A stretch of 64,000 nt of DNA. Origin: Candidatus Paceibacter sp. Its GTDB lineage: Bacteria > Patescibacteriota > Patescibacteriia > Magasanikbacterales > UBA922. Below, in pieces: positions 1 to 64,000 of the stretch (position 1 is the stretch's first letter; each line of letters opens with the position of its first letter). The stretch is taken from positions 1,504-65,503 of the forward strand of contig DYFM01000001.1 of the NCBI GenBank assembly GCA_020725175.1, given 5' to 3'. The translations under genes were made by a program, and so were the position numbers. Below the pieces are notes generated by a model. That model searched no databases and had not been told where the DNA came from. It saw nothing but the letters and a program-made list of their open reading frames with translations.

Positions 1-170
1 ACGGAAAGATTGGAATCAAAGTGTGGGTATATCGTGGTCAAGTATTTGGAAGAAAGGATGACATTCAAGCTGAAGCTACACCAGCATCAACAAAACGAGA
101 TGAAAGTGAAAAACGAACCAACCGAGCACCACGACAACGAACTCGTAAACAGAGTGCTCCGGCTGCCTAA
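1..170 (+). CDS. rpsC: 30S ribosomal protein S3, 3' part (truncated by window edge)
   Basis: Frame reads GKIGIKVWVYRG...AA* (TAA at 168-170), the S3 C-terminal motif; lies directly before rplP. Confidence 0.93.
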   Translation, partial: GKIGIKVWVYRGQVFGRKDDIQAEATPASTKRDESEKRTNRAPRQRTRKQSAPAA

Positions 171-203
171 CTTATAGTGATTACTAGATTTTAGAAGAAT
201 GGT

Positions 204-617
204 ATGTTGTTACCTAAAAAAGTAAAACACAGAAAATGGCACAAGCCACGTCGCCGTAATAAAGGGGTGGCGACGCGTATGACAACGGTTGCGTTTGGAG
301 ACTTTGGTTTTCGTTCGGAAGATCATGGTTGGGTGACCAGTCGTCAGATTGAAGCGGCCCGACGGGTATTGACTCGTTACGTTCGTCGCGGTGGAAAAGT
401 GTGGATTCGAATTTTCCCAGATCGACCGGTTACCAAAAAAGGTGCCGAAGTGCCGATGGGGGGAGGAAAAGGTTCGCCGGATCATTATGTAGCCACCGTT
501 AAGCCCGGAACAGTCCTGTTTGAAATCGGTGGTGTCCCTGAAGATAAAGCACGAGAAGCTATTCTCCTTGCCGGACACAAGATGCCGGTCAAAGGAAAGG
601 TTGCGGCAAAATTCTAA
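204..617 (+). CDS. rplP: 50S ribosomal protein L16
   Basis: [11 protein letters not shown] start, RQIEAAR, WIRIFPD, MGGGKG motifs; operon order. Confidence 0.98.
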
Positions 618-631
618 TTACGACAATAGGA

Positions 632-759
632 TCCGAATCTGCAAATAGTATCCGAATCGACAAATCTACTAATAGTACGAATTAGCCCTCTGAAGTTAAT
701 ACAAACAGTATTCAGAAGTTCGTAGATCTGTAGATTCGGATACTATTCGTAGATTCGGA
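632..759. repeat. Long imperfect inverted repeat built from TCCGAATCTAC-like units, between rplP and rpmC
   Basis: tccgaatctgcaaatagtatccgaatcgacaaatctac (632-669) pairs with gtagatctgtagattcggatactattcgtagattcgga (722-759). Confidence 0.85.
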
Positions 760-777
760 CAAAGTAGTTTATATTCT

Positions 778-972
778 ATGGATTTTAAAGAATTACAAAC
801 CAAGACTGAGCAAGAATTACATGATTTGCTTGCTACCGAAAAGCATCACTTGCGTGAGCTTCGATTCAAAGCAAGTGAAGGGCAGCTAAAAGGTGTTCAT
901 GCTATTCGTACAGCACGTACTACGATTGCTCAGATTTTAACCGTATTGAAAAAACGCCAGCAGGCGGGCTAA
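778..972 (+). CDS. rpmC: 50S ribosomal protein L29
   Basis: KELQTKTEQEL...LRF...RTTIAQILT; 64 aa; operon order. Confidence 0.95.
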   Translation: MDFKELQTKTEQELHDLLATEKHHLRELRFKASEGQLKGVHAIRTARTTIAQILTVLKKRQQAG

Positions 973-984
973 TTGTTTGATACT

Positions 985-1278
985 ATGGTAAAGGTTTCCC
1001 AACAACAAACGCAACAAACACCAGTGAACCAGGCACTTACGCGTCAATTTGAAGGTGTGGTAGTTACTGCTCCCGGACAAAAAACCATTAGTGTTTTGGT
1101 GAAGACGGTAAAGTTGCATCAGAAATATCAGAAACAGTATACCGTTTCAAAAAAATATGCGGTACATGATGAGAATAACACAGCAGAAGTGGGCGATACC
1201 GTATTGTTTCAAGAATGCCGCCCAATCAGTAAACGAAAACGCTGGTATTTGCTGAAGGTAGTAAAGAAAGCAGCGTAA
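985..1278 (+). CDS. rpsQ: 30S ribosomal protein S17
   Basis: GVVV...KTISVLV...HDENN...GDTV...[11 protein letters not shown]; ATG at 985 chosen over TTG at 973. Confidence 0.96.
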
Positions 1279-1324
1279 GGCGTATTCATTCCGACGTTCA
1301 AAAGATACTTGTTATAGACATTAT

Positions 1325-1696
1325 ATGATACAGCACAGATCAATGCTTCAAGTGGCAGACAACAGTGGCGCGAAAAAACTTCAGTGTATTCGCGTACTTG
1401 GTGGCTACAAAAAACGCTATGCACGAATTGGTGACATTATTGTTTGCTCCGTGAAAGAAGCTGAGCCACGTGGTGCCGTTAAGAAAGGTGATGTGGTGAT
1501 TGCCGTTATCGTGCGACAGCGAAAGGAATTAGCCCGAAAAGACGGTACATATATTCGATTTGATGAAAACGCCGGAGTAATTGTTGACAAGAAAACCAAA
1601 GATCCAAAAGGTACTCGTATTTTTGGACCGGTGGCGCGTGAGCTCCGAGGAAGAGGATTTCAAAAAATAGTTTCCTTGGCGCCTGAGGTACTCTAA
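1325..1696 (+). CDS. rplN: 50S ribosomal protein L14
   Basis: [27 protein letters not shown]. Confidence 0.99.
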
Positions 1697-1706
1697 GTAA
1701 TTTTTT

Positions 1707-2024
1707 ATGAAGATCAAAACCAATGACATTGTAAAAGTGCTCTCTGGAAAAAGCCGTGGAAAAACCGGTAAAGTCTTGCAAGTGCTTGAACAAAAAAAGA
1801 ATGGCCGAACTTATGTGGTGGTAGAGGGAGTGAATATTTTGAAAAAACATTTGCGTGCACAACGAAACCAAAAAGGCCAGGTCATTGAATTGCCGGCTCC
1901 AGTTGACGTGAGTAATGTTATGTTGGTTGATCCAAAATCAAATAAACCAACTCGAGTTGGGTTTAAAAAAGATGGTGACCAAAAGAAACGTGTTGCCAAA
2001 AAAACCGGAGAATATATTGATTAA
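1707..2024 (+). CDS. rplX: 50S ribosomal protein L24
   Basis: KOW motif DIVKVLSGKSRGKTGKV; VVEGVN; SNVML. Confidence 0.97.
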   Translation: MKIKTNDIVKVLSGKSRGKTGKVLQVLEQKKNGRTYVVVEGVNILKKHLRAQRNQKGQVIELPAPVDVSNVMLVDPKSNKPTRVGFKKDGDQKKRVAKKTGEYID

Positions 2025-2053
2025 CTTAATCTTCGCTTTGTTTATAGAACGGT

Positions 2054-2599
2054 ATGAAATCACGATTTTACACAATGTACAAAGAACGCGTTGTTCCAAA
2101 CTTGAAAGCGGCGTTTGGTCTTAAAAACGTCATGCAGGTGCCAAAGATTGAAAAAGTGGTGATCAATGTTGGGTATGGCCGACAAGTAAAAGATAAAGCG
2201 TACATTGATAATGTAGAAAGTACTCTTGGAGCGATTACCGGACAAAAACCGGTCCACAATAAAGCCAAGAAGTCTATCTCCAACTTTAAAATACGTGAGG
2301 GTATGCCAATCGGGGCATCGGTAACTCTCAGAGGAAATCATATGTACGATTTTCTTGACAAGTTGGTAAGTGTTACTTTCCCACGTGTTCGTGATTTCCG
2401 TGGTATTTCTCCAAAGATATTTGACCGTCAAGGAAATTGTACGATTGGTTTTAAAGAAAACATTGCATTTCCGGAAATCAAAGCAGATGCCATTGAAAAA
2501 ATCCATGGACTTGAAGTGGTGATTCATACCACTGCTAAATCAAAAGAACATGGTTTGGCTCTCCTTAAAGAACTCGGATTTCCGTTTCAAGAAAAATAA
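2054..2599 (+). CDS. rplE: 50S ribosomal protein L5
   Basis: [34 protein letters not shown]. Confidence 0.98.
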
Positions 2600-2610
2600 T
2601 TTCATTCATT

Positions 2611-2796
2611 ATGGCAACTCAGTCACAGAAAGCAAAATCTAACAGAAACCCAAAGTTTAGCACTCGTATAGTGCGCCGCTGCTGGAAATGTGGTCGAAAA
2701 CGCGGTTATATGCGGAAATTCGGTTTATGCCGTATTTGCTTCCGTGAACTTGCAAACCAAGGACGTTTGCCTGGGGTAAGAAAATCAAGTTGGTAA
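2611..2796 (+). CDS. rpsN: 30S ribosomal protein S14 (zinc-binding, type Z)
   Basis: RCWKCGR...GLCRICFRE...LPGVRKSSW; 61 aa. Confidence 0.97.
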
Positions 2797-2812
2797 ATTT
2801 ACACATTCACAT

Positions 2813-3202
2813 ATGATGACCGATCCAATCGCAGACATGCTCACTCGAATTCGAAACGCGCAAGCCGCTCGCCTGGCGAGTGTTCAAATTCCTGCTTCCA
2901 AATTGAAAATGGCCATTGCCGGTATTTTGGTAGAAGAAGGATTTTTGACAGCTATGAAAGAGCTCGACGGAACACCAAAAATGCTGGAGTTGTCTTTGAA
3001 GTATGTTGGAAAACAACCGGCTATTCAGTCGATTGCCCGGGAAAGTAAACCTGGTCATCGCTGTTATGTAAAAGCCGATCAGTTACCAAGAATTTTGAAT
3101 GACTATGGTGTGGCTATTGTATCCACTTCAAAAGGATTGATGACAAATAAAAAAGCGCGAAAAGAAGGGATTGGCGGAGAAATTATTTGTTCCGTCTATT
3201 AA
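2813..3202 (+). CDS. rpsH: 30S ribosomal protein S8
   Basis: TDPIADMLTRIRNA, STSKGLMT, GGEIICSVY. Confidence 0.98.
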   Translation: MMTDPIADMLTRIRNAQAARLASVQIPASKLKMAIAGILVEEGFLTAMKELDGTPKMLELSLKYVGKQPAIQSIARESKPGHRCYVKADQLPRILNDYGVAIVSTSKGLMTNKKARKEGIGGEIICSVY

Positions 3203-3233
3203 TCAGTCGCCTAAATATTGTAACGTAAACGCT

Positions 3234-3779
3234 ATGTCTCGTATTGGAAAAAAGACAATTACTATCCCAGCTGGTGTAACGGTTGAGGTTCAAGGAGACC
3301 TCATTCGGGTAAAAGGACCAAAAGGGGAGTTGACCAGAACCGTTTCGCCATTGGTGCAGATTCAGGTTGCGGCCGAAGGAGTAATGGTTGACGTGAAGAA
3401 TAAAGAAGACAAACAAGAACGTTCTTTGTGGGGTACTTTTGGATCTCATGTGACAAATATGGTGCGAGGCGTGACCGAAGGGTTTAAAAAGCAACTTGAG
3501 ATTAATGGTGTTGGATATAAAGCGGCAATGCAAGGAAAAGACCTGAAATTGGATGTTGGATTTTCACATTCGGTTATTTTTCCTCTTCCTAGTGTTGTAT
3601 CCGCACAAGTAGAGAAAAACGTTATTACATTAGAAAGTATTGATAAAGAGTTGTTGGGTGCTACGGCTGCCAAGCTTCGCAGTGTAAGACCACCGGAACC
3701 ATATAAAGGAAAAGGAATTAAGTACTCTGACGAGACAATTCGACGCAAAGCTGGTAAAGCAGCGAAGGCAGCGAAATAA
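3234..3779 (+). CDS. rplF: 50S ribosomal protein L6
   Basis: MSRIGKK start (ATG 3234), [23 protein letters not shown]. Confidence 0.98.
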
Positions 3780-3814
3780 TGTTGATCACATTTTCTCTCA
3801 GTAGCTATTACTCT

Positions 3815-4189
3815 ATGAGCAAAAAAAACATGAACAACCAAACAAAACGTTTGCGCCGACATCGCCGAATTCGAGCGGTTATCTCCGGTACTGCCACTCG
3901 ACCTCGTTTGGCTGTATTTCGAAGTAATGATGCGCTTTTCTTGCAACTTATTGATGATGTGGCCGGAAAAACATTGGTATCTGCCCACAGTAAAACTGAT
4001 GCAACTGCCGGTGACGCAGGAGAACGAACTGGAAAAGTGAAAGAAAGTTATTTGGTTGGGAAAGCGTTGGCGGAAAAAGCAAAAGCAAAACAGATTGAAA
4101 CAGTAGTGTTTGATCGTGGAGGGTATCTGTATCACGGACGCGTAAAAGCAGCGGCTGAAGGCGCGCGTGATGGGGGATTACAATTTTAG
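3815..4189 (+). CDS. rplR: 50S ribosomal protein L18
   Basis: [31 protein letters not shown]; start codon uncertain (ATG 3815 chosen). Confidence 0.97.
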
Positions 4190-4200
4190 TTTTGTATTAC

Positions 4201-4292
4201 GTTTATTGGTTTAATAGTTCATTGGTCGATTGGGTAGCCAAACCTTCATCCAGTGCATCACGAAAGACCAATTTGATATTAAACCAATAAAC
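4201..4292. repeat. Inverted array of 8-nt TTTATTGG-like units between rplR and rpsE
   Basis: gtttattggtttaata (4201-4216) is the exact reverse complement of tattaaaccaataaac (4277-4292); pairing extends inward (attggtc/gaccaat). Confidence 0.8.
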
Positions 4293-4313
4293 TAGTAAAC
4301 TAATAACTTCTTT

Positions 4314-4928
4314 ATGGCACAACAAGGCAAAGGAACAAAAAAAATGAGACCAAAAAAAGAAAAACCAGAGTTTGACCAACAGATTGTGGATTTGGCTCGT
4401 GTTACCCGTGTGACCAAAGGTGGAAAACAACTGAGTTTTCGCGCCTGTGTTGTGATTGGTGATCGCAAGGGTAGAGTAGGGTATGGAGTAGATAAAGGAA
4501 AGGATGTTCAGATTGCGGTTGAAAAAGCGGTAAATCAAGCAAAGAAGAGTTTGATCCGTGTTCCACTGGTAAATGAAACTATTCCGCACCGAGTAGAATC
4601 AAAATTTAAAGCAGCGCGTGTCATGATTAAACCTGCACCACGAGGATCTGGGCTTATTGCGGGAAGTTCAATTCGAATTGTTCTTGAGTTGGCTGGAGTC
4701 CCAAACGCATCATCAAAAATGCTGGGAAAAACCACCAACAAAATTACCAATATCAAGAGTATTTTTGACGCACTGACATCATTTCGCCCAACTTCAGGAA
4801 AGCCGTCTCGTTCGGAACGACCGGTAGTGAAATCAGAAGCTGAAGAGACTGACACACCGACAGCCGAAGTGAAGAAACGTCCTGCTCGTAAGACTGCTGC
4901 TAAGAAATCAGCAAAAGAAACCGCATAA
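4314..4928 (+). CDS. rpsE: 30S ribosomal protein S5 with a low-complexity C-terminal extension
   Basis: RVTRVTKGGK, GDRKGRVGYG, KPAPRGSGLIAG. Confidence 0.97.
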   Translation: MAQQGKGTKKMRPKKEKPEFDQQIVDLARVTRVTKGGKQLSFRACVVIGDRKGRVGYGVDKGKDVQIAVEKAVNQAKKSLIRVPLVNETIPHRVESKFKAARVMIKPAPRGSGLIAGSSIRIVLELAGVPNASSKMLGKTTNKITNIKSIFDALTSFRPTSGKPSRSERPVVKSEAEETDTPTAEVKKRPARKTAAKKSAKETA

Positions 4929-4987
4929 TTGATCAGTCAGTTTCCCTTTTTTGTTATCTCGTTATCAATTTACCAAATTACCTTCAT

Positions 4988-5431
4988 ATGGCTGCATTAG
5001 CTCCTCACACAATTTCACAACCACGTGCTCGCAGAAAAGCAAAGCGAGTTGGTCGTGGTATTGCTTCCGGAAAAGGAAAAACCTCCGCACGAGGTGAAAA
5101 AGGTCAGAAAGCACGTTCTGGTGGAAAAGCCGGTTTGAAAACATTTGGGTTCAAACAGTCTTTACAAAAAGTACCAAAACTTCGCGGATTCAAGAGTCAA
5201 AAACCAAAAAAAGAAACCGTTACACTTGCAAAATTAGCTGAATACTCGGAAGCAAATCAAGTAGTTACTCCACACGTGTTGAAAGAAAAAGGCGTGATTG
5301 CGCGCCCGCAAAGCGGTGTGAAAATCGTCGCGAGCGGTACGATGCCTCACGCGATTACCGTGGAAGGTTGCTTGGTGAGTAAAAAAGCGGTAGAATTGAT
5401 TGAGAAAGCGGGTGGAAAGATTGTGTTCTAG
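4988..5431 (+). CDS. rplO: 50S ribosomal protein L15
   Basis: RVGRGIASGKGKTSARGEKGQKARSG, PKLRGF, IEKAGG. Confidence 0.97.
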   Translation: MAALAPHTISQPRARRKAKRVGRGIASGKGKTSARGEKGQKARSGGKAGLKTFGFKQSLQKVPKLRGFKSQKPKKETVTLAKLAEYSEANQVVTPHVLKEKGVIARPQSGVKIVASGTMPHAITVEGCLVSKKAVELIEKAGGKIVF

Positions 5432-5470
5432 TTTCCGTGATAGATATGTTGGTGAGTACTGACTCGATCA

Positions 5471-5518
5471 GAAATAACGAAATAACGAAATAAAGAAATA
5501 AAGAAATAAAGAAATAAG
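5471..5518 (+). repeat. Tandem octamer array GAAATAA(C/A/G) x6
   Basis: gaaataac gaaataac gaaataaa gaaataaa gaaataaa gaaataag; the same unit recurs at 28052-28107. Confidence 0.9.
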
Positions 5519-5623
5519 CATTACTTGGACTGGTCAAATGTACGTCTTCTTCTACAGTACACTTATTCTTTTGCGGTTTAAATTGTCTTTCCTGTTTAAT
5601 TTATACCACTACCTCTGATTTCT

Positions 5624-6898
5624 ATGTGGGAAAAACTTCAACGAATTTGGAAAATTACCGATCTGCGTAACCGCATTCTTTTTGTTATTGGGATGTTGGT
5701 TATTTTTCGGGTAGCGGCACACATTCCAGTTCCGGGAATTAATACTGCCAATTTGCAGCAATTTTTGTCTGGAAACCAAATTCTCGGATTGTTAAATATT
5801 TTTTCCGGTGGAACAATTGAAAACTTTTCGTTGGTCATGCTTGGAGTAGCCCCATATATTACGGCTTCCATTATTTTTCAGTTGTTGACCATGGTAGTTC
5901 CTCAGCTTGAAGAACTGTCAAAAGAGGGCGAATCAGGGCAACAGAAGATCAGTCAGTACACACGTATCACTACTATTCCGTTGGCTATTTTACAAGCGTT
6001 TGGGTTGTTACAACTATTACAACAATCACAACTCGATATTTTAGGAACATTAACCCCATTCCGCTTTGTTGCCATCTTGCTGAGTGTTACCGCCGGAACC
6101 ATGTTTTTGATGTGGATTGGTGAACAGATTACAGAAAAGAATATCGGAAACGGAATTTCATTGTTGATTTTTGCTGGTATCGTGGCGGTATTACCACAAA
6201 CAGTACAAAATATTGTGGTCAACTATAATCCGGCTGATTTACCGACGTATTTACTCTTTATTGTTATCGCGATTCTTACGGTTGTCGGAATTGTTATCAT
6301 CAATGAAGGACAGCGAAACATTCCAGTAAGTTATGCTAAACAAATTCGTGGTGGACGTGGCGCACAAGGTGGTGCGCAATCTCATTTGCCGCTTCGAGTA
6401 AATATGGCCGGAGTGATTCCGATTATCTTCGCGATTTCCGTGATTCTTTTCCCACCAATGGTCGCGCAATTTCTTGTAAATAAAGCCGGCATCATAGGTT
6501 CGCTCGCGCAAAAGACAATTACGCTATTTAATAACCAACTGTTTTACGGTATCATTTATTTCTTACTGGTTTTCGGATTTACCTATTTCTATACTGCAGT
6601 AATTTTCAAACCAGACAAGATTGCGGAAAATTTGCAACGTCAAGGCGGATTTATTCCTGGTATTCGTCCGGGCAAACAAACGGAAGAATATTTGGCTGGT
6701 ATCATGCATAAATTGGTTTTTGCGGGAGCACTGTTCTTGGCACTGATTGCTATTCTGCCACTCATTGTTCAGGCAATCACAAATTCTCAAGCGTTGGTGA
6801 TTGGGGGAACTAGCTTACTGATCGTAGTAAGCGTAGCGATCGAGATGACGAAACAAATAGAAGCGCAACTGACCATGCATGAATACGATCGGGTCTAA
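5624..6898 (+). CDS. secY: Preprotein translocase subunit SecY
   Basis: HIPVPGI, LGVAPYITASII, IGNGISLLIF, GVIPIIFA, FIPGIRPG, GGTSLLI. Confidence 0.99.
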   Translation: MWEKLQRIWKITDLRNRILFVIGMLVIFRVAAHIPVPGINTANLQQFLSGNQILGLLNIFSGGTIENFSLVMLGVAPYITASIIFQLLTMVVPQLEELSKEGESGQQKISQYTRITTIPLAILQAFGLLQLLQQSQLDILGTLTPFRFVAILLSVTAGTMFLMWIGEQITEKNIGNGISLLIFAGIVAVLPQTVQNIVVNYNPADLPTYLLFIVIAILTVVGIVIINEGQRNIPVSYAKQIRGGRGAQGGAQSHLPLRVNMAGVIPIIFAISVILFPPMVAQFLVNKAGIIGSLAQKTITLFNNQLFYGIIYFLLVFGFTYFYTAVIFKPDKIAENLQRQGGFIPGIRPGKQTEEYLAGIMHKLVFAGALFLALIAILPLIVQAITNSQALVIGGTSLLIVVSVAIEMTKQIEAQLTMHEYDRV

Positions 6899-6920
6899 TG
6901 ATTGGTGATGAAGATACTAT

Positions 6921-6950
6921 ACAGCCTGCTTTCGAGCGGGCTGTGTTGTT
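6921..6950 (+). terminator. Hairpin downstream of secY, probable terminator
   Basis: acagcctgct-ttcg-agcgggctgt followed by gttgtt (weak U tract). Confidence 0.5.
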
Positions 6951-7094
6951 GCCAGCGACAGCCGTACTTGAGGTCTGAAGAGTGTGTGGTATAGTAAGAA
7001 TAGAGCGACTGTTTGTTCATTGGGTGAAGTGACTGTTTGGGAGTTAATCCAATGAAGAATGCGCAGAAGTGTTGTATTCTTAGCAATTTCTTAT

Positions 7095-7406
7095 ATGAGT
7101 TTCTTCTCTTATTTATTTGGTTCTAGTTCAGATCGATACTCCGACCAGCAAAAAACATTGTCTGAACAAACAATTCAAGATATCGTGTCTCGTTCACTGG
7201 TAAACACGTTGTCAAAACAAGAAGAGTTGGTTGTGGAGCGAGCAATCGCGACAGCCAGAAAAGGCAACGGAAAGATTTCTCTTCGTCAAATTGATGAGAC
7301 GTTGAGGAGATTGCAGCATGCGAAAGATCCGAATCAAAGAATTAGTGAACACGATAGAAGAAAACTTATGAAAGTCTTTGAGAATTATTATGCAAAATTA
7401 GCTTGA
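7095..7406 (+). CDS. Hypothetical protein
   Basis: Open frame MSFFSYLFGS...; no family recognised. Confidence 0.65.
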   Translation: MSFFSYLFGSSSDRYSDQQKTLSEQTIQDIVSRSLVNTLSKQEELVVERAIATARKGNGKISLRQIDETLRRLQHAKDPNQRISEHDRRKLMKVFENYYAKLA

Positions 7407-7662
7407 GAATACTGAGATGATAAGCAAGAAATATTTATAAAGAAAATTACAAGACGTATAAAACAAATAAAATATATAAAATGTTTAAAACGAATAACAT
7501 ATACAAAACATCTAAACAAATGAATTACCTGCAGCAGACTGTAGGGAATCCAACACTCGTCCACCTAGGGCGGATGAAGCAAACAATTAAGCAAATAATC
7601 CAATAAACTAATTTTCTCATTAACTATTTAACGAATATACTATTTACCAATTACACGTACGT

Positions 7663-8328
7663 ATGAAACACATCATTATCTTCATGGGTATTCCGGGAAG
7701 CGGCAAGGGGACGGAGGCAAAAAAACTGGCGGAGGAATTTGGTTATGTTCATATTTCTACCGGTGATTTGTTTCGGGCATTGGCACTTGATCCAAAGGCT
7801 GATCCAAATGACCTCAAACTTCTTGAAGATATGAAGGCAGGAAGACTAGTGTCTGATGCGTTGGTATATAAATTGGCTTTTCAGGCCATTGAACATTCTC
7901 TTGCAGAAGGTCATGGAGTAGTGCTAGATGGGGCGATTCGAAGTGTGGAGCAGGCAAAAGCTTTTGAAGCGTTTTTTGAAAAAAAGGGGTTAGTGGGTGA
8001 AGTGCAGGTGATTGAACTTACGCTTGATGATGAGATGGCTTATAATCGACTCACAAAAAGAAAAATTTGTTCAGAATGCGGAGCGATTTTACCATACTCA
8101 TTGGATAATGAGGTGCGCACGGTGTGTCAGGCGTGTGGGGGAAAATTGGTCGTGCGTTCGGATGATAGTCCGGAAATAGCCCGAAAACGGCTTGAAGAAC
8201 AAGGAAATGCCATGATTAAGCCTATAATTGCATATTATCAAACGATCGGATTGTGGAAAGCGGTGGACGCAAGTAAAAGTATTGATGAGGTTCATCACGA
8301 GGTGGTTGCGTGTTTAGCAGAAGTATAA
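7663..8328 (+). CDS. adk: Adenylate kinase (zinc-binding LID)
   Basis: GIPGSGKGT P-loop, HISTGDLFR, LDG, CSECG...CQACG, RSDD. Confidence 0.95.
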   Translation: MKHIIIFMGIPGSGKGTEAKKLAEEFGYVHISTGDLFRALALDPKADPNDLKLLEDMKAGRLVSDALVYKLAFQAIEHSLAEGHGVVLDGAIRSVEQAKAFEAFFEKKGLVGEVQVIELTLDDEMAYNRLTKRKICSECGAILPYSLDNEVRTVCQACGGKLVVRSDDSPEIARKRLEEQGNAMIKPIIAYYQTIGLWKAVDASKSIDEVHHEVVACLAEV

Positions 8329-8470
8329 TATGCTAGAAGTATCATGAGTATCTGGTAAAACAAAAACCGACCTATCGGAAACCGCCGGCGGTCTCAACAA
8401 TAGATCGGTCTATGAAATCAAGTGATCAGCTTGATCTGTGTACCGTATCCCTACGAAAGGGAGAGAAAAG

Positions 8471-8495
8471 CAACGATACCTAGTCGTTGTTTTTT
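8471..8495 (+). terminator. Intrinsic terminator-like hairpin between adk and map
   Basis: caacga-tacctag-tcgttg followed by tttttt. Confidence 0.6.
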
Positions 8496-8638
8496 GGTGG
8501 GCATGAGTATACCATAAAAAAAATAAATTGAATAGTAATAGAATTTGTGGATAGGTTGAAAAAAAACGATACTGTGGTACAATCAGATGGTTCTAGGAAT
8601 ATATGTATAATTTGATAATGGATATAATGTAACAAACT

Positions 8639-9451
8639 ATGTATAAAAAGAAACAACACGAACTCAAGTGGATTGAAGAAGGTGGAAAAAAGTTGGGGGA
8701 GATTTTGCGACAGCTTGAAACAATGGTACGGCCGGGAGTAAGTGCCTGGGATATTGATCAGGAGGCAGAAAAGCTCATCCGGGCAGTCGGTGGTGTGCCA
8801 GCGTTTAAAGGGTACAAGGCGCATCGCTATGATCCTCCGTTTCCATCTACAATTTGTGCCTCTCGCAATGAAGAAGTAGTGCACGGAATTGCCACAAAAG
8901 ATAAGATATTACATGATGGTGATATTTTTAGTATTGATATTGGGATGCAGTATCCGGCCGGATGTGGAGAGGGTAAAGACGGGAATGGATATTTTACCGA
9001 TACCGCTCTTACGGTGCCGGTGGGAACTATTCCGGAAACAACAAAACAATTACTTGCGGTTACCAAAAAAGCTCTTGAAATTGGGATTGCGGCTGCAGTA
9101 CCGGGGAATACTGTCGCGGAGATTGGACGAGCGATTGAAGACTATGTTGCTCCGCAAGGATATGGAATAGTGCGAGATTTGGTGGGTCATGGAGTGGGGC
9201 ATGCGGTACATGAAGATCCGCGGGTACCAAATTATTACGAAAAAGATTTGGAACAGTGGGAAATTGTTCCGGGGGTGGTACTGGCGCTCGAGCCGATGAT
9301 TACTATGAAAGGAGAGGATGTAGAAACTGCTGCTGACGGGTGGAGTATCTCTACGGTTGACAAAAGTTTAAGTGCGCATTTTGAACATACTATTATCATT
9401 ACAGAAGAAGGGCCGGTAGTGGTGACGAGGAGAGTGGGGGAGAAAGTTTGA
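8639..9451 (+). CDS. map: Methionine aminopeptidase type I
   Basis: NEEVVHGI, GDIFSIDIG, DTALT, GHGVG, HEDP, EPMI, AHFEHT. Confidence 0.97.
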   Translation: MYKKKQHELKWIEEGGKKLGEILRQLETMVRPGVSAWDIDQEAEKLIRAVGGVPAFKGYKAHRYDPPFPSTICASRNEEVVHGIATKDKILHDGDIFSIDIGMQYPAGCGEGKDGNGYFTDTALTVPVGTIPETTKQLLAVTKKALEIGIAAAVPGNTVAEIGRAIEDYVAPQGYGIVRDLVGHGVGHAVHEDPRVPNYYEKDLEQWEIVPGVVLALEPMITMKGEDVETAADGWSISTVDKSLSAHFEHTIIITEEGPVVVTRRVGEKV

Positions 9452-9570
9452 AGTTTTAATGATTAAGTTTAAAGGTAGAGTGGGTATTTTGTACTAGTAT
9501 TAAAAAGTAATGTTATATAGGAAAAATATATACAGACGACAGAATAATAAAACTTAAACATTTAAACTTC
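9450..9570. repeat. Inverted array of 7-nt AAGTTTA-like units between map and ruvX
   Basis: gaagttttaatgattaagttt pairs imperfectly with aaacttaaacatttaaacttc. Confidence 0.65.
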
Positions 9571-9578
9571 AGCATTTT

Positions 9579-9956
9579 ATGAACATCCTTGCTATCGACT
9601 ACGGCACAAAACGTATTGGTCTTGCTTGGGTACAGCTTGGTCTTGGAGTGGTGTTGCCCTATGGAATAATTGAAAAACCTACACTTCAAGGGCAGGTACA
9701 AGCAGTGGTGGAGTTGATAGAAAAAGAAGGCATCGATACTCTGGTGGTGGGGTTGCCACTCGGCCTCAATGGAAAAGAAAATGAAAATACTGAACGGGTA
9801 CACGCATTTGTCTTAGCCTTGAAAAAAGCGAAAGAGATTTCGGTTGAGTTTATCGATGAGCGGTTTAGTTCGAAACAAGCTGATGTGATGGGTGGAGACG
9901 CGAGTCGAGATGAAAAAGCGGCGATGGTATTGTTGCAAAATTATCTAGCAAATTAA
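9579..9956 (+). CDS. ruvX: Holliday junction resolvase-like / pre-16S rRNA nuclease (YqgF/RuvX)
   Basis: ILAIDYGTKRIGLA, VVGLP, DERFSS, DEKAAMVLLQ. Confidence 0.93.
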   Translation: MNILAIDYGTKRIGLAWVQLGLGVVLPYGIIEKPTLQGQVQAVVELIEKEGIDTLVVGLPLGLNGKENENTERVHAFVLALKKAKEISVEFIDERFSSKQADVMGGDASRDEKAAMVLLQNYLAN

Positions 9957-9957
9957 T

Positions 9958-10332
9958 ATGAGGGAAAAAGAACAAACAATACATGTTGGATTAGAAAGCA
10001 ATGTAAATGACATGTGGGCTCGAATAAAAAAAACACTAGAAAATAGCGATGAAAGTAAGTTGTATACTGAAACGGTTGATAGTGTATTTATGCAAATTCA
10101 AGCGATAATTATTTACGAACTTGCAAAAAAAAATAATTGTGTGAACGAAACTGAATGCTCTACTGAGTATACCAGAAGTGGCTTATCAGAGAAGTTTCGT
10201 AAACTTTGGACTGAGACAGTTGACTTGGCATATGAAGGAAAATCCCCAAAGGTTGGAGCGTGGGTAGTCTATCTTATTTCTAAACATAGAGAAAATGAAG
10301 CGCTAGAATTTCTTTTGAAACGATTATTGTAA
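9958..10332 (+). CDS. Hypothetical protein
   Basis: 124-aa ORF packed 1 nt from each neighbour; no motif recognised. Confidence 0.65.
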   Translation: MREKEQTIHVGLESNVNDMWARIKKTLENSDESKLYTETVDSVFMQIQAIIIYELAKKNNCVNETECSTEYTRSGLSEKFRKLWTETVDLAYEGKSPKVGAWVVYLISKHRENEALEFLLKRLL

Positions 10333-10333
10333 T

Positions 10334-11119
10334 ATGGAATCAATCATTCTCTCCCGCCGCGACTTTCGAGAATTTGATCAGATTATTTCTCTGTACACCA
10401 AAGAAAAGGGAAAGATGGAGCTACTCGCGCGGGGAGTAAAAAAAGTTATTAGTAAAAACACGGCTCATCTCGAGCCATGTTCATATGTGCAGGCAGACAT
10501 TGTGCCGGGAAAAGAAATTGACCATTTGATTCGCGTACAGCCGATCAATTTTTTTTCTTCAATACGACAACATGTACATGCATCACTGGCGGTTCAGTAT
10601 GGAATGAACCTGTTTGATGCGTTGGTACATGTTCATGAGCCGGACCAACGACTGTTTCACTTGTTAAAATCTTGGCTACGGTATATCGATCAAGCAAAAG
10701 AATATCGAGAACTATTGCTTGATAGCTTTGTGCTCAAATTGTTTTCCCTCCTCGGGGTTCAGCCGATATTGGATCGTTGTGTGGTATGTGAAAAACCGTA
10801 TAGTCACATTGTGAGAGACGAATTGAGTGATGTGCCTGGTGAGAATCGTCTTCATCCAGGTTTTTATGTTTCTGCTGGTGGTATAATTTGTCAAACTTGT
10901 CGCGCGGGGAAAGAAAAAAGTGGGGAAAACATAGTGACAGTGGGAATGAAAGAAGTGGGAGATATGGAGATCCTTCTTCGGGCTGAGTGGGTGGTAATCT
11001 CACGTATGTCTATTGGAGAACGTGATTATGAAAATCTTCATCGTTTGGTGTATCAGTTTGCGGTCTTTCATTCTGAGCGACGAATTGGAGATTGGGCGCG
11101 ACTGATGAAAATATTGTGA
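10334..11119 (+). CDS. recO: DNA repair protein RecO
   Basis: ILSRRDFREFDQIISLYT...GK...ARGVKK; zinc finger CVVC...CQTC. Confidence 0.93.
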   Translation: MESIILSRRDFREFDQIISLYTKEKGKMELLARGVKKVISKNTAHLEPCSYVQADIVPGKEIDHLIRVQPINFFSSIRQHVHASLAVQYGMNLFDALVHVHEPDQRLFHLLKSWLRYIDQAKEYRELLLDSFVLKLFSLLGVQPILDRCVVCEKPYSHIVRDELSDVPGENRLHPGFYVSAGGIICQTCRAGKEKSGENIVTVGMKEVGDMEILLRAEWVVISRMSIGERDYENLHRLVYQFAVFHSERRIGDWARLMKIL

Positions 11120-11212
11120 AATAGTGCGCGTTTGATTCAGCGGAAAGAGCGGAAAAGAAGCGGAATAAAGTGGAGCTGTTTTTATCACGTGTTCTCAATC
11201 TGCTGTTCCAAC

Positions 11213-11267
11213 AAAAAAAGGAAGGGGACAGGTGCTTGCCAACACAAGTCCATCTCAGCACCTTCCC
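11213..11267 (-). terminator. Hairpin plus U tract downstream of the small membrane protein
   Basis: Minus strand gggaaggtgct...agcacctgtcccc-ttcc-ttttttt. Confidence 0.55.
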
Positions 11268-11277
11268 GAGATCTCCT

Positions 11278-11436
11278 TCACAAGATTGCGATCAGCGCAA
11301 ACACAATGAGAAGGAGGGTAAAGAAACCAATGATCATGGCACAGCCGATCCCTAGGATCACTCCCAGGAGCCGGAGAATGAATATGCCAAGAAAAAAACA
11401 AAAAGTCGCAAAAATAAGAATGAGAATAAACTCCAT
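11278..11436 (-). CDS. 52-aa very hydrophobic small membrane protein (below the ORF-track cut-off)
   Basis: Minus strand GGAGG-aaaaa-ATG; MEFILILIFATFCFFLGIFILRLLGVILGIGCAMIIGFFTLLLIVFALIAIL*; followed by a hairpin and T7 tract. Confidence 0.7.
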   Translation of the reverse strand: MEFILILIFATFCFFLGIFILRLLGVILGIGCAMIIGFFTLLLIVFALIAIL

Positions 11437-11521
11437 TTTTTCCTCCGTTTAATGGTTGTTTCTCTCTTTTTTACTATAAATCAGATAAAAAATTCCGTCG
11501 AGTAGGGTATTTTTTCAAATA

Positions 11522-11550
11522 TTGCAGAAATGAGCGAAAAGTGCTAGGAT
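11522..11550 (+). promoter_or_regulatory. Putative sigma70 promoter of asnS
   Basis: TTGCAG-17 nt-TAGGAT with extended TG. Confidence 0.45.
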
Positions 11551-11574
11551 ACTTGAACAATATAACTTATTTCT

Positions 11575-12873
11575 ATGACAAACACACGTATTACCCATAT
11601 TGGTTCACATGTTGATAAGGAGGTAGCAATTTCCGGCTGGCTCTACAACAGCCGTTCTTCCGGATCAATCGCGTTTTTGGAAATTCGCGATGGTTCAGGA
11701 TTTTTGCAAGCGATTGTAAACAAAGCGGATGTTTCCGAGGATGTTTGGAATGATACACAGAAACTCACTCAAGAATCATCGTTGCGGTTGACAGGAATAG
11801 TTTCAAAACACCCAAAAAAGGAAAACGTATTTGAGCTTCAGGTAAAGGATCTGCAGGTATATCAATTTGCGAGTGAATACCCTATAGCTCATAAAGAGCA
11901 TGGTCCGGAATTTTTGATGGACCATCGACACTTGTGGCTCCGCAGTAAACGACAATGGGCAATTCTTCGGATTCGTGACGTGGTGGAGTCGGCGGTCAAT
12001 GAGTATCTGCATCAAGAAGGATTTGTCCGTACCGATTCCCCGGTGTTTACTCCGAATGCGTGTGAAGGAACGACGACATTATTTGCGGTGCCGTACTTTG
12101 ATCTTGGGGAAGCGTACCTGTCACAGTCTGGACAATTGTATATCGAGGCGGCAATTTCTTCGGTTGGGCGGTGTTATGATTTTGGTCCGGTATTTCGAGC
12201 GGAAAAATCAAAAACAAAGCGTCATTTGACCGAGTTTTGGATGATGGATGCGGAGGCGGCGTTTGTAGAACATGAAGAGAATATGCAGATCCAAGAGGGA
12301 CTTATTAAACATATTGTGAAGCGCTGTCTGGAGCAGTGTCAAGAAGAATTTGCAATTCTTGAAAGAAATATTGAGCCCTTGCAAAAGGTGGTTGAGTTGC
12401 CATTTACCAAATTGACCTACGATGAAGCGATCAAAAAATTACATGAAGAAGGGTCTGATATTAAATATGGTGAAGATCTCGGTAATGACGACGAAGGACT
12501 TCTCACCCAACATAGTCCGGTGCCGGTATTTATTCACAAATGGCCAAAATCAATCAAACCTTTTTACGTCAAACGTGATCCGGAAAATGAAGACTTGGCC
12601 TTGAATGTGGATCTGATTGGTATTGAGGGTTCGGGAGAAATTATCGGTGGCGCGCAACGTGAAGATAATATCCAGTATCTGGAGGAACGAATAAAAGAAG
12701 AGGGATTGAATGAAGCTGATTATACTTGGTATTTGGATTTGCGTCGATATGGTTCAGTGCCACACTCCGGATTTGGATTGGGGCTCGAGAGAATGGTGCG
12801 GTGGATGTCTGGAGTGGAACATATTCGGGAATGTATTCCGTTTCCGAGAACTGTGAATCGATTGAAACCGTAG
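11575..12873 (+). CDS. asnS: Asparagine--tRNA ligase
   Basis: OB fold GW...RSSG, RHLWLRS, YLSQSGQLY, FRAEKSKTKRHLTEFW, GEIIGGAQRE, PHSGFGLGLER. Confidence 0.95.
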   Translation: MTNTRITHIGSHVDKEVAISGWLYNSRSSGSIAFLEIRDGSGFLQAIVNKADVSEDVWNDTQKLTQESSLRLTGIVSKHPKKENVFELQVKDLQVYQFASEYPIAHKEHGPEFLMDHRHLWLRSKRQWAILRIRDVVESAVNEYLHQEGFVRTDSPVFTPNACEGTTTLFAVPYFDLGEAYLSQSGQLYIEAAISSVGRCYDFGPVFRAEKSKTKRHLTEFWMMDAEAAFVEHEENMQIQEGLIKHIVKRCLEQCQEEFAILERNIEPLQKVVELPFTKLTYDEAIKKLHEEGSDIKYGEDLGNDDEGLLTQHSPVPVFIHKWPKSIKPFYVKRDPENEDLALNVDLIGIEGSGEIIGGAQREDNIQYLEERIKEEGLNEADYTWYLDLRRYGSVPHSGFGLGLERMVRWMSGVEHIRECIPFPRTVNRLKP

Positions 12874-12919
12874 GAAGGATAATGTAGTGGTTAGTTGTTT
12901 AGTAACTAGTTGTTGTATT

Positions 12920-13369
12920 ATGAAAGAATATTTAACTAGAATTGGCGAAATTGTGGAGGAGATATCTCTTCCGGAACATATTATTGAAAAGTATGAAGAA
13001 ATTCGCCGTGAATACGAAACAATAAAGAGAAGTATTTCTGAATTTCCAATAGAAGATGAGATGAAAAAAGAACTATTAAAACACATTTCTTCGCTTGCAC
13101 CAAATTGGAATTTTGAAAACAGAGATGTAAATGGCCTTTTTGTAGACTTAAGTGAGTTAGGTGCTATTTTAGCTTCAAAGCCATTTGAGATAAGACAGGT
13201 GGTAAAAGCTGATAGTGTTAAGGAATTGGTAAAAGCTTTGAACATGTATAAAAATTCTATAGACAAGCTTCGTAAGGATGTTGTTAGATTTGGAAAAGTA
13301 AAGTACCTAACCTTTTCCGCTTCTCCTGATACTGAATATGGTATTTTACCGGAAAACACCGAAGAGTAA
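12920..13369 (+). CDS. Hypothetical protein
   Basis: AT-rich ORF (ATG 12920) abutting the next gene; no motif recognised. Confidence 0.6.
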   Translation: MKEYLTRIGEIVEEISLPEHIIEKYEEIRREYETIKRSISEFPIEDEMKKELLKHISSLAPNWNFENRDVNGLFVDLSELGAILASKPFEIRQVVKADSVKELVKALNMYKNSIDKLRKDVVRFGKVKYLTFSASPDTEYGILPENTEE

Positions 13370-13371
13370 GT

Positions 13372-14424
13372 ATGAAACGCAAAAAGAGAAAGGTAGTATC
13401 TTCTACCCTCCCCACTGGTTTTTTAGAGAGGCTCGCGATGTTCGTGAGTCCTTCTGTTTTTCGTGAAATGGAAAAACTGTTTGTGGAGCGACCAACGACG
13501 CTTCGGACAAATGGCATTAAAGTAAAAAAACATGAAAGCATGAAAGCAATATTAGGAGAGTTTGGGTTTAAAACGAGGAAAGTTGATTGGTACAAGGATG
13601 CGATGATTTTGGAAAATAGGACGAAACGAGATTTGACCGAAACGAAACCGTATGAAGAGGGAAAGATATATATACAGAGTTTGGCGAGTATGGTACCGCC
13701 ATTGATTCTTGATCCGAAACCAGGCGAAAAAGTGCTGGATCTCACAGCTGCGCCGGGGAGTAAAACATCGCAGATGGCGATGATGATGGAGAAGACCGGT
13801 GAGTTGGTGGCAAATGATAATAATAAAGTGAGGTTTTTTAAATTGAAGCACAATATGGAGTTGTTGGGGGTGGTCGGTGATGCCGACACCCCCCACCACT
13901 CCGGCGGGCAGGCATCCCCAACCTCTCCCCTAAACGGGGAGGGGGGATTGAGTTCTGATTGGAAATTTGTTTTACGGATGGAGCATGGTGCAAAGTTATG
14001 TCGAGAGTATCCGGAATATTTTGATAAGATACTACTTGATGCGCCATGTAGTGCGGAGGCGAGATTTGTGCTTGGTAATCCAAAGACGTTTGGGTATTGG
14101 AGTGAACGAAAAATTAAAGAAATGGCCTATAAACAGCGGCAGTTGCTTTTGGCGGCGTGGGGAGCGCTGAAGCCGGGTGGAGTGCTGGTGTATTCTACTT
14201 GTACCATGGCACCGGAAGAGAATGAGGTACAGATTTCTCGGTTATTGGAACGAAATCCTGATGCAGAAATCGAGAACATTGCAATTCCGGGTTTGAAAGT
14301 CGTCCCACCGGTGTTGACCTGGAAAGAAAAAGCTCTGCATTCTGGTGTAAAGAAAAGTTTGCGGATTATGCCAACGAAGGAAGTGGAGGGATTTTTTGTG
14401 GCAAAAATTCGGAAGAGGAAGTAA
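13372..14424 (+). CDS. RsmB/RsmF (NOL1/NOP2/Sun) RNA m5C methyltransferase with an in-frame repeat insertion
   Basis: IQSLASM, VLDLTAAPGSKT, ILLDAPCS, LVYSTCT, EENE, GFFVAK; extra segment DADTPHHSGGQASPTSPLNGEGG. Confidence 0.92.
   Translation: MKRKKRKVVSSTLPTGFLERLAMFVSPSVFREMEKLFVERPTTLRTNGIKVKKHESMKAILGEFGFKTRKVDWYKDAMILENRTKRDLTETKPYEEGKIYIQSLASMVPPLILDPKPGEKVLDLTAAPGSKTSQMAMMMEKTGELVANDNNKVRFFKLKHNMELLGVVGDADTPHHSGGQASPTSPLNGEGGLSSDWKFVLRMEHGAKLCREYPEYFDKILLDAPCSAEARFVLGNPKTFGYWSERKIKEMAYKQRQLLLAAWGALKPGGVLVYSTCTMAPEENEVQISRLLERNPDAEIENIAIPGLKVVPPVLTWKEKALHSGVKKSLRIMPTKEVEGFFVAKIRKRK
13885..13947. repeat. GC-rich hairpin element inside the methyltransferase CDS
   Basis: ccccaacctctcccc-taaac-ggggaggggg preceded by cccaccactccggcgggcaggc; related to the aspS insert at 16284-16319. 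Confidence 0.75.
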
Positions 14425-14437
14425 GAATGATGTTTAT

Positions 14438-15013
14438 ATGAAAAGGAGGAACAGAAAACGTAATCGAAAAAACGGATTTGATTATGCGGTGGATGGTTTT
14501 TATTTTATTACCATTTGTGTGAAAGATCGGATGTAATGTTTAGGACGTATTCATAACGGTCGCATGTGCGTCAATCGATTTGGAACAATTGTTTGGTGGC
14601 AATGGAAATGGTTGGAACGTCAATATTCGTTTGTGCGATTACATGAATTTATCGTGATGCCGAATCATGTGCATGGGGTGGTGGAAATATGTCGTTCATC
14701 CGTTCGTCCGACCGTTGGAATGATAATCGATGCGACGTCAACCGTAGGGAGAGGTCTAGACCTGTCCCTACGGTTGGACGAACCGGCGGTTGAACAAAAA
14801 CCATTGTCATTGTCCAATATCATCGGCGCATTAAAAACCACATCATCAAAATTGATTCATGAACATGGTTTACCGTCATTTCGTTGGCAACGATCATTTT
14901 ACGATGTTATTATCCGTGATCCGCGTGCATTATATGGTATTCAACAGTATATTCGAGAGAATCCATTAAAATGGTGGCGAGATAGAAATAATGAAGAAGG
15001 TATATTTATCTAA
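14438..15013 (+). pseudogene. IS200/IS605-superfamily Y1 (RAYT-like) transposase with an in-frame TAA at codon 33
   Basis: MKRRNRKRNRKNGFDYAVDGFYFITICVKDRM*CLGRI...; HUH motif VMPNHVHG; WQRSFYDVIIR...YIRENP; TAA at 14534-14536. Confidence 0.85.
14739..14776. repeat. GTAG-footed REP-like palindrome inside the transposase gene
   Basis: caaccGTAGggagaggtc-ta-gacctgtccCTACggttg. Confidence 0.8.
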
Positions 15014-15044
15014 AATAAGCCAAAAATTATCCAAAAACTACATA

Positions 15045-15073
15045 TTGCCAAACAGGACCGTTTTTGATATCAT
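15045..15073 (+). promoter_or_regulatory. Putative sigma70 promoter of aspS
   Basis: TTGCCA-17 nt-TATCAT with extended TG. Confidence 0.5.
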
Positions 15074-15102
15074 AATTGCGTTATTTAACGCAATTTTTTT
15101 GT

Positions 15103-16941
15103 ATGTCGTATAGAACACATACCTGTGGAGAACTCAGGAAAGAGCATGTTGGTCAGGAGGTAACTATTGCCGGATGGGTGCACAAGCGCCGAGATCTGGG
15201 TGGTTTGGTATTTGTCGATTTGCGTGATCGGTACGGGGTGACACAGGTAGTATTTAACCCCGACGAAATGGCCGATTTTTCTTTGGCGGAAGGGTTGAAA
15301 TATGAATATGTACTTTCGGTGGTAGGTGAAGTAGTGGCTCGAGAAGAAAAGACCGTGAATAAAGATTTGGCTACCGGAGCAGTGGAGTTGCGCGCAAAAC
15401 GATTGGAAATTTTGAGCGCGGCAAAAGCCATGCCGTTTGAAATTTTTGAGACAGGCAAAGGCGAAGAGGATGAAGAACTGCGGTTGAAATATAGATTTTT
15501 GGAATTACGTCGTCAAAAATTGAAAGATAATATTTTGTTTCGAGCAAAAATGGTGGCGCACATTCGAAAATATATGGAAGATCGTGGTTTTATCGATATC
15601 GCGACACCGATTTTAACAGTCAGTTCACCGGAAGGCGCGCGTGATTTTTTGGTCCCTAGTCGATTGCATCAAGGAAAATTTTACGCGTTACCACAAGCCC
15701 CACAGCAGTACAAACAACTCTTGATGGTGGCCGGCTTTGATCGATATTATCAAATTGCGCCGTGTCTGCGTGATGAAGATCCACGGGCAGATCGTTCACC
15801 AGGTGAATTTTATCAGTTGGACTGTGAAACCAGTTTTCTTACGCAAGATGAATTTTTCAACTTGATGGAACCGTTGTTTGTCGAGCTAACAGAACAGGTG
15901 GCCGGAAAAAAAGTGCAGCAAAAACCGTTCCCGAGAATTCCGTATAAAGAGGTGATGGAGACGTATGGCATGGATCGTCCGGATTTGCGCTTTGGTTTGA
16001 AAATAAAAGACATAACTGAATTTGCAAAGACCGTTTCATTTTCTATTTTTCAAGACGCTCCGGTTGTTCGGGCACTGGCTATTCCAGGTGGGGCGACGTT
16101 TACCCGCAAAGAAATTGATGAAGAATTTACTGACGTGGCGAAGCGAGCGCATGCCAAGGGTTTGGCGTGGATGAAGTTTGTGGACGGAAAATTTGATGGT
16201 GGCATTACGAAATTTTTTACTCCGGAACAATTACAGACGTTGAAGGTTCAGTTGGAAGAAACACTAGCTGATTCTCGCGTTCGACCCCTCCCCAATGCTC
16301 CTCTAAAAGGGGAGGGAGACGGTGTCTCTCTCGAGGGAAGTATTGTGTTTTTTGGGGCGGACAGTTGGGAAGTGTCGGCAAAGGCATTGGGAGCGGTACG
16401 AGCACTGGCTGGTGAAAAGTTACAACTAGCTGACCCAAATGAAATTGCCTGGGCATGGGTGGTTGATTTTCCATTTTTTGAGTGGAACGAAGATCAACAA
16501 AAAATTGATTTCGCGCACAATCCGTTTTCTATGCCACAAGGTGGTATGGATGCACTCTTAAATAAAAATCCACTGGATATAGTGGCATTTCAATACGATA
16601 TTATTGCCAATGGATTGGAATTGTCTTCCGGGGCAGTGCGAAATAAAGACGCGGAGATTATGTATAAGGCATTTGAAATTGCCGGGTACGGAAAAGAAGT
16701 GGTTGATCAGAAATTTGGTCATATGATTCGGGCATTTGAATTTGGCGCACCACCTCACTGTGGGTTTGCCCCAGGAATTGAACGTCTAGCCATGCTTTTG
16801 ACTGGAGAAAAAAATATCCGTGCCGTGGTACCATTCCCCAAGAATCAACGAGCCGAAGAACCAATGGTGGGAAGTCCGAGTGAAGTGAGTCGGGAGCAGC
16901 TGAAGGAGCTGGGGATTGATATTAAAAAAAATAATACATAG
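15103..16941 (+). CDS. aspS: Aspartate--tRNA ligase with an in-frame repeat insertion in the GAD region
   Basis: YRTHTCGEL, RRDLGGL, PEGARDF, ALPQAPQ, RDEDPRADR, HNPFSMP, GAPPHCGFAPGIER. Confidence 0.97.
   Translation: MSYRTHTCGELRKEHVGQEVTIAGWVHKRRDLGGLVFVDLRDRYGVTQVVFNPDEMADFSLAEGLKYEYVLSVVGEVVAREEKTVNKDLATGAVELRAKRLEILSAAKAMPFEIFETGKGEEDEELRLKYRFLELRRQKLKDNILFRAKMVAHIRKYMEDRGFIDIATPILTVSSPEGARDFLVPSRLHQGKFYALPQAPQQYKQLLMVAGFDRYYQIAPCLRDEDPRADRSPGEFYQLDCETSFLTQDEFFNLMEPLFVELTEQVAGKKVQQKPFPRIPYKEVMETYGMDRPDLRFGLKIKDITEFAKTVSFSIFQDAPVVRALAIPGGATFTRKEIDEEFTDVAKRAHAKGLAWMKFVDGKFDGGITKFFTPEQLQTLKVQLEETLADSRVRPLPNAPLKGEGDGVSLEGSIVFFGADSWEVSAKALGAVRALAGEKLQLADPNEIAWAWVVDFPFFEWNEDQQKIDFAHNPFSMPQGGMDALLNKNPLDIVAFQYDIIANGLELSSGAVRNKDAEIMYKAFEIAGYGKEVVDQKFGHMIRAFEFGAPPHCGFAPGIERLAMLLTGEKNIRAVVPFPKNQRAEEPMVGSPSEVSREQLKELGIDIKKNNT
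16284..16319. repeat. GC-rich hairpin element inside aspS
   Basis: acccctccccaatgctcctc-taaaa-ggggagggaga, encoding RPLPNAPLKGEGD. Confidence 0.75.
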
Positions 16942-16955
16942 AAGGACTGTACTGT

Positions 16956-18722
16956 ATGCACCACCTGTTGTCATTTTCTGACATCCAACATATTTTGAGT
17001 ATAAAACTGTTGTTGGTGGTATTTGTGATAAGCGGATTGTTATTTTTGTACAAAAAATGGCATCCGCTTATTTTTTTACTGCTAACCGGTACGTTGATTG
17101 CTCTTTCGTATAGTATTTTAGTTGACGATCTTGGACTCATGTTTTGGGGGCTTCGGGGCGATGAAGTAACGATTGCTGCCATGTATCAAATGTTTGCGCA
17201 CGGAAGTTTTTTCTCTGACTTTGGATTTCCGGAGTTACCACCATTTTATCCACCATTCTTTTTTTGGCTTTTTGCGATTCCGGGAAAAATATTTCAGTGG
17301 AATGGTGTTATGATGGCCAAAGTTGCCACCGCTACAACCATGTTTATTTTTCCGGCTCTCACGTATGTCATTCAGTCGCGATATTGGAAAACGCATACAT
17401 CAGAATCAAATACACATGAAGTAATGCCAGGAATAATTGCCTGGTTTTTAGCACCGTTTCTTATTTTTTTCTTGACTGATTGGGATGCGTTTATTTTAAA
17501 ACCGTACGAAATATTGGCGGCTATGGGAAGCGTATTGTGGGTGAGTTATTTACTCAATGATTTGCACCGCGGAGTTTGGAGTAAAACACGAGTCGTTGTT
17601 TATGCTTTGACCGGCGGGGTATTATTCATGATGTACTATTTATGGTTGATTTACGGTGCCATGGCCATTGCGTTGTCTGGTCTGTTTGTTCCAAAAAAAG
17701 AGCAAGGCAAGTTTTATCTTCGTCTCATTATTCTCGCGGTACTTACTTTGTTAGTTGCTATTCCGTATCTCGGACCATTGGTACATTCATACGCAGTGCA
17801 TGGAACAGAAAACTGGCCGGTTGCATTTATGAGTTTGCGTGGACTTGATCTGTACGTACAGATGGTGCAGTGGTTTAGTTGGCGAGGGATTGTTCTCCTG
17901 TTTGGGTTCATTGTATTATTGTGGTATCGACACGTTGTGTACATACGTTCACTTCTTCTTTTGTTTATTGTTGGGTACATTTGGCAAATAATGGGTTGGA
18001 CGACTATTTTGTTGTTTGCCGCACCGCTGCAGGAATTTAAGCCATTTGATTTTTATCATTTCACAATTTTGGCATTTGCCGCAGCGTACGGGATAGAACG
18101 TGGATATGTGCTGTTGAAAGAAAGGTATGTTGACAGTAATAAACAATGGCAGATAGTGGTACCGATTGTTGGTTTGGTATTTATAACGCCGTCGATGATA
18201 TTTGGTTCTTTTATTGATGACCCACGAGTGCAAGAACGTCGATTAGCGTCAAAAGAGGTGGGTTTACCGGTACGTGAATTGGTGGAATATCTTCAGACAG
18301 AGAGAGTATTTCCGGGATTAAAAACAGTCCATTCGAGTATCGGACAGGTACATGCGTTTGTCCCAATAAATTCATACATTTATTTCAATCAGCACAATAA
18401 TCATCCGGCAACACGATTTTCAGAAAAATTTGTGTACCTTGATATTGCGTCCAAATCTTCCACTCCGGCTGAACTATATCAAGCTGTTTCGTCCATACCG
18501 GCTGGTCCAATTGATCGGTTTATATTATACAAAAACTATGATAATCCGGATTATGAACTGTATTTTCATGTTGATGACTTTCCAAACGGAGCAAAAGATC
18601 AAGGAATTTATTTTAAAAAAACATTGTTTGCAGAACCGTACTTTACTAAAAAATTGGAAAATCGGGAGTTTGTGGTGTGGGAGAGAAATGTTGATATCGC
18701 AATTTCTGAGATAGATTTATGA
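16956..18722 (+). CDS. GT-C multi-pass glycosyltransferase, AftA (arabinofuranosyltransferase)-like
   Basis: Many TM segments; GLRGDE acidic loop, DFGFPELPPFYPPFFFW and KPYE resemble AftA N-terminal motifs; soluble C-terminal domain. Confidence 0.65.
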   Translation: MHHLLSFSDIQHILSIKLLLVVFVISGLLFLYKKWHPLIFLLLTGTLIALSYSILVDDLGLMFWGLRGDEVTIAAMYQMFAHGSFFSDFGFPELPPFYPPFFFWLFAIPGKIFQWNGVMMAKVATATTMFIFPALTYVIQSRYWKTHTSESNTHEVMPGIIAWFLAPFLIFFLTDWDAFILKPYEILAAMGSVLWVSYLLNDLHRGVWSKTRVVVYALTGGVLFMMYYLWLIYGAMAIALSGLFVPKKEQGKFYLRLIILAVLTLLVAIPYLGPLVHSYAVHGTENWPVAFMSLRGLDLYVQMVQWFSWRGIVLLFGFIVLLWYRHVVYIRSLLLLFIVGYIWQIMGWTTILLFAAPLQEFKPFDFYHFTILAFAAAYGIERGYVLLKERYVDSNKQWQIVVPIVGLVFITPSMIFGSFIDDPRVQERRLASKEVGLPVRELVEYLQTERVFPGLKTVHSSIGQVHAFVPINSYIYFNQHNNHPATRFSEKFVYLDIASKSSTPAELYQAVSSIPAGPIDRFILYKNYDNPDYELYFHVDDFPNGAKDQGIYFKKTLFAEPYFTKKLENREFVVWERNVDIAISEIDL

Positions 18723-20824
18723 AGCGTCACATTGCTATTATTCTTCCCTGTTACAACGAAGAGAAAATCATTTCTCACTCTCTTCGTTCATTAACCGATT
18801 TTTTGGAAACGCAAATAGAACAACAGTGGACAATTGTGTGTGTTAATGATGGGAGTAGTGATACCACTGCGTCGAAGATTCGAGAATTTCAAAAAGAATA
18901 TCAAAATACTATTGTTACGGTACATTTCGTAGACAAAACTCATAATGAAGGAAAGGGGGCGGCTATTCAAGCGGGGGTAGAAGCGGTGAGGGCTGATTGG
19001 TATGGATATATGGATGCGGATGTATCGATTGACTTCCAGATTGCCCTACCAACGTTTGTTTCCGCAATGGATTCAAGTGATATGTTGATTGCGGAACGAA
19101 CTACCATGCAGAAAGAATACTCATGGTTTCGGAGATTGTCTTCACGGTTCATGACGTTTTTTCCGCGCTGGTTTTTTCGATTGTCATTTTCCGATCCGCA
19201 ATGTGGCTTCAAGTTCTTTCATCATTCTTTACTTCCATTGGTATCGGCAGTGCGGCAAAGTCGTTTTTCGTTTGATATAGAATTGTTGGTGCGAGTACAA
19301 ATGCAGGGAAAAAACATCAGGAGTATTCCGGTTACCTGGCAACATCGTACCGAAACGAGCGTTCGTCTGCGTGATGGCGTACGCTACCTCATAGATTTGT
19401 TTCCTATCATGGAGGTCGCCTATTCATGGCGGACGTTTTTGCGTTTGTATGTTCTCATGGCGTTTTTCATCACGATAATCGTGTATGGTTGGACAGTAGT
19501 CTACGGATATTTTTTTTCTGATGATTTTACGTGGTTGTGGCACGGGGCGAAGATTTTGCGTGGTGAAATAGGGATCATGGCACACATGTCCACGTTTTTC
19601 TCTCCGGTTATCAATGTGTTTTATACCCTTTTTTACACGTTGTTTTCCTATCATGCTTCGGTGTATTTTGGATTTGGTCTTTTGGTTCATGTGCTCACCG
19701 CAGTCATGGTGGGGGTGCTTACCCGGTACTTGAGTCGATCTCAGTTGGCCGGATTTATCGCAGTGGTATTGTTCTCTTTTGCTGGGAGCGCGTATGAACC
19801 GTTGGTATGGGTCGGGGCAAATATGCATAGTGTGGCAGCGATGTTTATTGTTTTGTCGGTACTATCGCTCGTTTTGTTTTTTGAGAAACCGAAAAGTAGA
19901 TTTTTGAGCCTTTTTACTACGGTACTGGCATTACTATTCGCACTTGGAACAAAAGAAATTGCTGTTGCGTTGCCACCAATATTATTGTATGTTTCTTGGT
20001 GGTATTTGCGTGATAAAAAGGTAAGACAAGAAACATGGAAACTATTTTTTGTGGCGATTATTGTATCGGCTGTTCCATTGTTTTGGTATGTCTATTCCCA
20101 ATATATCTGGCAAAAAAGTAGTGTTTGGGTGGGAAGCGGTGCTTTCTCTCTCTCAGTAGAGCGGTTGTATGGATTGCCGATAGTTCTTATGGATATGGTT
20201 TTTCCGTTAGCGCAGTTTTTACGATCTCATACCGCAATGTCGTATGCTCTTCTAGCGCTTGGGTTACTTGTTGCACTTTTATATCGATTTCGTCAGAATG
20301 CCACTGTCTGGTTTGGTTTTATTTGGGCGGTCATGGCTGTGATGCCGGTTTTATTTTTTAATCATCTACATTGGTGGGATGTTTTACCATCTCGGTACAC
20401 CTATACGGCTCGTATCGGTATTGTGATGATGATTGCTGTGATACTGGTGCAATTGTTGCAACAGGGAAAATATTTGCGACTCGTGCATCGTTTATTTTGG
20501 GTGATTCTTATCTTTATTCTATACAACACGATACATACCGCTCATATTATTTCCACCCAGTATGCATATGTGTATGAAACCGGTCGGGCACTAACAAAAG
20601 TAAGTGAAGAATTGGCTACTATACAGCCGGAGAAAGTTGTAGTAGAATGGTATAGACCGTTTGAAAAAAATGTTGCGCATATTATCGGTGCATTTGACGT
20701 TATCGCCGGTATTCCGGAGGATCGGGTAGAGTTTTTGGAAAAAGATGAATTGTATGAACCGAAAGAGGGTGAAGTGGTAGTACGGTGGAATGATGGAGAT
20801 ATGCGATATCATTTGTTGAGGTAG
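18719..20824 (+). CDS. GT2 polyprenyl-phosphate sugar synthase domain fused to a GT-C-like multi-pass domain
   Basis: ILPCYNEE, VNDGSSD, NEGKGAAI, MDAD, DPQCGFK, FDIELL; then FFSDDF loop and many TM segments; ATGA overlap with the previous gene. Confidence 0.8.
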   Translation: MKRHIAIILPCYNEEKIISHSLRSLTDFLETQIEQQWTIVCVNDGSSDTTASKIREFQKEYQNTIVTVHFVDKTHNEGKGAAIQAGVEAVRADWYGYMDADVSIDFQIALPTFVSAMDSSDMLIAERTTMQKEYSWFRRLSSRFMTFFPRWFFRLSFSDPQCGFKFFHHSLLPLVSAVRQSRFSFDIELLVRVQMQGKNIRSIPVTWQHRTETSVRLRDGVRYLIDLFPIMEVAYSWRTFLRLYVLMAFFITIIVYGWTVVYGYFFSDDFTWLWHGAKILRGEIGIMAHMSTFFSPVINVFYTLFYTLFSYHASVYFGFGLLVHVLTAVMVGVLTRYLSRSQLAGFIAVVLFSFAGSAYEPLVWVGANMHSVAAMFIVLSVLSLVLFFEKPKSRFLSLFTTVLALLFALGTKEIAVALPPILLYVSWWYLRDKKVRQETWKLFFVAIIVSAVPLFWYVYSQYIWQKSSVWVGSGAFSLSVERLYGLPIVLMDMVFPLAQFLRSHTAMSYALLALGLLVALLYRFRQNATVWFGFIWAVMAVMPVLFFNHLHWWDVLPSRYTYTARIGIVMMIAVILVQLLQQGKYLRLVHRLFWVILIFILYNTIHTAHIISTQYAYVYETGRALTKVSEELATIQPEKVVVEWYRPFEKNVAHIIGAFDVIAGIPEDRVEFLEKDELYEPKEGEVVVRWNDGDMRYHLLR

Positions 20825-20910
20825 GTGATTTTTTTATAGAACACGGATTGGACGGAATTTGAAAAATAGAGGAAAGAGTCTTTTGGTTCGTATTTATACG
20901 TAGAATTTAT

Positions 20911-21576
20911 ATGGTAAATGCAGAGATTGATACCCTTGCCAAAAAGATTTGGAACTATCATTTACTGCACCATTCTTTGAAACCAGCTGATATTCTTTTC
21001 GTCCTTTGTAGTCATGATTTACGGGTAGCTGACTATGCTGCTGAGTTATTTCATAAAGGGTTTGCGCCTTGGCTTGTTTTTTCCGGGGGAATAGCTCACA
21101 AAGGTGATTTGGTGGAAACTCCTTGGGATGAACCTGAGGCAATGGTGTTTGCCAGGCGAGCGAAAGAATTGAAGGTTCCCGATTCAGTAATACTTACAGA
21201 AGTACAGTCTACAAACTGTGGAGAAAATGTTCAGTTTACTAAAAACCTCTTAATACAGAAAAAAATTAGTGTTTCAACCATTATAGCGGTGCAAAAACCC
21301 TACATGGAACGAAGGACATTTGCAACATTGAAGAAGCATTGGCCGGAAAAACAGATAGTCGTTACTTCTCCTCCAATTTTGTATGAAGAATATCCAACGA
21401 CAGAAATTTCTCTTGAAGATGTAATTCATATCATGGTAGGAGATTTGCAGAGAATAAAAATTTACGCCGACAAAGGGTATCAAATTTCTCAGGAAATACC
21501 AGCGGATGTGTGGCAAGCGTATGAAAGACTGGTAAAACTTGGATACACGAAGCATTTGATAAAAGACAACCATTAA
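20911..21576 (+). CDS. YdcF/DUF218 family protein
   Basis: LCSHDLRVA, FSGG, PEA, STNCGENV, VQKPYMERR. Confidence 0.88.
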   Translation: MVNAEIDTLAKKIWNYHLLHHSLKPADILFVLCSHDLRVADYAAELFHKGFAPWLVFSGGIAHKGDLVETPWDEPEAMVFARRAKELKVPDSVILTEVQSTNCGENVQFTKNLLIQKKISVSTIIAVQKPYMERRTFATLKKHWPEKQIVVTSPPILYEEYPTTEISLEDVIHIMVGDLQRIKIYADKGYQISQEIPADVWQAYERLVKLGYTKHLIKDNH

Positions 21577-21589
21577 AAAACAGTTGTGT

Positions 21590-22279
21590 ATGCACCAAAT
21601 CCAACTTCAACAATTTTCCGGACCACTTGATTTATTGCTTTCTTTGATTGAAGATGAGAAAATGGATATTACCACTGTTTCATTGTCGACAGTTACCGAG
21701 CAATATCTCAAGTATATTGATGAGCATGAAGAAATTCCGGCGGAAGAGTTGGCTGACTTTTTGACGGTAGCGGCAAAATTGTTATTGTTGAAATCGAAAC
21801 TGTTGTTACCAAAATTTTTACCGGAAGAAGATGAGGAGCCGGATTTGGCTTCTCAATTGCGACTGTATAAAGCCTTTGTGGAAGCAAGTCGCACAGTTCA
21901 TCGGCTATGGTTGAGTGAAAAAAGAGGGGTATTTCGTGTTGAACCGGTTCGAAAGGTGGAGGGATTTGTACCGCCGGAAAACGTTACTGTGGATAGCCTC
22001 CACACGCGTATGGTACAATTGTTGAAACGGTTAAAACCATTAAAAGCTCTTCCAAAGACTACTATTGATAAAACAGTAAGTTTGAAGGAAAAGATACATC
22101 ACATTCGAATGCTTCTTAGTAAAGATAAAAAAGTTCTTTTTCATGAAGTGCTCGATAATACACGGAATAAAACAGAAGTGATTGTTGGGTTTTTGGCCCT
22201 TCTTGAGTTGGTAAAACAACGCAGTGCTATCTTACAGCAAGATGAGACGTTTAGTGATATTGTGATTGAGGGGTTGTAA
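21590..22279 (+). CDS. scpA: Segregation and condensation protein A
   Basis: FSGPLDLLLSLI, VTEQYL, AAKLLLLKSK, FLALLELVK. Confidence 0.95.
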   Translation: MHQIQLQQFSGPLDLLLSLIEDEKMDITTVSLSTVTEQYLKYIDEHEEIPAEELADFLTVAAKLLLLKSKLLLPKFLPEEDEEPDLASQLRLYKAFVEASRTVHRLWLSEKRGVFRVEPVRKVEGFVPPENVTVDSLHTRMVQLLKRLKPLKALPKTTIDKTVSLKEKIHHIRMLLSKDKKVLFHEVLDNTRNKTEVIVGFLALLELVKQRSAILQQDETFSDIVIEGL

Positions 22280-22290
22280 TCATCTGTAGG

Positions 22291-22461
22291 ACGGATTACG
22301 GATAATACGGAGGTACGTACGGATACTAAATTTGCAGAGTAAGCTCGTAAGCAGAATAGGCAGAGTAGGCACATACAGTACAATAGCGTATTCTACGTAC
22401 TCTGCTTTCTTGCATATTCTACTCAACACCACATCCGTACCTCCGTATTATTGTAATCCGT
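22291..22461. mobile_element. About 170-nt nested inverted-repeat (MITE-like) element, copy 1, between scpA and scpB
   Basis: Outer arms acggattacggataatacggaggtacg / ccgtacctccgtattattgtaatccgt; inner arms of GCAGA(G/A)TA units; colinear with 60321-60492. Confidence 0.8.
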
Positions 22462-22487
22462 AAAGTTATTCTCAACAGTACATCCAT

Positions 22488-23051
22488 ATGAACTTACTTT
22501 CCCAAATCGAATCCATTCTCTTTGTGGCGTCAAAGCCGGTAACCGCTAAAAAAATGGCACAGGCCACCGGTCAAGATGTGGTAAAGATTGAAGAAGCGCT
22601 GGAAACTTTGCGTATGAAGTATAATCGAGAAGATTCTGGTATTCATTTGTTGTTTACAGAAGATAGTGTACAGATGGCAACGAATCCGGAAAACGTCACG
22701 GTAATTGATGGTTTTATTAAAGATGAAATTGCCGGCGAATTGACAAAAGCGCAGCTGGAAACCCTTACTGTTATCGCATATCACGGGCCGGTGACCCGAC
22801 CGGAATTGGAACAGATTCGCGGAGTCAATTGCGCGGTAATCATTCGCAACTTGATGATTCGGGGTCTGGTAGAAGAGCAGGTAAGTAGTGATAGTGTTCT
22901 TTCTCGATATGTGATTTCTACTGAAGCACTGCGTCATTTGGGAGTTGCGTCGGTGGAAGAATTGCCGCAGTATGAAGAGCTACATCGGCATGAATACATT
23001 GAGGCGGTGTTGAATGGTGGAACTGGTGAGAGTGGGGAAGAGGAAGGGTAA
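22488..23051 (+). CDS. scpB: Segregation and condensation protein B
   Basis: IESILFVASKPV, LTKAQLETLTVIAY, PVTRPELEQIRGVN. Confidence 0.95.
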   Translation: MNLLSQIESILFVASKPVTAKKMAQATGQDVVKIEEALETLRMKYNREDSGIHLLFTEDSVQMATNPENVTVIDGFIKDEIAGELTKAQLETLTVIAYHGPVTRPELEQIRGVNCAVIIRNLMIRGLVEEQVSSDSVLSRYVISTEALRHLGVASVEELPQYEELHRHEYIEAVLNGGTGESGEEEG

Positions 23052-23115
23052 TTTTTTTGAGTCAGCGGAGATAACGAAAAATAAGCAGAGGGAGCGGAAT
23101 TATCATTACTATTTT

Positions 23116-24174
23116 ATGGATATTCGGAACATATTTCAAAAAAAAATACCGTTGATACGAAACTTCTTTTTTGTTTTTGCATTGGTAGGGCTTTTGGTAG
23201 GTGGTTTTTTCTTCACTTATTTCCACTATACCAAACCTGAACAATTAACGAAGCTATTGTTTAAAGTTGCCAACATTAACGTGGAAGGGCTAGTATTTGA
23301 TCGTTTGGTGGGAGGTGATATTATGATTGCGCCACCGGCACAAGCGGTTCCGGAACTGCCGGAGCTCATCGGAGAATTACCTGCGCCAGAATTGTTTACT
23401 GCTGAGAGAATGTTGGTAAAAGATAAAGAAACCGGGACCATACTGTATGGAAAGAAAGAGTACGAACAATGGCCAATTGCGAGTATTACAAAACTTATGT
23501 CGGCATTGGTGCTGCTCGAATATTCCCCAACCTGGTCTTCTTCAACAGTTGTAATTGGTGAAGATTGGCTGGATGTGCATATGTATAAAGGAGATACGTA
23601 CACGTTTGAACAAATTTGGAATGCTGCCTTGATTGCATCGTCAAATAAAGCTGTCAAAACGTTTGTCCACGCACTTGATATTCCTGAAGAGGTATTTGTG
23701 GCTCGAATGAATGAAAAAGCAAAGGAGCTTGGCATGACTGATACGGTTTTTTTTGAAACCAGTGGACTTGATCAGCGAAATGTTTCCACTGCTTCTGATA
23801 TCGTGCTACTCTTACAAGCTGCTCTAGAAGAGGAAAAAATTCAAAAAACCTTACTTACCAGAGAATACCGTTTGTATTCAAAAGAAAGAAAAAAAGGTCA
23901 TCACATGTGGAACACAAATTGGTTACTGTTGGGTTGGATTCCAAACACCTTTCCAAAAATCAATGGAGGAAAAACAGGGTTTATCGAAGCGGCACAATAT
24001 AATCTAGTGATTGAGATTGAAGATGAAAAAGGAAGGGTTTTGGATGTGGTCATTTTGGGGGCAGAAAGTAATGAGAGCCGTTTTACCGAAGCAAGAGATG
24101 TGGCCGAGGCGGTATTAAAACAGTATCGTTGGCCGAAGGATGAGATTGTTGTTGAGGATGAAATAACCGATTAA
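23116..24174 (+). CDS. D-alanyl-D-alanine carboxypeptidase/endopeptidase (peptidase S11)
   Basis: N-terminal TM segment; SxxK (IASITKLM), SxN (SSN), KTG (GGKTGF). Confidence 0.9.
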   Translation: MDIRNIFQKKIPLIRNFFFVFALVGLLVGGFFFTYFHYTKPEQLTKLLFKVANINVEGLVFDRLVGGDIMIAPPAQAVPELPELIGELPAPELFTAERMLVKDKETGTILYGKKEYEQWPIASITKLMSALVLLEYSPTWSSSTVVIGEDWLDVHMYKGDTYTFEQIWNAALIASSNKAVKTFVHALDIPEEVFVARMNEKAKELGMTDTVFFETSGLDQRNVSTASDIVLLLQAALEEEKIQKTLLTREYRLYSKERKKGHHMWNTNWLLLGWIPNTFPKINGGKTGFIEAAQYNLVIEIEDEKGRVLDVVILGAESNESRFTEARDVAEAVLKQYRWPKDEIVVEDEITD

Positions 24175-24357
24175 AGAAATATAGAAATAACTCCACCCCC
24201 ACCCGAGGCGGGTAAACAAGGTGGGTAAACAAGGCTGACAGGTAAGGCGGACACGTGCGTAGGGAAATTCATTGGGTGGAATTGTTTCACTATATCTGTA
24301 TTTTGTTTTTTCGTCATGTATTGTTTCGATATTTGTTTTTAAGCGATAGTAAAATGT

Positions 24358-24864
24358 ATGTTTCATTTGAATCCTCTCGATCTTGTTGGAAATATTCCGC
24401 CGGAGCTGGCAACGTTTTTATTGTCAATGTTGCCGATTGTTGAGTTGCGTGGATCACTTCCGTTGGCGTTAACTGTATTCCAGATGCCTATCTATACGGC
24501 ATATCTGTTGGCGGTGTTGGGAAATATTTTTCCGACCATTTTTATTTTATGGCTCATGCCATATTTGCATGATTGGATTATCAAACAACGGTTTGTTGGT
24601 AATTATTTGAAACGAAAATTGCAACATGCGGAAGTAAAGTTTTCCGGTAAATATTCCAAATATGGTTTAGTGGCGCTGGTTATTTTTGTTGCCATACCGC
24701 TTCCGATGACGGGGGCATGGACCGGATCTTTGGCAGCGTTTATCTTCAATATTCCTTTTAAGAAATCATTTCCAATGATTGCGCTCGGTGTTGCGATAGC
24801 GGGTGTATTGGTCACGTTGATTACACTTTTTGCCAAAGGAGCGTTGGGGTGGTTGTTGGGATAA
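24358..24864 (+). CDS. Small multidrug export-like membrane protein (COG2426)
   Basis: SMLPIVELRGSLP, FVAIPLPMTGAWTG. Confidence 0.88.
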   Translation: MFHLNPLDLVGNIPPELATFLLSMLPIVELRGSLPLALTVFQMPIYTAYLLAVLGNIFPTIFILWLMPYLHDWIIKQRFVGNYLKRKLQHAEVKFSGKYSKYGLVALVIFVAIPLPMTGAWTGSLAAFIFNIPFKKSFPMIALGVAIAGVLVTLITLFAKGALGWLLG

Positions 24865-24869
24865 TGCAT

Positions 24870-24974
24870 AAATCAAAAGTCGAACATAAAAAATCCTAAA
24901 TCACGGAACCTGAGTCATCTGAAAAAATGAAAAGGATTTATGATTTAGGATTTTTGATTTTAGATTTTGATTTA
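24870..24974. repeat. Inverted heptamer array (AAATCCT/AGGATTT-type) between convergent genes
   Basis: aaatcaaaa...aaaaatcctaaatca pairs with tgatttaggattttt...ttttgattt. Confidence 0.8.
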
Positions 24975-25940
24975 CTGTATTTCCAAGACAACAATCTCTG
25001 GTGGGTTAAATAATCTTGCTCTTACTCCTGATTCTCCAATACCGCTCGTAACAAAAACATGGAGATCTTCATATGTGTACCAGCCTTGGTACCAATTTTT
25101 GTTCGGAACATCTCCAATTCTACCAATAGGGCCAATGAAAGGGAGTCGTATTTGACCGCCGTGGGTGTGTCCGGATAGCATGAGGTCAATATCATGTTTG
25201 GCAACTTCTTGAGTGGCTGCCGGATTGTGGATGAGGGCAATGGTTGGGATGTTTTTGGTACGTTTTTCCAGTGAAGAAAAATCGAGTGTGCCGTTCCACC
25301 ATTCATCACCACCAAAAAGGTAGAATGATTCACCATTGACAGAAATCTCTTCAAGCTCATTGATGAGATACTGAACACCCAATTCTCGCATTACCTCGGC
25401 TGTGTGTTGGCTCCGGTCGGTAAATCGAAATGCCGGATTAGAAATTGATTTTCCACCTGGTATTCCGTACTCGTGATTTCCATGAACTGCGTAAGTGGGA
25501 ACTGTTGAAGCCAGTCGAGCGAGTGGAGTGAGGTAGATGGTTTCATCTTCCGTGGTATATGAATTATCAATGAGATCACCGATGATAAATACAATGTCTG
25601 GTTGTAGTGCAAGAATTCTGTCGACAGATTGGTCAACAAAGTCAGTTTTTTTGTATGGCCCAACCTGATAATCAGCTATCACTACTGCGCGAATAGGCTT
25701 GGAAATTTTTGGGAGATCAATTGTTTCAGGGTTAAGAACAATAATTCTCGGTTCGATAAAACTGCCATAGATGAGGGTGAGACTGGCAAGAGAAAAGAGA
25801 ATGGCAAACAGGCGGGAAAATGTTTTGTGCAATTCGTGCCAATTGGTTTTCTTTTTCCGCAGGTAGAATAAAACCACCGCCGGAAAAGCGGTGAGGATTA
25901 TTCCTAGCCAAATGACTATATCAAAGTGGAGAGGTGTCAT
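24972..25940 (-). CDS. Membrane-anchored metallophosphoesterase (YkuE-like)
   Basis: Two N-terminal TM segments; ADYQ, GDLID, GNHE, HNP, SGHTHGGQ, TSGIG; ATG at 25940, because the longer ORF call runs through the tRNA. Confidence 0.9.
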   Translation of the reverse strand: MTPLHFDIVIWLGIILTAFPAVVLFYLRKKKTNWHELHKTFSRLFAILFSLASLTLIYGSFIEPRIIVLNPETIDLPKISKPIRAVVIADYQVGPYKKTDFVDQSVDRILALQPDIVFIIGDLIDNSYTTEDETIYLTPLARLASTVPTYAVHGNHEYGIPGGKSISNPAFRFTDRSQHTAEVMRELGVQYLINELEEISVNGESFYLFGGDEWWNGTLDFSSLEKRTKNIPTIALIHNPAATQEVAKHDIDLMLSGHTHGGQIRLPFIGPIGRIGDVPNKNWYQGWYTYEDLHVFVTSGIGESGVRARLFNPPEIVVLEIQ

Positions 25941-25942
25941 AG

Positions 25943-26027
25943 TGCCGTCGGAGAGAATCGAACTCTCACTCTCGCAGGGAGAACGGGATTTTGAGTCCCG
26001 CGCGTCTACCAATTCCGCCACGACGGC
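25943..26027 (-). tRNA. tRNA-Leu (CAA)
   Basis: GCCGTCG acceptor pairs with CGACGGC-A; D arm GCGGAATTGGTAGACGC; anticodon arm CGGGA-CTCAAAA-TCCCG; long variable arm; T arm GAGAG-TTCGATT-CTCTC; CCA not encoded. Confidence 0.96.
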
Positions 26028-26065
26028 TTAATGTAGCAAAAATTATCCAGTGGATAACAGGGAAT

Positions 26066-26107
26066 AGTATAGAATATATTGTGATTTTTGTCAATGTGAT
26101 GTATAAT
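26066..26107. promoter_or_regulatory. Overlapping divergent sigma70 promoters (tRNA-Leu on minus, parA on plus)
   Basis: Minus: TTGACA(26094-26089)-17-TATACT(26071-26066). Plus: TTGTGA(26079)-17-TATAAT(26102). Confidence 0.6.
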
Positions 26108-26108
26108 T

Positions 26109-26219
26109 GCTCTGAGTTAGCTGAGCTAGCTAAGTTTTCTGAGTGCTCTAAGTTTTCTAAGAGTAGACTCAGTCAACTCAGAACACTCAGAAAACTCAGA
26201 ACACTTAGTTAACTCAGCA
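26109..26219. repeat. Inverted nonamer array (CTGAGTTTT/AAAACTCAG-type) in the parA leader
   Basis: About five ctgagttag/ctaagtttt units face about five aactcagaa/aaaactcag units; ends 2 nt before the parA ATG. Confidence 0.85.
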
Positions 26220-26221
26220 CC

Positions 26222-26989
26222 ATGTCTCGCATCATTTCTGTTGTTAATCAAAAAGGTGGAGTAGGGAAGACTACTACTGCCATGAATTTGGCCGCGCACT
26301 TATCGGAGCTCGGTAAGTTTGTATTGTTGGTTGATATGGATTCTCAAGGAAATGCGACCAGTGGACTTGGAGTCGATAAAAGTACGGTGCAGCATGGAAT
26401 TTATGAAGCATTGGCACGCCAAAAAAGAATTCATGATGTGGTTCGAAATACTATGCACGATGGACTTCGAGTTGCTCCGGCAACACCAAATTTGGCGGGT
26501 GCAAATATCGAACTCGTCGATGTAGAACGACGAGAACATCAGCTTTCCGATCTCCTTTCGGAAGTAAAGCATGCGTATGATTATATTATTATTGATTGCC
26601 CGCCGTCGCTTGGTTTGTTGACTATCAATAGTTTGGTGGCAGCTGATGAACTGTTGATTCCCGTCCAGGCGGAATATTATGCTCTTGAAGGACTGGGCCA
26701 ACTTCTTAATACTATAGAACTTATTCAGACACATATAAAACCGGAACTCAAGATTCTTGGTGCGGTCATTACGATGTTTGATAAGCGCACTCGACTTTCT
26801 GAAGAAGTAATGGGGCAACTTTATCAATACTTTCCCGATGGAATATTTCGATCAATTATTCCTCGTACGGTGAGATTGGCTGAAGCGCCAAGTTTTGGAA
26901 AAAGTATTTTGCAATATGAACCGGGGGGAAAGGGTTCGAAAGCGTATGAACGATTGGCGAGGGAGATATTGGAAAAGCATGAAGGTTGA
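26222..26989 (+). CDS. parA: Chromosome partitioning ATPase ParA/Soj
   Basis: NQKGGVGKTTT, DMDSQGNAT, IDCPPSLG, VQAEYYALEG, RLAEAPSFG. Confidence 0.96.
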   Translation: MSRIISVVNQKGGVGKTTTAMNLAAHLSELGKFVLLVDMDSQGNATSGLGVDKSTVQHGIYEALARQKRIHDVVRNTMHDGLRVAPATPNLAGANIELVDVERREHQLSDLLSEVKHAYDYIIIDCPPSLGLLTINSLVAADELLIPVQAEYYALEGLGQLLNTIELIQTHIKPELKILGAVITMFDKRTRLSEEVMGQLYQYFPDGIFRSIIPRTVRLAEAPSFGKSILQYEPGGKGSKAYERLAREILEKHEG

Positions 26990-27003
26990 TCGGCTATTGA
27001 ATC

Positions 27004-27148
27004 TTACAGATAATACGGAGATACGGATGTTGGTTTTCAGATATAGTGAAATGATGAAATAAAAGCTTTTCATTATGATCAATTTACTTCGCTAATTCAA
27101 TGTATAGCAAGATAGATATCTGTAACTCCGTGTTATCCGTAATCTGTA
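27004..27148. mobile_element. MITE-like element with the same outer arms as 22291/60321 but a different interior, between parA and parB
   Basis: ttacagataatacggagatacggat / atctgtaactccgtgttatccgtaatctgta; interior has gaaatgatgaaat / tttcattatg. Confidence 0.7.
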
Positions 27149-27183
27149 CTATCAATTCTTCTTACTTATAAACAGGAAGTCAT

Positions 27184-28044
27184 ATGGCACTCGGCAAAGG
27201 TCTCAATTCACTTATTCCGCAAAAGAAGACGGCGACAGCTGTTCTTGATAAACCAACTACTAAAAAGCCGGATGGCGAACGGGTGTGGCAGATTCCTATT
27301 TCTGAAATTGTGCCAAATCCGGAACAGCCACGAAAGCATTTCAATCATCAGGATTTGGAAGATTTAATTGCTTCGATTAAAAAACACGGTATCATGCAGC
27401 CATTGACCGTTACGGAACGGGCAGATGGGGGATATGAACTCATTGCCGGAGAGCGTCGATTGAGGGCTTCTCAAATGGCTGGACTTGTGACTGTGCCGGC
27501 ACTGGTGCGAGGTGCGACACAGCAAGAAAAGCTTGAACTGGCGCTGATTGAAAATATTCAACGCCAAGAACTAAATGCTATTGAAGAAGCGTTTGCTTTT
27601 CAGCGTTTGATCGATGAATTTGGTTTGACGCAGCAAGAGGTTGCCGATCAAGTGGGAAAGAGTCGTCCTCAGGTAGCAAACACGATTCGATTGCTCAGTT
27701 TGCCAGACCGAGTTCAAAAAGCCTTGGTAGATGGAGTGATTACCATGGGAAAAGCTCGCGCCCTCTTGAGTTTGAAAGATGAACAGGAACTTTTAGATGT
27801 GTTTGAAGAAATGGTTGGACAACAGGTAACAGTACGAGATGTAGAAAAGACAGTCGCACAAAAAGGTGTTCGTTCTCGAAAAGGTTCTGTACGAAGAGAT
27901 CCGAATCTTCTTGCTCAAGAACAGCTTTTGGAAGATAGACTGGGAGCCAAAGTGCATATCTCTCAAAAAGGGGAACGAGGGACAATTACGATTGAGTATC
28001 ATTCGAAAGAAGAGTTGAAACGGATTATGGAGGAGATAATTTGA
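27184..28044 (+). CDS. parB: Chromosome partitioning protein ParB/Spo0J
   Basis: LGKGLNSLI, NPEQPRKHF, IAGERRLRA, ENIQRQELNAIEEA, HTH GKSRPQVAN. Confidence 0.96.
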   Translation: MALGKGLNSLIPQKKTATAVLDKPTTKKPDGERVWQIPISEIVPNPEQPRKHFNHQDLEDLIASIKKHGIMQPLTVTERADGGYELIAGERRLRASQMAGLVTVPALVRGATQQEKLELALIENIQRQELNAIEEAFAFQRLIDEFGLTQQEVADQVGKSRPQVANTIRLLSLPDRVQKALVDGVITMGKARALLSLKDEQELLDVFEEMVGQQVTVRDVEKTVAQKGVRSRKGSVRRDPNLLAQEQLLEDRLGAKVHISQKGERGTITIEYHSKEELKRIMEEII

Positions 28045-28051
28045 CATACTC

Positions 28052-28107
28052 GAAATATCGAAATAACGAAATAGCGAAATAAAGAAATGAAGAAATAACG
28101 AAATACA
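28052..28107 (+). repeat. Tandem octamer array GAAATAAC-like x7
   Basis: gaaatatc gaaataac gaaatagc gaaataaa gaaatgaa gaaataac gaaataca. Confidence 0.85.
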
Positions 28108-28153
28108 AAATAGTAAAGTTTACTTTTAAGAACTTTTATTCACCTGAAAAAAT

Positions 28154-28522
28154 ATGCCTACCGATTATAGTGTCGAAACATACCCTTTAACCTCTTCGGG
28201 ACAACTCGCTGAAGTAACGATGCAAAGCACGATGTTTTCTTGGGCTTCTGTAGTTCTTGGTTTAATTGGTGTTTTGGTGATGGTACTCTATCTAGTTTTA
28301 TGGATTTATATGATTGTTGATGTGATCCGAAGAGATGATTTGAAAGAGAGTAAGTTGTTGTGGATTGTATTGTTTTTGTTTATCGCTCCGGTGGGGATGG
28401 TGGCGTATGGATTTGTGGAAGGGAAAAAGAAGTTAGGTTGGCTTTCGCTCGCACCGATTATCGTTTTCCCTCTTTTGTTGTCTTTGTATGCTATCGCTGG
28501 GTTTGTGATAAAAAATGGTTAG
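28154..28522 (+). CDS. Small membrane protein, PLDc N-terminal-like domain
   Basis: LWIYMIVDVIRR...KLLWIVLFLF.P.G...Y pattern; three TM segments. Confidence 0.7.
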   Translation: MPTDYSVETYPLTSSGQLAEVTMQSTMFSWASVVLGLIGVLVMVLYLVLWIYMIVDVIRRDDLKESKLLWIVLFLFIAPVGMVAYGFVEGKKKLGWLSLAPIIVFPLLLSLYAIAGFVIKNG

Positions 28523-28549
28523 AAAAGAAAAGTTCTAAATGAACTTGCC

Positions 28550-28575
28550 AAAAAACAGCCATCTGGCTGTTTTTT
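28550..28575. terminator. Bidirectional intrinsic terminator
   Basis: aaaaaacagcca-tc-tggctgtttttt between convergent genes. Confidence 0.75.
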
Positions 28576-28658
28576 ATGATGAAGATGTCTCTATTTTTAT
28601 GACGAATTTCGCCTGCGGGCTCAATTCGTCACTCCACTAAATAAATAGACAAGGTTTT

Positions 28659-30134
28659 TTACTTCTTAGGTAAAACCATCTTCAACCAATCAGTCAAAGA
28701 AGATTTTTGTTGAGATTTAATGCGTGTTTTGGCGGTGTGGGTTTTGACAAATTTGAGCCAGTCTTGACTGGGACCTTTACGGTTTTTGTCAACAATGATT
28801 TCCACCACGTCACCATTTTTCAGTTCGGTATCAAGACTTACCATTTTATCGTTGACGCGAGCGGCGTTGCACTTGTTTCCAATGTCGGTATGAATGTGAT
28901 ATGCAAAATCAACCGGTGTCGCACCTTCCGGAAGGTCAATGACGTCACCCCCGGGGGTAAAGACAAAAATGCGGCTTTTCAAAAAATCAATCTTCATTTC
29001 TTCGAGATCAGACATGCGAGTGAGAATATCTTTTTGAATGTCGGCCAGTTCTTTGGCCCAGGCAATTTCTCGTTTTGGCATGCGTGTTCCACCTTCATCA
29101 TAATGCCAGTGGGCGGCAATACCAAATTCTGCTTGGTCGTGCATTTGTTGGGTGCGAATCTGAAACTCAACCACTTCACCGTTTTCAGCAAATACTGTGG
29201 TGTGGAGGGATTGATAGCCATTTGGTTTTGGTTGGGCGATGTAGTCTTTGATGCGCCCCTTCATAGGTTTCCAAAGTTTATGTAAAATTCCAAGAGTAGC
29301 GTAACAATCTCCCACATCCGGAACAATAATACGAATCGCAACGAGATCGTATATGCGGGCCACTTGTTCATCTTTTCGTTGTAGTTTTTGGTATAAACTG
29401 TAGAGACGTTTGTTTCTACCGTGAATGGAAATAAACGGAATGTTGGCTACTTCCAATTCCTTGCGAGCTTTTTCTTGTACGGTCTTTATATACTTCTCTT
29501 TTCCTTTGAGGCGTTCATCTCGAATACGTTTGGTTTCTTCGTACTGTTTTGGGTGAACGTACTTAAATGAAAGATCTTCCAATCTCCCTTTCATTTCATC
29601 CATACCAAGTCGATTGGCAATCGGAGCGTAAATTTCCAAACTTTCCAGTGCGATTCGGTACTGTTTTTGTGGCGGAAGTGCGTCGAGACTTTCGAGGTTG
29701 TTTATTCGATCGGCAAATTTGATAATCATCACTCGCACATCTTCAGCCATGGCAACAAACATTTTTCGTAGATTTTCAATATAGCGTTCCACTCCGCGAT
29801 ACTTTAGTTTTCCGAGTTTGGTAATTCCTTTGACCAGGTTGGCAATTTCACTTCCAAAGTTTTGTTCGATTTCTTCAAGGGTAACCGGTGTGTCCTCCGG
29901 AACATCATGAAGAAGGGTGGCGATAATAATGGTAGGGTCAATGCGCATTTCCGCGAGAAGATGGGCGGCACCAAGGGGGTGGATAATGTATGGTTCACCA
30001 CTTTTTCTCATCTGTCCTTCATGAGCCTGTTTGGCAAATTCATAGGTCAATTTGATCATGTCAAAGTCAGCCTCTGGGTCGTAGGCCTGTATTTTCTTGA
30101 TTAGTCCGTCAATTGTCTGCTTTCTGGTTGACAT
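28659..30134 (-). CDS. rel: Short RelA/SpoT homologue (HD hydrolase, synthetase and TGS domains; no ZFD/ACT)
   Basis: RKSGEPYIIHP, LLHDVPED, DYIAQPKPNGYQSLH, EFQIRT, GATPVDFAYHIHT. Confidence 0.93.
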   Translation of the reverse strand: MSTRKQTIDGLIKKIQAYDPEADFDMIKLTYEFAKQAHEGQMRKSGEPYIIHPLGAAHLLAEMRIDPTIIIATLLHDVPEDTPVTLEEIEQNFGSEIANLVKGITKLGKLKYRGVERYIENLRKMFVAMAEDVRVMIIKFADRINNLESLDALPPQKQYRIALESLEIYAPIANRLGMDEMKGRLEDLSFKYVHPKQYEETKRIRDERLKGKEKYIKTVQEKARKELEVANIPFISIHGRNKRLYSLYQKLQRKDEQVARIYDLVAIRIIVPDVGDCYATLGILHKLWKPMKGRIKDYIAQPKPNGYQSLHTTVFAENGEVVEFQIRTQQMHDQAEFGIAAHWHYDEGGTRMPKREIAWAKELADIQKDILTRMSDLEEMKIDFLKSRIFVFTPGGDVIDLPEGATPVDFAYHIHTDIGNKCNAARVNDKMVSLDTELKNGDVVEIIVDKNRKGPSQDWLKFVKTHTAKTRIKSQQKSSLTDWLKMVLPKK

Positions 30135-30179
30135 AAATTGCCTACATTAAGAGAAAATACCTCCACAGGTAGTGCAGGT

Positions 30180-30208
30180 ATTGTAACGGAAGGCGGGATA
30201 GTTTGCAA
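30180..30208 (-). promoter_or_regulatory. Putative sigma70 promoter of rel
   Basis: TTGCAA-17 nt-TACAAT. Confidence 0.5.
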
Positions 30209-30223
30209 GTCCGGACGCAAAGT

Positions 30224-32515
30224 TTAGGAGCTTTTTTTTCTCCGTACAAATTTCCGTTTTGGTTTTTTGGCTGACTCTTCAAGAAGTTGTTGACAGGTTT
30301 CAAGATCGAGAGATTCAGGTTCGGTATCTTTTGGAATTTTGGCATTCGTTGTACCGTCGGTGATGTAGGGTCCATAGCGTCCAACTTTGACAATAATGGT
30401 TGTACCAGGAAATTCCTTAATCAGTGACTTTGCTTCGGCATCCTTTTTTTCTTGGATTACCTCCTTGGCACGTTCAAGAGTAAGAGTGTAGGGATCATCT
30501 TGTTTAAGACTGTAGTATGTTTTTCCTACTTGTACATACGGACCAAAGCGACCGATATTTACTTTAATATCTCGGCCTTCCTCATCTTGACCAAGAACTT
30601 TTGGTAAAGAAAGATATTCGAGTGCTTGTTCAAACGTGACTTCGTTTACTGACATACCTTTTGGAAGGGAAGCAAAGACCGGTTTTTCTTCATCGTCTTT
30701 CGAGCCCCGTTGCACAAACGGTCCATATCGACCCACCCGCGCGTAAATAGGTTTACCTGTTTTTGGATCAGTACCGAGTTCTCGCATTTCTATCACGTCT
30801 TCTTTGGTCAGTTCTTCGTTTTTGGTTTCAATTGTTTCGTGAAATGGCGCGTAAAATTCTTGCACCACCGGTTGCCATTCTTTATTTCCTTCGGCAATAT
30901 CATCAAGATCAGCCTCCATTTTGGCAGTAAAAGAATAATCAACGATGGTTGGAAAATGTTCTACCAAAAGATCATTCACTAAAAAAGCAATGTCAGTTGG
31001 TTTTAGACGTTTATTATCGTCACGCTCCACGTAATTGCGAGCTTCTATCGTGGAAATAGTTGGCGCGTACGTAGAAGGACGACCAATACCATGTTCTTCG
31101 AGCGCTTTCACGAGTGTCGCATCTGAGTATCGAGCTGGTGGTTCAGTAAAATGTTGCTCAGGTTTAAGTTCTTGACAATAGAGCGACTGTCCTTCGGCAA
31201 GTTTTGGTAATGTTTCTTCTCGGATAGACTCCGGATAAAGTTTGAGCCAACCTGGGAACACGACCATTTGTCCGGCAGCGCGAAACGTATACTTCTTCGC
31301 GGAAATATCGATTGATGTTTTATCCATGCGTGCTTCTTTCATTTGAGTTGCTACTGCCCGTTTCCAGATAAGTGTGTAGAGTTTCAACTGTTGTGGCGTA
31401 AGGTATGGTGCAACTGTTTCAGGAGTACGCTCGGGATGGGTTGGTCGTATTGCTTCATGAGCTTCTTGAGCGCCTTTGGATTTTGTTTTATAGCGGCGGA
31501 ATGTGTCAACGGTATAATCTGTTCCGTATGTTTGTTTGATAAACTGAGTTGTTTCTTGCAAAAATTGATCAGATAAATTCATGGAGTCAGTTCGCATGTA
31601 GGTGATAAGACCCACTTGACCCTCGTCTCCGACTTTAATTCCTTCGTAGAGTTGTTGCGCAAGACGCATGGTTTGCTTGGAAGAATAGCCAAATTTTTGG
31701 TTGGCGTTTTGTTGCAATGTTGACGTGGTAAATGGTGGGGGAGGAACACGTTTGGCCTCTTTTTTGGTAATTGCGGAAATGGTGTATGCCACTTCTTTGA
31801 GATCAGCTACAATAGCCTCAACTTGCTCTTGGTTTGGCAAATCTAATTTTTTGAGAGATGTACCATTAATGGCGTGTAGTTTAGCTTTGATTGGTTGTTC
31901 AGAAATCTGTTTTGATTCTGAAAAGAGAGCGTCTATGGTCCAGTATTCTACCGGAATGAAGGCTTGAATTTCTCGTTCTCGTTCCACAATAAGACGAACC
32001 GCTACCGACTGTACGCGTCCGGCCGATAGCCCTCTCGCTACTTTTTTCCAGAGCAATGGAGAAAGTTCATATCCCACCAACCGGTCAACAATCCGTCGTG
32101 TTTGCTGCGCGTCTACCAGTTGTTGATTGATGTGGCGAGGATGTTGTAAGGCTTCGTCAATTGCTCGTTTGGTAATTTCATGAAATACAATGCGCTTGGC
32201 TTTTTCCGGTGGAATGTCAAAAATTTCTGCCAAATGCCAGGCAATTGCTTCTCCTTCTCGATCCTCATCGCTTGCGAATATGACTTCCTCTGCAGTCTTG
32301 GCTTTTGCTTTAAGTTCTTTTACTTGCGCAGTTTTGTCTTTGGGTATAGTATATGTAGGAAGGAACGTGTTGTTTTCTATATCTATCCCCATCTTACTTT
32401 TTGGCAGATCTCGCACATGTCCAAAAGAAGAAGTAACAGAATATTTACTGCCGAGAAATTTGGAAATAGTTTTTGCTTTGGTAGGGGATTCTACAATAAC
32501 TAACGTTTTTGCCAT
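30224..32515 (-). CDS. topA: DNA topoisomerase I
   Basis: VIVESPTKAKTI, DEDREGEAI, SAGRVQS, ITYMRTDS, AQEAHEAIRPT, GRYGP/GRFGP C-terminal repeats. Confidence 0.98.
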   Translation of the reverse strand: MAKTLVIVESPTKAKTISKFLGSKYSVTSSFGHVRDLPKSKMGIDIENNTFLPTYTIPKDKTAQVKELKAKAKTAEEVIFASDEDREGEAIAWHLAEIFDIPPEKAKRIVFHEITKRAIDEALQHPRHINQQLVDAQQTRRIVDRLVGYELSPLLWKKVARGLSAGRVQSVAVRLIVEREREIQAFIPVEYWTIDALFSESKQISEQPIKAKLHAINGTSLKKLDLPNQEQVEAIVADLKEVAYTISAITKKEAKRVPPPPFTTSTLQQNANQKFGYSSKQTMRLAQQLYEGIKVGDEGQVGLITYMRTDSMNLSDQFLQETTQFIKQTYGTDYTVDTFRRYKTKSKGAQEAHEAIRPTHPERTPETVAPYLTPQQLKLYTLIWKRAVATQMKEARMDKTSIDISAKKYTFRAAGQMVVFPGWLKLYPESIREETLPKLAEGQSLYCQELKPEQHFTEPPARYSDATLVKALEEHGIGRPSTYAPTISTIEARNYVERDDNKRLKPTDIAFLVNDLLVEHFPTIVDYSFTAKMEADLDDIAEGNKEWQPVVQEFYAPFHETIETKNEELTKEDVIEMRELGTDPKTGKPIYARVGRYGPFVQRGSKDDEEKPVFASLPKGMSVNEVTFEQALEYLSLPKVLGQDEEGRDIKVNIGRFGPYVQVGKTYYSLKQDDPYTLTLERAKEVIQEKKDAEAKSLIKEFPGTTIIVKVGRYGPYITDGTTNAKIPKDTEPESLDLETCQQLLEESAKKPKRKFVRRKKSS

Positions 32516-32542
32516 ACAATCTTTTATTTATAATCGGAAGGT

Positions 32543-32571
32543 ATAGTACTCAAGATACTGCCTTCTGTCAA
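32543..32571 (-). promoter_or_regulatory. Putative sigma70 promoter of topA
   Basis: TTGACA-17 nt-TACTAT. Confidence 0.6.
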
Positions 32572-32580
32572 ACTATAGAT

Positions 32581-32805
32581 ATGAGTGAACAATATATTGA
32601 TCCAGTAAGTAGGGATCCTGAGAGTCATGGATATGTTCTTTGTCGAACTGAAGAAGTGAGATTAGAACTTAGATTTATGGATGGTGCTGTGCTTCCATCG
32701 GATAGACCAGGGCATGTGTATGTTTTAGCTGAACTGTTAAACCTTTCTTCTGATAATTCTGATAACACTACAGCTGAAGGGGGAGAGACAAAAAAAGCTG
32801 CATAA
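32581..32805 (+). CDS. Hypothetical small protein
   Basis: 74-aa ORF MSEQYIDPVSRDPE... filling the topA-folC gap on the opposite strand. Confidence 0.45.
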   Translation: MSEQYIDPVSRDPESHGYVLCRTEEVRLELRFMDGAVLPSDRPGHVYVLAELLNLSSDNSDNTTAEGGETKKAA

Positions 32806-32809
32806 TACT

Positions 32810-34117
32810 TTAGCGACGTAACTCTCCACTCAAAAAAATCGATCCGGTAACTAAAATAATATCTTGTTTCTTGGCTTGAGACTTACTCCAATGAAGCGCT
32901 TCCTGTGGTTCTAGAAATACGTTCGTAGTTGTTTTTGGAAGAATTTTTTTCACAATGCGTTCCATGATAATCGGTGACATAACTTTTCGAAACGCATTAC
33001 TGGTATTTCTGGTACACGCCACACTCACCGGTTGAAGACTGGTGAGTTTTTTTATCATGGATGTTGTATCTTTGTTTTCAGAAAATCCGAGTACAAGATG
33101 AATTCGTTGATTTTTCTTTTTCATAGACAAAATAGTTTCAACCGAAGATTTGATTTTATCAGCATTGTGTGCGCCATCGAGAATGATAGTGGGGGAATGT
33201 TGAACCACTTCCATGCGTAATGGTTGGGTTGCGCGTTGTAATCCGGTTTGAATTGCTTTGGTTGAGCAACCAAGATATTCCGCTACATCAATCGCCAGCG
33301 CAGCGTTGGTGGTTTGGTGGATACCGGGCGCTTGGATTGCGTATGTTTTATTATTGTACTTAAACCGTTGACCAGTGATCGTGCGAGAAATAACCGTTGG
33401 AGGGGTGGTAGGAGTAAAAAGAATTGAACGACCGGAGACTTTTCTCCATTCTTTGGTAAAAATTGATTGCAATCGTTTATTTTTTTCTCCTATAAATACC
33501 GCACTATCTTTCATAATGATCCCGGCTTTTTCGTAAGCGATTTTTTCTTTGGTATCTCCAAGTATTTCTGTATGATCAAGCCCGATATTGGTAATGATGG
33601 CGACATCTTTCCATGGTAAAATGTTGGTAGAATCGTATCTTCCCCCACATCCTACTTCTACTACCGCCCATTCAACTTTTTTTTGTGCAAAATAATACAG
33701 AGCAATGGCCGTGGTTATTTCAAAAAAAGAAACCATGTCGTATGGGCTGGTTCGAACGTACTGATCAAGAACCGGCTTAAACGTTTCAACGATCTGAATA
33801 AATTCTCGTTCACTCATGTTTTTGTCATTGGTTCTCCAACGTTCCGTTAACTTGGTAGGGTGTGGTGAGGTAGTCAATCCAACTTTTTTCCCATCCGCAA
33901 CGAGAATGTTGTGCAGGTAGGTAGAAACTGATCCTTTTCCACTGGTACCGGTGACATGAATATAATGAGGAATTTGTTTTTCCGGGTTTCCTAGAAGATC
34001 AAGGAGGAATTGCATGCGCTTCAAGTAGACGCCGCACGCATGTGGATCATTCATGTATTCCTGGCGGGGGAGATTTGAGAGGGAGAGGAGGAATTGTTCG
34101 GCCTGTTGATAATTCAT
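32810..34117 (-). CDS. folC: Folylpolyglutamate synthase-like Mur ligase family protein
   Basis: IHVTGTSGKGS, TSPH, FEITTA, EVGCGGRYDSTN, LDH...LG, EKAGI, LDGAHN, TGSIFL. Confidence 0.88.
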   Translation of the reverse strand: MNYQQAEQFLLSLSNLPRQEYMNDPHACGVYLKRMQFLLDLLGNPEKQIPHYIHVTGTSGKGSVSTYLHNILVADGKKVGLTTSPHPTKLTERWRTNDKNMSEREFIQIVETFKPVLDQYVRTSPYDMVSFFEITTAIALYYFAQKKVEWAVVEVGCGGRYDSTNILPWKDVAIITNIGLDHTEILGDTKEKIAYEKAGIIMKDSAVFIGEKNKRLQSIFTKEWRKVSGRSILFTPTTPPTVISRTITGQRFKYNNKTYAIQAPGIHQTTNAALAIDVAEYLGCSTKAIQTGLQRATQPLRMEVVQHSPTIILDGAHNADKIKSSVETILSMKKKNQRIHLVLGFSENKDTTSMIKKLTSLQPVSVACTRNTSNAFRKVMSPIIMERIVKKILPKTTTNVFLEPQEALHWSKSQAKKQDIILVTGSIFLSGELRR

Positions 34118-34129
34118 ATAGGTGTTTTA

Positions 34130-34166
34130 GTTGTCAGGTTTGCAAGTTTGCAGGTTAACAAGTTGG
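34130..34166. repeat. Octamer array downstream of the four-helix-bundle gene (inverted partner of 34574-34616)
   Basis: gttgtcag gtttgcaa gtttgcag gttaacaa gttgg. Confidence 0.85.
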
Positions 34167-34180
34167 TGTATTGAAACGTT

Positions 34181-34540
34181 TTACTTTTGAACATTAATCC
34201 AGCCACGTAACGTTCTGCCGGTTTCATTACAGTGTTTAGACAATTCTTGATATGTTTCTAACGGTAAGTATTTCAGATCATAGCTTAATAGAAGGAAATA
34301 TTTTACTTCTTCTAGTGAGCTCATGGCTACTTCATAAAAACGAAGGCTTTCTTTTGTAGTGTTTCGGTAAAATCCTTCAACGATATTGGCTGCTACTGAT
34401 ATCATTGCTCGGCGCATTTGGGATGTTACACCATACAATTCTTCCTTTGGAAAATTTCTCGTAACTTTGTATATTTCAAGAACTGTCTTATGTGCCATTT
34501 GCCAGGCTTTAATATCCTGAAAACGCGTTATTGTCGGCAT
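34181..34540 (-). CDS. Four-helix-bundle protein (23S rRNA intervening-sequence protein family)
   Basis: FQDIKAWQ, FPKEELYGVTSQMRRAMISVAANIVEG, AMSSLEE, LSYDLKY; ATG at 34540. Confidence 0.93.
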   Translation of the reverse strand: MPTITRFQDIKAWQMAHKTVLEIYKVTRNFPKEELYGVTSQMRRAMISVAANIVEGFYRNTTKESLRFYEVAMSSLEEVKYFLLLSYDLKYLPLETYQELSKHCNETGRTLRGWINVQK

Positions 34541-34573
34541 ACTATGAAAAATTACTAGAAACATGTTAAGTTA

Positions 34574-34616
34574 CAAACTTGCCAACCTGCCAACCTGTCA
34601 ACTTGCAAACTCCAAC
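34574..34616. repeat. Octamer array upstream of the four-helix-bundle gene
   Basis: caaacttg ccaacctg ccaacctg tcaacttg caaactcc aac; reverse complement matches the 34130-34166 units. Confidence 0.85.
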
Positions 34617-35702
34617 TCACCTACTCAACACATACATCATCCCACCTAAGTTTCTCACTTTTCCTTTCATCTCCATGAGTGTCATGGTGCCGTTGACGAC
34701 ATGACTGGCGAGGCCGGAGCGTTTGATAATGTTATCGATGTGGATAGGTTCACGAGAAAGGTGAGGAAGAATGGTGGCTTCAGTAGGAGAATCAGGGAGA
34801 ATTTCTTTCGATTCGACGAATTGTTGAATATTTTGTAAATTTAGTGCATCGAGGATGTCTTTGGCGGAGGTAACCGGTTTGGCTCCCATTTTGAGAAGAT
34901 TATTTGGTCCGATAGCGGTTGGAGACGTGATGTTTTGTGGTACCGCGAACACGTCTCGGTTGCTGTCGAGGCTGCATTGAGCGGTAATAAGAGCACCGGA
35001 ACTCTCACCGGCTTCGATGACAAGTGTCCCAAGTGACAGTCCGGCAATGATACGATTGCGGCGAGGAAAACTGAATTGGGTAGGAAGTGTTCCGGGGTGA
35101 TATTCTGAGAGTACTGCTCCACCGGCATCAATAATCCGTTCTGCCAAATGTTTGTGTGCGGCCGGATACAGATATTGATGATCTACTCCTCCCCCGAGAA
35201 CAGCAATCGTCACTCCGTTGGCGCGAATGGTGGCTTCATGAGCAATACCATCAATCCCCAGTGCGAGACCGCTAATAATAGCTACTCCTTGTCGAGCGAG
35301 TTCACCAATCAGCTCTTCAGTGACTTGTTTTCCGTACGAAGTAAACTTTCTTGTCCCTACTACGCCGAGTGGAAAATCGAGTCGAGTGAGTGAGCCACGG
35401 ATAAACAGGCAAAAGGGCGGATCATAAATTTGTTTCAATAGTTCTGGGTATTCCGGGTCATCAAGTGTGACACAGTTAATGCCGGTATCGTTTAATCGTT
35501 TAATGATGAGTTCTTCATTGAGATTATCTTTCCAAATCAAAAATTCATGGATCAGATTGTCATCCCAGTGTAGTTTGGTTTTTATTTCATCAAAGTATGA
35601 GTTCCAAAACGCATTAACATCTGAAAAAGCGCTGCGGATATCTTGCCAGCGCTTGTTGGTGAGTTTGGGGAAGTGAGCGAGAAGAATTTCTTTTTTAAGC
35701 AT
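34617..35702 (-). CDS. dprA: DNA-processing protein DprA
   Basis: YPELLKQIYDPP, VVGTR, SGLALGIDG, FPRRNRIIAGLS, SGALITA, C-terminal winged helix. Confidence 0.96.
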   Translation of the reverse strand: MLKKEILLAHFPKLTNKRWQDIRSAFSDVNAFWNSYFDEIKTKLHWDDNLIHEFLIWKDNLNEELIIKRLNDTGINCVTLDDPEYPELLKQIYDPPFCLFIRGSLTRLDFPLGVVGTRKFTSYGKQVTEELIGELARQGVAIISGLALGIDGIAHEATIRANGVTIAVLGGGVDHQYLYPAAHKHLAERIIDAGGAVLSEYHPGTLPTQFSFPRRNRIIAGLSLGTLVIEAGESSGALITAQCSLDSNRDVFAVPQNITSPTAIGPNNLLKMGAKPVTSAKDILDALNLQNIQQFVESKEILPDSPTEATILPHLSREPIHIDNIIKRSGLASHVVNGTMTLMEMKGKVRNLGGMMYVLSR

Positions 35703-35715
35703 AGTTTTTGGCAGT

Positions 35716-35769
35716 GTAGGCAGAATACGCAAAGTAAGTTTGTAAGCACCTTACGCGTATTCTGCCTAC
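35716..35769. repeat. 15-bp perfect inverted repeat of the GCAGAATA family between pth and dprA
   Basis: gtaggcagaatacgc / gcgtattctgcctac; same units as the inner arms of the 22291 and 60321 elements. Confidence 0.8.
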
Positions 35770-35797
35770 CAGCTTATTGTGCATAATCTGCAACTAA

Positions 35798-36343
35798 CTA
35801 TGAAATAAGATCCAACACTTCAGTGGTTGCTTTTTTGATGGTTTCCTTTACTTTTCCTCTTTCAGTCAAACCAAATTTACCAAGAACAAATTTTGGTACA
35901 TCACTCATTTTTTTTTCATTTTCCGGGGCAATGCCAACTCGGACACGGGTAAAGTTTTGTGACTTGAGACATTCTATAATGGATTTAATTCCATTGTGTC
36001 CGGCATGTCCACGATCGCGTTGTACTTTAATATCACCTAGTTTGAGATCCTTGTCATCGTGTACCACGATGAGATCGTTGAGAGTGGCTTTATAAAATTG
36101 TCCAATGACTTGAACAGCGTGTCCGGAAGCATTCATGTAGGTCATTGGTTTGGCGAGAATTATTTTTTGATCACCAATGGTGCATCCGGCTACCACGGCA
36201 TTAAACTTTTTACTGAGCGACCATTCGTTGATGCCATGTTTTTCAAGTTCAGTATGGAGTTCATCTAGCACCATAAACCCGATATTGTGTCGGGTTTTCT
36301 CATACTTTTTGCCTGGATTGCCGAGACCGATGATGAGTTTCAT
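35798..36343 (-). CDS. pth: Peptidyl-tRNA hydrolase
   Basis: IIGLGNPG, TRHNIGF, KPMTYMNASG, VHDD, GHNGIKS. Confidence 0.97.
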   Translation of the reverse strand: MKLIIGLGNPGKKYEKTRHNIGFMVLDELHTELEKHGINEWSLSKKFNAVVAGCTIGDQKIILAKPMTYMNASGHAVQVIGQFYKATLNDLIVVHDDKDLKLGDIKVQRDRGHAGHNGIKSIIECLKSQNFTRVRVGIAPENEKKMSDVPKFVLGKFGLTERGKVKETIKKATTEVLDLIS

Positions 36344-37014
36344 TGGGAAGGTTTTTTAATAATATGAAAAACTTTTATATATTTTACAACTGAGGGCATA
36401 GATCTAGAAAAGAAGATTTCGGCTATTTTCTCGTTCAGTGATGTGTTATTGGTCATTGTGTTTGCTTTTTCTGCTTCATTTTTTAAGAATGCCGTAATCT
36501 TCTCTTTTGTAATAATCTCTTCAATATTATGATTTTTGATTTTTGAATGTGTAAATGATGAATGAGTAAGAGATGAGCTTACGTGACCGCTTAATAAGAG
36601 AGCTAGTTCTGTTATAGATCTTTGTAATAATGAGGCTGGTATGTCATCTATCTCTTGTGAAGCAGAGTGTGTTTCTTTGGTTTGGTGGTGTTGAGTTAGT
36701 GTAGTGTCAGAAAGGAAAAGATGAGGCGATATATTCATTGTTTGGTTTCCTTGTTCCGTTTTCATTCTCTCTAATTCATCAACTAGTATCGATATTTCAT
36801 GTATAATGCTTTCAAAAGAAATGATTTGTTTTTTATCATGAGAGATTATGTTAACAACTCTTTTTAAGAAGTTGTGCCATGCTAGTGCTAGTAATTTGTC
36901 AGGAATGTCTTTGGTGTATGCATTAAAAATTTGTTGCTCTTTGATACTTAAACTAGACTCTTGATCTGGTAGTAATATTTCTAGTTTTGAATTACCGAAT
37001 AAAGAGAGTGACAT
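36340..37014 (-). CDS. Hypothetical protein (AT-rich)
   Basis: 224-aa ORF overlapping the pth start; no motif recognised. Confidence 0.6.
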   Translation of the reverse strand: MSLSLFGNSKLEILLPDQESSLSIKEQQIFNAYTKDIPDKLLALAWHNFLKRVVNIISHDKKQIISFESIIHEISILVDELERMKTEQGNQTMNISPHLFLSDTTLTQHHQTKETHSASQEIDDIPASLLQRSITELALLLSGHVSSSLTHSSFTHSKIKNHNIEEIITKEKITAFLKNEAEKANTMTNNTSLNEKIAEIFFSRSMPSVVKYIKVFHIIKKPSQ

Positions 37015-37019
37015 ATGTT

Positions 37020-38459
37020 TTACCGTTTCTGTTTTCTCAACTTCATAATCACCGGCGTACCAGTCAGATCAAATTGTTCTCTTAGTCTATTTTCGAGAAA
37101 GTGGAGATATGAGCGGTGGAGCGATGTGCGATATTTGATAAACAGTTCAATGACCGGGGGAGCAGTGCCGAGTTGGCGGATACCAAGAATTTCCGGGAAA
37201 CGAGTTCCTTTGCCTCGAGCCGGGCGGTGCTGGGAGACGGATTGTTTCAAAAAGAACTCAAGTGTTTTCACCGGAATCACCAGGTGACGCGCTTGCCACA
37301 CTTGCATGATGACTGGAAAAATTTGATGTACGCGATACCCGGTAAGACCACTCACAAATAAGACTTCCGCAAAGGAAAGGTGGGGAAATTCCGCCATAAT
37401 CATGCGCTTTACTTCATTTCTTCTGGTGTCACTGTTATCATCGGTCAAATCCCACTTGTTGATAAGGATAATGACACTTTTGGCACGTTTTTCGAGTAAG
37501 CCGCCGAGTTGTTTATCTTGACTTGAGATAGGTTCATTGCCATCGAGAACAAATAATATTATATCTGAGGCTTCAATGGATTGAATACTTTTACTAATTC
37601 CAATCTGTTCCAATCCTTCGCCAACTTTGGCTTTGCGACGAATACCGGCGGTGTCAACAAACTGAATTGCTTGTTGCTTTGTTTCTTCGCCCTCTTCGTA
37701 TTCATAGGTCATGAGCGTGTCAAATGGTTCGCGCGTGGTATGGGGCATGTCACTCACGATGACCCGATCTTCACCAATAAGTTTATTAAACAATGAAGAC
37801 TTACCAACATTTGGTTTTCCGATTAAACTGATATTGATGGTTCGGTTAAGATTACGAAAATCTTCCGGTTCAATTATTTCTTCTTCATCGGGAAACACTT
37901 CTTCTATTTCTTCACTTTGTGGTTTTTTACCAACTGTCTCCAGTATTCTGTATATCTTATCCAAAAGATCTCCCAAATTTTTTCCACTCGCCGCGGCAAT
38001 TAAAAATGGTGCGCCAAGTCCGAGCTTCATCCATTCATTGACTTCAAACTGTTGGGTAACTCTGGCATTATCCAACTTGTTTGCGATAAGGAGTATTGGC
38101 TTCGATGATTTTCTGAGACGCTTGGCCAGTTCTATTTCTTGTGGGAGAATACCGGCTTTTCCATCGGTAACAAACAAGATCACGTCGGCTTCTTTTACCG
38201 CTCGTTCACTTTGTTTGATAATATCTTCTTCAAGCGGTACGGTTTCATCAAACGTGAGTCCACCGGTATCGATCAGTTTTATTTCTTCTCCGCGCCATAA
38301 GACAATCCCTTCATTGCTAGTACGGGTTGTGCCAGCGACATCGGAAACAATGGCTTTATTTTCTTCAATAAGCTTGTTGAATAGTGTGGATTTTCCAACA
38401 TTGACTCTCCCGACAAGGGCGACAACAGGAAGAGAGGATTGGGTTTGGGTGCGGTTCAT
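37020..38459 (-). CDS. der: Ribosome biogenesis GTPase Der (EngA)
   Basis: Two G domains (GRVNVGKSTL/DTGG/NKLD and GKPNVGKSSL/DTAG/NKWD); C-terminal KH-like domain with LENRLRE. Confidence 0.97.
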   Translation of the reverse strand: MNRTQTQSSLPVVALVGRVNVGKSTLFNKLIEENKAIVSDVAGTTRTSNEGIVLWRGEEIKLIDTGGLTFDETVPLEEDIIKQSERAVKEADVILFVTDGKAGILPQEIELAKRLRKSSKPILLIANKLDNARVTQQFEVNEWMKLGLGAPFLIAAASGKNLGDLLDKIYRILETVGKKPQSEEIEEVFPDEEEIIEPEDFRNLNRTINISLIGKPNVGKSSLFNKLIGEDRVIVSDMPHTTREPFDTLMTYEYEEGEETKQQAIQFVDTAGIRRKAKVGEGLEQIGISKSIQSIEASDIILFVLDGNEPISSQDKQLGGLLEKRAKSVIILINKWDLTDDNSDTRRNEVKRMIMAEFPHLSFAEVLFVSGLTGYRVHQIFPVIMQVWQARHLVIPVKTLEFFLKQSVSQHRPARGKGTRFPEILGIRQLGTAPPVIELFIKYRTSLHRSYLHFLENRLREQFDLTGTPVIMKLRKQKR

Positions 38460-38511
38460 ACGGGAGGATGATTGATTCTAGAATGAGTGAGAAAATTGAT
38501 TGTGGGAGGGG

Positions 38512-39996
38512 TTATTCGCTAGTAGAGGTAGTTGAAGTTTCTTCTTCTACAATATCTTCACCGAGAATAATAAGAATATCAGTATCAGATTTGGTAATTT
38601 CGCCGGTGGGGACGGTTTGTTTAATGGGGATACGGAGCTCATTGCGAAGGGTTTGGAGAACATCTCCGGCCTGGGCATTGCTGATAAGATAGATCCCGCT
38701 CTCTGTATACGGTTTTTTTTGCGTATTGTCAACAGAGGCGACCGGTAGTCCGAGATCTTCAACTGTTTGTTTTGTCCGGGCGGCAAACCCAGGAATCCAG
38801 GTACCATTTTGAATTTCTATGGTGACTGGTGTCAAAAGAGGGGCATTTTGTGGTGGAGTATCGTCTACTACCGCCGGCTTAGTGTCAAAAACATTGGTAA
38901 ACATGTCTTTGATTTCAGTAAAATTGCCAGTACGTGGTGAAAGGATAAATGCTCCACCGGTACTGGTACCTGGAACCAAATATCCATTTGGTCCATCATC
39001 GAGGACGACCGTGATAATGTTTTTTGTATCCATCTCTTTGGCAAGACGCAGTAAGGACACCATGTCAGAAAATTGGAGGTTGGTATTGATGTGACTTTCT
39101 AGTGTGTTTAAAATGTTGTTTATCTGGACAGGATTCGCCAGTGTTCCAAATGAAAGCACTTTTTCTTTTAGTGCTAGTATGACTTTTTGTTGTCGTGCCG
39201 CTCGAGCAAAGTCTGAACCTTCGCCATTGTTTCCTTTTCGAGAACGAGCAAATTGTAGCGCGGTTTTTCCATTCATCACTTGTGGTCCTTGTTTGAATGA
39301 AACAACTTGGTACAGATGGTTGGCTGCCGGATATTCATAATCGGTAAAGGATCGCTCAACATTGACTTTTATTCCACCAATGTCATCAATTACTTTTTCA
39401 AAGCCGGCAAAATCAATGCGGGTGTAGTAGTGAATATTGATTCCAAAATTATCTTCTATGACTTTAGTAGCAAATGCTGCCCCTGCTTGTTGGGCTTTGG
39501 TTTCGCCAAAGGCATTGGCATGGTTGATTTTGTACCAACCATGACCGGCAATGTTAACTCCAAGATCACGAGGAATGGAAATCATGGCTATTTGTTCGGT
39601 GGATGGTTTGATGCTTACCACCATGATGGTATCGGTAAGAAATGGTCCGTCGTGTCCTGGTCCGCCCATTCCTAAGAGGAGAATATTGATTCGATCTTCT
39701 TCGTGTCCGGCCAACGCTTCGCTGGAACCAAAGACAAATTGTTTGATACGACTAAATACCCCTTTTGGTTTTACCGGTTCAAGCGTATCAGGGTCGTACA
39801 CAATCGGTGAGGCGGTGTCGGCCGGGTGAGAGAGGGTTTGGAATATCTTTCCACCACCAAGAATGAGAATAAAGAGTATGAAGCACAAAAAAATCACGCG
39901 GCGAAATCGTTGTGGTGGTTGTTTTGGTTCAAGAGGTGTTTTGGGAAGAAAATTTATCCGGTTTTCGTACGAAGCATCTTTCATGGAATCTTTCAT
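38512..39996 (-). CDS. LytR-CpsA-Psr (LCP) family protein with a LytR_C domain
   Basis: TM segment, RINILLLG, TDTIM, SIPRDL, KINHA, ARSR, SDFARAARQQ; C-terminal IQNGT...GFA...ILGED. Confidence 0.92.
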   Translation of the reverse strand: MKDSMKDASYENRINFLPKTPLEPKQPPQRFRRVIFLCFILFILILGGGKIFQTLSHPADTASPIVYDPDTLEPVKPKGVFSRIKQFVFGSSEALAGHEEDRINILLLGMGGPGHDGPFLTDTIMVVSIKPSTEQIAMISIPRDLGVNIAGHGWYKINHANAFGETKAQQAGAAFATKVIEDNFGINIHYYTRIDFAGFEKVIDDIGGIKVNVERSFTDYEYPAANHLYQVVSFKQGPQVMNGKTALQFARSRKGNNGEGSDFARAARQQKVILALKEKVLSFGTLANPVQINNILNTLESHINTNLQFSDMVSLLRLAKEMDTKNIITVVLDDGPNGYLVPGTSTGGAFILSPRTGNFTEIKDMFTNVFDTKPAVVDDTPPQNAPLLTPVTIEIQNGTWIPGFAARTKQTVEDLGLPVASVDNTQKKPYTESGIYLISNAQAGDVLQTLRNELRIPIKQTVPTGEITKSDTDILIILGEDIVEEETSTTSTSE

Positions 39997-40124
39997 AATA
40001 GATATGTGATAGTATACAAGAAAAAGAGGAAACTCGCAATATCATACTGCTGTATGTGTAGCGTACCGATTGTTGTATATTTTGTCGAGAGATGGTATAC
40101 TGTGGATAGCTTTAACTACATCAT

Positions 40125-40628
40125 ATGCCACAACAAATAACTCAGGAAACCGATGTCGGAGACATTTTCTATGAATGGACGGTAAAAGAGTATGAACAGT
40201 ATGAACGCAATCGTGCGTGGTACATGTTTATGTTGACGGTAGGACTTTTGTTGGTGTTATACGGAATTTTTACGCAGAATTTTTTGTTTGTCCTTATTAT
40301 CGCGTTGGCCGGGATTATTTTGTTTATCCAAAATAAGCAAGCTCCACCATCTGTTAATGTGGCGATTACTAACGTTGGGGTGGTTCTCAATAATCGCATA
40401 TATCCATATACAGAGCTCAAAGATTTTTATCTCATCTATAATCCTCCGGAAACAAAAATGTTGTACATTGATACCAAAACAATCCTACGACCATTGCTTC
40501 GCATTCCATTGGAGAATATGAATCCACTCGATATTCGCTTTAGTTTACGAGAATTTTTACCGGAAGATCTTGAAAAAGAAACCGAGCCGTTTTTGGATGA
40601 GATGACGAGAAAATGGAGAATTCAGTAG
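40125..40628 (+). CDS. Conserved hypothetical membrane protein
   Basis: W...EY...ER...WY, two TM segments, then a PH-like soluble region. Confidence 0.75.
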   Translation: MPQQITQETDVGDIFYEWTVKEYEQYERNRAWYMFMLTVGLLLVLYGIFTQNFLFVLIIALAGIILFIQNKQAPPSVNVAITNVGVVLNNRIYPYTELKDFYLIYNPPETKMLYIDTKTILRPLLRIPLENMNPLDIRFSLREFLPEDLEKETEPFLDEMTRKWRIQ

Positions 40629-40682
40629 GTTGTTTCGTAAAAAATAGCTGTATTTTTCAAGATATAGGTAAACCGTCCGGTA

Positions 40683-40711
40683 TTGACGGTTTTCGTTTTT
40701 TCGGCTATACT
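40683..40711 (+). promoter_or_regulatory. Putative sigma70 promoter of tRNA-Arg
   Basis: TTGACG-17 nt-TATACT. Confidence 0.65.
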
Positions 40712-40733
40712 ATGCTGCGTGTAAGAAATTTAG

Positions 40734-40808
40734 GCTCTCGTCGTTCAATGGATAGGACATGGGTTTGCGGAACCCAAGATCTAAGTTCGATTCTTAGCGA
40801 GAGCACCA
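40734..40808 (+). tRNA. tRNA-Arg (GCG), CCA encoded
   Basis: GCTCTCG/CGAGAGC-A-CCA; D arm GTTC-AATGGATA-GGAC; anticodon arm TGGGT-TTGCGGA-ACCCA; T arm CTAAG-TTCGATT-CTTAG. Confidence 0.96.
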
Positions 40809-40816
40809 ATAGAAGA

Positions 40817-41163
40817 GTCGTTTCCGCCCGAGGCGGACCCGCCTTGGGCGGGCAATGGATAGGACATGGGTTTGCGGAACCCAAGATCTAAGTTCGATTC
40901 TTAGCAGGTGCACAGTGTATAGGTGTTGGTTTGTCGGGTCATCCGACCCGATCGGGTTGAATAACCCGACGGAACCCAAGATCTAAGTTCTCCTCCCGAG
41001 GCGGATCCGTCCTGGGCGGAGATTCTTAGCAGGTGCACAGTGTATAGGTGTTGGTTTGTCGGGTCATCCGACCCGATCGGGTTGAATAACCCGACGGAAC
41101 CCAAGATCTAAGTTCTCCTCCCGAGGCGGATCCGTCCTGGGCGGAGATTCTTAGCGAGAGCAC
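40817..41163 (+). repeat. Three tandem 5'-truncated tRNA-Arg copies carrying 30- and 36-nt palindromic insertions
   Basis: GGAACCCAAGATCTAAGTTC recurs at 40876, 40971 and 41096; 40906-41030 and 41031-41155 are an exact 125-nt tandem duplication; inserts at 40823-40852, 40934-40969, 40991-41020, 41059-41094 and 41116-41145. Confidence 0.92.
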
Positions 41164-41164
41164 G

Positions 41165-41191
41165 AAAAAACTGCCAATATGGCAGTTTTTT
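41165..41191. terminator. Bidirectional intrinsic terminator
   Basis: aaaaaactgcca-ata-tggcagtttttt. Confidence 0.85.
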
Positions 41192-41218
41192 AAACTTGTA
41201 GTAAATGTGTGAAAGATA

Positions 41219-43196
41219 TCAACTAGTTGTTGATGAATATTTATTTTTTAACATTTTCACGAGTGCTTCGGCCGCATGTTTCGCTAGTTCTACTTTACTT
41301 ATGTTATTTTTTCTCAAATTATCATCTCCCAATGCTTCTATCATCGTGTAACAGACACCGGATGGCAGTTCTGATAAAAGCTGTCGCCAATATTTTTCAA
41401 CTGTACTACTATAACTTTCAGCAAAAAAGTTATTTCCAAAAGGAGTATTTGTCTTTTCTCCACTTATAAGAGTTACTCCATGCTGAGTAATTGTAGCTTT
41501 TGAATCATGTTTTTGAGTGCCGGAGTTTACAGCCCGTTCTGCTTTCTGGAAAATTTCAAACGCTGTTTGTTGATCTTCGATATTTACAATCGCACTGTCT
41601 GGGGTGTCATCAAGATTATCAAGTTGTGATAAGGTGCCTTTCTTGTGAAGTTCGGTGGCAATTCTTTTCGGAATAATAAAATTATTTGTGTAGAATACAT
41701 GATGCACTTTATGTTCTTGGGGATTTCCATCCTTATCAAAGGCAAACCGTGACATGTTTGGATCCATCACACGGGCATTTTTTTTGCCGGTTGTTATTGT
41801 TGTTCCTTGTATATTAGCAAACTCTTCCATCATTTTTGAGTCGGCATTTGACATGTTGCCATAGTCGCCGCGCTCTACAGGAATGGCGTACCATCCATCT
41901 TTTTTTTTTCCTCATATGAAACATATCACCGGCTACAATGCGTAAATCTACTATACTTCCGGCTTTTTTCATTCGAGTAAGTTGCTCAATCATTTCACCT
42001 TTTCCGGTGGAACTCTCTCCGGCAAATGCAAGGCCTATCCATTCTCCGCCTTTTTCTAACTGAATCTGCACACATGCTCCGTGAACAGGTAAAATAGTCT
42101 CGCCTTCCCGAAGGAGTGCTTCCGTATTCGCCATTTCGGAAATGCACTTTTTAGCGTAAGCGTGGTATCGGTGTCCTGGATCAGTATCCGTCGTCAACTT
42201 ATCAGATAAAAATCCGACATGTACTCGCTTTCCCCCTACAGGCTGGTGAGTGTAGTAGAATCTGTCATTTAAACTGTTTTCTGTAATCGTTTCGTGACTG
42301 ACTCCTAAGAAGAGAATATTGTCAAACGTCAGACCATGGAAATTTTTCGCCACCATAAATTGCTGCGAACAGGTGACAAGTTGTTCTAAAAACGTACGTT
42401 TATTAAAAATTGCTAGCGTATTTGTAACCCCAGTTCTAAGCGGTAAAGCAAGATAATCCCCCGGAACAATGGAGTCAAGTAGGGCTTTTATTTCCGGTTT
42501 ATGTTCTTCATATTTAAATCTCCCTTTTCGTTTGTTCGAGTCGGTTGTAAATATAATTTGGTTGATGAGTGGAATAACATCTGTTACGACCGGAACTTCT
42601 CTCACTATTGTGTCCAATTTTTCGTCTCCTGTTTGTATTCGTTCTTTATCTTGATCGTTAAAATGACTATACTCAATGACAAACTCATGGGTTGGATCAA
42701 GAAAAACCGATTTGTTTTCAAAGTGGAAAGGGTTTTTTTTTGTTCCTACTGCCTGTTCTATTGCACCAAACATTTGATAGAGTGACTGTTTGAGAGTGCG
42801 AAACTTTTCAATATTCTTTGTAGTTGCTTGTTCTGTGTCTTGACTTTTCATTATTCCGTAACGAATAGAGAAGGTGGTCCAGTGATTGAATAGACTCTGC
42901 AAATCTTGTCGCAATTTTGTACGATCAACCCATCGAGGTACATTTTTATTATGTATAATATCTTGTAAAATAGGCAAATTAAGTACTAAAGGTTCATAGT
43001 TTTTTTTCCACCGAGAAAAAATAGCCTTAAATTGATTACTTCCCACAATTTCTTGGGGAGATTGACACAGTTCTTCTTCGGGAGTATCTATTGGTTCTCT
43101 TGTTGGTACCGTATCGGCTGCGGTTGCTAATGCATCTTGAGATGTGATGGGTTTGTTATATTCTGGCGCTATTCCATCATTTGTTATTATGCTCAT
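41219..43196 (-). pseudogene. PEP carboxykinase-like P-loop protein split by a frameshift at an A10 tract
   Basis: ORF 41814-43196 has LPVHGACV...AGESSTGKGE...VAGDM. Removing one A at 41900-41909 reads into DGWYAIPVERGDYGN and ORF 41219-41854 (KNARVMDP). Confidence 0.65.
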
Positions 43197-43411
43197 AAAG
43201 TATTTTTATTAAACATGCTACTATGATACACCTTTGTACGAATAAGTAAATGGTTTAATGGGTTTTTTGTGGATAATTTTTTTGCTTTTGTGTATCGAGT
43301 AAGTTGGTGGGGCGCGGGACATGCGTAGTGTCTGGTAAGAAGTAGAGATGTTGGGGGAGTGAGATATGGGTTAGTAGAGTTTTTTTGCTATTCCTGCTAC
43401 AATAATTCCGT

Positions 43412-45613
43412 ATGAAGCTCACCACCAAAGTCAGTCAACTAAATCGCGTGGGGGAAGTGCTTGCTCGGCGATTGAAGCATCTCGGAATTGAAACCGTAGA
43501 GGATTTGTTATTTTACTATCCATTTCGATATGAAGATTTCAGTCAAAGCGAACAGATAAAAAAATTGAAAGAAGGAGAACAGGTGACGGTACGAGGAAAG
43601 GTGGAACTTATCGCCAATAAACGGAGTCCTCGAAAAGGAAAAATTATTACCGAAGCGGTGGTGGCTGATGACGCGGATCGGTTGCGGGTGGTGTGGTTTG
43701 GTCAGCCGTTTATCGCAAAAACAATTCATGTTGGAGATACGGTTTTTTTGTCCGGAAAAGTCTCTCGAGATATGTTTGGGCTGGTCATGAAATCACCGAG
43801 TTATGAAAAAGAAAAGAAACTTGCAAAACAGCACCTTGAAGATATTTCTTCACAGCAAAAAGATGGCGATATTGAACAGACGCACACTGGAAGGTTGGTG
43901 CCGATCTATTCTTTGACTGCCGGGATCACTCAAAAACAGCTACGTTTTTTGATTAGTCAGGTAATTTCACTCTCGTCAACACTGGAAGAATGGTTGCCGG
44001 TAGAAATATTGGAAGGGGCGGACTTGATACCAATTCAGGACGCGGTGAAAGCCATTCATTTTCCCGAAGATCGGACCGATTTGCAGCAGGCAAAAAAACG
44101 GTTGAAATTTGATGAACTATTTATTCTTCAGCTTCGGGCTGAAATGATCCGTCAGTCGATCAAACGCGAAGAAGCGCCGAAACTGGTATTTCAAGAAACA
44201 TTGATCAAAGAATTTGTTCAAAGACTACCGTTTACGTTGACCAATGCACAAAAGATTGCCACCTGGGAAATTTTACAAGATATTCAAAAATCGGAACCGA
44301 TGAACCGTTTGCTCGAAGGTGATGTGGGAAGCGGAAAAACGGTGGTGGCAGCGATGTGTCTGTATAACGCGGTGTTAAACGGGTATCAGGGAGTTTTGAT
44401 GGCACCAACGGAGATACTCGCGAAACAGCATTTTGAATCTATTGTTAGTTTGTTGGGAGAAGCATGTGCTGTCGCGTTGTTGACTGGTTCTGAAACTGGA
44501 AATTGTCAGCCCAAGGCTGATCCGCCTCGGGCGGAGAAATTGGAAATTGGGGAAAAAACAAAAAAGGGGAAAAGAGCGGAATTGTTGAAGTTTGTAAAAA
44601 ACGGAACAGCGAACATTATTGTTGGTACCCATGCGTTGTTGGTGGATGAGGTGAAGTTTAAACAGTTGGGATTGGTGATTGTGGATGAGCAGCATCGTTT
44701 TGGAGTAGAACAGCGAAAAACAATCCGCGAGAAGTCCGGGGTTGGTGGAATGACACCGCATTTCTTGAGCATGACGGCGACTCCAATTCCGCGTTCATTT
44801 GCGCTGACGCTCTACGGCGATTTAGATTTATCAATTATCAATCAAATGCCGGCCAATCGAAAGCCTATTCAGACACGACTCGTTGATCCGCATCAACGGG
44901 AGAAAGCCTATGGATTTATTCGATCTCAAGTGAAAGAAGGGAGGCAGGTATTTGTGATTTGTCCGTTGATTAGCAAGGAACAAGGAACAAGGAACAAGGA
45001 ACAAGATGTTGAGCCATCGCGTTTACTATCTTTGCAGGATGAGAGAAAGACCGTGATGGAGGAATATGAAAAATTGAAAAATCATGTTTTTCCGGATTTG
45101 CGTGTGGGGTATTTGCACGGGAAAATGAAATCGGCGGAGAAAGATGTGATGATGAAGCAGTTTGCGGCCGGAGAGATTGATATTTTGGTGTCGACGTCGG
45201 TGGTTGAGGTTGGGGTAAATATTCCAAATGCCTCGGTCATGATGATTGAGGGGGCGGAGCGTTTTGGACTCGCGCAGTTGCATCAGTTTCGGGGGCGAGT
45301 AGGGCGAAGCGAGTATCAGTCGTATTGCTTTTTGTTTACCGAAAGTCAGTCGGACAGCTCGCGAGGGAGACTGGAATTTTTTGAAAAAACTCTTGATGGT
45401 TTCAAACTGGCTGAATATGATCTCAATACGCGAGGTCCCGGAGAAGTCTATGGTACGTCCCAAAGTGGCCTCATGAATTTTCGGTTGGCAAGTATGAAGG
45501 ATACTGCTATAATCAAACTGGCCCGAGATACGGCCCGGGGAATTGATTTTGAAAAATACCCGTTACTTAAGGAAAAAGTAAAAGAATGGGAGGGGAGAGT
45601 ACATTTGGAATGA
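43412..45613 (+). CDS. recG: ATP-dependent DNA helicase RecG with two repeat-derived in-frame insertions
   Basis: RLLEGDVGSGKT, APTEILAKQH, DEQHRFGV, MTATPIPR, EVGVNIPNA, QLHQFRGRVGR, RGPGE. Confidence 0.97.
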   Translation: MKLTTKVSQLNRVGEVLARRLKHLGIETVEDLLFYYPFRYEDFSQSEQIKKLKEGEQVTVRGKVELIANKRSPRKGKIITEAVVADDADRLRVVWFGQPFIAKTIHVGDTVFLSGKVSRDMFGLVMKSPSYEKEKKLAKQHLEDISSQQKDGDIEQTHTGRLVPIYSLTAGITQKQLRFLISQVISLSSTLEEWLPVEILEGADLIPIQDAVKAIHFPEDRTDLQQAKKRLKFDELFILQLRAEMIRQSIKREEAPKLVFQETLIKEFVQRLPFTLTNAQKIATWEILQDIQKSEPMNRLLEGDVGSGKTVVAAMCLYNAVLNGYQGVLMAPTEILAKQHFESIVSLLGEACAVALLTGSETGNCQPKADPPRAEKLEIGEKTKKGKRAELLKFVKNGTANIIVGTHALLVDEVKFKQLGLVIVDEQHRFGVEQRKTIREKSGVGGMTPHFLSMTATPIPRSFALTLYGDLDLSIINQMPANRKPIQTRLVDPHQREKAYGFIRSQVKEGRQVFVICPLISKEQGTRNKEQDVEPSRLLSLQDERKTVMEEYEKLKNHVFPDLRVGYLHGKMKSAEKDVMMKQFAAGEIDILVSTSVVEVGVNIPNASVMMIEGAERFGLAQLHQFRGRVGRSEYQSYCFLFTESQSDSSRGRLEFFEKTLDGFKLAEYDLNTRGPGEVYGTSQSGLMNFRLASMKDTAIIKLARDTARGIDFEKYPLLKEKVKEWEGRVHLE
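44492..44549. repeat. GAAATTG heptamer array interrupted by the 30-nt palindrome, in frame in recG
   Basis: gaaactg gaaattg [tcagcccaaggctgatccgcctcgggcgga, 44506-44535] gaaattg gaaattg. Confidence 0.88.
44974..45006 (+). repeat. CAAGGAA heptamer tandem repeat inside recG
   Basis: (caaggaa)x4 caaga, encoding KEQGTRNKEQD. Confidence 0.88.
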
Positions 45614-45620
45614 TGTTATT

Positions 45621-48149
45621 ATGTCACCAGGAGATACGGAATATCGTATACATTCGTTTATTCCTGATACGAATGTTTCAAAGGAACAAGAAAACAGAGA
45701 AAGAAGAGTGTCACGATCTTTTGTGACACAATCTTTGCGTTCTGAGGTAATAGAGCCGCACCTTAAGAAGTTATTGGAAACTCATCCGGAGCAAGATGTG
45801 ATTGATGTGTTGGTTGATACTGATTTGACTTCAGTTATGCTGATAGAAAAAGGCTTTGAATCTGTTAATGCCGGGCAGGTGATGCCAACAGGAGGAGAGG
45901 CGGATCAGGGGGAGGATTTTGAGACAGCCGCTTTACGACGGAAGTTTGAAGAAACGCATTTACGGCCGGTAGAAGGAAAGAGACTTGGGAAAATGACTTA
46001 TACATTGAAACATCCATCAAAAGGTGATCGAGATTTACGTGTGCAGTATTTTTCTTTTCATATTTTACCAACCGATGTTTCGTATGCCCATGACCCAGAA
46101 GGAGATAAGATCGGCGGAGTAGTACGACTTACTATTGAGCAGGCTATAGAGCTACTTCAAAAGAATAAACTTTCTTCAAAACAAATATTTTTACTAGAAG
46201 CAGAAACTGGATACGAATCTGCCGAAGAGGTAGCATTGTTGGATAGTTTGCGAACAGTTCGTGAGGATGAAAATGATATAGTAAAGAATGTTAAGCCACA
46301 TGAAGTGGAGCAAATTCAAATTTCTTTCTTACTAGATATTGTTAAAAAAGAAACTGAAAAAAAGAAATCATTGTTACGACAAATTTTGGCAATAAATTCT
46401 TCAAAATTTAGTACTGATGAGATAGAAGAATTGAATACGAAGATAGATCAAAGCAAAGATCAGGTGCAAACACGTAAATGCCTGCGAGAAATACTGGAAA
46501 GCCTGCAGAAAAAGGGATTGTCAAATGAAGATGTTTTTAATACTTATATAGCTGCTATTGATCTGAGTAACTTTGAAGAAGAAGTTGCAGACAAACACGC
46601 TGGTCTTTCAAAGATAGAAGCCCTGTCCCGGTTTATGTTTACCCTGTTAGAAACACGGTATGATTTTGATACTTATATTTCTATCGCAGAAAAGAATCCT
46701 TTTTTAAAGGAATTTATCGGAAAGTTGAGAAATTTTGCTGCCGCAGTAGAAAAGACTGCAAAAAGAAATGGATTAACAGGTAAAAGCCTTCCTCTCTCAG
46801 CTCAACTTGCTTATATTCATGAGTTAGGCGATGGACAGTTAGAAGTACTTTTTATGGACCACTTTTTTTTGACAGATCATGAGCGCGAGGGTGTAGAGCA
46901 ACTGCCTCGAAAAGTGAAAGCGTCTCAGAAACAGGCTCATGATTTTTTTCGGCAGGTAAAGTTGGAGGTGAACAAATTTAATCAAAGTATTGTGCAGAGT
47001 ATACGTCCAGAGTCTGGAGTGACGCACAATGTAAAATTGTTGGAACAGATGCATGAGGTGGAAGAAGCATCGGTAGCAAATCTTATTCGATTAAGTTTTT
47101 CAAATACCTTACCACCAGACGTGTTAAGGAGGTTTGTTCCTAAAGGCAAAAGAAAGACCAATGAAGAAAGAGAAAAAATTAAACATTTAATAAAACGTTA
47201 TAAATTTGAATGTCGAAGAAAACTGATGGACATGTATTTATTTTATGAGCCAAATGAATTTTTTCGGCAGGTACAAACTGAGAATCGTCCGGTGCAAAAC
47301 CAGGTTTGGAATAAAATTTCCAGTTTTCCAATATACCAAATATTTGTGCGACTTGAAAAAGATGGTACTGATCTGCGAGCAGTAGAGGTACTAGATTCTG
47401 ATGTAAATCCTGAGGAAAGCAAGAATATTTTAGTGGTTGATGTACGCGCATACAAAACTGATCGAGGCTTTTATTATGTTCACCAAAATGGACTTCCGAA
47501 AGAAATTGAATCATTTATGAGAAAGCTAATGGTAAGAGGGTATGATAATTATGAACAGGTTGAAGATATTCATCGTCGGGCAATTGTGCTTTTTGGCGGT
47601 GAGAATGAAGAAACGAGGCAGCGTTTGCATGAAAGAGAAAACGTCGTCTTTTCAGTGAGCGAATTAGATCCGCAAATTGTAAAAGACAAGACAGCCTCGG
47701 AACAAGAGGTGGAAGACGTGGCTGCAGTTTTTGATATTATTCGTGCTTTGAAAAAAATTCCGGGCGTAAAAATAAAAAACTATCGACCTACCAACAAGCC
47801 TGGAGAAACATATAAAAGTAAAAGTGTCGGTGGTGGTGGAAAAGTAGTGTTTGCGAAGTTGTATATTGAGTACACACCTCCTGGCGAAGTAAAGACATAT
47901 CATGAAGAGGTGATGCTTTTTTCTCCCACACCAAAAGAGGGGGGGTTTTCGGAGCAATCAGCCTATTTTTGGTTTGAATTCAAAAAAGCCGATGACAAAA
48001 AGTACGCTTTTTCTCGACTTCTTTCCACTAAGTCACTGCGCTCATTTATTGACCTTCGATATCCGCCACAGATATATGGAAAGCCGGTTCGGCAAGTTGT
48101 TGGAAGATTTATAGAAACACAGAAGCAAAAGAGAAAGGGAAAAGATTAA
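45621..48149 (+). CDS. 842-aa protein: N-terminal Nudix domain, helical middle, possible RelA/SpoT-type nucleotidyltransferase C-terminus
   Basis: Nudix box GEADQGEDFETAALRRKFEETHL; later PKEIESFMRKLMVRG...VEDIHRRAIVL and KLYIEY...HEEVML. Confidence 0.55.
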   Translation: MSPGDTEYRIHSFIPDTNVSKEQENRERRVSRSFVTQSLRSEVIEPHLKKLLETHPEQDVIDVLVDTDLTSVMLIEKGFESVNAGQVMPTGGEADQGEDFETAALRRKFEETHLRPVEGKRLGKMTYTLKHPSKGDRDLRVQYFSFHILPTDVSYAHDPEGDKIGGVVRLTIEQAIELLQKNKLSSKQIFLLEAETGYESAEEVALLDSLRTVREDENDIVKNVKPHEVEQIQISFLLDIVKKETEKKKSLLRQILAINSSKFSTDEIEELNTKIDQSKDQVQTRKCLREILESLQKKGLSNEDVFNTYIAAIDLSNFEEEVADKHAGLSKIEALSRFMFTLLETRYDFDTYISIAEKNPFLKEFIGKLRNFAAAVEKTAKRNGLTGKSLPLSAQLAYIHELGDGQLEVLFMDHFFLTDHEREGVEQLPRKVKASQKQAHDFFRQVKLEVNKFNQSIVQSIRPESGVTHNVKLLEQMHEVEEASVANLIRLSFSNTLPPDVLRRFVPKGKRKTNEEREKIKHLIKRYKFECRRKLMDMYLFYEPNEFFRQVQTENRPVQNQVWNKISSFPIYQIFVRLEKDGTDLRAVEVLDSDVNPEESKNILVVDVRAYKTDRGFYYVHQNGLPKEIESFMRKLMVRGYDNYEQVEDIHRRAIVLFGGENEETRQRLHERENVVFSVSELDPQIVKDKTASEQEVEDVAAVFDIIRALKKIPGVKIKNYRPTNKPGETYKSKSVGGGGKVVFAKLYIEYTPPGEVKTYHEEVMLFSPTPKEGGFSEQSAYFWFEFKKADDKKYAFSRLLSTKSLRSFIDLRYPPQIYGKPVRQVVGRFIETQKQKRKGKD

Positions 48150-48193
48150 AAAAAGTCTAAGTTCTGAACAATTGAAGGAGATAATTATACTGT

Positions 48194-49624
48194 ATGCCAT
48201 CATCAATTCCTCTCACCCTCACCTACGACGATGTTCTTCTCGTGCCAAAACGCACACCGCTTGCGTCCCGATCGGAAGCAGATATTCGTAGTCGCTTTAC
48301 GAAACATATTTGGCTGAACACTCCTTTCGTCAGTGCCAATATGGCAACCGTGACGGAACATAAAACCGCCATTGCTTTGGCACGAGAAGGTGGACTTGGG
48401 ACTATTCATCAGTTCGGCACCATCGCTGAGCAAGTGCAAGAAGTAAGGCGAGTAAAACGCAGTACCAGTTATGTGGTGGAAGATCCGGTAACTATTCATG
48501 TCTGGGCTACGCTTAAAGAAGCCAGAGATCTCATGGAACAAAAAGAAGTAACCAGTCTCATAGTCATGAGTGGGGAAGATTTGGTAGGGCTTCTTACGCA
48601 TCGAGATTATACCTTTGAGACCGATGGGAATCGATTAATTCGAGAACTCATGACCCCGCGAGAGCGACTTATTACCGCTGATTACGGTATCACGCAAGAC
48701 GCGGCGAAAGATATTTTTCGTACCTACAAAGTGGAAAAGTTACCGCTACTCGAACAGGGAAAACTGCGTGGACTTATTACTACAAAAGATATCAAGCGAA
48801 TGGAACACTGGCCATTGGCATCCCGAGACGCGAAAGGACGGCTCATGGTGGCCGGGGCGGTGGGGGTAAAAGATTCACTGGAGCGAACCGAAGCATTGAT
48901 TCGAGCCGGGGTGGACGTTATTGTCATGGACATTGCCCACGCGCATTCTGATCTCATGATCAAACAACTTCGTGAAGTAAAATCTAGTTTTTCTATTGAT
49001 GTAATGGTTGGAAACATTGCTACTGCCGCGGCAGCTCATGACCTTGTTGAGGCTGGGGCTGATGGGCTAAAAGTAGGAATTGGACCTTCGCCAGTGTGTA
49101 CCACCAGAATTATGTCAGGCGCTGGCTATCCACAGCTGAGTGCTGTTATGAATGTGGTGTCGGTTGCTAAAGAACATGATGTGCCGGTAACGGCCGATGG
49201 TGGAATGAAATATCCGGGTGATGTAGTAAAAGCTATTGCCGCCGGAGCGAGTAGTATTTTTTCCGGTTCTTTTTTTGCCGGTACAGATGAGGCTCCCGGT
49301 ATTATTATCATGAAAGACGGAAAACGCTATAAACGCTACGCTGGCAGTGCATCATACGAAAGTGGACATGCGAGAAAAGAGCGTGATGAAGGGCGACAGC
49401 TCAAAGAAAATATCGATGTTTTTGTGGAAGGGGTTTCGGTATTGGTTGATTATAAAGGCTCAGTTTCTGATGTTGTGCGGGGATTGAAAAAGGGACTGCA
49501 AAGTGGAATAAGTTACTGTGGTGGAAGAAATATCGAGGAAATGCAAACGAACGCGGAGTTTATCCAAATTACGTCTAGTGGATGGGTAGAGTCGGGTTCA
49601 AGAGGGATGAAGGTGATGGAGTGA
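48194..49624 (+). CDS. guaB: IMP dehydrogenase (GuaB/GMP reductase family, with CBS domains)
   Basis: LTYDDVLLVP, SANM.TVTE, DIAHAH, KVGIGPSPVCTTR, ADGG, VEGVS; AAGGAG Shine-Dalgarno. Confidence 0.88.
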   Translation: MPSSIPLTLTYDDVLLVPKRTPLASRSEADIRSRFTKHIWLNTPFVSANMATVTEHKTAIALAREGGLGTIHQFGTIAEQVQEVRRVKRSTSYVVEDPVTIHVWATLKEARDLMEQKEVTSLIVMSGEDLVGLLTHRDYTFETDGNRLIRELMTPRERLITADYGITQDAAKDIFRTYKVEKLPLLEQGKLRGLITTKDIKRMEHWPLASRDAKGRLMVAGAVGVKDSLERTEALIRAGVDVIVMDIAHAHSDLMIKQLREVKSSFSIDVMVGNIATAAAAHDLVEAGADGLKVGIGPSPVCTTRIMSGAGYPQLSAVMNVVSVAKEHDVPVTADGGMKYPGDVVKAIAAGASSIFSGSFFAGTDEAPGIIIMKDGKRYKRYAGSASYESGHARKERDEGRQLKENIDVFVEGVSVLVDYKGSVSDVVRGLKKGLQSGISYCGGRNIEEMQTNAEFIQITSSGWVESGSRGMKVME

Positions 49625-49635
49625 GTGAGAAGCAA

Positions 49636-49670
49636 TTAAAACGTATAAAACTAATAAAACCTATAAAACA
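49636..49670 (+). repeat. Nonamer TAAAAC-type tandem array after guaB
   Basis: ttaaaacgt ataaaacta ataaaacct ataaaaca; a similar degenerate array lies at about 7455-7520. Confidence 0.7.
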
Positions 49671-49787
49671 GTTAAGAGTTTGATAACAAGTAAAAATCCC
49701 TCTTGATGTGGGATTTTTTTTACAAAAAAAACAGATCCGCCGCCATTAGTCGAATCCGTTCAATTCGAAGGTCTATGTATATGGATC

Positions 49788-51134
49788 TCACGAATGCTTT
49801 ATCAACTCCTCAATATTCTTCACAGAAAAAATTTTCAACTGAGTCGTTGGTAATTTCATTTGCGCTTTTGACGCCATAATGACTCGTTTCATACCCAACC
49901 CTTCCGCTTCTTTCAACCTCTTTTCCGTAAACGTCACGCTTCGTACCTCTCCGCCAAGACCCACTTCACCAAAGACCAGTAAATCTTTACCTAGAGCTTT
50001 GTCTTTATAACTTGAGGCAATTGCAAGGCACACCGCCAGATCAACCGCGGGTTCATTGGCACGAATTCCGCCGGCGACATTTAGATGAATATCATATTGT
50101 GCCAAATTGAGACCAGCTCGTTTTTGAAGGACAGCGGTCAGCACATGAAGACGATTCAGGTCAAACCCACTTGATTTTCGAATAGGGAATCCGAAAGCTG
50201 TTTTACTGACGAGCGCCTGGACTTCGACGAGCATGGGTCGAGTACCTTCCATAAGACAAGTAATAATAGTGCCTGGTGTTGATTCACTTCCTTCATCAAG
50301 GAAACTCGCTGAGGGATTTTTTACTTCTTTTAGGCCGGTTTCCTGCATTTCAAAAATACCTACTTCATCGGTTGAGCCAAAACGATTTTTGACAGTGCGA
50401 AGAATGCGGTAATTATTGTGTTTCCGGCCTTCAAGGTAGAGGACGGTATCCACCAAATGTTCCAGTGTTTTTGGTCCGGCAACGGTCCCTTCTTTTGTCA
50501 CATGGCCAATAATGATTACTGCAGTATTGGTTGATTTTGCTACATCTAGGAGTGTTGCGGTACATGCTCGTACTTGTGTCATACTGCCGGTTTCACCGGT
50601 CGCCTCGTCAGTTGAGATGGTTTGAACAGAATCTACGATGACAAGGGCAGGGGAGAGTTGTCGGATGGTGGCCGAGATGGCATCGACATTTGTTTCATTG
50701 GCCAGACGAAGTGTTGGCGCGGTAATTCCAAGTCGATCAGCGCGAAGCTTGATTTGCTCGATTGATTCTTCTCCGGAAACATAGAGGGTATTAGGAATGA
50801 CTGTAGCGAGTTGAATGGAGAGGGTTGATTTACCGATACCTGGTTCGCCACCAAGAAGTATCAGGCTCCCGGGCACAATCCCTCCACCGAGAACTCGATC
50901 CAATTCAGTAATGTTTGTTTTCGACCGTTGTACTTCTTTTCCTTTCAACTCACTAAATGCCACTGTTTTTACTGGTGCTGCTTTTGGTACCTCGATCTTT
51001 TGTTTACTGACCACTGTCCCTTGTTCACTGATACTACCCCATTTTCCACATTCCAAACAACGACCGGCCCATTTTTTGAATTGGGCGTCGCAGTTGGTGC
51101 AGGTGAAGACGAGATTGAGAGTGGGTTTGGACAT
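49788..51134 (-). CDS. radA: DNA repair protein RadA/Sms
   Basis: CTNC...CLECG zinc finger, GGEPGIGKSTL, GHVTKEG, KNRFG, GEVGLGGEVR. Confidence 0.97.
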   Translation of the reverse strand: MSKPTLNLVFTCTNCDAQFKKWAGRCLECGKWGSISEQGTVVSKQKIEVPKAAPVKTVAFSELKGKEVQRSKTNITELDRVLGGGIVPGSLILLGGEPGIGKSTLSIQLATVIPNTLYVSGEESIEQIKLRADRLGITAPTLRLANETNVDAISATIRQLSPALVIVDSVQTISTDEATGETGSMTQVRACTATLLDVAKSTNTAVIIIGHVTKEGTVAGPKTLEHLVDTVLYLEGRKHNNYRILRTVKNRFGSTDEVGIFEMQETGLKEVKNPSASFLDEGSESTPGTIITCLMEGTRPMLVEVQALVSKTAFGFPIRKSSGFDLNRLHVLTAVLQKRAGLNLAQYDIHLNVAGGIRANEPAVDLAVCLAIASSYKDKALGKDLLVFGEVGLGGEVRSVTFTEKRLKEAEGLGMKRVIMASKAQMKLPTTQLKIFSVKNIEELIKHS

Positions 51135-51190
51135 GTAGTTTGGTGTTATACGAATATCCGGATGACGCAGATATGCGGATATAGTTGTTA

Positions 51191-53107
51191 TTATAATTTA
51201 CTCCCAATTGGACATTGGGTAATATTCTTTGGTCCTGCAAATTCAGTCACTCCGAGGGATCGAATTTTCACAACAATCTTTTGAACATATCCTTTTGATG
51301 CACCGTTGAATATTTTCTTTCCAGCATAGGTGCTTCCTTCTGGCCAAAGACCATCAGGCCACTGGTTGGTATTACAGCTAAAACGATTGATTGCCGCTCC
51401 AAGTGCACCTGGTCCGCTACTGTGCCCAAAGTATAACATGAATACCTTATCATCTAGTGAGGAATTAGGACATTTTTTATTAATTTTCTGAAAGCTAGCT
51501 TGTGTAACAAGAATGCCGTAAGCGCTATTGACCTCCGGGTTTTTTAACCCGTCACGAGTGGAGCAGTGTTGGGCAAGATCGACTTTTGCAAGCACGGGTC
51601 GACATTGCCATCCACCTGTTTTTTTACCGATTTTTGGAAATCCCCACATTGCTTGAAACAAACCGGTTGCGCTAGACTTCGGATTTTCTGCATTTGGGTT
51701 GAGGGCTGATTCGTGGTGTGCCATAGCTTTCAGTAATTGCCAATTTATTCCAATACAGGCTGCAAATTTTTGGAATAATTGATCAAATTCTGTTGTTCCA
51801 AAAGGTTTTCCTCCTCCAGTATACGCACTCGCATCAAATTCACCTTTTTCCTCAGCATAAAAATCCATATTGTCGAGAGACTTTCCTTGTATATATTGAA
51901 TTTTGAGATTGCGAAATTGAACCAAATTGGGATTGAGTGTGTAGAGTATGGTATAGGACAAAATGGCAAAAAATAATCCGATAATAGCGCCTGCAATTTT
52001 TTTCTTGGCCGAGCTAATACTGTCACTACTACTCCCAGATATCATCCATTGAAAGCCACCAAAAATAATCATGATAATTGATATGATTCCAGCAGCAGCA
52101 ATGGCGTATCGGTAGAGCGCGAGTATGTAGTCACCGATAAAGGGGAGATAAGCATAGAATCCTCCGTCTACGTCACCTTCTTCAGGTATATAAACACCAC
52201 CAAATTGTAAACCAGGAACAATTATCTGGGGCTGTGGACATTTGATCTGTGGTTTTGTTTCAGAGGTATATTCCTGTGTATCAAATACCGCATCAATCAT
52301 ACTGCCGGTTTTTGGGTCTTGATCCGAGCAAGGGAAATAACCGGTGGGGATGGGGGTAACGGTACTGGCAGGTGACTGTTGACCGAGCGTTGAGGCGTCA
52401 AATCCAGCGGAATCTGGTCCTGGGGTATATCCACCATAGGCTTGTTGCATAAGAAGCGCAAACATAACCTCTTGCCCTGTTTTGTTTAGGTGAAGATGGT
52501 CGCCAGAATCAAACTGACTATCTATGGTATCATCGTTATCTTTATCAACGTTACTATAGACATCAATGTAACTATCAATACCATAAGGTTTTCCGGCGAG
52601 CCAGGCATTATTGGCTTTGATGTTGTCTCCCCATGTTTGTGTCCAGCTATTATATCCCTTAAATGGTTGTGCCCCCATGATAATTATTTTGCTTCCTTCC
52701 GATTTTGCAGACTGTATAATCGTTGTAAGATTTTTTTGTGTATTTTGGAGACCAGTTGTGTTATTAAGCCCGTTTAGGCCGCCGTAAAGTATAATTTCAC
52801 TGAATCCTTTTCCTTTTACTTTAGTATTGTACTGATCCAGAAAAAATGATGAGCTGGATCCTGATTTTGCAAAACATTCAAACGCTTTGTCCGGAAGTGC
52901 TTTTTTGAGTTTTTCCACAAAACCTCCTGAACTACATCCACCAACAAAACTTGATGACCCGATGACGGCGGTTTTGGTGGTGGCACGAACAGTATTTGGG
53001 AAATACGCAATGAATAATAGAAAAAGAAATATATATATAACTTTGTTTTTTTTTCCACGCTGAATAGATCTAATAAATTGGAATAGCTCTTCTAAATTTT
53101 TTTTCAT
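51191..53107 (-). CDS. SGNH hydrolase + VirB2/TrbC-like pilin hairpin + lytic transglycosylase (SLT) fusion
   Basis: Signal/TM segment; IGSS, GLNG, GDHLHLN (SGNH blocks); IIFGGFQWMISG...AKKKIAGAIIGL...LNPNL (pilin); AMAHHESALNPNA...ATGLFQ (SLT). Confidence 0.8.
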   Translation of the reverse strand: MKKNLEELFQFIRSIQRGKKNKVIYIFLFLLFIAYFPNTVRATTKTAVIGSSSFVGGCSSGGFVEKLKKALPDKAFECFAKSGSSSSFFLDQYNTKVKGKGFSEIILYGGLNGLNNTTGLQNTQKNLTTIIQSAKSEGSKIIIMGAQPFKGYNSWTQTWGDNIKANNAWLAGKPYGIDSYIDVYSNVDKDNDDTIDSQFDSGDHLHLNKTGQEVMFALLMQQAYGGYTPGPDSAGFDASTLGQQSPASTVTPIPTGYFPCSDQDPKTGSMIDAVFDTQEYTSETKPQIKCPQPQIIVPGLQFGGVYIPEEGDVDGGFYAYLPFIGDYILALYRYAIAAAGIISIIMIIFGGFQWMISGSSSDSISSAKKKIAGAIIGLFFAILSYTILYTLNPNLVQFRNLKIQYIQGKSLDNMDFYAEEKGEFDASAYTGGGKPFGTTEFDQLFQKFAACIGINWQLLKAMAHHESALNPNAENPKSSATGLFQAMWGFPKIGKKTGGWQCRPVLAKVDLAQHCSTRDGLKNPEVNSAYGILVTQASFQKINKKCPNSSLDDKVFMLYFGHSSGPGALGAAINRFSCNTNQWPDGLWPEGSTYAGKKIFNGASKGYVQKIVVKIRSLGVTEFAGPKNITQCPIGSKL

Positions 53108-53113
53108 AGAAAA

Positions 53114-54403
53114 TTATTCAAGACTCGGATCCCAACTACACTGACCTTTAGGATTATGTTGTGAAAGGTTAAAAGAAGTACCCATATATTTTCCGAGTTT
53201 GTTGAGTTTAAAATTTGGTGGATCATGGTGAGTGCCAAGTTCACAATGTCCTCGTACTGTAGTATCATTAATTGGAAAATTATATTTTTTACTCAATGCA
53301 ACAATGAGTTTTGCAATATTTTGGTACTGTTCTTCCGTATAAAAATAACCTTCAGAGTTTTTTTGATAATTTATATCAATCCCAATCGAGATTTTATTTT
53401 CACTACAACAGTGATTCATAACATGTAATTCATCTGCTAGTTGATATACTTCACCACTCGGAACAGCCGCATAATGTGAGCCAATTGGCACCTGATTGAC
53501 TGTTAATGGAAGACGATAAATTTTTTTAGTTGCCTTATCTTTTTTTGCTTTACCTAACTTGTAGTCATTGGCCCACATACTAATCATTCCTGATACGTTT
53601 TCTTTTGGGAATCCGAGGTGTAATATGACCATTTTTACATCAGAAGGAGGTCTTTTCGCATTTTTTGTTCTGGATGAAATATTGCAATCAAGTTGTCCTA
53701 GAAATTTTTTATTCGTATCAAATCCGGTTAAATTGCTAGGTGAGGAGGGTACAGGTACAGAACAATTTCTTGGGGGTTGAATGGTTCCATCGGGTCCTAT
53801 TATATTTGGTCCTGAATCAGAAGCAACATCATTAACATGACTATATGCTTCATCTGGTATTGGTTCAGCCTGCACATACAACACTTTCAAATTACGAAAC
53901 TTTACCAAATTTGGATTAATGGTAAAAAGAAAAAGATATGATCCAACAGCCAATAAAATACCGATGAGGGCGTGTTCGATCCGGGTTTTGGCTTTTGTGA
54001 TATTGTCGCTATTACCGGCACTTGTTACCCATTGAAAACCAGCTATTATAATCATAATAACTGACACAATCCCAATCGCCGCAATCACAAATCGGTAGAT
54101 GGCCGCGATATATTCACCGGCATAGGGAATTGAAATGTACTTGTTTCCTTCATCATCTTCGGTTGTTAAGTTTTCAACATTTGCTTCGGTAAATTTTTCG
54201 AGTCCTGGCAGCTTGATACGAAGCTGTGGCTGTTGTAGCATTGCATTGAGTTCACTTTCGGTTAATGGTTCGGAACCGGTAAACGCGTCACCTATCGCGT
54301 TCCCTGGGCCGTATTGGGCAAGTGCTGGGGAAGAATACAAAAAACAGATCGTGATGAGCGTCAAGACAATTACTCGAAAATGTTTATGAAAGAAAGGCAA
54401 CAT
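53114..54403 (-). CDS. VirB2/TrbC-like pilin hairpin + N-acetylmuramoyl-L-alanine amidase (Amidase_2) fusion
   Basis: IIAGFQWVTSAGN...AKTRIEHALIG...INPNL; VILH, SHY, GEVYQL, NH, SIGID, VRGH...HDP. Confidence 0.8.
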   Translation of the reverse strand: MLPFFHKHFRVIVLTLITICFLYSSPALAQYGPGNAIGDAFTGSEPLTESELNAMLQQPQLRIKLPGLEKFTEANVENLTTEDDEGNKYISIPYAGEYIAAIYRFVIAAIGIVSVIMIIIAGFQWVTSAGNSDNITKAKTRIEHALIGILLAVGSYLFLFTINPNLVKFRNLKVLYVQAEPIPDEAYSHVNDVASDSGPNIIGPDGTIQPPRNCSVPVPSSPSNLTGFDTNKKFLGQLDCNISSRTKNAKRPPSDVKMVILHLGFPKENVSGMISMWANDYKLGKAKKDKATKKIYRLPLTVNQVPIGSHYAAVPSGEVYQLADELHVMNHCCSENKISIGIDINYQKNSEGYFYTEEQYQNIAKLIVALSKKYNFPINDTTVRGHCELGTHHDPPNFKLNKLGKYMGTSFNLSQHNPKGQCSWDPSLE

Positions 54404-54406
54404 AGG

Positions 54407-55051
54407 TTATAACCCAAGAACAGTTTTCCAGCCGGCAAGTGACTGCGGAGGAGTGATTTGTTTGTTGTCTATAAAAATTGCCGGTACCGCTTGAACGTTG
54501 ACAGACATGGCAAGTGCTTCGGTATTTACAATATGTGTTTCTGTAGCGACATTATTGAGACACGTGGTTAGAAGTTCTTGATCCAGTTCTATTTGCGTGG
54601 CAATTTCTTGAAGCATTGTATCGGACAAGGATTCGTTGTTCGCGTACGCAAAATCCTTGAAGGTGACAAATTTTCCTTGGAGATTGGCACAGTAGGCGTA
54701 TTGGTGAGCAAGGCGGGCATTATGTGGAAAACGTGCCACTGGAAGTCCTTTCCAGATTACCTTGATTTTACCAGGATATTCTCGTTCTATTTCTGATAAG
54801 AAATAATCTTGTTGTTTACATCCTTCACAACTAAAATCTTCAAACACAACAATTGTTTTAGCGGCTGCTTTGTTTCCGATAATCGGATCGCCTGGAAGAA
54901 TCGGGAGTAGTGTTGGGGTTTCTGAAGTTTGTTCTTCTTCTGGTAGTTTAGGGAAGAGGGGACGATATTGTACCACTTCAATAAAAAGTGCCAGTCCCGC
55001 AATAAGAATGGCCGGAATAAAGATGGTGAGGATGTGTTTTGTGTTCAGCAT
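54407..55051 (-). CDS. DsbA/thioredoxin-fold membrane-anchored oxidoreductase
   Basis: N-terminal TM segment, FEDFSCEGC (CxxC), cis-Pro motif VPAIFI. Confidence 0.85.
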   Translation of the reverse strand: MLNTKHILTIFIPAILIAGLALFIEVVQYRPLFPKLPEEEQTSETPTLLPILPGDPIIGNKAAAKTIVVFEDFSCEGCKQQDYFLSEIEREYPGKIKVIWKGLPVARFPHNARLAHQYAYCANLQGKFVTFKDFAYANNESLSDTMLQEIATQIELDQELLTTCLNNVATETHIVNTEALAMSVNVQAVPAIFIDNKQITPPQSLAGWKTVLGL

Positions 55052-55071
55052 ACACGTACAATAGTTGAGCT

Positions 55072-56319
55072 TTAGAGCGGTATAGAAAAAATACCCGGTA
55101 CATTGACATCGGTGTAAAATAGAGTTTTACCGTCATCACTTAGAAACATGGATTGAACGGTCGGCGGAGTCTCTACCGGGATTTCGGTTTTTAGTCCGGT
55201 CTGGGTATCAATTTTCATAATTGAATCTTGGGTCGTGTTTCCGAGTCCTGGTTGAAATCCCGCACCAGCCGGAAGGTTTTGCGGCACACCACAGTACACA
55301 TATCGATCATCAGTTCCAAATCCGCATTTATTGGCCCAGGTGTTTACTTCAAGCAGTTTTCTACCGGTACCAATTTGATCTCCAGAAGCATTGACGACCC
55401 AGAGAGTTGGGTTGAAATTTGTTTGGTTACTAAAAGCACTGTAGAGAAGTTTTTCTCCGGTTGGTGACCATGCGGTAGTCAGGCCTCGTCCTTCAACGAT
55501 AGTTGATTTGAAGTTTTCTTTGTTTTGTCCAATAAAAAGGAGTTCTTGTCGATATGCGCCCAGTGGTTCACCAGTGAGAGCCATGCCAACTATTTGTTTA
55601 TTTGGTGACCAGTCAATGATTACTTGATCAGCATTTTCTCCAAGCGGTTCAATCAGAGAAATGTTGTTTCCGGTTGGATCTGAGGTGATGAGCCAGCGAT
55701 TTTCCGGAGAAAATCCCAGGCTTTTGGCAGCGATTTTGTCCGATTGTGGAGAGAAAGAAAAGTTTTCCCAGTGTTTTGGTAGGGTAACTTGTTCTTTGGA
55801 GTCAAAATTGTAGTAAATGTTGGAGCCATCCGGATACTCTATGATTGTTTCATTTTTTTCTGGTGACCATACGACATTTGCTACATTAAAAAATGTTTGT
55901 TCGCTTAAGAGTTCGAGACTTCCGTCGGGTAAAAGACGATAAAATTTTCCATCTTGTTTATTGTAAAATTTGGCTGCACCCAGAGTGTCTTTGGTGGCAG
56001 CGAGTACCGGTACATCAATGAGCTGTACGCTGGCTGGAAGGACGAAGCTGGGTTCAGATGAACCAGGTTGTTGGGTTGTTGGGGGGGTGGTTCCGGGAGT
56101 TTGACCGGGAGTTGGGAGAGAACCTGGTTGGTCAGTGACACTGCCGCGTGTGCCACCTTGACCTGCTTCAGGAAATCCGTCAGTGGGAAGTGGTTGCCCA
56201 TCTGGACCAACCGGTCGAGGAGTGGGCTTGGGGGCAAAAAATACCATCCAAAGAAGAATACCGAGAATGATGGTGACAATGAGGAACCCGATGGCGAAAA
56301 GGAGGCGACGTTTGTCCAT
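55072..56319 (-). CDS. Membrane-anchored beta-propeller (TolB/WD40-like) protein with a Pro/Thr-rich linker
   Basis: N-terminal TM segment; repeated WSP/FSP blades; SDDGKTLFY. Confidence 0.75.
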   Translation of the reverse strand: MDKRRLLFAIGFLIVTIILGILLWMVFFAPKPTPRPVGPDGQPLPTDGFPEAGQGGTRGSVTDQPGSLPTPGQTPGTTPPTTQQPGSSEPSFVLPASVQLIDVPVLAATKDTLGAAKFYNKQDGKFYRLLPDGSLELLSEQTFFNVANVVWSPEKNETIIEYPDGSNIYYNFDSKEQVTLPKHWENFSFSPQSDKIAAKSLGFSPENRWLITSDPTGNNISLIEPLGENADQVIIDWSPNKQIVGMALTGEPLGAYRQELLFIGQNKENFKSTIVEGRGLTTAWSPTGEKLLYSAFSNQTNFNPTLWVVNASGDQIGTGRKLLEVNTWANKCGFGTDDRYVYCGVPQNLPAGAGFQPGLGNTTQDSIMKIDTQTGLKTEIPVETPPTVQSMFLSDDGKTLFYTDVNVPGIFSIPL

Positions 56320-56340
56320 ACAAGAAAATGTAATTAATGG

Positions 56341-57363
56341 TTATGCTGAACGAAGTTGGTTTAATCGTTGTGATATTCCCGCTATTTTTTGTTGAGTTTG
56401 TCCTAATTGAGCGGTAAGTTGTGGGATGCCATACTCTTGTTGGAGCTGTGCTATTCTAGCGGACAGCTCGTCTTGTAATCTCGTAATTTTGGATTTCAGT
56501 CGAGCTTTTTGAAAACGAAGTCTTCCGGCCATGGCAAATAAAAATCCGGCGCCTCCGGTAAGAATGAGAATGATAATAGGGATAATGGTAATGATTGAGA
56601 AAATTACTATTATCATGATTCCATAGAAAGCAAGATTAACTAATTTCAGACTAAACTTTAGTTGGGAAATTTGTTTGCGTAGACCCGACACTCTTTCGTC
56701 TTTATCGAGTCGATTTTTTGCCTGATTAAGTTGTTGAATTGTTTGTCGTTCTTCTTGCTGGAGTGCCGCGGCTTGCGTTTGAAGGGTTTGGACTTGTTGT
56801 TGGATGCTTTCTGAATCAGGAGGTGATTGGTCTGGTTGTGTTTCCGGTGGTTGTGTTTCATCAATATCGTTATTTGGTTGTTTGGTAGTATCTTCAGGTA
56901 GTTCGTTTTCCGGAGGAGATTGATCAAACGGTTGATATGGAGGTTGTTCTGTTGGTTCTCCTTGTTCCCCTTGTTGTTCCTCAGTGGTAGCCGATTTGTT
57001 TTGAGGAGTCGGTTCGTTTTTCGGTTGGGTTGATGATGGATTTTTTTCCTCTAGAGCATCATTGATTCTGTTTCGGGTGGACGGTTGCTCTGCAGCCGGG
57101 TTGTCAAACGCTTGACTCGGTTGAGACAGTGTTTCGTCGAGAGCGGACGTATCGGCGAAACTATCGAGGACTTCTTTGTTGGTAAAATTATCAACAGCAT
57201 TTTGAGCTGCGTCAGTAACGGCATCTTCCATGGTTGCTGCCGCTTCAGCGGCTGCCTGCTGTAATTCTTCTTCATTACTTACCGATCCAGGCCCTCCGGC
57301 AAAATTGAGAAACGCAGCCATGAGCGCGCCGGTTAATTTGCTGTGAAGTCCTGGTATGTTCAT
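56341..57363 (-). CDS. Hypothetical protein (acidic Q/P-rich region, coiled coil, C-terminal TM hairpin)
   Basis: Long open frame; composition-based call only. Confidence 0.7.
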   Translation of the reverse strand: MNIPGLHSKLTGALMAAFLNFAGGPGSVSNEEELQQAAAEAAATMEDAVTDAAQNAVDNFTNKEVLDSFADTSALDETLSQPSQAFDNPAAEQPSTRNRINDALEEKNPSSTQPKNEPTPQNKSATTEEQQGEQGEPTEQPPYQPFDQSPPENELPEDTTKQPNNDIDETQPPETQPDQSPPDSESIQQQVQTLQTQAAALQQEERQTIQQLNQAKNRLDKDERVSGLRKQISQLKFSLKLVNLAFYGIMIIVIFSIITIIPIIILILTGGAGFLFAMAGRLRFQKARLKSKITRLQDELSARIAQLQQEYGIPQLTAQLGQTQQKIAGISQRLNQLRSA

Positions 57364-57372
57364 ACGCAAACA

Positions 57373-57726
57373 TTAGCGCGATTGAGAAAAAGCAACTACG
57401 AGTCTGGCGCATTCAGTATAGTACATTTTCGTTTCTTTCTCAATATCCTTGGCAGTCAGTTTTCCTTGTTGTTTGAGGAGTGTCAGTGAAATGACACATA
57501 GTCGGGCTCGCAGATCAACCATTCTGTTGAGACGTCGTTCGGTGTCTGAGGTTTGTTGTTTGTCGTGTGCTTGCAAAAGTTGTGTTTTTTGAAATTGTAT
57601 TTCTTCAAGAATATTTTTTTGCTCCTCGTGTAACGTAAAACCGGCCTTGGAAAAGCGGCGGCCTTTTTGGGTGCGGAGTGCTGCTGCCCATTGTTGTTCT
57701 TGATCTGGGAGAGGTGAGACAGGCAT
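57373..57726 (-). CDS. Hypothetical protein
   Basis: 117-aa ORF packed between clpC and the next gene. Confidence 0.6.
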   Translation of the reverse strand: MPVSPLPDQEQQWAAALRTQKGRRFSKAGFTLHEEQKNILEEIQFQKTQLLQAHDKQQTSDTERRLNRMVDLRARLCVISLTLLKQQGKLTAKDIEKETKMYYTECARLVVAFSQSR

Positions 57727-57733
57727 GTGTAGT

Positions 57734-60283
57734 TTAGATAAGTCGATAACCTTGGTTGCTCTTTTTGAGCGTATAACGTTTTTTGCGTTGTTTTTTATCG
57801 AGTACTGTCATGACTTGTTCGTGAATGACGCGCTCTAAGTGGCGGGTAACATAGCGTGCGCCTGAATCGGAGGAGAAACATTCTTTGGTGAGGCTAGGAA
57901 GAATAGTCGAATCGAGTTGAATCACTATTTGTTGGACGTTTCGTACTTGTGCAAAAATCTCTTCTGTGTGTTTTTTTACAATAGTGGAAATGTGTTCTTC
58001 TGAAAGTGGGGTAAACAGAGAAATTTGATCTAAACGACTCATCAGCGCATTGCCCAATTCTTCTTTGATACGAGCGGTAACGGCCGTTTGTATTCGTGAA
58101 AGTCCGATCGGGTCATTGGTTTGTTTTTCAAATCCGATACCGGTAGTTTGAAAAAGTTCCGCTCCGATGTTGGCGGTCAGAATAATGATCGAATTTTTAA
58201 AAGAAATTTTTTTGCCGGTGCTGTCGGTGAGCTCGCCCTCGTCAAGGATCTGGAGAAGAAGTTTCAAGACATCTCTGTGGGCCTTGTCAATTTCATCATA
58301 CAAGACAACGGCATACGGTTTTTTTTGAACTTCATCGAGAAATCTATTCCGTTCTTTATACCCAACATACCCGGCCGGGGAACCGAGCAGTTTTGAAACT
58401 CCGTGCGATTCAGAAAACTCACTCATGTCGAGTTTTATCAGCGCGTTTGGTGACTGATACAGTTCTTTGGCAAGCTGTTTAGCCAGTTCGGTTTTTCCTA
58501 CGCCACTTGGTCCAACAAAAAGAAAAGACGCACGTGGTTTTCGTTCTTCTATTCCCCGTAATTCTCTTTGTTTAAGTGTTCGCACCAGATCGTGAATGAC
58601 CGGTTCTTGACCAATGATATGGGTGCTGAGACGTGTTCCGAGTTCATTAAGAGATGTCCATTCGTCTGCAATCAAAAGTGATGAATCGATGCCAAGTCGA
58701 TCAGCTAATACATTGGTAACATCTTCAGCTGTGACCGGCTCTGGTTTGGTGGAAGGTTTCTTTTTGTATTTCTTTTCAATCGTGTGCAGTTCTTTTTCTA
58801 GTGCAGCCAGTTCGTTTTTTATTTCCATCGCGCCGTCAAACTGTTCGGAAATTACCGCTTCTTCTTTTTTCTTTTTTAGTTCTTGCAATCGATCACGAAG
58901 CGTACGTAGTTTTGCGACATACGGCGGGGTAGGGCGTTTGGATCGAACACTGGCCGCGGCTTCGTCGATGAGGTCTATGGCTTTATCCGGAAAAAAATTA
59001 TCATGTACATAGCGACCGCTGAGAGAAACTGCCGCTCGAATTGCATCATCTTGAATAAGTGTTCCGTGATATTCGTCAAAATTTTCTTTCACTCCTTCTA
59101 AAATTTGAATGGTTTCATTGGCACTTGGTTCTTCTACGTGAATGGAAAGAAATCGTCGGGACAGTGCTGGATCATTGGAAATGTATTTTTTGTATTCATC
59201 AAATGTGGTTGCCCCGATACAGCGCAGTTGTCCTCGGGCCAAGGCTGGTTTCAACATGTTGGCTGCGTCCATAGTCCCTTGGTTTGATCCGGCGCCGATA
59301 ATGTTGTGAATTTCATCTATAAACAAGATGCAGTCTTCCCGATTACTGAGTTCGTCCATAATGTGTTTTAGTCTGCCTTCAAACTCTCCACGGTAAATCG
59401 TACCAGCTAAAAGAAGGGTAAGGTCAAGGGAAAGAATTTTTTTGTCTTTCAAAATGTCCGGTACATCGCCACTGGCTATACGGCGAGCCAATCCTTCGAC
59501 AATGGCGGTTTTCCCTACGCCTGGTTCTCCAACTAGAACCGGATTGTTTTTATGTCGACGTGCCAAGATGTGGATGAGACGGCTTATTTCTCTCTCTCGT
59601 CCAATTACCGGATCAATTTTCCTCTGTAACTGCTTCGCTGTCAGATCGATGGTAAACATCTCCAGGGCAGTTTGCTGTTTTGGTGCATGTTTCTTTTTTC
59701 CGGAGTGATTGGGGGTGATGCGGGGAGTGGATTGCGGATGGTTGGTTGGCGGCTGGTCAATCATTTGTTCTATTTGATCCATTGCATCAATCACGTCTTC
59801 TACGGCTGGGAATTTACTCACGCTGGCAAAGACGGTGTGAATTTGATCTTCAAGGTCGTCAAATGATATTTTTTGTTGTTTTAGAATCGCGTCTACCAAA
59901 GGATCTTCACAAATAATGAGCCCATGGAGAACGTGTTCGGTGCCAATGTAGTTGTGCTCATGTTCATAGGCAGAAAGCATGGCTTTTTCCAACACTTCTT
60001 TGGACTTGTGATTTAATTCTGGTAAGAGATTTGCTATCGGGTTGGTGGAGGTGGTGGCTGGTACTTTTACTCGTGAACGCAAGGAATCAGCGACAATTTG
60101 GCTGTTAAATTTGGATTTTTTCAAAATTTCCGCCGCCACTGATCCTGGTTCTTCGGCCAGGGCAATCAAGAGGTGGATTGGCAAGACCTCTTGTTCATTC
60201 AAAGATGCCGCTAAAGAAATTGCCCGCGCAATACTATTTTTGAGGTGGGTAGAGAGATTGTCAAGAAATTGTTTAGAATTCAT
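57734..60283 (-). CDS. clpC: ATP-dependent Clp protease ATP-binding subunit (ClpC/ClpA-like)
   Basis: Clp_N repeats, [29 protein letters not shown]-like middle, [20 protein letters not shown]. Confidence 0.92.
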
Positions 60284-60320
60284 AGGGAATAGTTGTTTTT
60301 ACTAATAGGTACTATGTATC

Positions 60321-60492
60321 TTACGGATTACGGATAATACGGAGGTACGGATAATTGTTTTGCAGAGTAAGCTAGTAAGCAGAATAGGCAGAGTAAGAGT
60401 ACAAAACACCATAGCTTATTCTGCTTACTCTGCGTACTTGCATATTCTGCCCGGTTCAACATCTGTATCTCCGTATTATCCGTAATCCGTAA
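60321..60492. mobile_element. About 170-nt nested inverted-repeat (MITE-like) element, copy 2
   Basis: Perfect 24-bp terminal inverted repeat ttacggattacggataatacggag / ctccgtattatccgtaatccgtaa; inner arms gcagagtaagctagtaagcagaataggcagagtaag / cttattctgcttactctgcgtacttgcatattctgc. Confidence 0.85.
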
Positions 60493-60566
60493 AACAAAAT
60501 TTGCAAAAAATTCCTCCTTCACGTTATACTAATCATACATGATAATTCCTTCTAAATCAACTACAT

Positions 60567-62426
60567 ATGACAGTAGATGTTTTTTCTAGTCAACTTTCAG
60601 AACTTCGAACACTTGGTTTGGTTGATTCGGCCAGCCAAAAAATTGAAAAATGGCTCAATGAAGAATCATACGAAGCGTTTCGTTCCGAAATTTTGGCTCT
60701 CATTGAAGCAAAAAATGTGAGCGAACTCAATGACGCGTTTTATCAAGTTATTCCTTTTGGTACCGGAGGGCGACGTGGAAAAATGGGGGTGGGGCCAAAT
60801 CGCATCAATACACGTACTATTGCTGAGTCGGCTCAGGGTTTTGCGGAATATCTCAAAAAACACTTTGGTGAAGAAGAGGTGAAGCGGCGGGGAATGGTGG
60901 TGACATACGATGTTCGGCATAATTCCCGACGGTTTGCTGAGGTAGCGGCGAGTGTGTTTGCGGCCAATGGAATTACCGTATACTTTTTTGACGGTGTACG
61001 AGCAACACCGCAGATTTCTTTTACTATTCGGTATAAACATGCTGTTGGTGGGGCCATGATTAGCGCGAGTCATAATCCGCCAACAGATAACGGGATAAAG
61101 GTTTATTGGGAAACGGGCGGGCAGGTCGTGCCACCGCATGATGTTGGGATTATTTCTGAAGTAGGAAGTGTTCAACACATTGTTCAGGCAGATTTTCAAA
61201 AGGCGGTAGCACAAGGCAAGATTGTGTTACTCGGGAGTGATGCTGACCAAGCTTATCATGATGCTGTTGCGAATTTGTCTTTGGGGCCCTATCGAGATGT
61301 CCATATTGTTTTCAGCCCGCTACACGGATGTGCTACTACCTCATTTTTACCGGTTCTTGAGCAAATGAACTTTACTGTTATTGAGCGAGTTGAGCCGCAA
61401 ATGACGCCTGACCCGGAATTTTCGGCTGTGGAAAAACAAACGCCAAATCCGGAAGTACCAATCGCTATGCGTCAAGCGGTGGAACAAGCCAAAGCAAACG
61501 GTGCGGATTTGGCTTTGGCAGCTGATCCGGACGCGGATCGAATCGGGGTAGTCGGAAGAAAGAGTTTTTCAAGTGATGAGTATGTGTTTTTTAATGGCAA
61601 TCAAATTTCCGTCTTATTGTTTGATTATATTACCAGCGAACTAAAACAGCAGGGGAGACTTACAAAGAATGCGGTCCTGGTAAAAACTATTGTTACAACA
61701 GAACTGTTGACCAAAATTGCGCAAGATAATGGTGTAGAAGTTATTCCGGATTTGCCGGTAGGATTTAAATATATTGGTGATGCGATAGAACAGCGATTGA
61801 CAGGAAAGGTGTTTTTGTTTGGTGCTGAAGAAAGTCATGGGTATTTGTATGGTACTTACGCGAGAGAAAAAGATGGAGCGGTGGGGGCAATGCTTATTTC
61901 CGAGTATGCTGCCAAACTAAAACAAGAAGGAAAAACTTTGTATGAGCGGTTGGAGGAAATTAAAAAACAGTATGGATATTTTCGAGAACTGTTGCAAGCG
62001 ATTTATTATCAAGGAATGGATGGGATGGAAAAAATGCTCGCTATTATGAACAATTTTCGTGCGCAATTACCTACTGAGGTGGATGGAAAACGAGTACATA
62101 TTGTACTCGACCAACTTGCCAAGAAGTTCATTGATCCACATACCGGCGAAGAAGTAGGTGAATATGTAGGGTTTCCGGATAATGCGTTGGTATTCTATTT
62201 AAATGAAGAACGAACGAAACGAATTGTGGTGCGACCTTCGGGTACTGAACCGAAGATTAAATTCTACGTTGCTATCGGTGAGGATGTTGGGCTTGAGGTA
62301 ACCGAAGAGAAATTTGAACAAGTAAAACAGCAGGTTGATGCTACCGCTTTCGCGGTGTTGGAAGATATCGTTAGTCGGGCGGAAAAAGTTTCTAATGGAG
62401 GAAAACGATTTGAGGTGTTGGGTTGA
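60567..62426 (+). CDS. pgm: Phosphoglucomutase/phosphomannomutase family protein
   Basis: FGTGGRRG, SASHNP, DPDADR, GAEESHG, RPSGTEPKIK. Confidence 0.93.
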   Translation: MTVDVFSSQLSELRTLGLVDSASQKIEKWLNEESYEAFRSEILALIEAKNVSELNDAFYQVIPFGTGGRRGKMGVGPNRINTRTIAESAQGFAEYLKKHFGEEEVKRRGMVVTYDVRHNSRRFAEVAASVFAANGITVYFFDGVRATPQISFTIRYKHAVGGAMISASHNPPTDNGIKVYWETGGQVVPPHDVGIISEVGSVQHIVQADFQKAVAQGKIVLLGSDADQAYHDAVANLSLGPYRDVHIVFSPLHGCATTSFLPVLEQMNFTVIERVEPQMTPDPEFSAVEKQTPNPEVPIAMRQAVEQAKANGADLALAADPDADRIGVVGRKSFSSDEYVFFNGNQISVLLFDYITSELKQQGRLTKNAVLVKTIVTTELLTKIAQDNGVEVIPDLPVGFKYIGDAIEQRLTGKVFLFGAEESHGYLYGTYAREKDGAVGAMLISEYAAKLKQEGKTLYERLEEIKKQYGYFRELLQAIYYQGMDGMEKMLAIMNNFRAQLPTEVDGKRVHIVLDQLAKKFIDPHTGEEVGEYVGFPDNALVFYLNEERTKRIVVRPSGTEPKIKFYVAIGEDVGLEVTEEKFEQVKQQVDATAFAVLEDIVSRAEKVSNGGKRFEVLG

Positions 62427-62550
62427 AATCAGAAGTTGTCTCCTCCTTTTTTGTAAGGAAAGGAGGTTGAAAGGATTGGTTGTGTTAAGAGGTGTCTCGG
62501 TCACATTTACCGGTGTTTTAGTATAGATGACAACAACAAAAAATCATCCG

Positions 62551-62979
62551 TCACAGCGGATGATTTTTGAGATACTCAAGTATGTGTTGAAGACTAATCG
62601 TTTTTGGCAAGTCGCCCATTTCTTGTATTGTAAACCAATCAAGCAAGTCACATTTGTGTGGTTCCATAATCTGAGGAGTGCCCTTGGAAATGGTACAAAT
62701 ATAGGTAGTGGTTACCCAATGTTGTTTTTCTTCGGGAATGATATGGTTGAAATTGTGAAGTTGCTGAATTATTTCAACGTCTACGCCAAGTTCTTCTTTG
62801 GCTTCCTTTTGTACTGTCTTTTCAAGCGTATCGCCAAACTCTACCATTCCTCCTGGTAGGCTCCACTTGTTGGGTTCATTGCGTACTTCTTTACCACGTT
62901 TGAGAAGGAGAATTTTTCTTTCTTCATTCATAATGAGGATACCTACTCCAACGCTGATGTAGTCTTTACCGGGGATCAT
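62551..62979 (-). CDS. Nudix hydrolase
   Basis: WSLPGGMVEFGDTLEKTVQKEAKEELGV; EPHKC. Confidence 0.9.
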   Translation of the reverse strand: MIPGKDYISVGVGILIMNEERKILLLKRGKEVRNEPNKWSLPGGMVEFGDTLEKTVQKEAKEELGVDVEIIQQLHNFNHIIPEEKQHWVTTTYICTISKGTPQIMEPHKCDLLDWFTIQEMGDLPKTISLQHILEYLKNHPL

Positions 62980-63105
62980 AGGGAATTGTTTGGTTGATTA
63001 GTTTATTGGTTTTTTGTTGAGGATAAAGGTTGGGGTAGTTGATGAGAACTGTTTCATCAGATAATGTAGAATGAAAAAAATGGTATTACGATTCAAGGGA
63101 TGTAT

Positions 63106-63876
63106 TTATTCCTGTAACCTACGTACGATAGCGGTTGCGACTGTTCTTGGTACGAAGCGGTTGAGGAAGGTGAGAGTAGTGTTTTTCCATCCGGGTATAA
63201 CAACTGTTTTTCCTTTCATGAGTCCACTGTAGCCTACTTCAGCTACAGATTTAGCTGTAGGGATGTTGCCGGTAAACAGTGAACCGCTATTCATCTGTGA
63301 TCGTTTTTGAAATTCCGTCTCAGTTGGTCCAGGGCAGAGCGTGGTTACTGTGATACCGGTTCCTTTGAGTTCGTTTGCGAGCGCTTCGGAAAAAGATAAT
63401 ACGTAGGCTTTGGTAGTAAAATATACAGCCATGAGAGGCCCGGGTTGAAAGGCGGCGGTAGAAGCGACATTGAGAATTTTACCAGATTTTTGAGTAATCA
63501 TTTGTGGGAGAAAGAGTTTGGTGAGAGCGGTGAGAGAGGAAATATTTACCTGAATCATGTTCAGTTCTTCTTGTAACTTTGTATCTTTGAAAAAACCATA
63601 GGTTCCAAAGCCGGCATTGTTGACAAGAGTGTTAACCTGAAGATGGTATTCTTTGGTCAGGTGGTACAATTCTTCCGGGGCCGAGGGCTGCGAGAGATCT
63701 TTCGGAAACACGTGGACAGATATGTTGTGTTTAGATTCAAGTTCACTTTTTAATTGTAGTAATTTTGTTTCATTGCGAGCCACCAAGAAAAGGTCAGATC
63801 CTTCTTGCGCAAAAATACGGGCGAGTTCAAGGCCTATGCCACTGGATGCGCCGGTAATGAGGGTTGTTTTTTTCAT
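63106..63876 (-). CDS. Short-chain dehydrogenase/reductase (DltE-like)
   Basis: ITGASSGIG, LVNNAGFG, YFTTK (YxxxK), CPGPTET. Confidence 0.93.
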   Translation of the reverse strand: MKKTTLITGASSGIGLELARIFAQEGSDLFLVARNETKLLQLKSELESKHNISVHVFPKDLSQPSAPEELYHLTKEYHLQVNTLVNNAGFGTYGFFKDTKLQEELNMIQVNISSLTALTKLFLPQMITQKSGKILNVASTAAFQPGPLMAVYFTTKAYVLSFSEALANELKGTGITVTTLCPGPTETEFQKRSQMNSGSLFTGNIPTAKSVAEVGYSGLMKGKTVVIPGWKNTTLTFLNRFVPRTVATAIVRRLQE

Positions 63877-64000
63877 GCTTGTTCAGTTATAGCGAAAAAA
63901 AACCACAATAATAAGTATTTTCTTCGGTACTTCATTTTACGGATTAAAGTTTCTTTATTTTGCTATTTCATCATTTCGTACCGGAATGAACTACAACATC

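Follow-up and report, generated by a model that had tools for sequence, protein, structure and literature searches.

A four-helix-bundle gene between dprA and folC of a Candidatus Paceibacter genome is bracketed by inverted octamer arrays whose repeat word follows the protein clade

In a 64,000-nucleotide stretch of a Candidatus Paceibacter genome (the window; contig C25:1504-65503 of the 1.24-Mb genome G000), a gene of the 23S rRNA intervening-sequence (IVP) family of four-helix-bundle proteins lies between dprA and folC, inside two inverted arrays of an octamer. Arms of this kind proved to be common around homologues, their repeat word follows the protein clade, and gene-less arrays of the word co-occur with the clade. 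With moderate confidence, we propose that gene and arms are a DNA-level element and that the protein likely reads the repeat word of its own arms and helps to seed or maintain gene-less hairpins, resembling RAYT proteins and their REPINs. The link between unit and clade and the co-occurrence of clade and dispersed repeats are new here, while the IVP family, the build of ORF-bearing intervening sequences and gene-less paired arrays were already known. The family was described from rRNA intervening sequences, and to our knowledge no function has been assigned to it since; tandem arrays of short repeats in bacterial intergenic regions are reported in print as unexplained.

The locus is made up of the following features (window coordinates):

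34617 to 35705 (or to 35732), minus strand: dprA, whose stop codon is the insertion site of the cassette
34560 to 34616, minus strand: 5' arm, a run of some five degenerate octamers (A[AG]GTT[GT][GA]C), beginning directly after the dprA stop codon
34181 to 34540, minus strand: four-helix-bundle gene (23S_rRNA_IVP / TIGR02436), 119 aa, assigned by PF05635, TIGR02436, PDB 2GSC and dN/dS
34118 to 34166, minus strand: 3' arm, some four to five octamers in the opposite orientation that peter out just ahead of the folC start codon
32810 to 34117, minus strand: folC, the downstream host gene

The first in-frame ATG upstream of the IVP gene is at 34564 (ORF 34181-34564) and would give 127 aa; in orthologues the start is the ATG at 34540 (MPTITRF), giving 119 aa. 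In profile searches, the protein matched PF05635 with 121.3 bits (cut-off 33.8) and TIGR02436 with 112.3 bits (cut-off 24), and its sequence matched PDB 2GSC with an E value of 1.7e-13. The ORF is under purifying selection, with a dN/dS of 0.09 to 0.36 where synonymous sites were unsaturated. The arm unit is a AAGTTGGC-type octamer, inverted on the two sides of the gene, and TRF reported period-8 arrays at 34576-34611 (4.5 copies) and 34138-34164 (3.4 copies; as period 16, 34129-34166). As the first-pass annotation of this DNA had claimed, the flanks are able to pair: complementarity between 34130-34164 and 34560-34594 reaches 83% across 35 nt, shifts of 8 nt give alternative registers, and the sense strand of 34110-34640 folded at -140.4 kcal/mol (z -5.03), which none of 100 shuffles equalled. 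The cassette is single-copy, and G000 has one gene of its protein clade. No target-site duplication, flanking direct repeat or IS ends were found at the cassette. A promoter scan placed a weak site at 34569-34541, in a scan that returned 9 sites where 5.8 +/- 2.6 were expected, and an Rfam search of the window gave only two tRNAs. Just after a tRNA gene, at 40896-41155, a 125-bp unit stands in two perfect tandem copies.

To see how general the arms are, we compiled a homologue sample from the best 80 of 159 contig loci, 110 of the 226 matches from 81 genomes of the same family and the 8 other G000 genes (n = 198, of which 195 had enough flank). Inverted arms with a score of at least 14 were present at 174 of the 195, compared to 19/584 swapped and 34/195 reversed flanks. 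Setting aside 11 near-identical cyanobacterial copies left 184 non-redundant homologues, and arms flanked 163 of these (152 periodic), compared to 41 of 1062 other G000 genes (15 periodic). The first-pass annotation had named, as evidence against a cassette, homologues flanked by inverted arms no more often than random genes; by these counts, they are flanked more often. G000 carries nine PF05635 and six PF13366 (GxxExxY) genes, most of them with inverted arms, the units of which differ; one of the nine IVP genes, on contig C6, had no arms. Two hits in viral contigs showed no arrays by eye. The first arm was richer in stop codons than its own reverse complement in 87 versus 38 cassettes, and in 54 versus 23 gene-less hairpins, comparisons that are suggestive only, with composition uncontrolled.

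The repeat word varied with the protein. Arms of the clade to which our protein belongs (eight members, support 94 in FastTree) are AAGT-nnnn octamers, and other IVP clades use units such as AGATAGC (e.g., locus L171) or AAAGGCTTG (e.g., L174). By flank homology, the 116 family loci with usable flanks fell into 69 site clusters, a clustering based on roughly 290 nt of flank, which may divide genuine sites. Arms were then compared at 98 loci with periodic arms, counting a 5-mer overlap of at least 0.3 as similar. Among proteins at least 60% identical, arms were similar in 63/112 pairs at different sites and in 19/35 pairs at the same site; similar arms were seen in 0/19 same-site pairs with less than 50% protein identity and in 18/3855 different-site pairs with less than 40%. 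Arm unit and protein distance were correlated (Mantel r 0.51, 0/999 permutations), and the co-variation of unit and clade raised in the first-pass annotation is thereby supported: arm sequence tracks protein clade, not site. The octamer of our cassette also flanks a homologue (54% identical) that follows folA in a Gracilibacteria MAG (L035). There, a thyA-folA operon contains a pair of four-helix-bundle-like genes, with folA between them (labels by eye).

Arrays were also abundant away from IVP genes. A scan of G000 gave 515 arrays with a score of at least 9, compared to 76 in a shuffled control; 188 of the 515 had an inverted partner, and 119 inverted array pairs scored at least 14. For the octamer of our cassette, another 20 arrays contained at least two pattern matches; among them are five gene-less inverted pairs, on contigs C22, C23, C26 and C28 (two), which have the same polarity as the cassette. 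At C11:27421-28932, octamer arms in the right polarity stand 1.45 kb apart around two genes, possibly a composite element or genes inserted in the loop. A gene-less octamer hairpin at C25:92409-92544 lies downstream of a leader-like sequence and directly ahead of a start codon; the gene starting there is presumably rplJ-like.

A triple-octamer pattern derived from G000 was searched in 80 relatives and was present in 10 of them. With clade calls made among the IVP matches listed, these were 6/7 genomes with the clade of our cassette, 4/44 other IVP-positive genomes and 0/29 IVP-negative genomes (clade versus other IVP-positive, Fisher p 7.5e-5); when only non-arm sites were counted, the first figure became 5/7 (p 1e-3), the matches in G041 being confined to its own arms. 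Both p-values are overstated because the genomes are kin. In G086, the clade is present and the pattern absent. A TAAGTGWR variant, taken from the arms of G087, G054 and G055, had 11 further sites in G087 and none in G000; in G054 and G055 it occurred only within their own arms, and it matched three times in G057 and once in G004, neither of which has a clade gene among the matches listed. A second pattern, CARATAR, was found in 7/80 relatives, comprising 4/4 with the cognate clade versus 3/47 without it among the matches listed. G000 has 40 CARATAR matches, yet no cognate-clade gene among its nine IVPs. This speaks against a rigid one-to-one correspondence of word and gene; possible causes are loss, an assembly gap and cross-recognition. 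None of the four unit patterns was found in the 29/80 relatives without an IVP hit. Gene-less arrays of a cognate unit thus do co-occur with the cognate clade, as a kinship between cassette and gene-less arrays had led the first-pass annotation to expect.

The particular relatives named there did not hold up. Gene-less inverted arrays of the window include the following:

4203 to 4306: 8-mer array, ATTGGTTT type
24876 to 24968: 7-mer array, AAATCAT type
26112 to 26217: 9-mer array, CTGAGTT type, resembling by eye the IVP arms on contig C4 and not those of this cassette
60371 to 60441: 9-mer array, AAGCAGAGT type

These had been taken for empty relatives of the cassette, but their units differ from its octamer, and the five matching pairs lie on other contigs. 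Other members of the CTGAGTT unit family failed a k-mer match to arms. Among 91 short-loop gene-less hairpins, 38 matched the arm of a G000 IVP or GxxExxY gene and 10 did so in reversed polarity; in a wider set, 60 matched some IVP or GxxExxY arm in the same polarity and 12 in the opposite one. An HMM built from the 184 IVPs found only nine full genes at 9 bits or more and no IVP remnant in the hairpin loops, which were mutually unrelated except for array overflow and one palindrome. The gene-less hairpins are therefore not simple copies, and we rejected internal deletion of the cassette as their source: whatever kinship "empty" implied, they are not visible deletion derivatives. A terminator role was likewise rejected, the hairpins showing no enrichment between convergent genes (5/86, compared to 72/601 background gaps).

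The dprA junction was compared across relatives. An IVP gene directly follows the dprA stop in 6/69 (G000, G054, G055, G060, G087 and, via an overlapping contig, G041), and in G082 one stands a gene further on, with an internal stop. Other dprA junctions are empty, hold other genes or hold gene-less arrays of other units (by eye in G007, G057, G062, G077 and G082), and a metagenome contig (L312) has a GxxExxY-like ORF there (by eye), so that the empty, array-only and gene-filled states foreseen in the first-pass annotation all occur. The dprA stop is a hotspot for other hairpin families too, with unit families swapping there even within one genus. We rejected a fresh insertion at dprA: the clade of our cassette is found at that stop in six genera, with synonymous sites near-saturated. 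Purely vertical descent at the site was examined on a quick DprA tree and rejected: the occupancy label needed 5 changes, at least 4 of them forced, and 100/500 shuffles were as low. Sister genomes differ in occupancy (G060/G089 and G087/G057); in the second pair, the flanks are 91 to 92% identical, with the IVP in G087 only. In G057 (locus L224), a TAAGT-octamer-like remnant at the dprA stop is followed by a hairpin of another unit, which suggests loss and replacement. Between G041 and G055, identity was 83% for DprA, 80% for the downstream gene and 61% for the IVP, and between G054 and G055 it was 65%, 73% and 88%, respectively. In the latter pair, four-fold sites differed at 17/39 positions in the IVP versus 58/89 and 45/70 in the flanking genes, and an AU test rejected G041+G055 as an IVP clade (p 0.0004). 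No close strains that could fix the boundaries of the insertion were found among the metagenome contigs in 43 loci, the best DprA match being 63%. Patchy occupancy, lateral replacement and old residence together indicate that the dprA site is old, favoured and turned over. Stable conservation at the dprA-folC junction, named in the first-pass annotation as evidence against mobility, was thus seen in part: residence is long, but occupancy is patchy and the gene has been replaced laterally.

Two further elements were seen at dprA. A motif, TATGTTGTA (loci L222-L289), lies between dprA and downstream membrane-protein genes in G082, G083, G053, G079, G001 and G089 and is a possible regulatory site. 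At the dprA 3' end of G024 (L019/L256), a MITE-like element of about 150 bp with long terminal inverted repeats overlaps the dprA stop.

Long residence at dprA and purifying selection on the ORF are also what would be expected of a host regulatory or chromosome-organising system, in which selection retains arrays that arose in place as binding sites, while the IVP autoregulates through its own flanking sites. The unrelated loops and the many single arms are consistent with such a system, and comparable arrays in Geobacter (PMC2700814) and Beggiatoaceae (PMC4679880) are read as regulator sites in the passages available of these papers. We nevertheless consider it rather unlikely, given that the 116 loci are spread over 69 site clusters, that unit families replace each other at a single junction even within a genus, that the gene at dprA has been laterally replaced, and that 29/80 relatives do without both an IVP hit and all four patterns.

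We examined whether a partner could account for the arrays. A reverse transcriptase, suggested by the kinship of the family to the accessory protein Avd, was rejected, since RVT_1 searches gave no hit in 5/10 octamer-pattern genomes nor in 9/20 genomes with at least five IVP hits. The corresponding reading, in which the IVP is an Avd-like accessory of a reverse transcriptase writing the repeats by retro or telomerase-like synthesis, is scarcely credible to us. It could draw on a weak match to bAvd (PF22296, 43.9 bits; cut-off 40) and on the inverted geometry, which is what adding repeats to the two 3' ends of a linear fragment would yield, but the protein scores below the cut-off of the Avd equivalog (53.4 versus 80 bits), and the sole RT of G000, at C9:5071-7138 with a 124-nt repeat pair at 87%, belongs to what we take, from sequence features, to be a DGR-like locus, in which the RT is accompanied by a separate Avd-like ORF.

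GxxExxY genes have the same arm architecture and were present in 36/80 relatives, all of them IVP-positive. As an obligatory enzyme, GxxExxY was rejected, because 15/51 IVP-positive genomes, G054 among them, had no hit. At C30:8868-9350 of G000, a GxxExxY cassette is fused in frame, through its 5' arm, to an upstream 650-aa gene (which we take to be DHH/RecJ-like), giving a 773-aa frame; GxxExxY hits in frames of 736 to 873 aa also occurred in G055, G066, G085 and G007. As for insertion sequences, two cyanobacterial MAGs (L075-L089) hold an IVP with heptamer arms in a 555-bp unit with IS-like 14-bp ends; the unit is present in 12 copies, 99.3 to 99.8% alike, 8/12 with target duplications of 9 to 10 bp. 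This IS-ended unit is one real route of movement, and it is not the build of the dprA cassette. The four Y1_Tnp genes of G000 all lie away from the cassette. At C21:2724-3492, AAGATAC-type heptamer arms surround a Y1 transposase (IS200-like) bounded by end palindromes of its own; this looks like an IS that landed in a hairpin loop.

Such observations could be read as making the IVP a hitchhiker on arrays that are made or moved by another agent, be it an IS transposase, the nuclease-like GxxExxY protein or slippage with recombination. The cyanobacterial unit, the shared architecture of GxxExxY genes and the CARATAR arrays in G000 without a cognate IVP all point that way. Against this stand the lack of IS ends or a duplication at the dprA cassette, the dispersed cognate arrays of G054, which has no GxxExxY hit, and the purifying selection on the ORF; arms inherited with the gene would also leave dispersed arrays that match the resident variant, as with TAAGTGWR in G087, unexplained. 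We regard a passenger role as unlikely.

The first-pass annotation had located the pairing of the arms in the mRNA. In this model, the operon transcript would fold arm to arm, and RNase III would cut the ORF out as in 23S rRNA intervening sequences. The 35-nt stem (z -5.0) and the RNase III gene encoded in G000 fit this, as does the 23S intervening sequence of Coxiella, described in the accessible part of PMC4990558 as having heptamer repeats (GACAGAT) in its 5' arm and being cut by RNase III. However, the antisense strand of the cassette folded nearly as well (z -4.39), and gene-less hairpins were not depleted between divergent genes (16/86, compared to 104/601 background gaps). Using a strand-neutral aligner, we also compared the number of mismatches able to form G-U wobbles in the transcript with that of A-C mismatches. 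G-U was not in excess on the sense strand of the 163 cassettes (344 versus 399), among isolated mismatches (98 versus 101) or in co-directional gene-less hairpins (114 versus 113), which argues against a selected mRNA stem, although the controls were weak: because they were mixed (tRNA acceptor stems 7:0, terminator-like stems 12:9, and three tRNA windows 20:21, the last probably due to loop-closing C-A pairs), the test is suggestive only. Selection for an mRNA stem was accordingly not borne out, and excision from the transcript seems to us quite improbable; RNase III may well cleave the stem as a side effect.

We therefore return to the DNA-level element. That the word matches the clade and is scattered in the genomes that carry it suggests that the protein likely recognises and helps to spread its own repeats, though it is no transposase. 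The gene, together with the inverted octamer arrays on either side of it, would be a single DNA element that travels from site to site and from lineage to lineage. Recognition of the word by the protein is likely by analogy to Avd, and its help in seeding or maintaining gene-less hairpins of that word would be given in trans, as by a RAYT on REPINs. The substrate would be hairpin or cruciform DNA. We know of no catalytic activity in the IVP family, and cutting and joining would probably be done by another enzyme, of the host or a partner. Insertion after a stop codon may be tolerated because host genes stay intact. Several observations weigh against this reading: G000 is rich in CARATAR arrays and lacks a cognate gene, G086 has the clade but not the pattern, only 38 of the 91 gene-less hairpins match an arm of a G000 gene, their loops are free of IVP remnants, many arrays are unpaired, and the IVP on C6 is armless. 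Of the autonomous array-ORF-array cassette that had been proposed, the site-changing unit stands (116 loci in 69 clusters), while autonomy found no support, as the protein has no known catalytic function and the cassette no target duplication.

A broader generalisation is speculative, and we put it forward with more doubt than conviction: IVP pentamers, and in parallel GxxExxY proteins, might be the sequence-specific keys of a transposase-free selfish DNA that plants clade-specific words of 6 to 9 bases after stop codons with the help of host enzymes, and the heptamer and octamer arrays of many phyla, together with ORF-bearing rRNA intervening sequences, might be products of this one system. 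If the protein drives the arrays, this would be a way for DNA to become mobile with no transposase that can be recognised, and the proteins would form a new, modular group of nucleic-acid binders with sequence specificity. Since protein and repeat word match clade by clade, cognate and non-cognate pairs are at hand for binding and mobility assays.

Our literature search, largely of openly accessible main texts, found nothing linking the IVP family to flanking tandem arrays outside rRNA. Paired octamer and heptamer arrays of Geobacter metallireducens appear in the available passages of PMC2700814 as "predicted global regulator binding sites" of classes 1-3, and TAACTGA repeats of Beggiatoaceae, to which PMC4853749 points in its accessible part, are interpreted in PMC4679880 as translational regulator sites, an interpretation as regulatory sites that sets both apart from ours. 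The terms "four helix", "IVP" and "intervening" have 0 occurrences in the accessible text of PMC4679880.

MITEs and IS-ended elements resemble the family in that the cyanobacterial homologue rides in such a unit, but the dprA cassette is single-copy and has neither IS ends nor a target duplication. With the DGR accessory protein Avd, the likeness lies in the protein: according to the accessible passages, Avd is homologous to the IVP four-helix-bundle family (PMC10053308), and its pentamer contacts a nucleic-acid stem-loop (10.1101/2023.10.23.563531). Unlike a DGR, the cassette lacks a neighbouring RT as well as a template and a variable repeat, and its protein stays below the equivalog cut-off.

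rRNA intervening sequences (S23p / 23S_rRNA_IVP) share with the cassette the protein family, an ORF in the loop of a terminal stem and short tandem repeats in an arm. They also occur in ORF-containing and ORF-less forms scattered at shared sites, as the insertions with and without an ORF in CPR rRNA illustrate in the part available of PMC11270868. Complementary ends that form a long stem around an ORF are found in our cassette as well, but it lies between the protein genes dprA and folC and not inside an rRNA gene, shows no sign of RNA-level selection, and has many paralogous unit families beside it in each genome. The accessible passages of PMC4990558 and PMC11270868 do not link unit to clade or mention dispersed arrays.

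The REPIN-RAYT system differs in its parts. The cassette protein is not an HUH (Y1) transposase, matching only PF05635 and PF22296; its units are non-palindromic tandem words of 6 to 9 nt, whereas REPs are palindromic; and the loops of cassette-type hairpins are unrelated, with the gene-bearing cassette itself found at many sites. The layout is nonetheless alike. As described in the available passages of PMC3116915, a single-copy gene is flanked by its cognate repeat, inverted doublets of the repeat are dispersed between genes, several families share a genome, and lateral exchange occurs over the long term. In G000, one gene of the clade is likewise accompanied by 20 further arrays of its octamer, including five gene-less inverted pairs in the same polarity.

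Follow-up and report, generated by a model that had tools for sequence, protein, structure and literature searches.

A tRNA-Arg array with clean twin-hairpin insertions in an ultra-small bacterium, and its possible tie to small GIY-YIG nucleases

Several described systems combine short hairpins, small nucleases and tRNA genes in ways that recall the locus reported here. The SDR elements of cyanobacteria, which Elhai and colleagues are said to have described in 2008, are reportedly hairpins of 21-27 nt that lie in heptamer repeats and in each other, and we know of no mobiliser for them. The double-hairpin elements (DHE) of mitochondria were reportedly described by Paquin and colleagues in 2000. 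SegB of the T-even phages is a GIY-YIG-type enzyme of larger size with a dsDNA target. In the available text of one source it is a homing endonuclease that sits at tRNA genes and drives tandem amplification of a tRNA segment (PMC13096335). Fungal and sponge mitochondrial DHE are portrayed, in the accessible part of another, as short GC-rich twin hairpins that are thought to be mobile and often lie near tRNA genes (PMC2800124). In REPINs, the likely mobile unit is an inverted doublet that shows compensatory changes, forms tandem clusters and is acted on in trans (Bertels and Rainey 2011, PMC3116915, whose consulted sections also name the cyanobacterial SDR); a GTAG or CGTC end tag is a further hallmark of the REPIN-RAYT pair, according to the text available (PMC3733652). 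Finally, the 94-aa GIY-YIG nuclease SsnA binds a hairpin only when the DNA is single-stranded, and only on one of the two strands; its cut falls upstream of the hairpin, where three bases are decisive. In the accessible text its authors note a likeness to mobile elements and show cleavage, not mobility (Chenal et al. 2025, PMC11893778).

Here, we analyse a 64,000-nt stretch of DNA (the window) from an ultra-small bacterium (genome of 1.24 Mb, 41% GC, 98% complete), in which a tRNA-Arg(GCG) gene is followed by tRNA copies plugged with twin hairpins of two families, A and B (Table 1). The finding is likely a variant of selfish DNA built on a hairpin plus a small nuclease, of which this locus would be a nuclease-less and inert example. 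Our literature search, which covered openly accessible papers, found no prior description.

Table 1. The tRNA-Arg(GCG) array and a sister element in recG, in window coordinates
Feature	Positions	Strand	Basis or remark
Sigma-70-like promoter match, TTGACG-17-TATACT	40683..40711	+	10/12 consensus match; 0.7 sites expected by chance
Intact tRNA-Arg(GCG)	40734..40808	+	Rfam, 61.7 bits
Copy 1: tRNA position 7 onward, without 5' acceptor strand, acceptor end non-native	40817..40913	+	Rfam, 27.1 bits (cut-off 29)
Family A twin hairpin (15+15) in the D arm, after tRNA position 12	40823..40852	.	GTT/CAA junction
First 125-nt unit, opening with the 10-nt T-arm word GATTCTTAGC	40896..41020	+	Sequence identity, contig depth
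Family B twin hairpin (18+18) within the anticodon, after base 34	40934..40969	.	TTG/CGG junction
T-loop doublet of family A, decayed, after position 55	40991..41020	.	TTC/GAT junction
Second 125-nt unit, same sequence as first	41021..41145	+	Sequence identity, contig depth
Family B doublet, second copy	41059..41094	.	
Decayed family A doublet, second copy	41116..41145	.	
Native tRNA 3' end, closing the array	41146..41163	+	
Terminator-like 12-bp stem with A and T tails	41165..41191	.	Inverted repeat; not called by terminator scan
Sister doublet of family A, within a 7-nt tandem repeat and in frame with recG	44506..44535	.	Relatives empty

The anatomy described in an earlier note on this DNA, an intact tRNA-Arg(GCG) followed by three broken copies, is borne out by the tRNA call and by an Rfam search in which only the intact tRNA exceeds the gathering score and no structured RNA family beyond tRNA was found. 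Excising the five inserts restores an uninterrupted tRNA at each of the three kinds of junction, with 0 duplicated target bases. The two 125-nt units are 100% identical, and, as had also been noted, the acceptor ends differ: copies 1 and 2 finish in CAGGTGCAC and copy 3 in the native end. The proposal that every insert consists of two hairpins holds for the layout, but the T-loop pair has decayed (three mismatches) and does not fold into two hairpins, and the 30-nt query that accompanied the proposal is an idealised consensus whose exact sequence is absent from the array. Family A gives four matches in the window versus 0.00 in 100 shuffles. A relaxed tRNA scan allowing introns returned noise and was discarded. 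Since a promoter-like site and a terminator-like stem flank it, the array is probably co-transcribed; most likely, it is itself inert.

Among 29 loci compared in relatives, those with tRNA-Arg(GCG) hold one gene and no array, and one relative (G015) has a short 3'-end duplicate there without such an array; thus, the array is lineage-specific. For the odd acceptor end, the earlier note had suggested recombination with another tRNA-Arg acceptor end, yet no source was found: CAGGTGCAC as a tRNA-Arg end occurs in the two array copies and nowhere else in the genome. An acceptor end one base off CAGGTGCAC is present in 4 of 150 genomes of the order and, in the three that were seen, belongs to tRNA-Arg(GCG), and the end is likely a foreign or ancestral allele. 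At the nearby recG site, comparison across relatives reveals a filled state here and an empty repeat in relative G023, with the doublet absent in 13 of 13 relatives. An integrase island at the tRNA (attL/attR) was rejected, as no gene lies between the duplicated ends and, by eye, no tRNA end precedes recG. Two minus-strand frames of 211 and 460 aa, neither with a Pfam or NCBIfam match, occupy 41219-43196 between the array and recG; in several relatives recG directly follows the tRNA without them. The recG gene of another relative (G010, locus L248) carries a different GC-rich in-frame insert at about the same loop as the doublet in the window. Elsewhere in the window, positions 34181-34564 encode a four-helix-bundle protein (TIGR02436 / 23S rRNA IVP).

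A genome-wide count of the palindromes yields 30 family A doublets at up to four mismatches, versus 0, 0 and 0 in three Markov simulations. Half of them (15/30) lie within 400 nt of a tRNA, in zones that make up 2.3% of the genome, and for the non-coding copies the figure is 14 of 21 versus 6.4% of non-coding DNA. Nine of the 30 sit in long reading frames and three are tandem twins. In the host genome, clean T-loop insertions recur in duplicates of the Gln, Pro, Arg(TCT) and Val tRNAs, and an anticodon insertion is found in a tRNA-Thr duplicate; the D-arm site used in copy 1 is filled again in a host tRNA-Arg(TCT) copy and in a tRNA-Arg(GCG) copy of genome G156. Both insert orientations occur in tRNA copies. 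Other host copies sit in 7-8-nt repeats, and short tandem repeats are enriched at family A sites (9 sites versus 1 of 645 background windows). The same G156 genome contains a tandem array of T-loop-plugged tRNA-Met ends without a nuclease. As separate observations, a tRNA-Gln(CTG) on contig C4 (76642-77200) is followed by tandem 166-nt copies with three kinds of insert, including a perfect 20-nt palindrome in the anticodon, in close parallel to the tRNA-Arg array, and a record labelled Bacillota (L079:376-445) holds a family A doublet nested in another doublet, within a tRNA-Ser duplicate upstream of a GIY-YIG gene.

Family A extends well beyond this host. It is present in 73 of 121 genomes of the class, with 0 for a reversed-pattern control, and at no fewer than 127 loci elsewhere in many bacterial phyla; the 80 record titles listed name Patescibacteria, Omnitrophota, Verrucomicrobiota, Planctomycetota, Bacteroidota, Chloroflexota and Bacillota. 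Among the 127 loci in the matches listed, ten have a tRNA within 400 nt and four a GIY-YIG gene within the same distance. None of ten sampled copies in genome G096 lies near either, nor do the two matches found in viral contigs. The idea that the tRNA copies act as an insertion sink is therefore weakly supported: it fits the distribution in the host genome but not that among the loci listed elsewhere.

The design of the element is best seen across these 127 listed loci, where the search pattern behind the symmetry counts left the loops free. At 118 of them each hairpin, read on its own strand, has A as its third loop base, yet only 19 have two identical loops. Position -2 is T at 107 loci, and position +2 is A at 98. 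Each strand of the element thus presents a T-rich flank followed by a 6-bp hairpin with an NNA loop. Covariation falls within the short hairpins, with 24 loci changing both outer bases of one hairpin versus one changing only the distal pair; by eye, 19 of the 27 two-mismatch places listed are compensatory within one hairpin, mostly through one inherited variant, and one copy in the host genome covaries distally. This two-fold symmetry, with an A-ending loop on each strand, favours a DNA element over a functional RNA, and the repetition of one signal on each strand fits reading by a DNA-binding enzyme rather than the needs of one transcript. Target duplications, which at other insertion sites would have spoken against the earlier note, are absent in 115 of the 127 loci listed (110 expected from shuffled pairs), and the duplication that marks MITEs and classical IS elements is also absent at the five tRNA sites. 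These clean sites, together with the filled and empty states of recG, sustain the view that the doublets are mobile mini-elements inserted without target duplication. No REPIN-type GTAG or CGTC end tag emerged from the flank profile of the 127 listed loci, which shows only the T/A bias.

Family B is laid out in the same way: its stems measure 7 bp, and its ATYC loops lie on opposite strands. It was found at two tRNA loci only, both in the host genome: the tRNA-Arg(GCG) array and a tRNA-Pro duplicate. With a pattern fitted to the host genome, it occurs in 0 of 200 other genomes of the class, or 1 of 201 overall, and no nuclease adjoins it. A looser pattern matched four metagenome sequences, which have neither a tRNA nor a GIY-YIG gene and were set aside as probably unrelated. 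In tRNA duplicates on contigs C18, C6 and C7, single hairpins replace 8-14 nt of the tRNA, whereas doublets insert cleanly.

Family A resembles each of the described systems in some features and differs from it in others. Like the Ssn system with its SRM/NTS repeats, as far as the available text describes it, the system outlined here ties a single-domain GIY-YIG protein of about 90 aa to dispersed GC-rich hairpin repeats in a strand-specific way, with importance for the 5' bases. It departs from Ssn in its symmetric doublet unit and in its tRNA-linked proteins, which form a group separate from the proteins that have GTCAT-type palindromes at their flanks. The published SRM pattern has 0 matches in the array and two in the genome, and family A fails it; the same pattern also gives 0 matches in seven loci that we had labelled SRM-like by eye. 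In its accessible text, the Ssn paper contains 0 mentions of tRNA, CPR or Patescibacteria (PMC11893778). REPINs, as described in the part of the source available, have a spacing of 71-110 bp, in contrast to the 30-nt doublet without spacer found here, and, unlike REPINs, family A often lies inside genes and tRNA copies and does not adjoin Y1 genes (PMC3116915). The inverted orientation is thus shared, whereas a spacer or one long hairpin, flanking by RAYT genes, an extragenic location and the end tag are not, and we therefore place family A outside REPIN membership even though it may work like a REPIN or an SDR. With the SDR it shares insertion into 7-nt repeats and nesting, and it differs from them in sequence and hosts. 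The DHE are organellar and, in the text available, are not tied to tRNA duplicates with stand-alone nucleases (PMC2800124), and SegB is a phage enzyme that amplifies intact tRNA genes, in a source whose accessible text does not mention hairpin inserts (PMC13096335).

Small GIY-YIG nucleases, an association that the earlier note had overlooked, recur beside plugged tRNA duplicates. Five of the six GIY-YIG matches in the host genome adjoin hairpin-plugged duplicates, of tRNA-Lys, tRNA-Trp (two), tRNA-Thr and tRNA-Ile; the sixth lies in a 441-aa frame. The tRNA-Thr(TGT) cassette, a duplicate plus a GIY-YIG gene at C14:2140-2406, itself carries family A. Our nuclease survey covered one class and the 127 short loci listed, and family A lies within such cassettes at three of those 127 loci, in several phyla, and in three of 20 chosen regions. 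A tRNA lies within 350 nt at 12 of the best 30 Pfam GIY-YIG loci of the class, and eight have a clear duplicate. In a tree, a 99/97 branch separates 13 proteins that we had labelled as duplicate-linked from seven that are flanked by GTCAT-type palindromes, and of 18 further loci of the tRNA-linked group, 11 have a tRNA or tmRNA nearby and six a duplicate. The proteins of this group, all encoded at loci other than the array, are stand-alone, single-domain GIY-YIG enzymes of 80-95 aa with a full catalytic set: Y5, Y16, R26, H30 and E62 are invariant in 16 of 16. Among solved structures, UPF0213 and SLX1 come closest to them.

Across 120 genomes, doublet count correlates with the tRNA-linked group (rho 0.59; 0.54 given Y1) and, less strongly, with Y1 transposases (rho 0.32; 0.17 given the tRNA-linked group), in figures that ignore kinship and for which 12 of the 16 model proteins were drawn from the sampled genomes. 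All 20 genomes with at least five doublets have the tRNA-linked group, and 13 of these have Y1. Total GIY-YIG count correlates equally with doublets (0.59), nine of 35 genomes without the tRNA-linked group still hold one to three doublets, and 22 with the group hold none. Given that the total count does as well, that the genomes are related and that the model was built largely on sampled genomes, part of the correlation could reflect a common load of selfish DNA. When family A is compared with nuclease subclade, six rows, two of them paralogues from one genome, need four changes against a shuffled mean of 5.7, with 21 of 500 shuffles as low. No GIY-YIG gene lies at the array locus or was matched on its contig. 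The link between doublets and nucleases is an association, not a demonstration.

Combining these observations, we put at slightly better than even the chance that the three plugged tRNA-Arg(GCG) copies are a nuclease-less relic of a selfish system, in which inserts were copied in by repair after GIY-YIG nucleases encoded elsewhere, as we predict, nicked the hairpins. Since the locus has no nuclease of its own, it was likely acted on in trans. More broadly, the 30-nt insert has likely been spread by tiny GIY-YIG nucleases rather than by transposases, with cutting and insertion predicted by analogy with the Ssn nucleases. In our model, the nucleases, whose genes lie at other tRNA loci, would nick ssDNA at the doublet hairpins; as SsnA does upstream of its own hairpin, the enzyme would bind the NNA hairpin on each strand and cut at its 5' foot. 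Symmetric nicks on both strands could then be repaired so as to leave a doublet on both ends, and such ends may recombine through short shared words, such as the A and B boxes of tRNAs or 7-nt repeats, to reach new sites. Repair that duplicated the DNA around the insert would yield clean inserts along with local tandem duplications, and duplications of this kind are seen at tRNA-Gln, -Pro, -Lys and -Trp of the host and at tRNA-Met of G156. A hit in an only tRNA gene would be tolerated only with an intact copy left, which would explain why plugged copies persist beside intact genes. To our knowledge, no GIY-YIG enzyme catalyses clean insertion.

For the array itself, we suggest a history in three steps. 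A duplicate with the D-arm insert would have arisen first; the 125-nt unit, bearing two more inserts and a foreign or ancestral end, may then have entered by crossover in GATTCTTAGC and subsequently doubled. That GATTCTTAGC bounds the 125-nt unit and the native end closes the array is as expected from such a crossover. Generalising from this locus, we advance more tentatively, as a claim somewhat short of even chances, that the symmetric 30-nt twin hairpin is one of the smallest mobile elements known and spans several phyla. In this view, hairpin-guided ssDNA GIY-YIG nucleases would drive it while colonising tRNA genes, and genes for other stable RNAs, through their duplication, and nicking and host repair would move it with no transposase or integrase.

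The alternative that fares best, which we nonetheless consider unlikely, is that the doublets spread by another route, such as host repair, template switching, gene conversion at cruciforms or some other small protein. They would then coincide with GIY-YIG genes at tRNA loci only because duplicated DNA tolerates both. The majority of copies do lie far from GIY-YIG genes, sites are enriched in short tandem repeats as described above, no cognate nuclease subclade for family A emerged from the six rows, and the doublet correlation is not unique to the tRNA-linked group. However, the loop base and flank are conserved strand-specifically across phyla, which suggests a protein reader, and family A directly adjoins GIY-YIG genes in several phyla.

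The earlier note took the doublets for REPIN-like units and pointed to HUH Y1 enzymes. We judge it improbable that a RAYT or an IS200-type Y1 transposase moves such units in trans, with the tRNA copies as neutral landing sites. Clean insertion and the inverted doublet layout resemble REPINs, as the accessible text describes them (PMC3116915); the host genome contains four Y1 matches, one of them RAYT-like at 71.9 bits, below the cut-off of 80; and Y1 presence is weakly correlated with doublets. Yet a doublet lies within about 1.5 kb in none of 23 Y1 loci, four from the host and 19 from relatives (the latter being the best Pfam scorers and probably mostly IS200 TnpA), and a single-hairpin match in one. 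Two of the host matches are IS200-like and two are accompanied by other palindromes, those at the RAYT-like genes being unrelated to family A. Moreover, seven of the 20 doublet-rich genomes have no Y1 match, including three with 35, 20 and 17 copies that are 93, 94 and 100% complete, and the spacerless form of family A and its presence in reading frames depart from the spaced, extragenic REPINs of the available text (PMC3116915). The Y1 link is thus not upheld.

A functional transcript under selection, consisting of decoy tRNAs or a structured RNA array, was the other reading offered earlier, and we regard it as quite remote. In its favour, the array lies between a promoter-like site and a terminator-like stem, the inserts fall in the D arm, anticodon and T loop, and the tRNA copies fold stably. 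Against it, no copy has the 5' acceptor strand, the anticodon is split in two of them, the T-loop inserts have decayed, and the array is absent at the orthologous tRNA-Arg(GCG) locus of relatives. The conserved loop base is read on opposite strands in the two hairpins, tRNA copies carry inserts in either orientation, and two of the three sites simply fit the general TN/NA target bias.

Contigs from four public runs were aligned to the array as a check on its assembly. Depth on 41021-41155 is about twice that of the flank in two runs (156.8 versus 78.6; 43.8 versus 23.6), and the junction piece 41001-41050 has single depth. In a run from a different study, a 155-nt piece (41001-41155) shows 0 differences. 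The 125-nt duplication is thereby supported by independent contigs. Among the contig pieces listed, none spans the array or covers 40789-40820, and one contig, present in two runs, joins 40788 directly to 41021, so copy 1 is without independent confirmation. This join and gap could point to an assembly artefact in some of the array, mainly in copy 1, but we consider that very improbable: the join would give a tRNA with a mispaired acceptor stem and probably represents a 53-nt repeat collapsed in short-word assembly, depth and the second study back the duplication, and copy 1 holds unique sequence along with a D-arm insertion also found at other loci.

If the nuclease reading is correct, very small hairpin inserts of the SDR and DHE type would gain their first concrete candidate for a mobiliser, and the reading would test the idea, raised but not shown for Ssn, that pairs of hairpin and GIY-YIG nuclease are mobile elements. 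The reading also points to a set of 80-95-aa nucleases whose candidate substrates are defined and which could serve as ssDNA tools, and it would explain false or doubled tRNA calls and 10-residue loop inserts in annotations of Patescibacteria. As a natural map, the array itself displays two families of insert and three sites of clean insertion within a single tRNA.

Other arrangements of tRNA and stable-RNA genes were seen in the course of the survey. GIY-YIG genes of the tRNA-linked group appear to interrupt sequence at L223 and L239 (around 1500) that, by its motif, may be RNase P RNA-like, and at L238 one lies behind a tmRNA. On C32 (1230-1430, tRNA-Val) and C14 (36330-36450, tRNA-Glu), a TCCCGAT...ATCGGGA inverted repeat splits an outer tRNA copy and holds the intact gene for that tRNA in its loop, and at L244 the loop around an intact tRNA also contains a GIY-YIG gene; these hairpin arms may act as cargo-carrying ends. 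In a repeat-rich stretch of C28 (1826-1898 and 2227-2300), tRNA-Arg(GCG) occurs a second time, in divergent form, along with an unusual call of tRNA-Gly(ACC), and a tRNA-Ser with the called anticodon ACT adjoins tRNA-Ser(TGA) both on C1 (13605-13693) and at L237 in genome G135.
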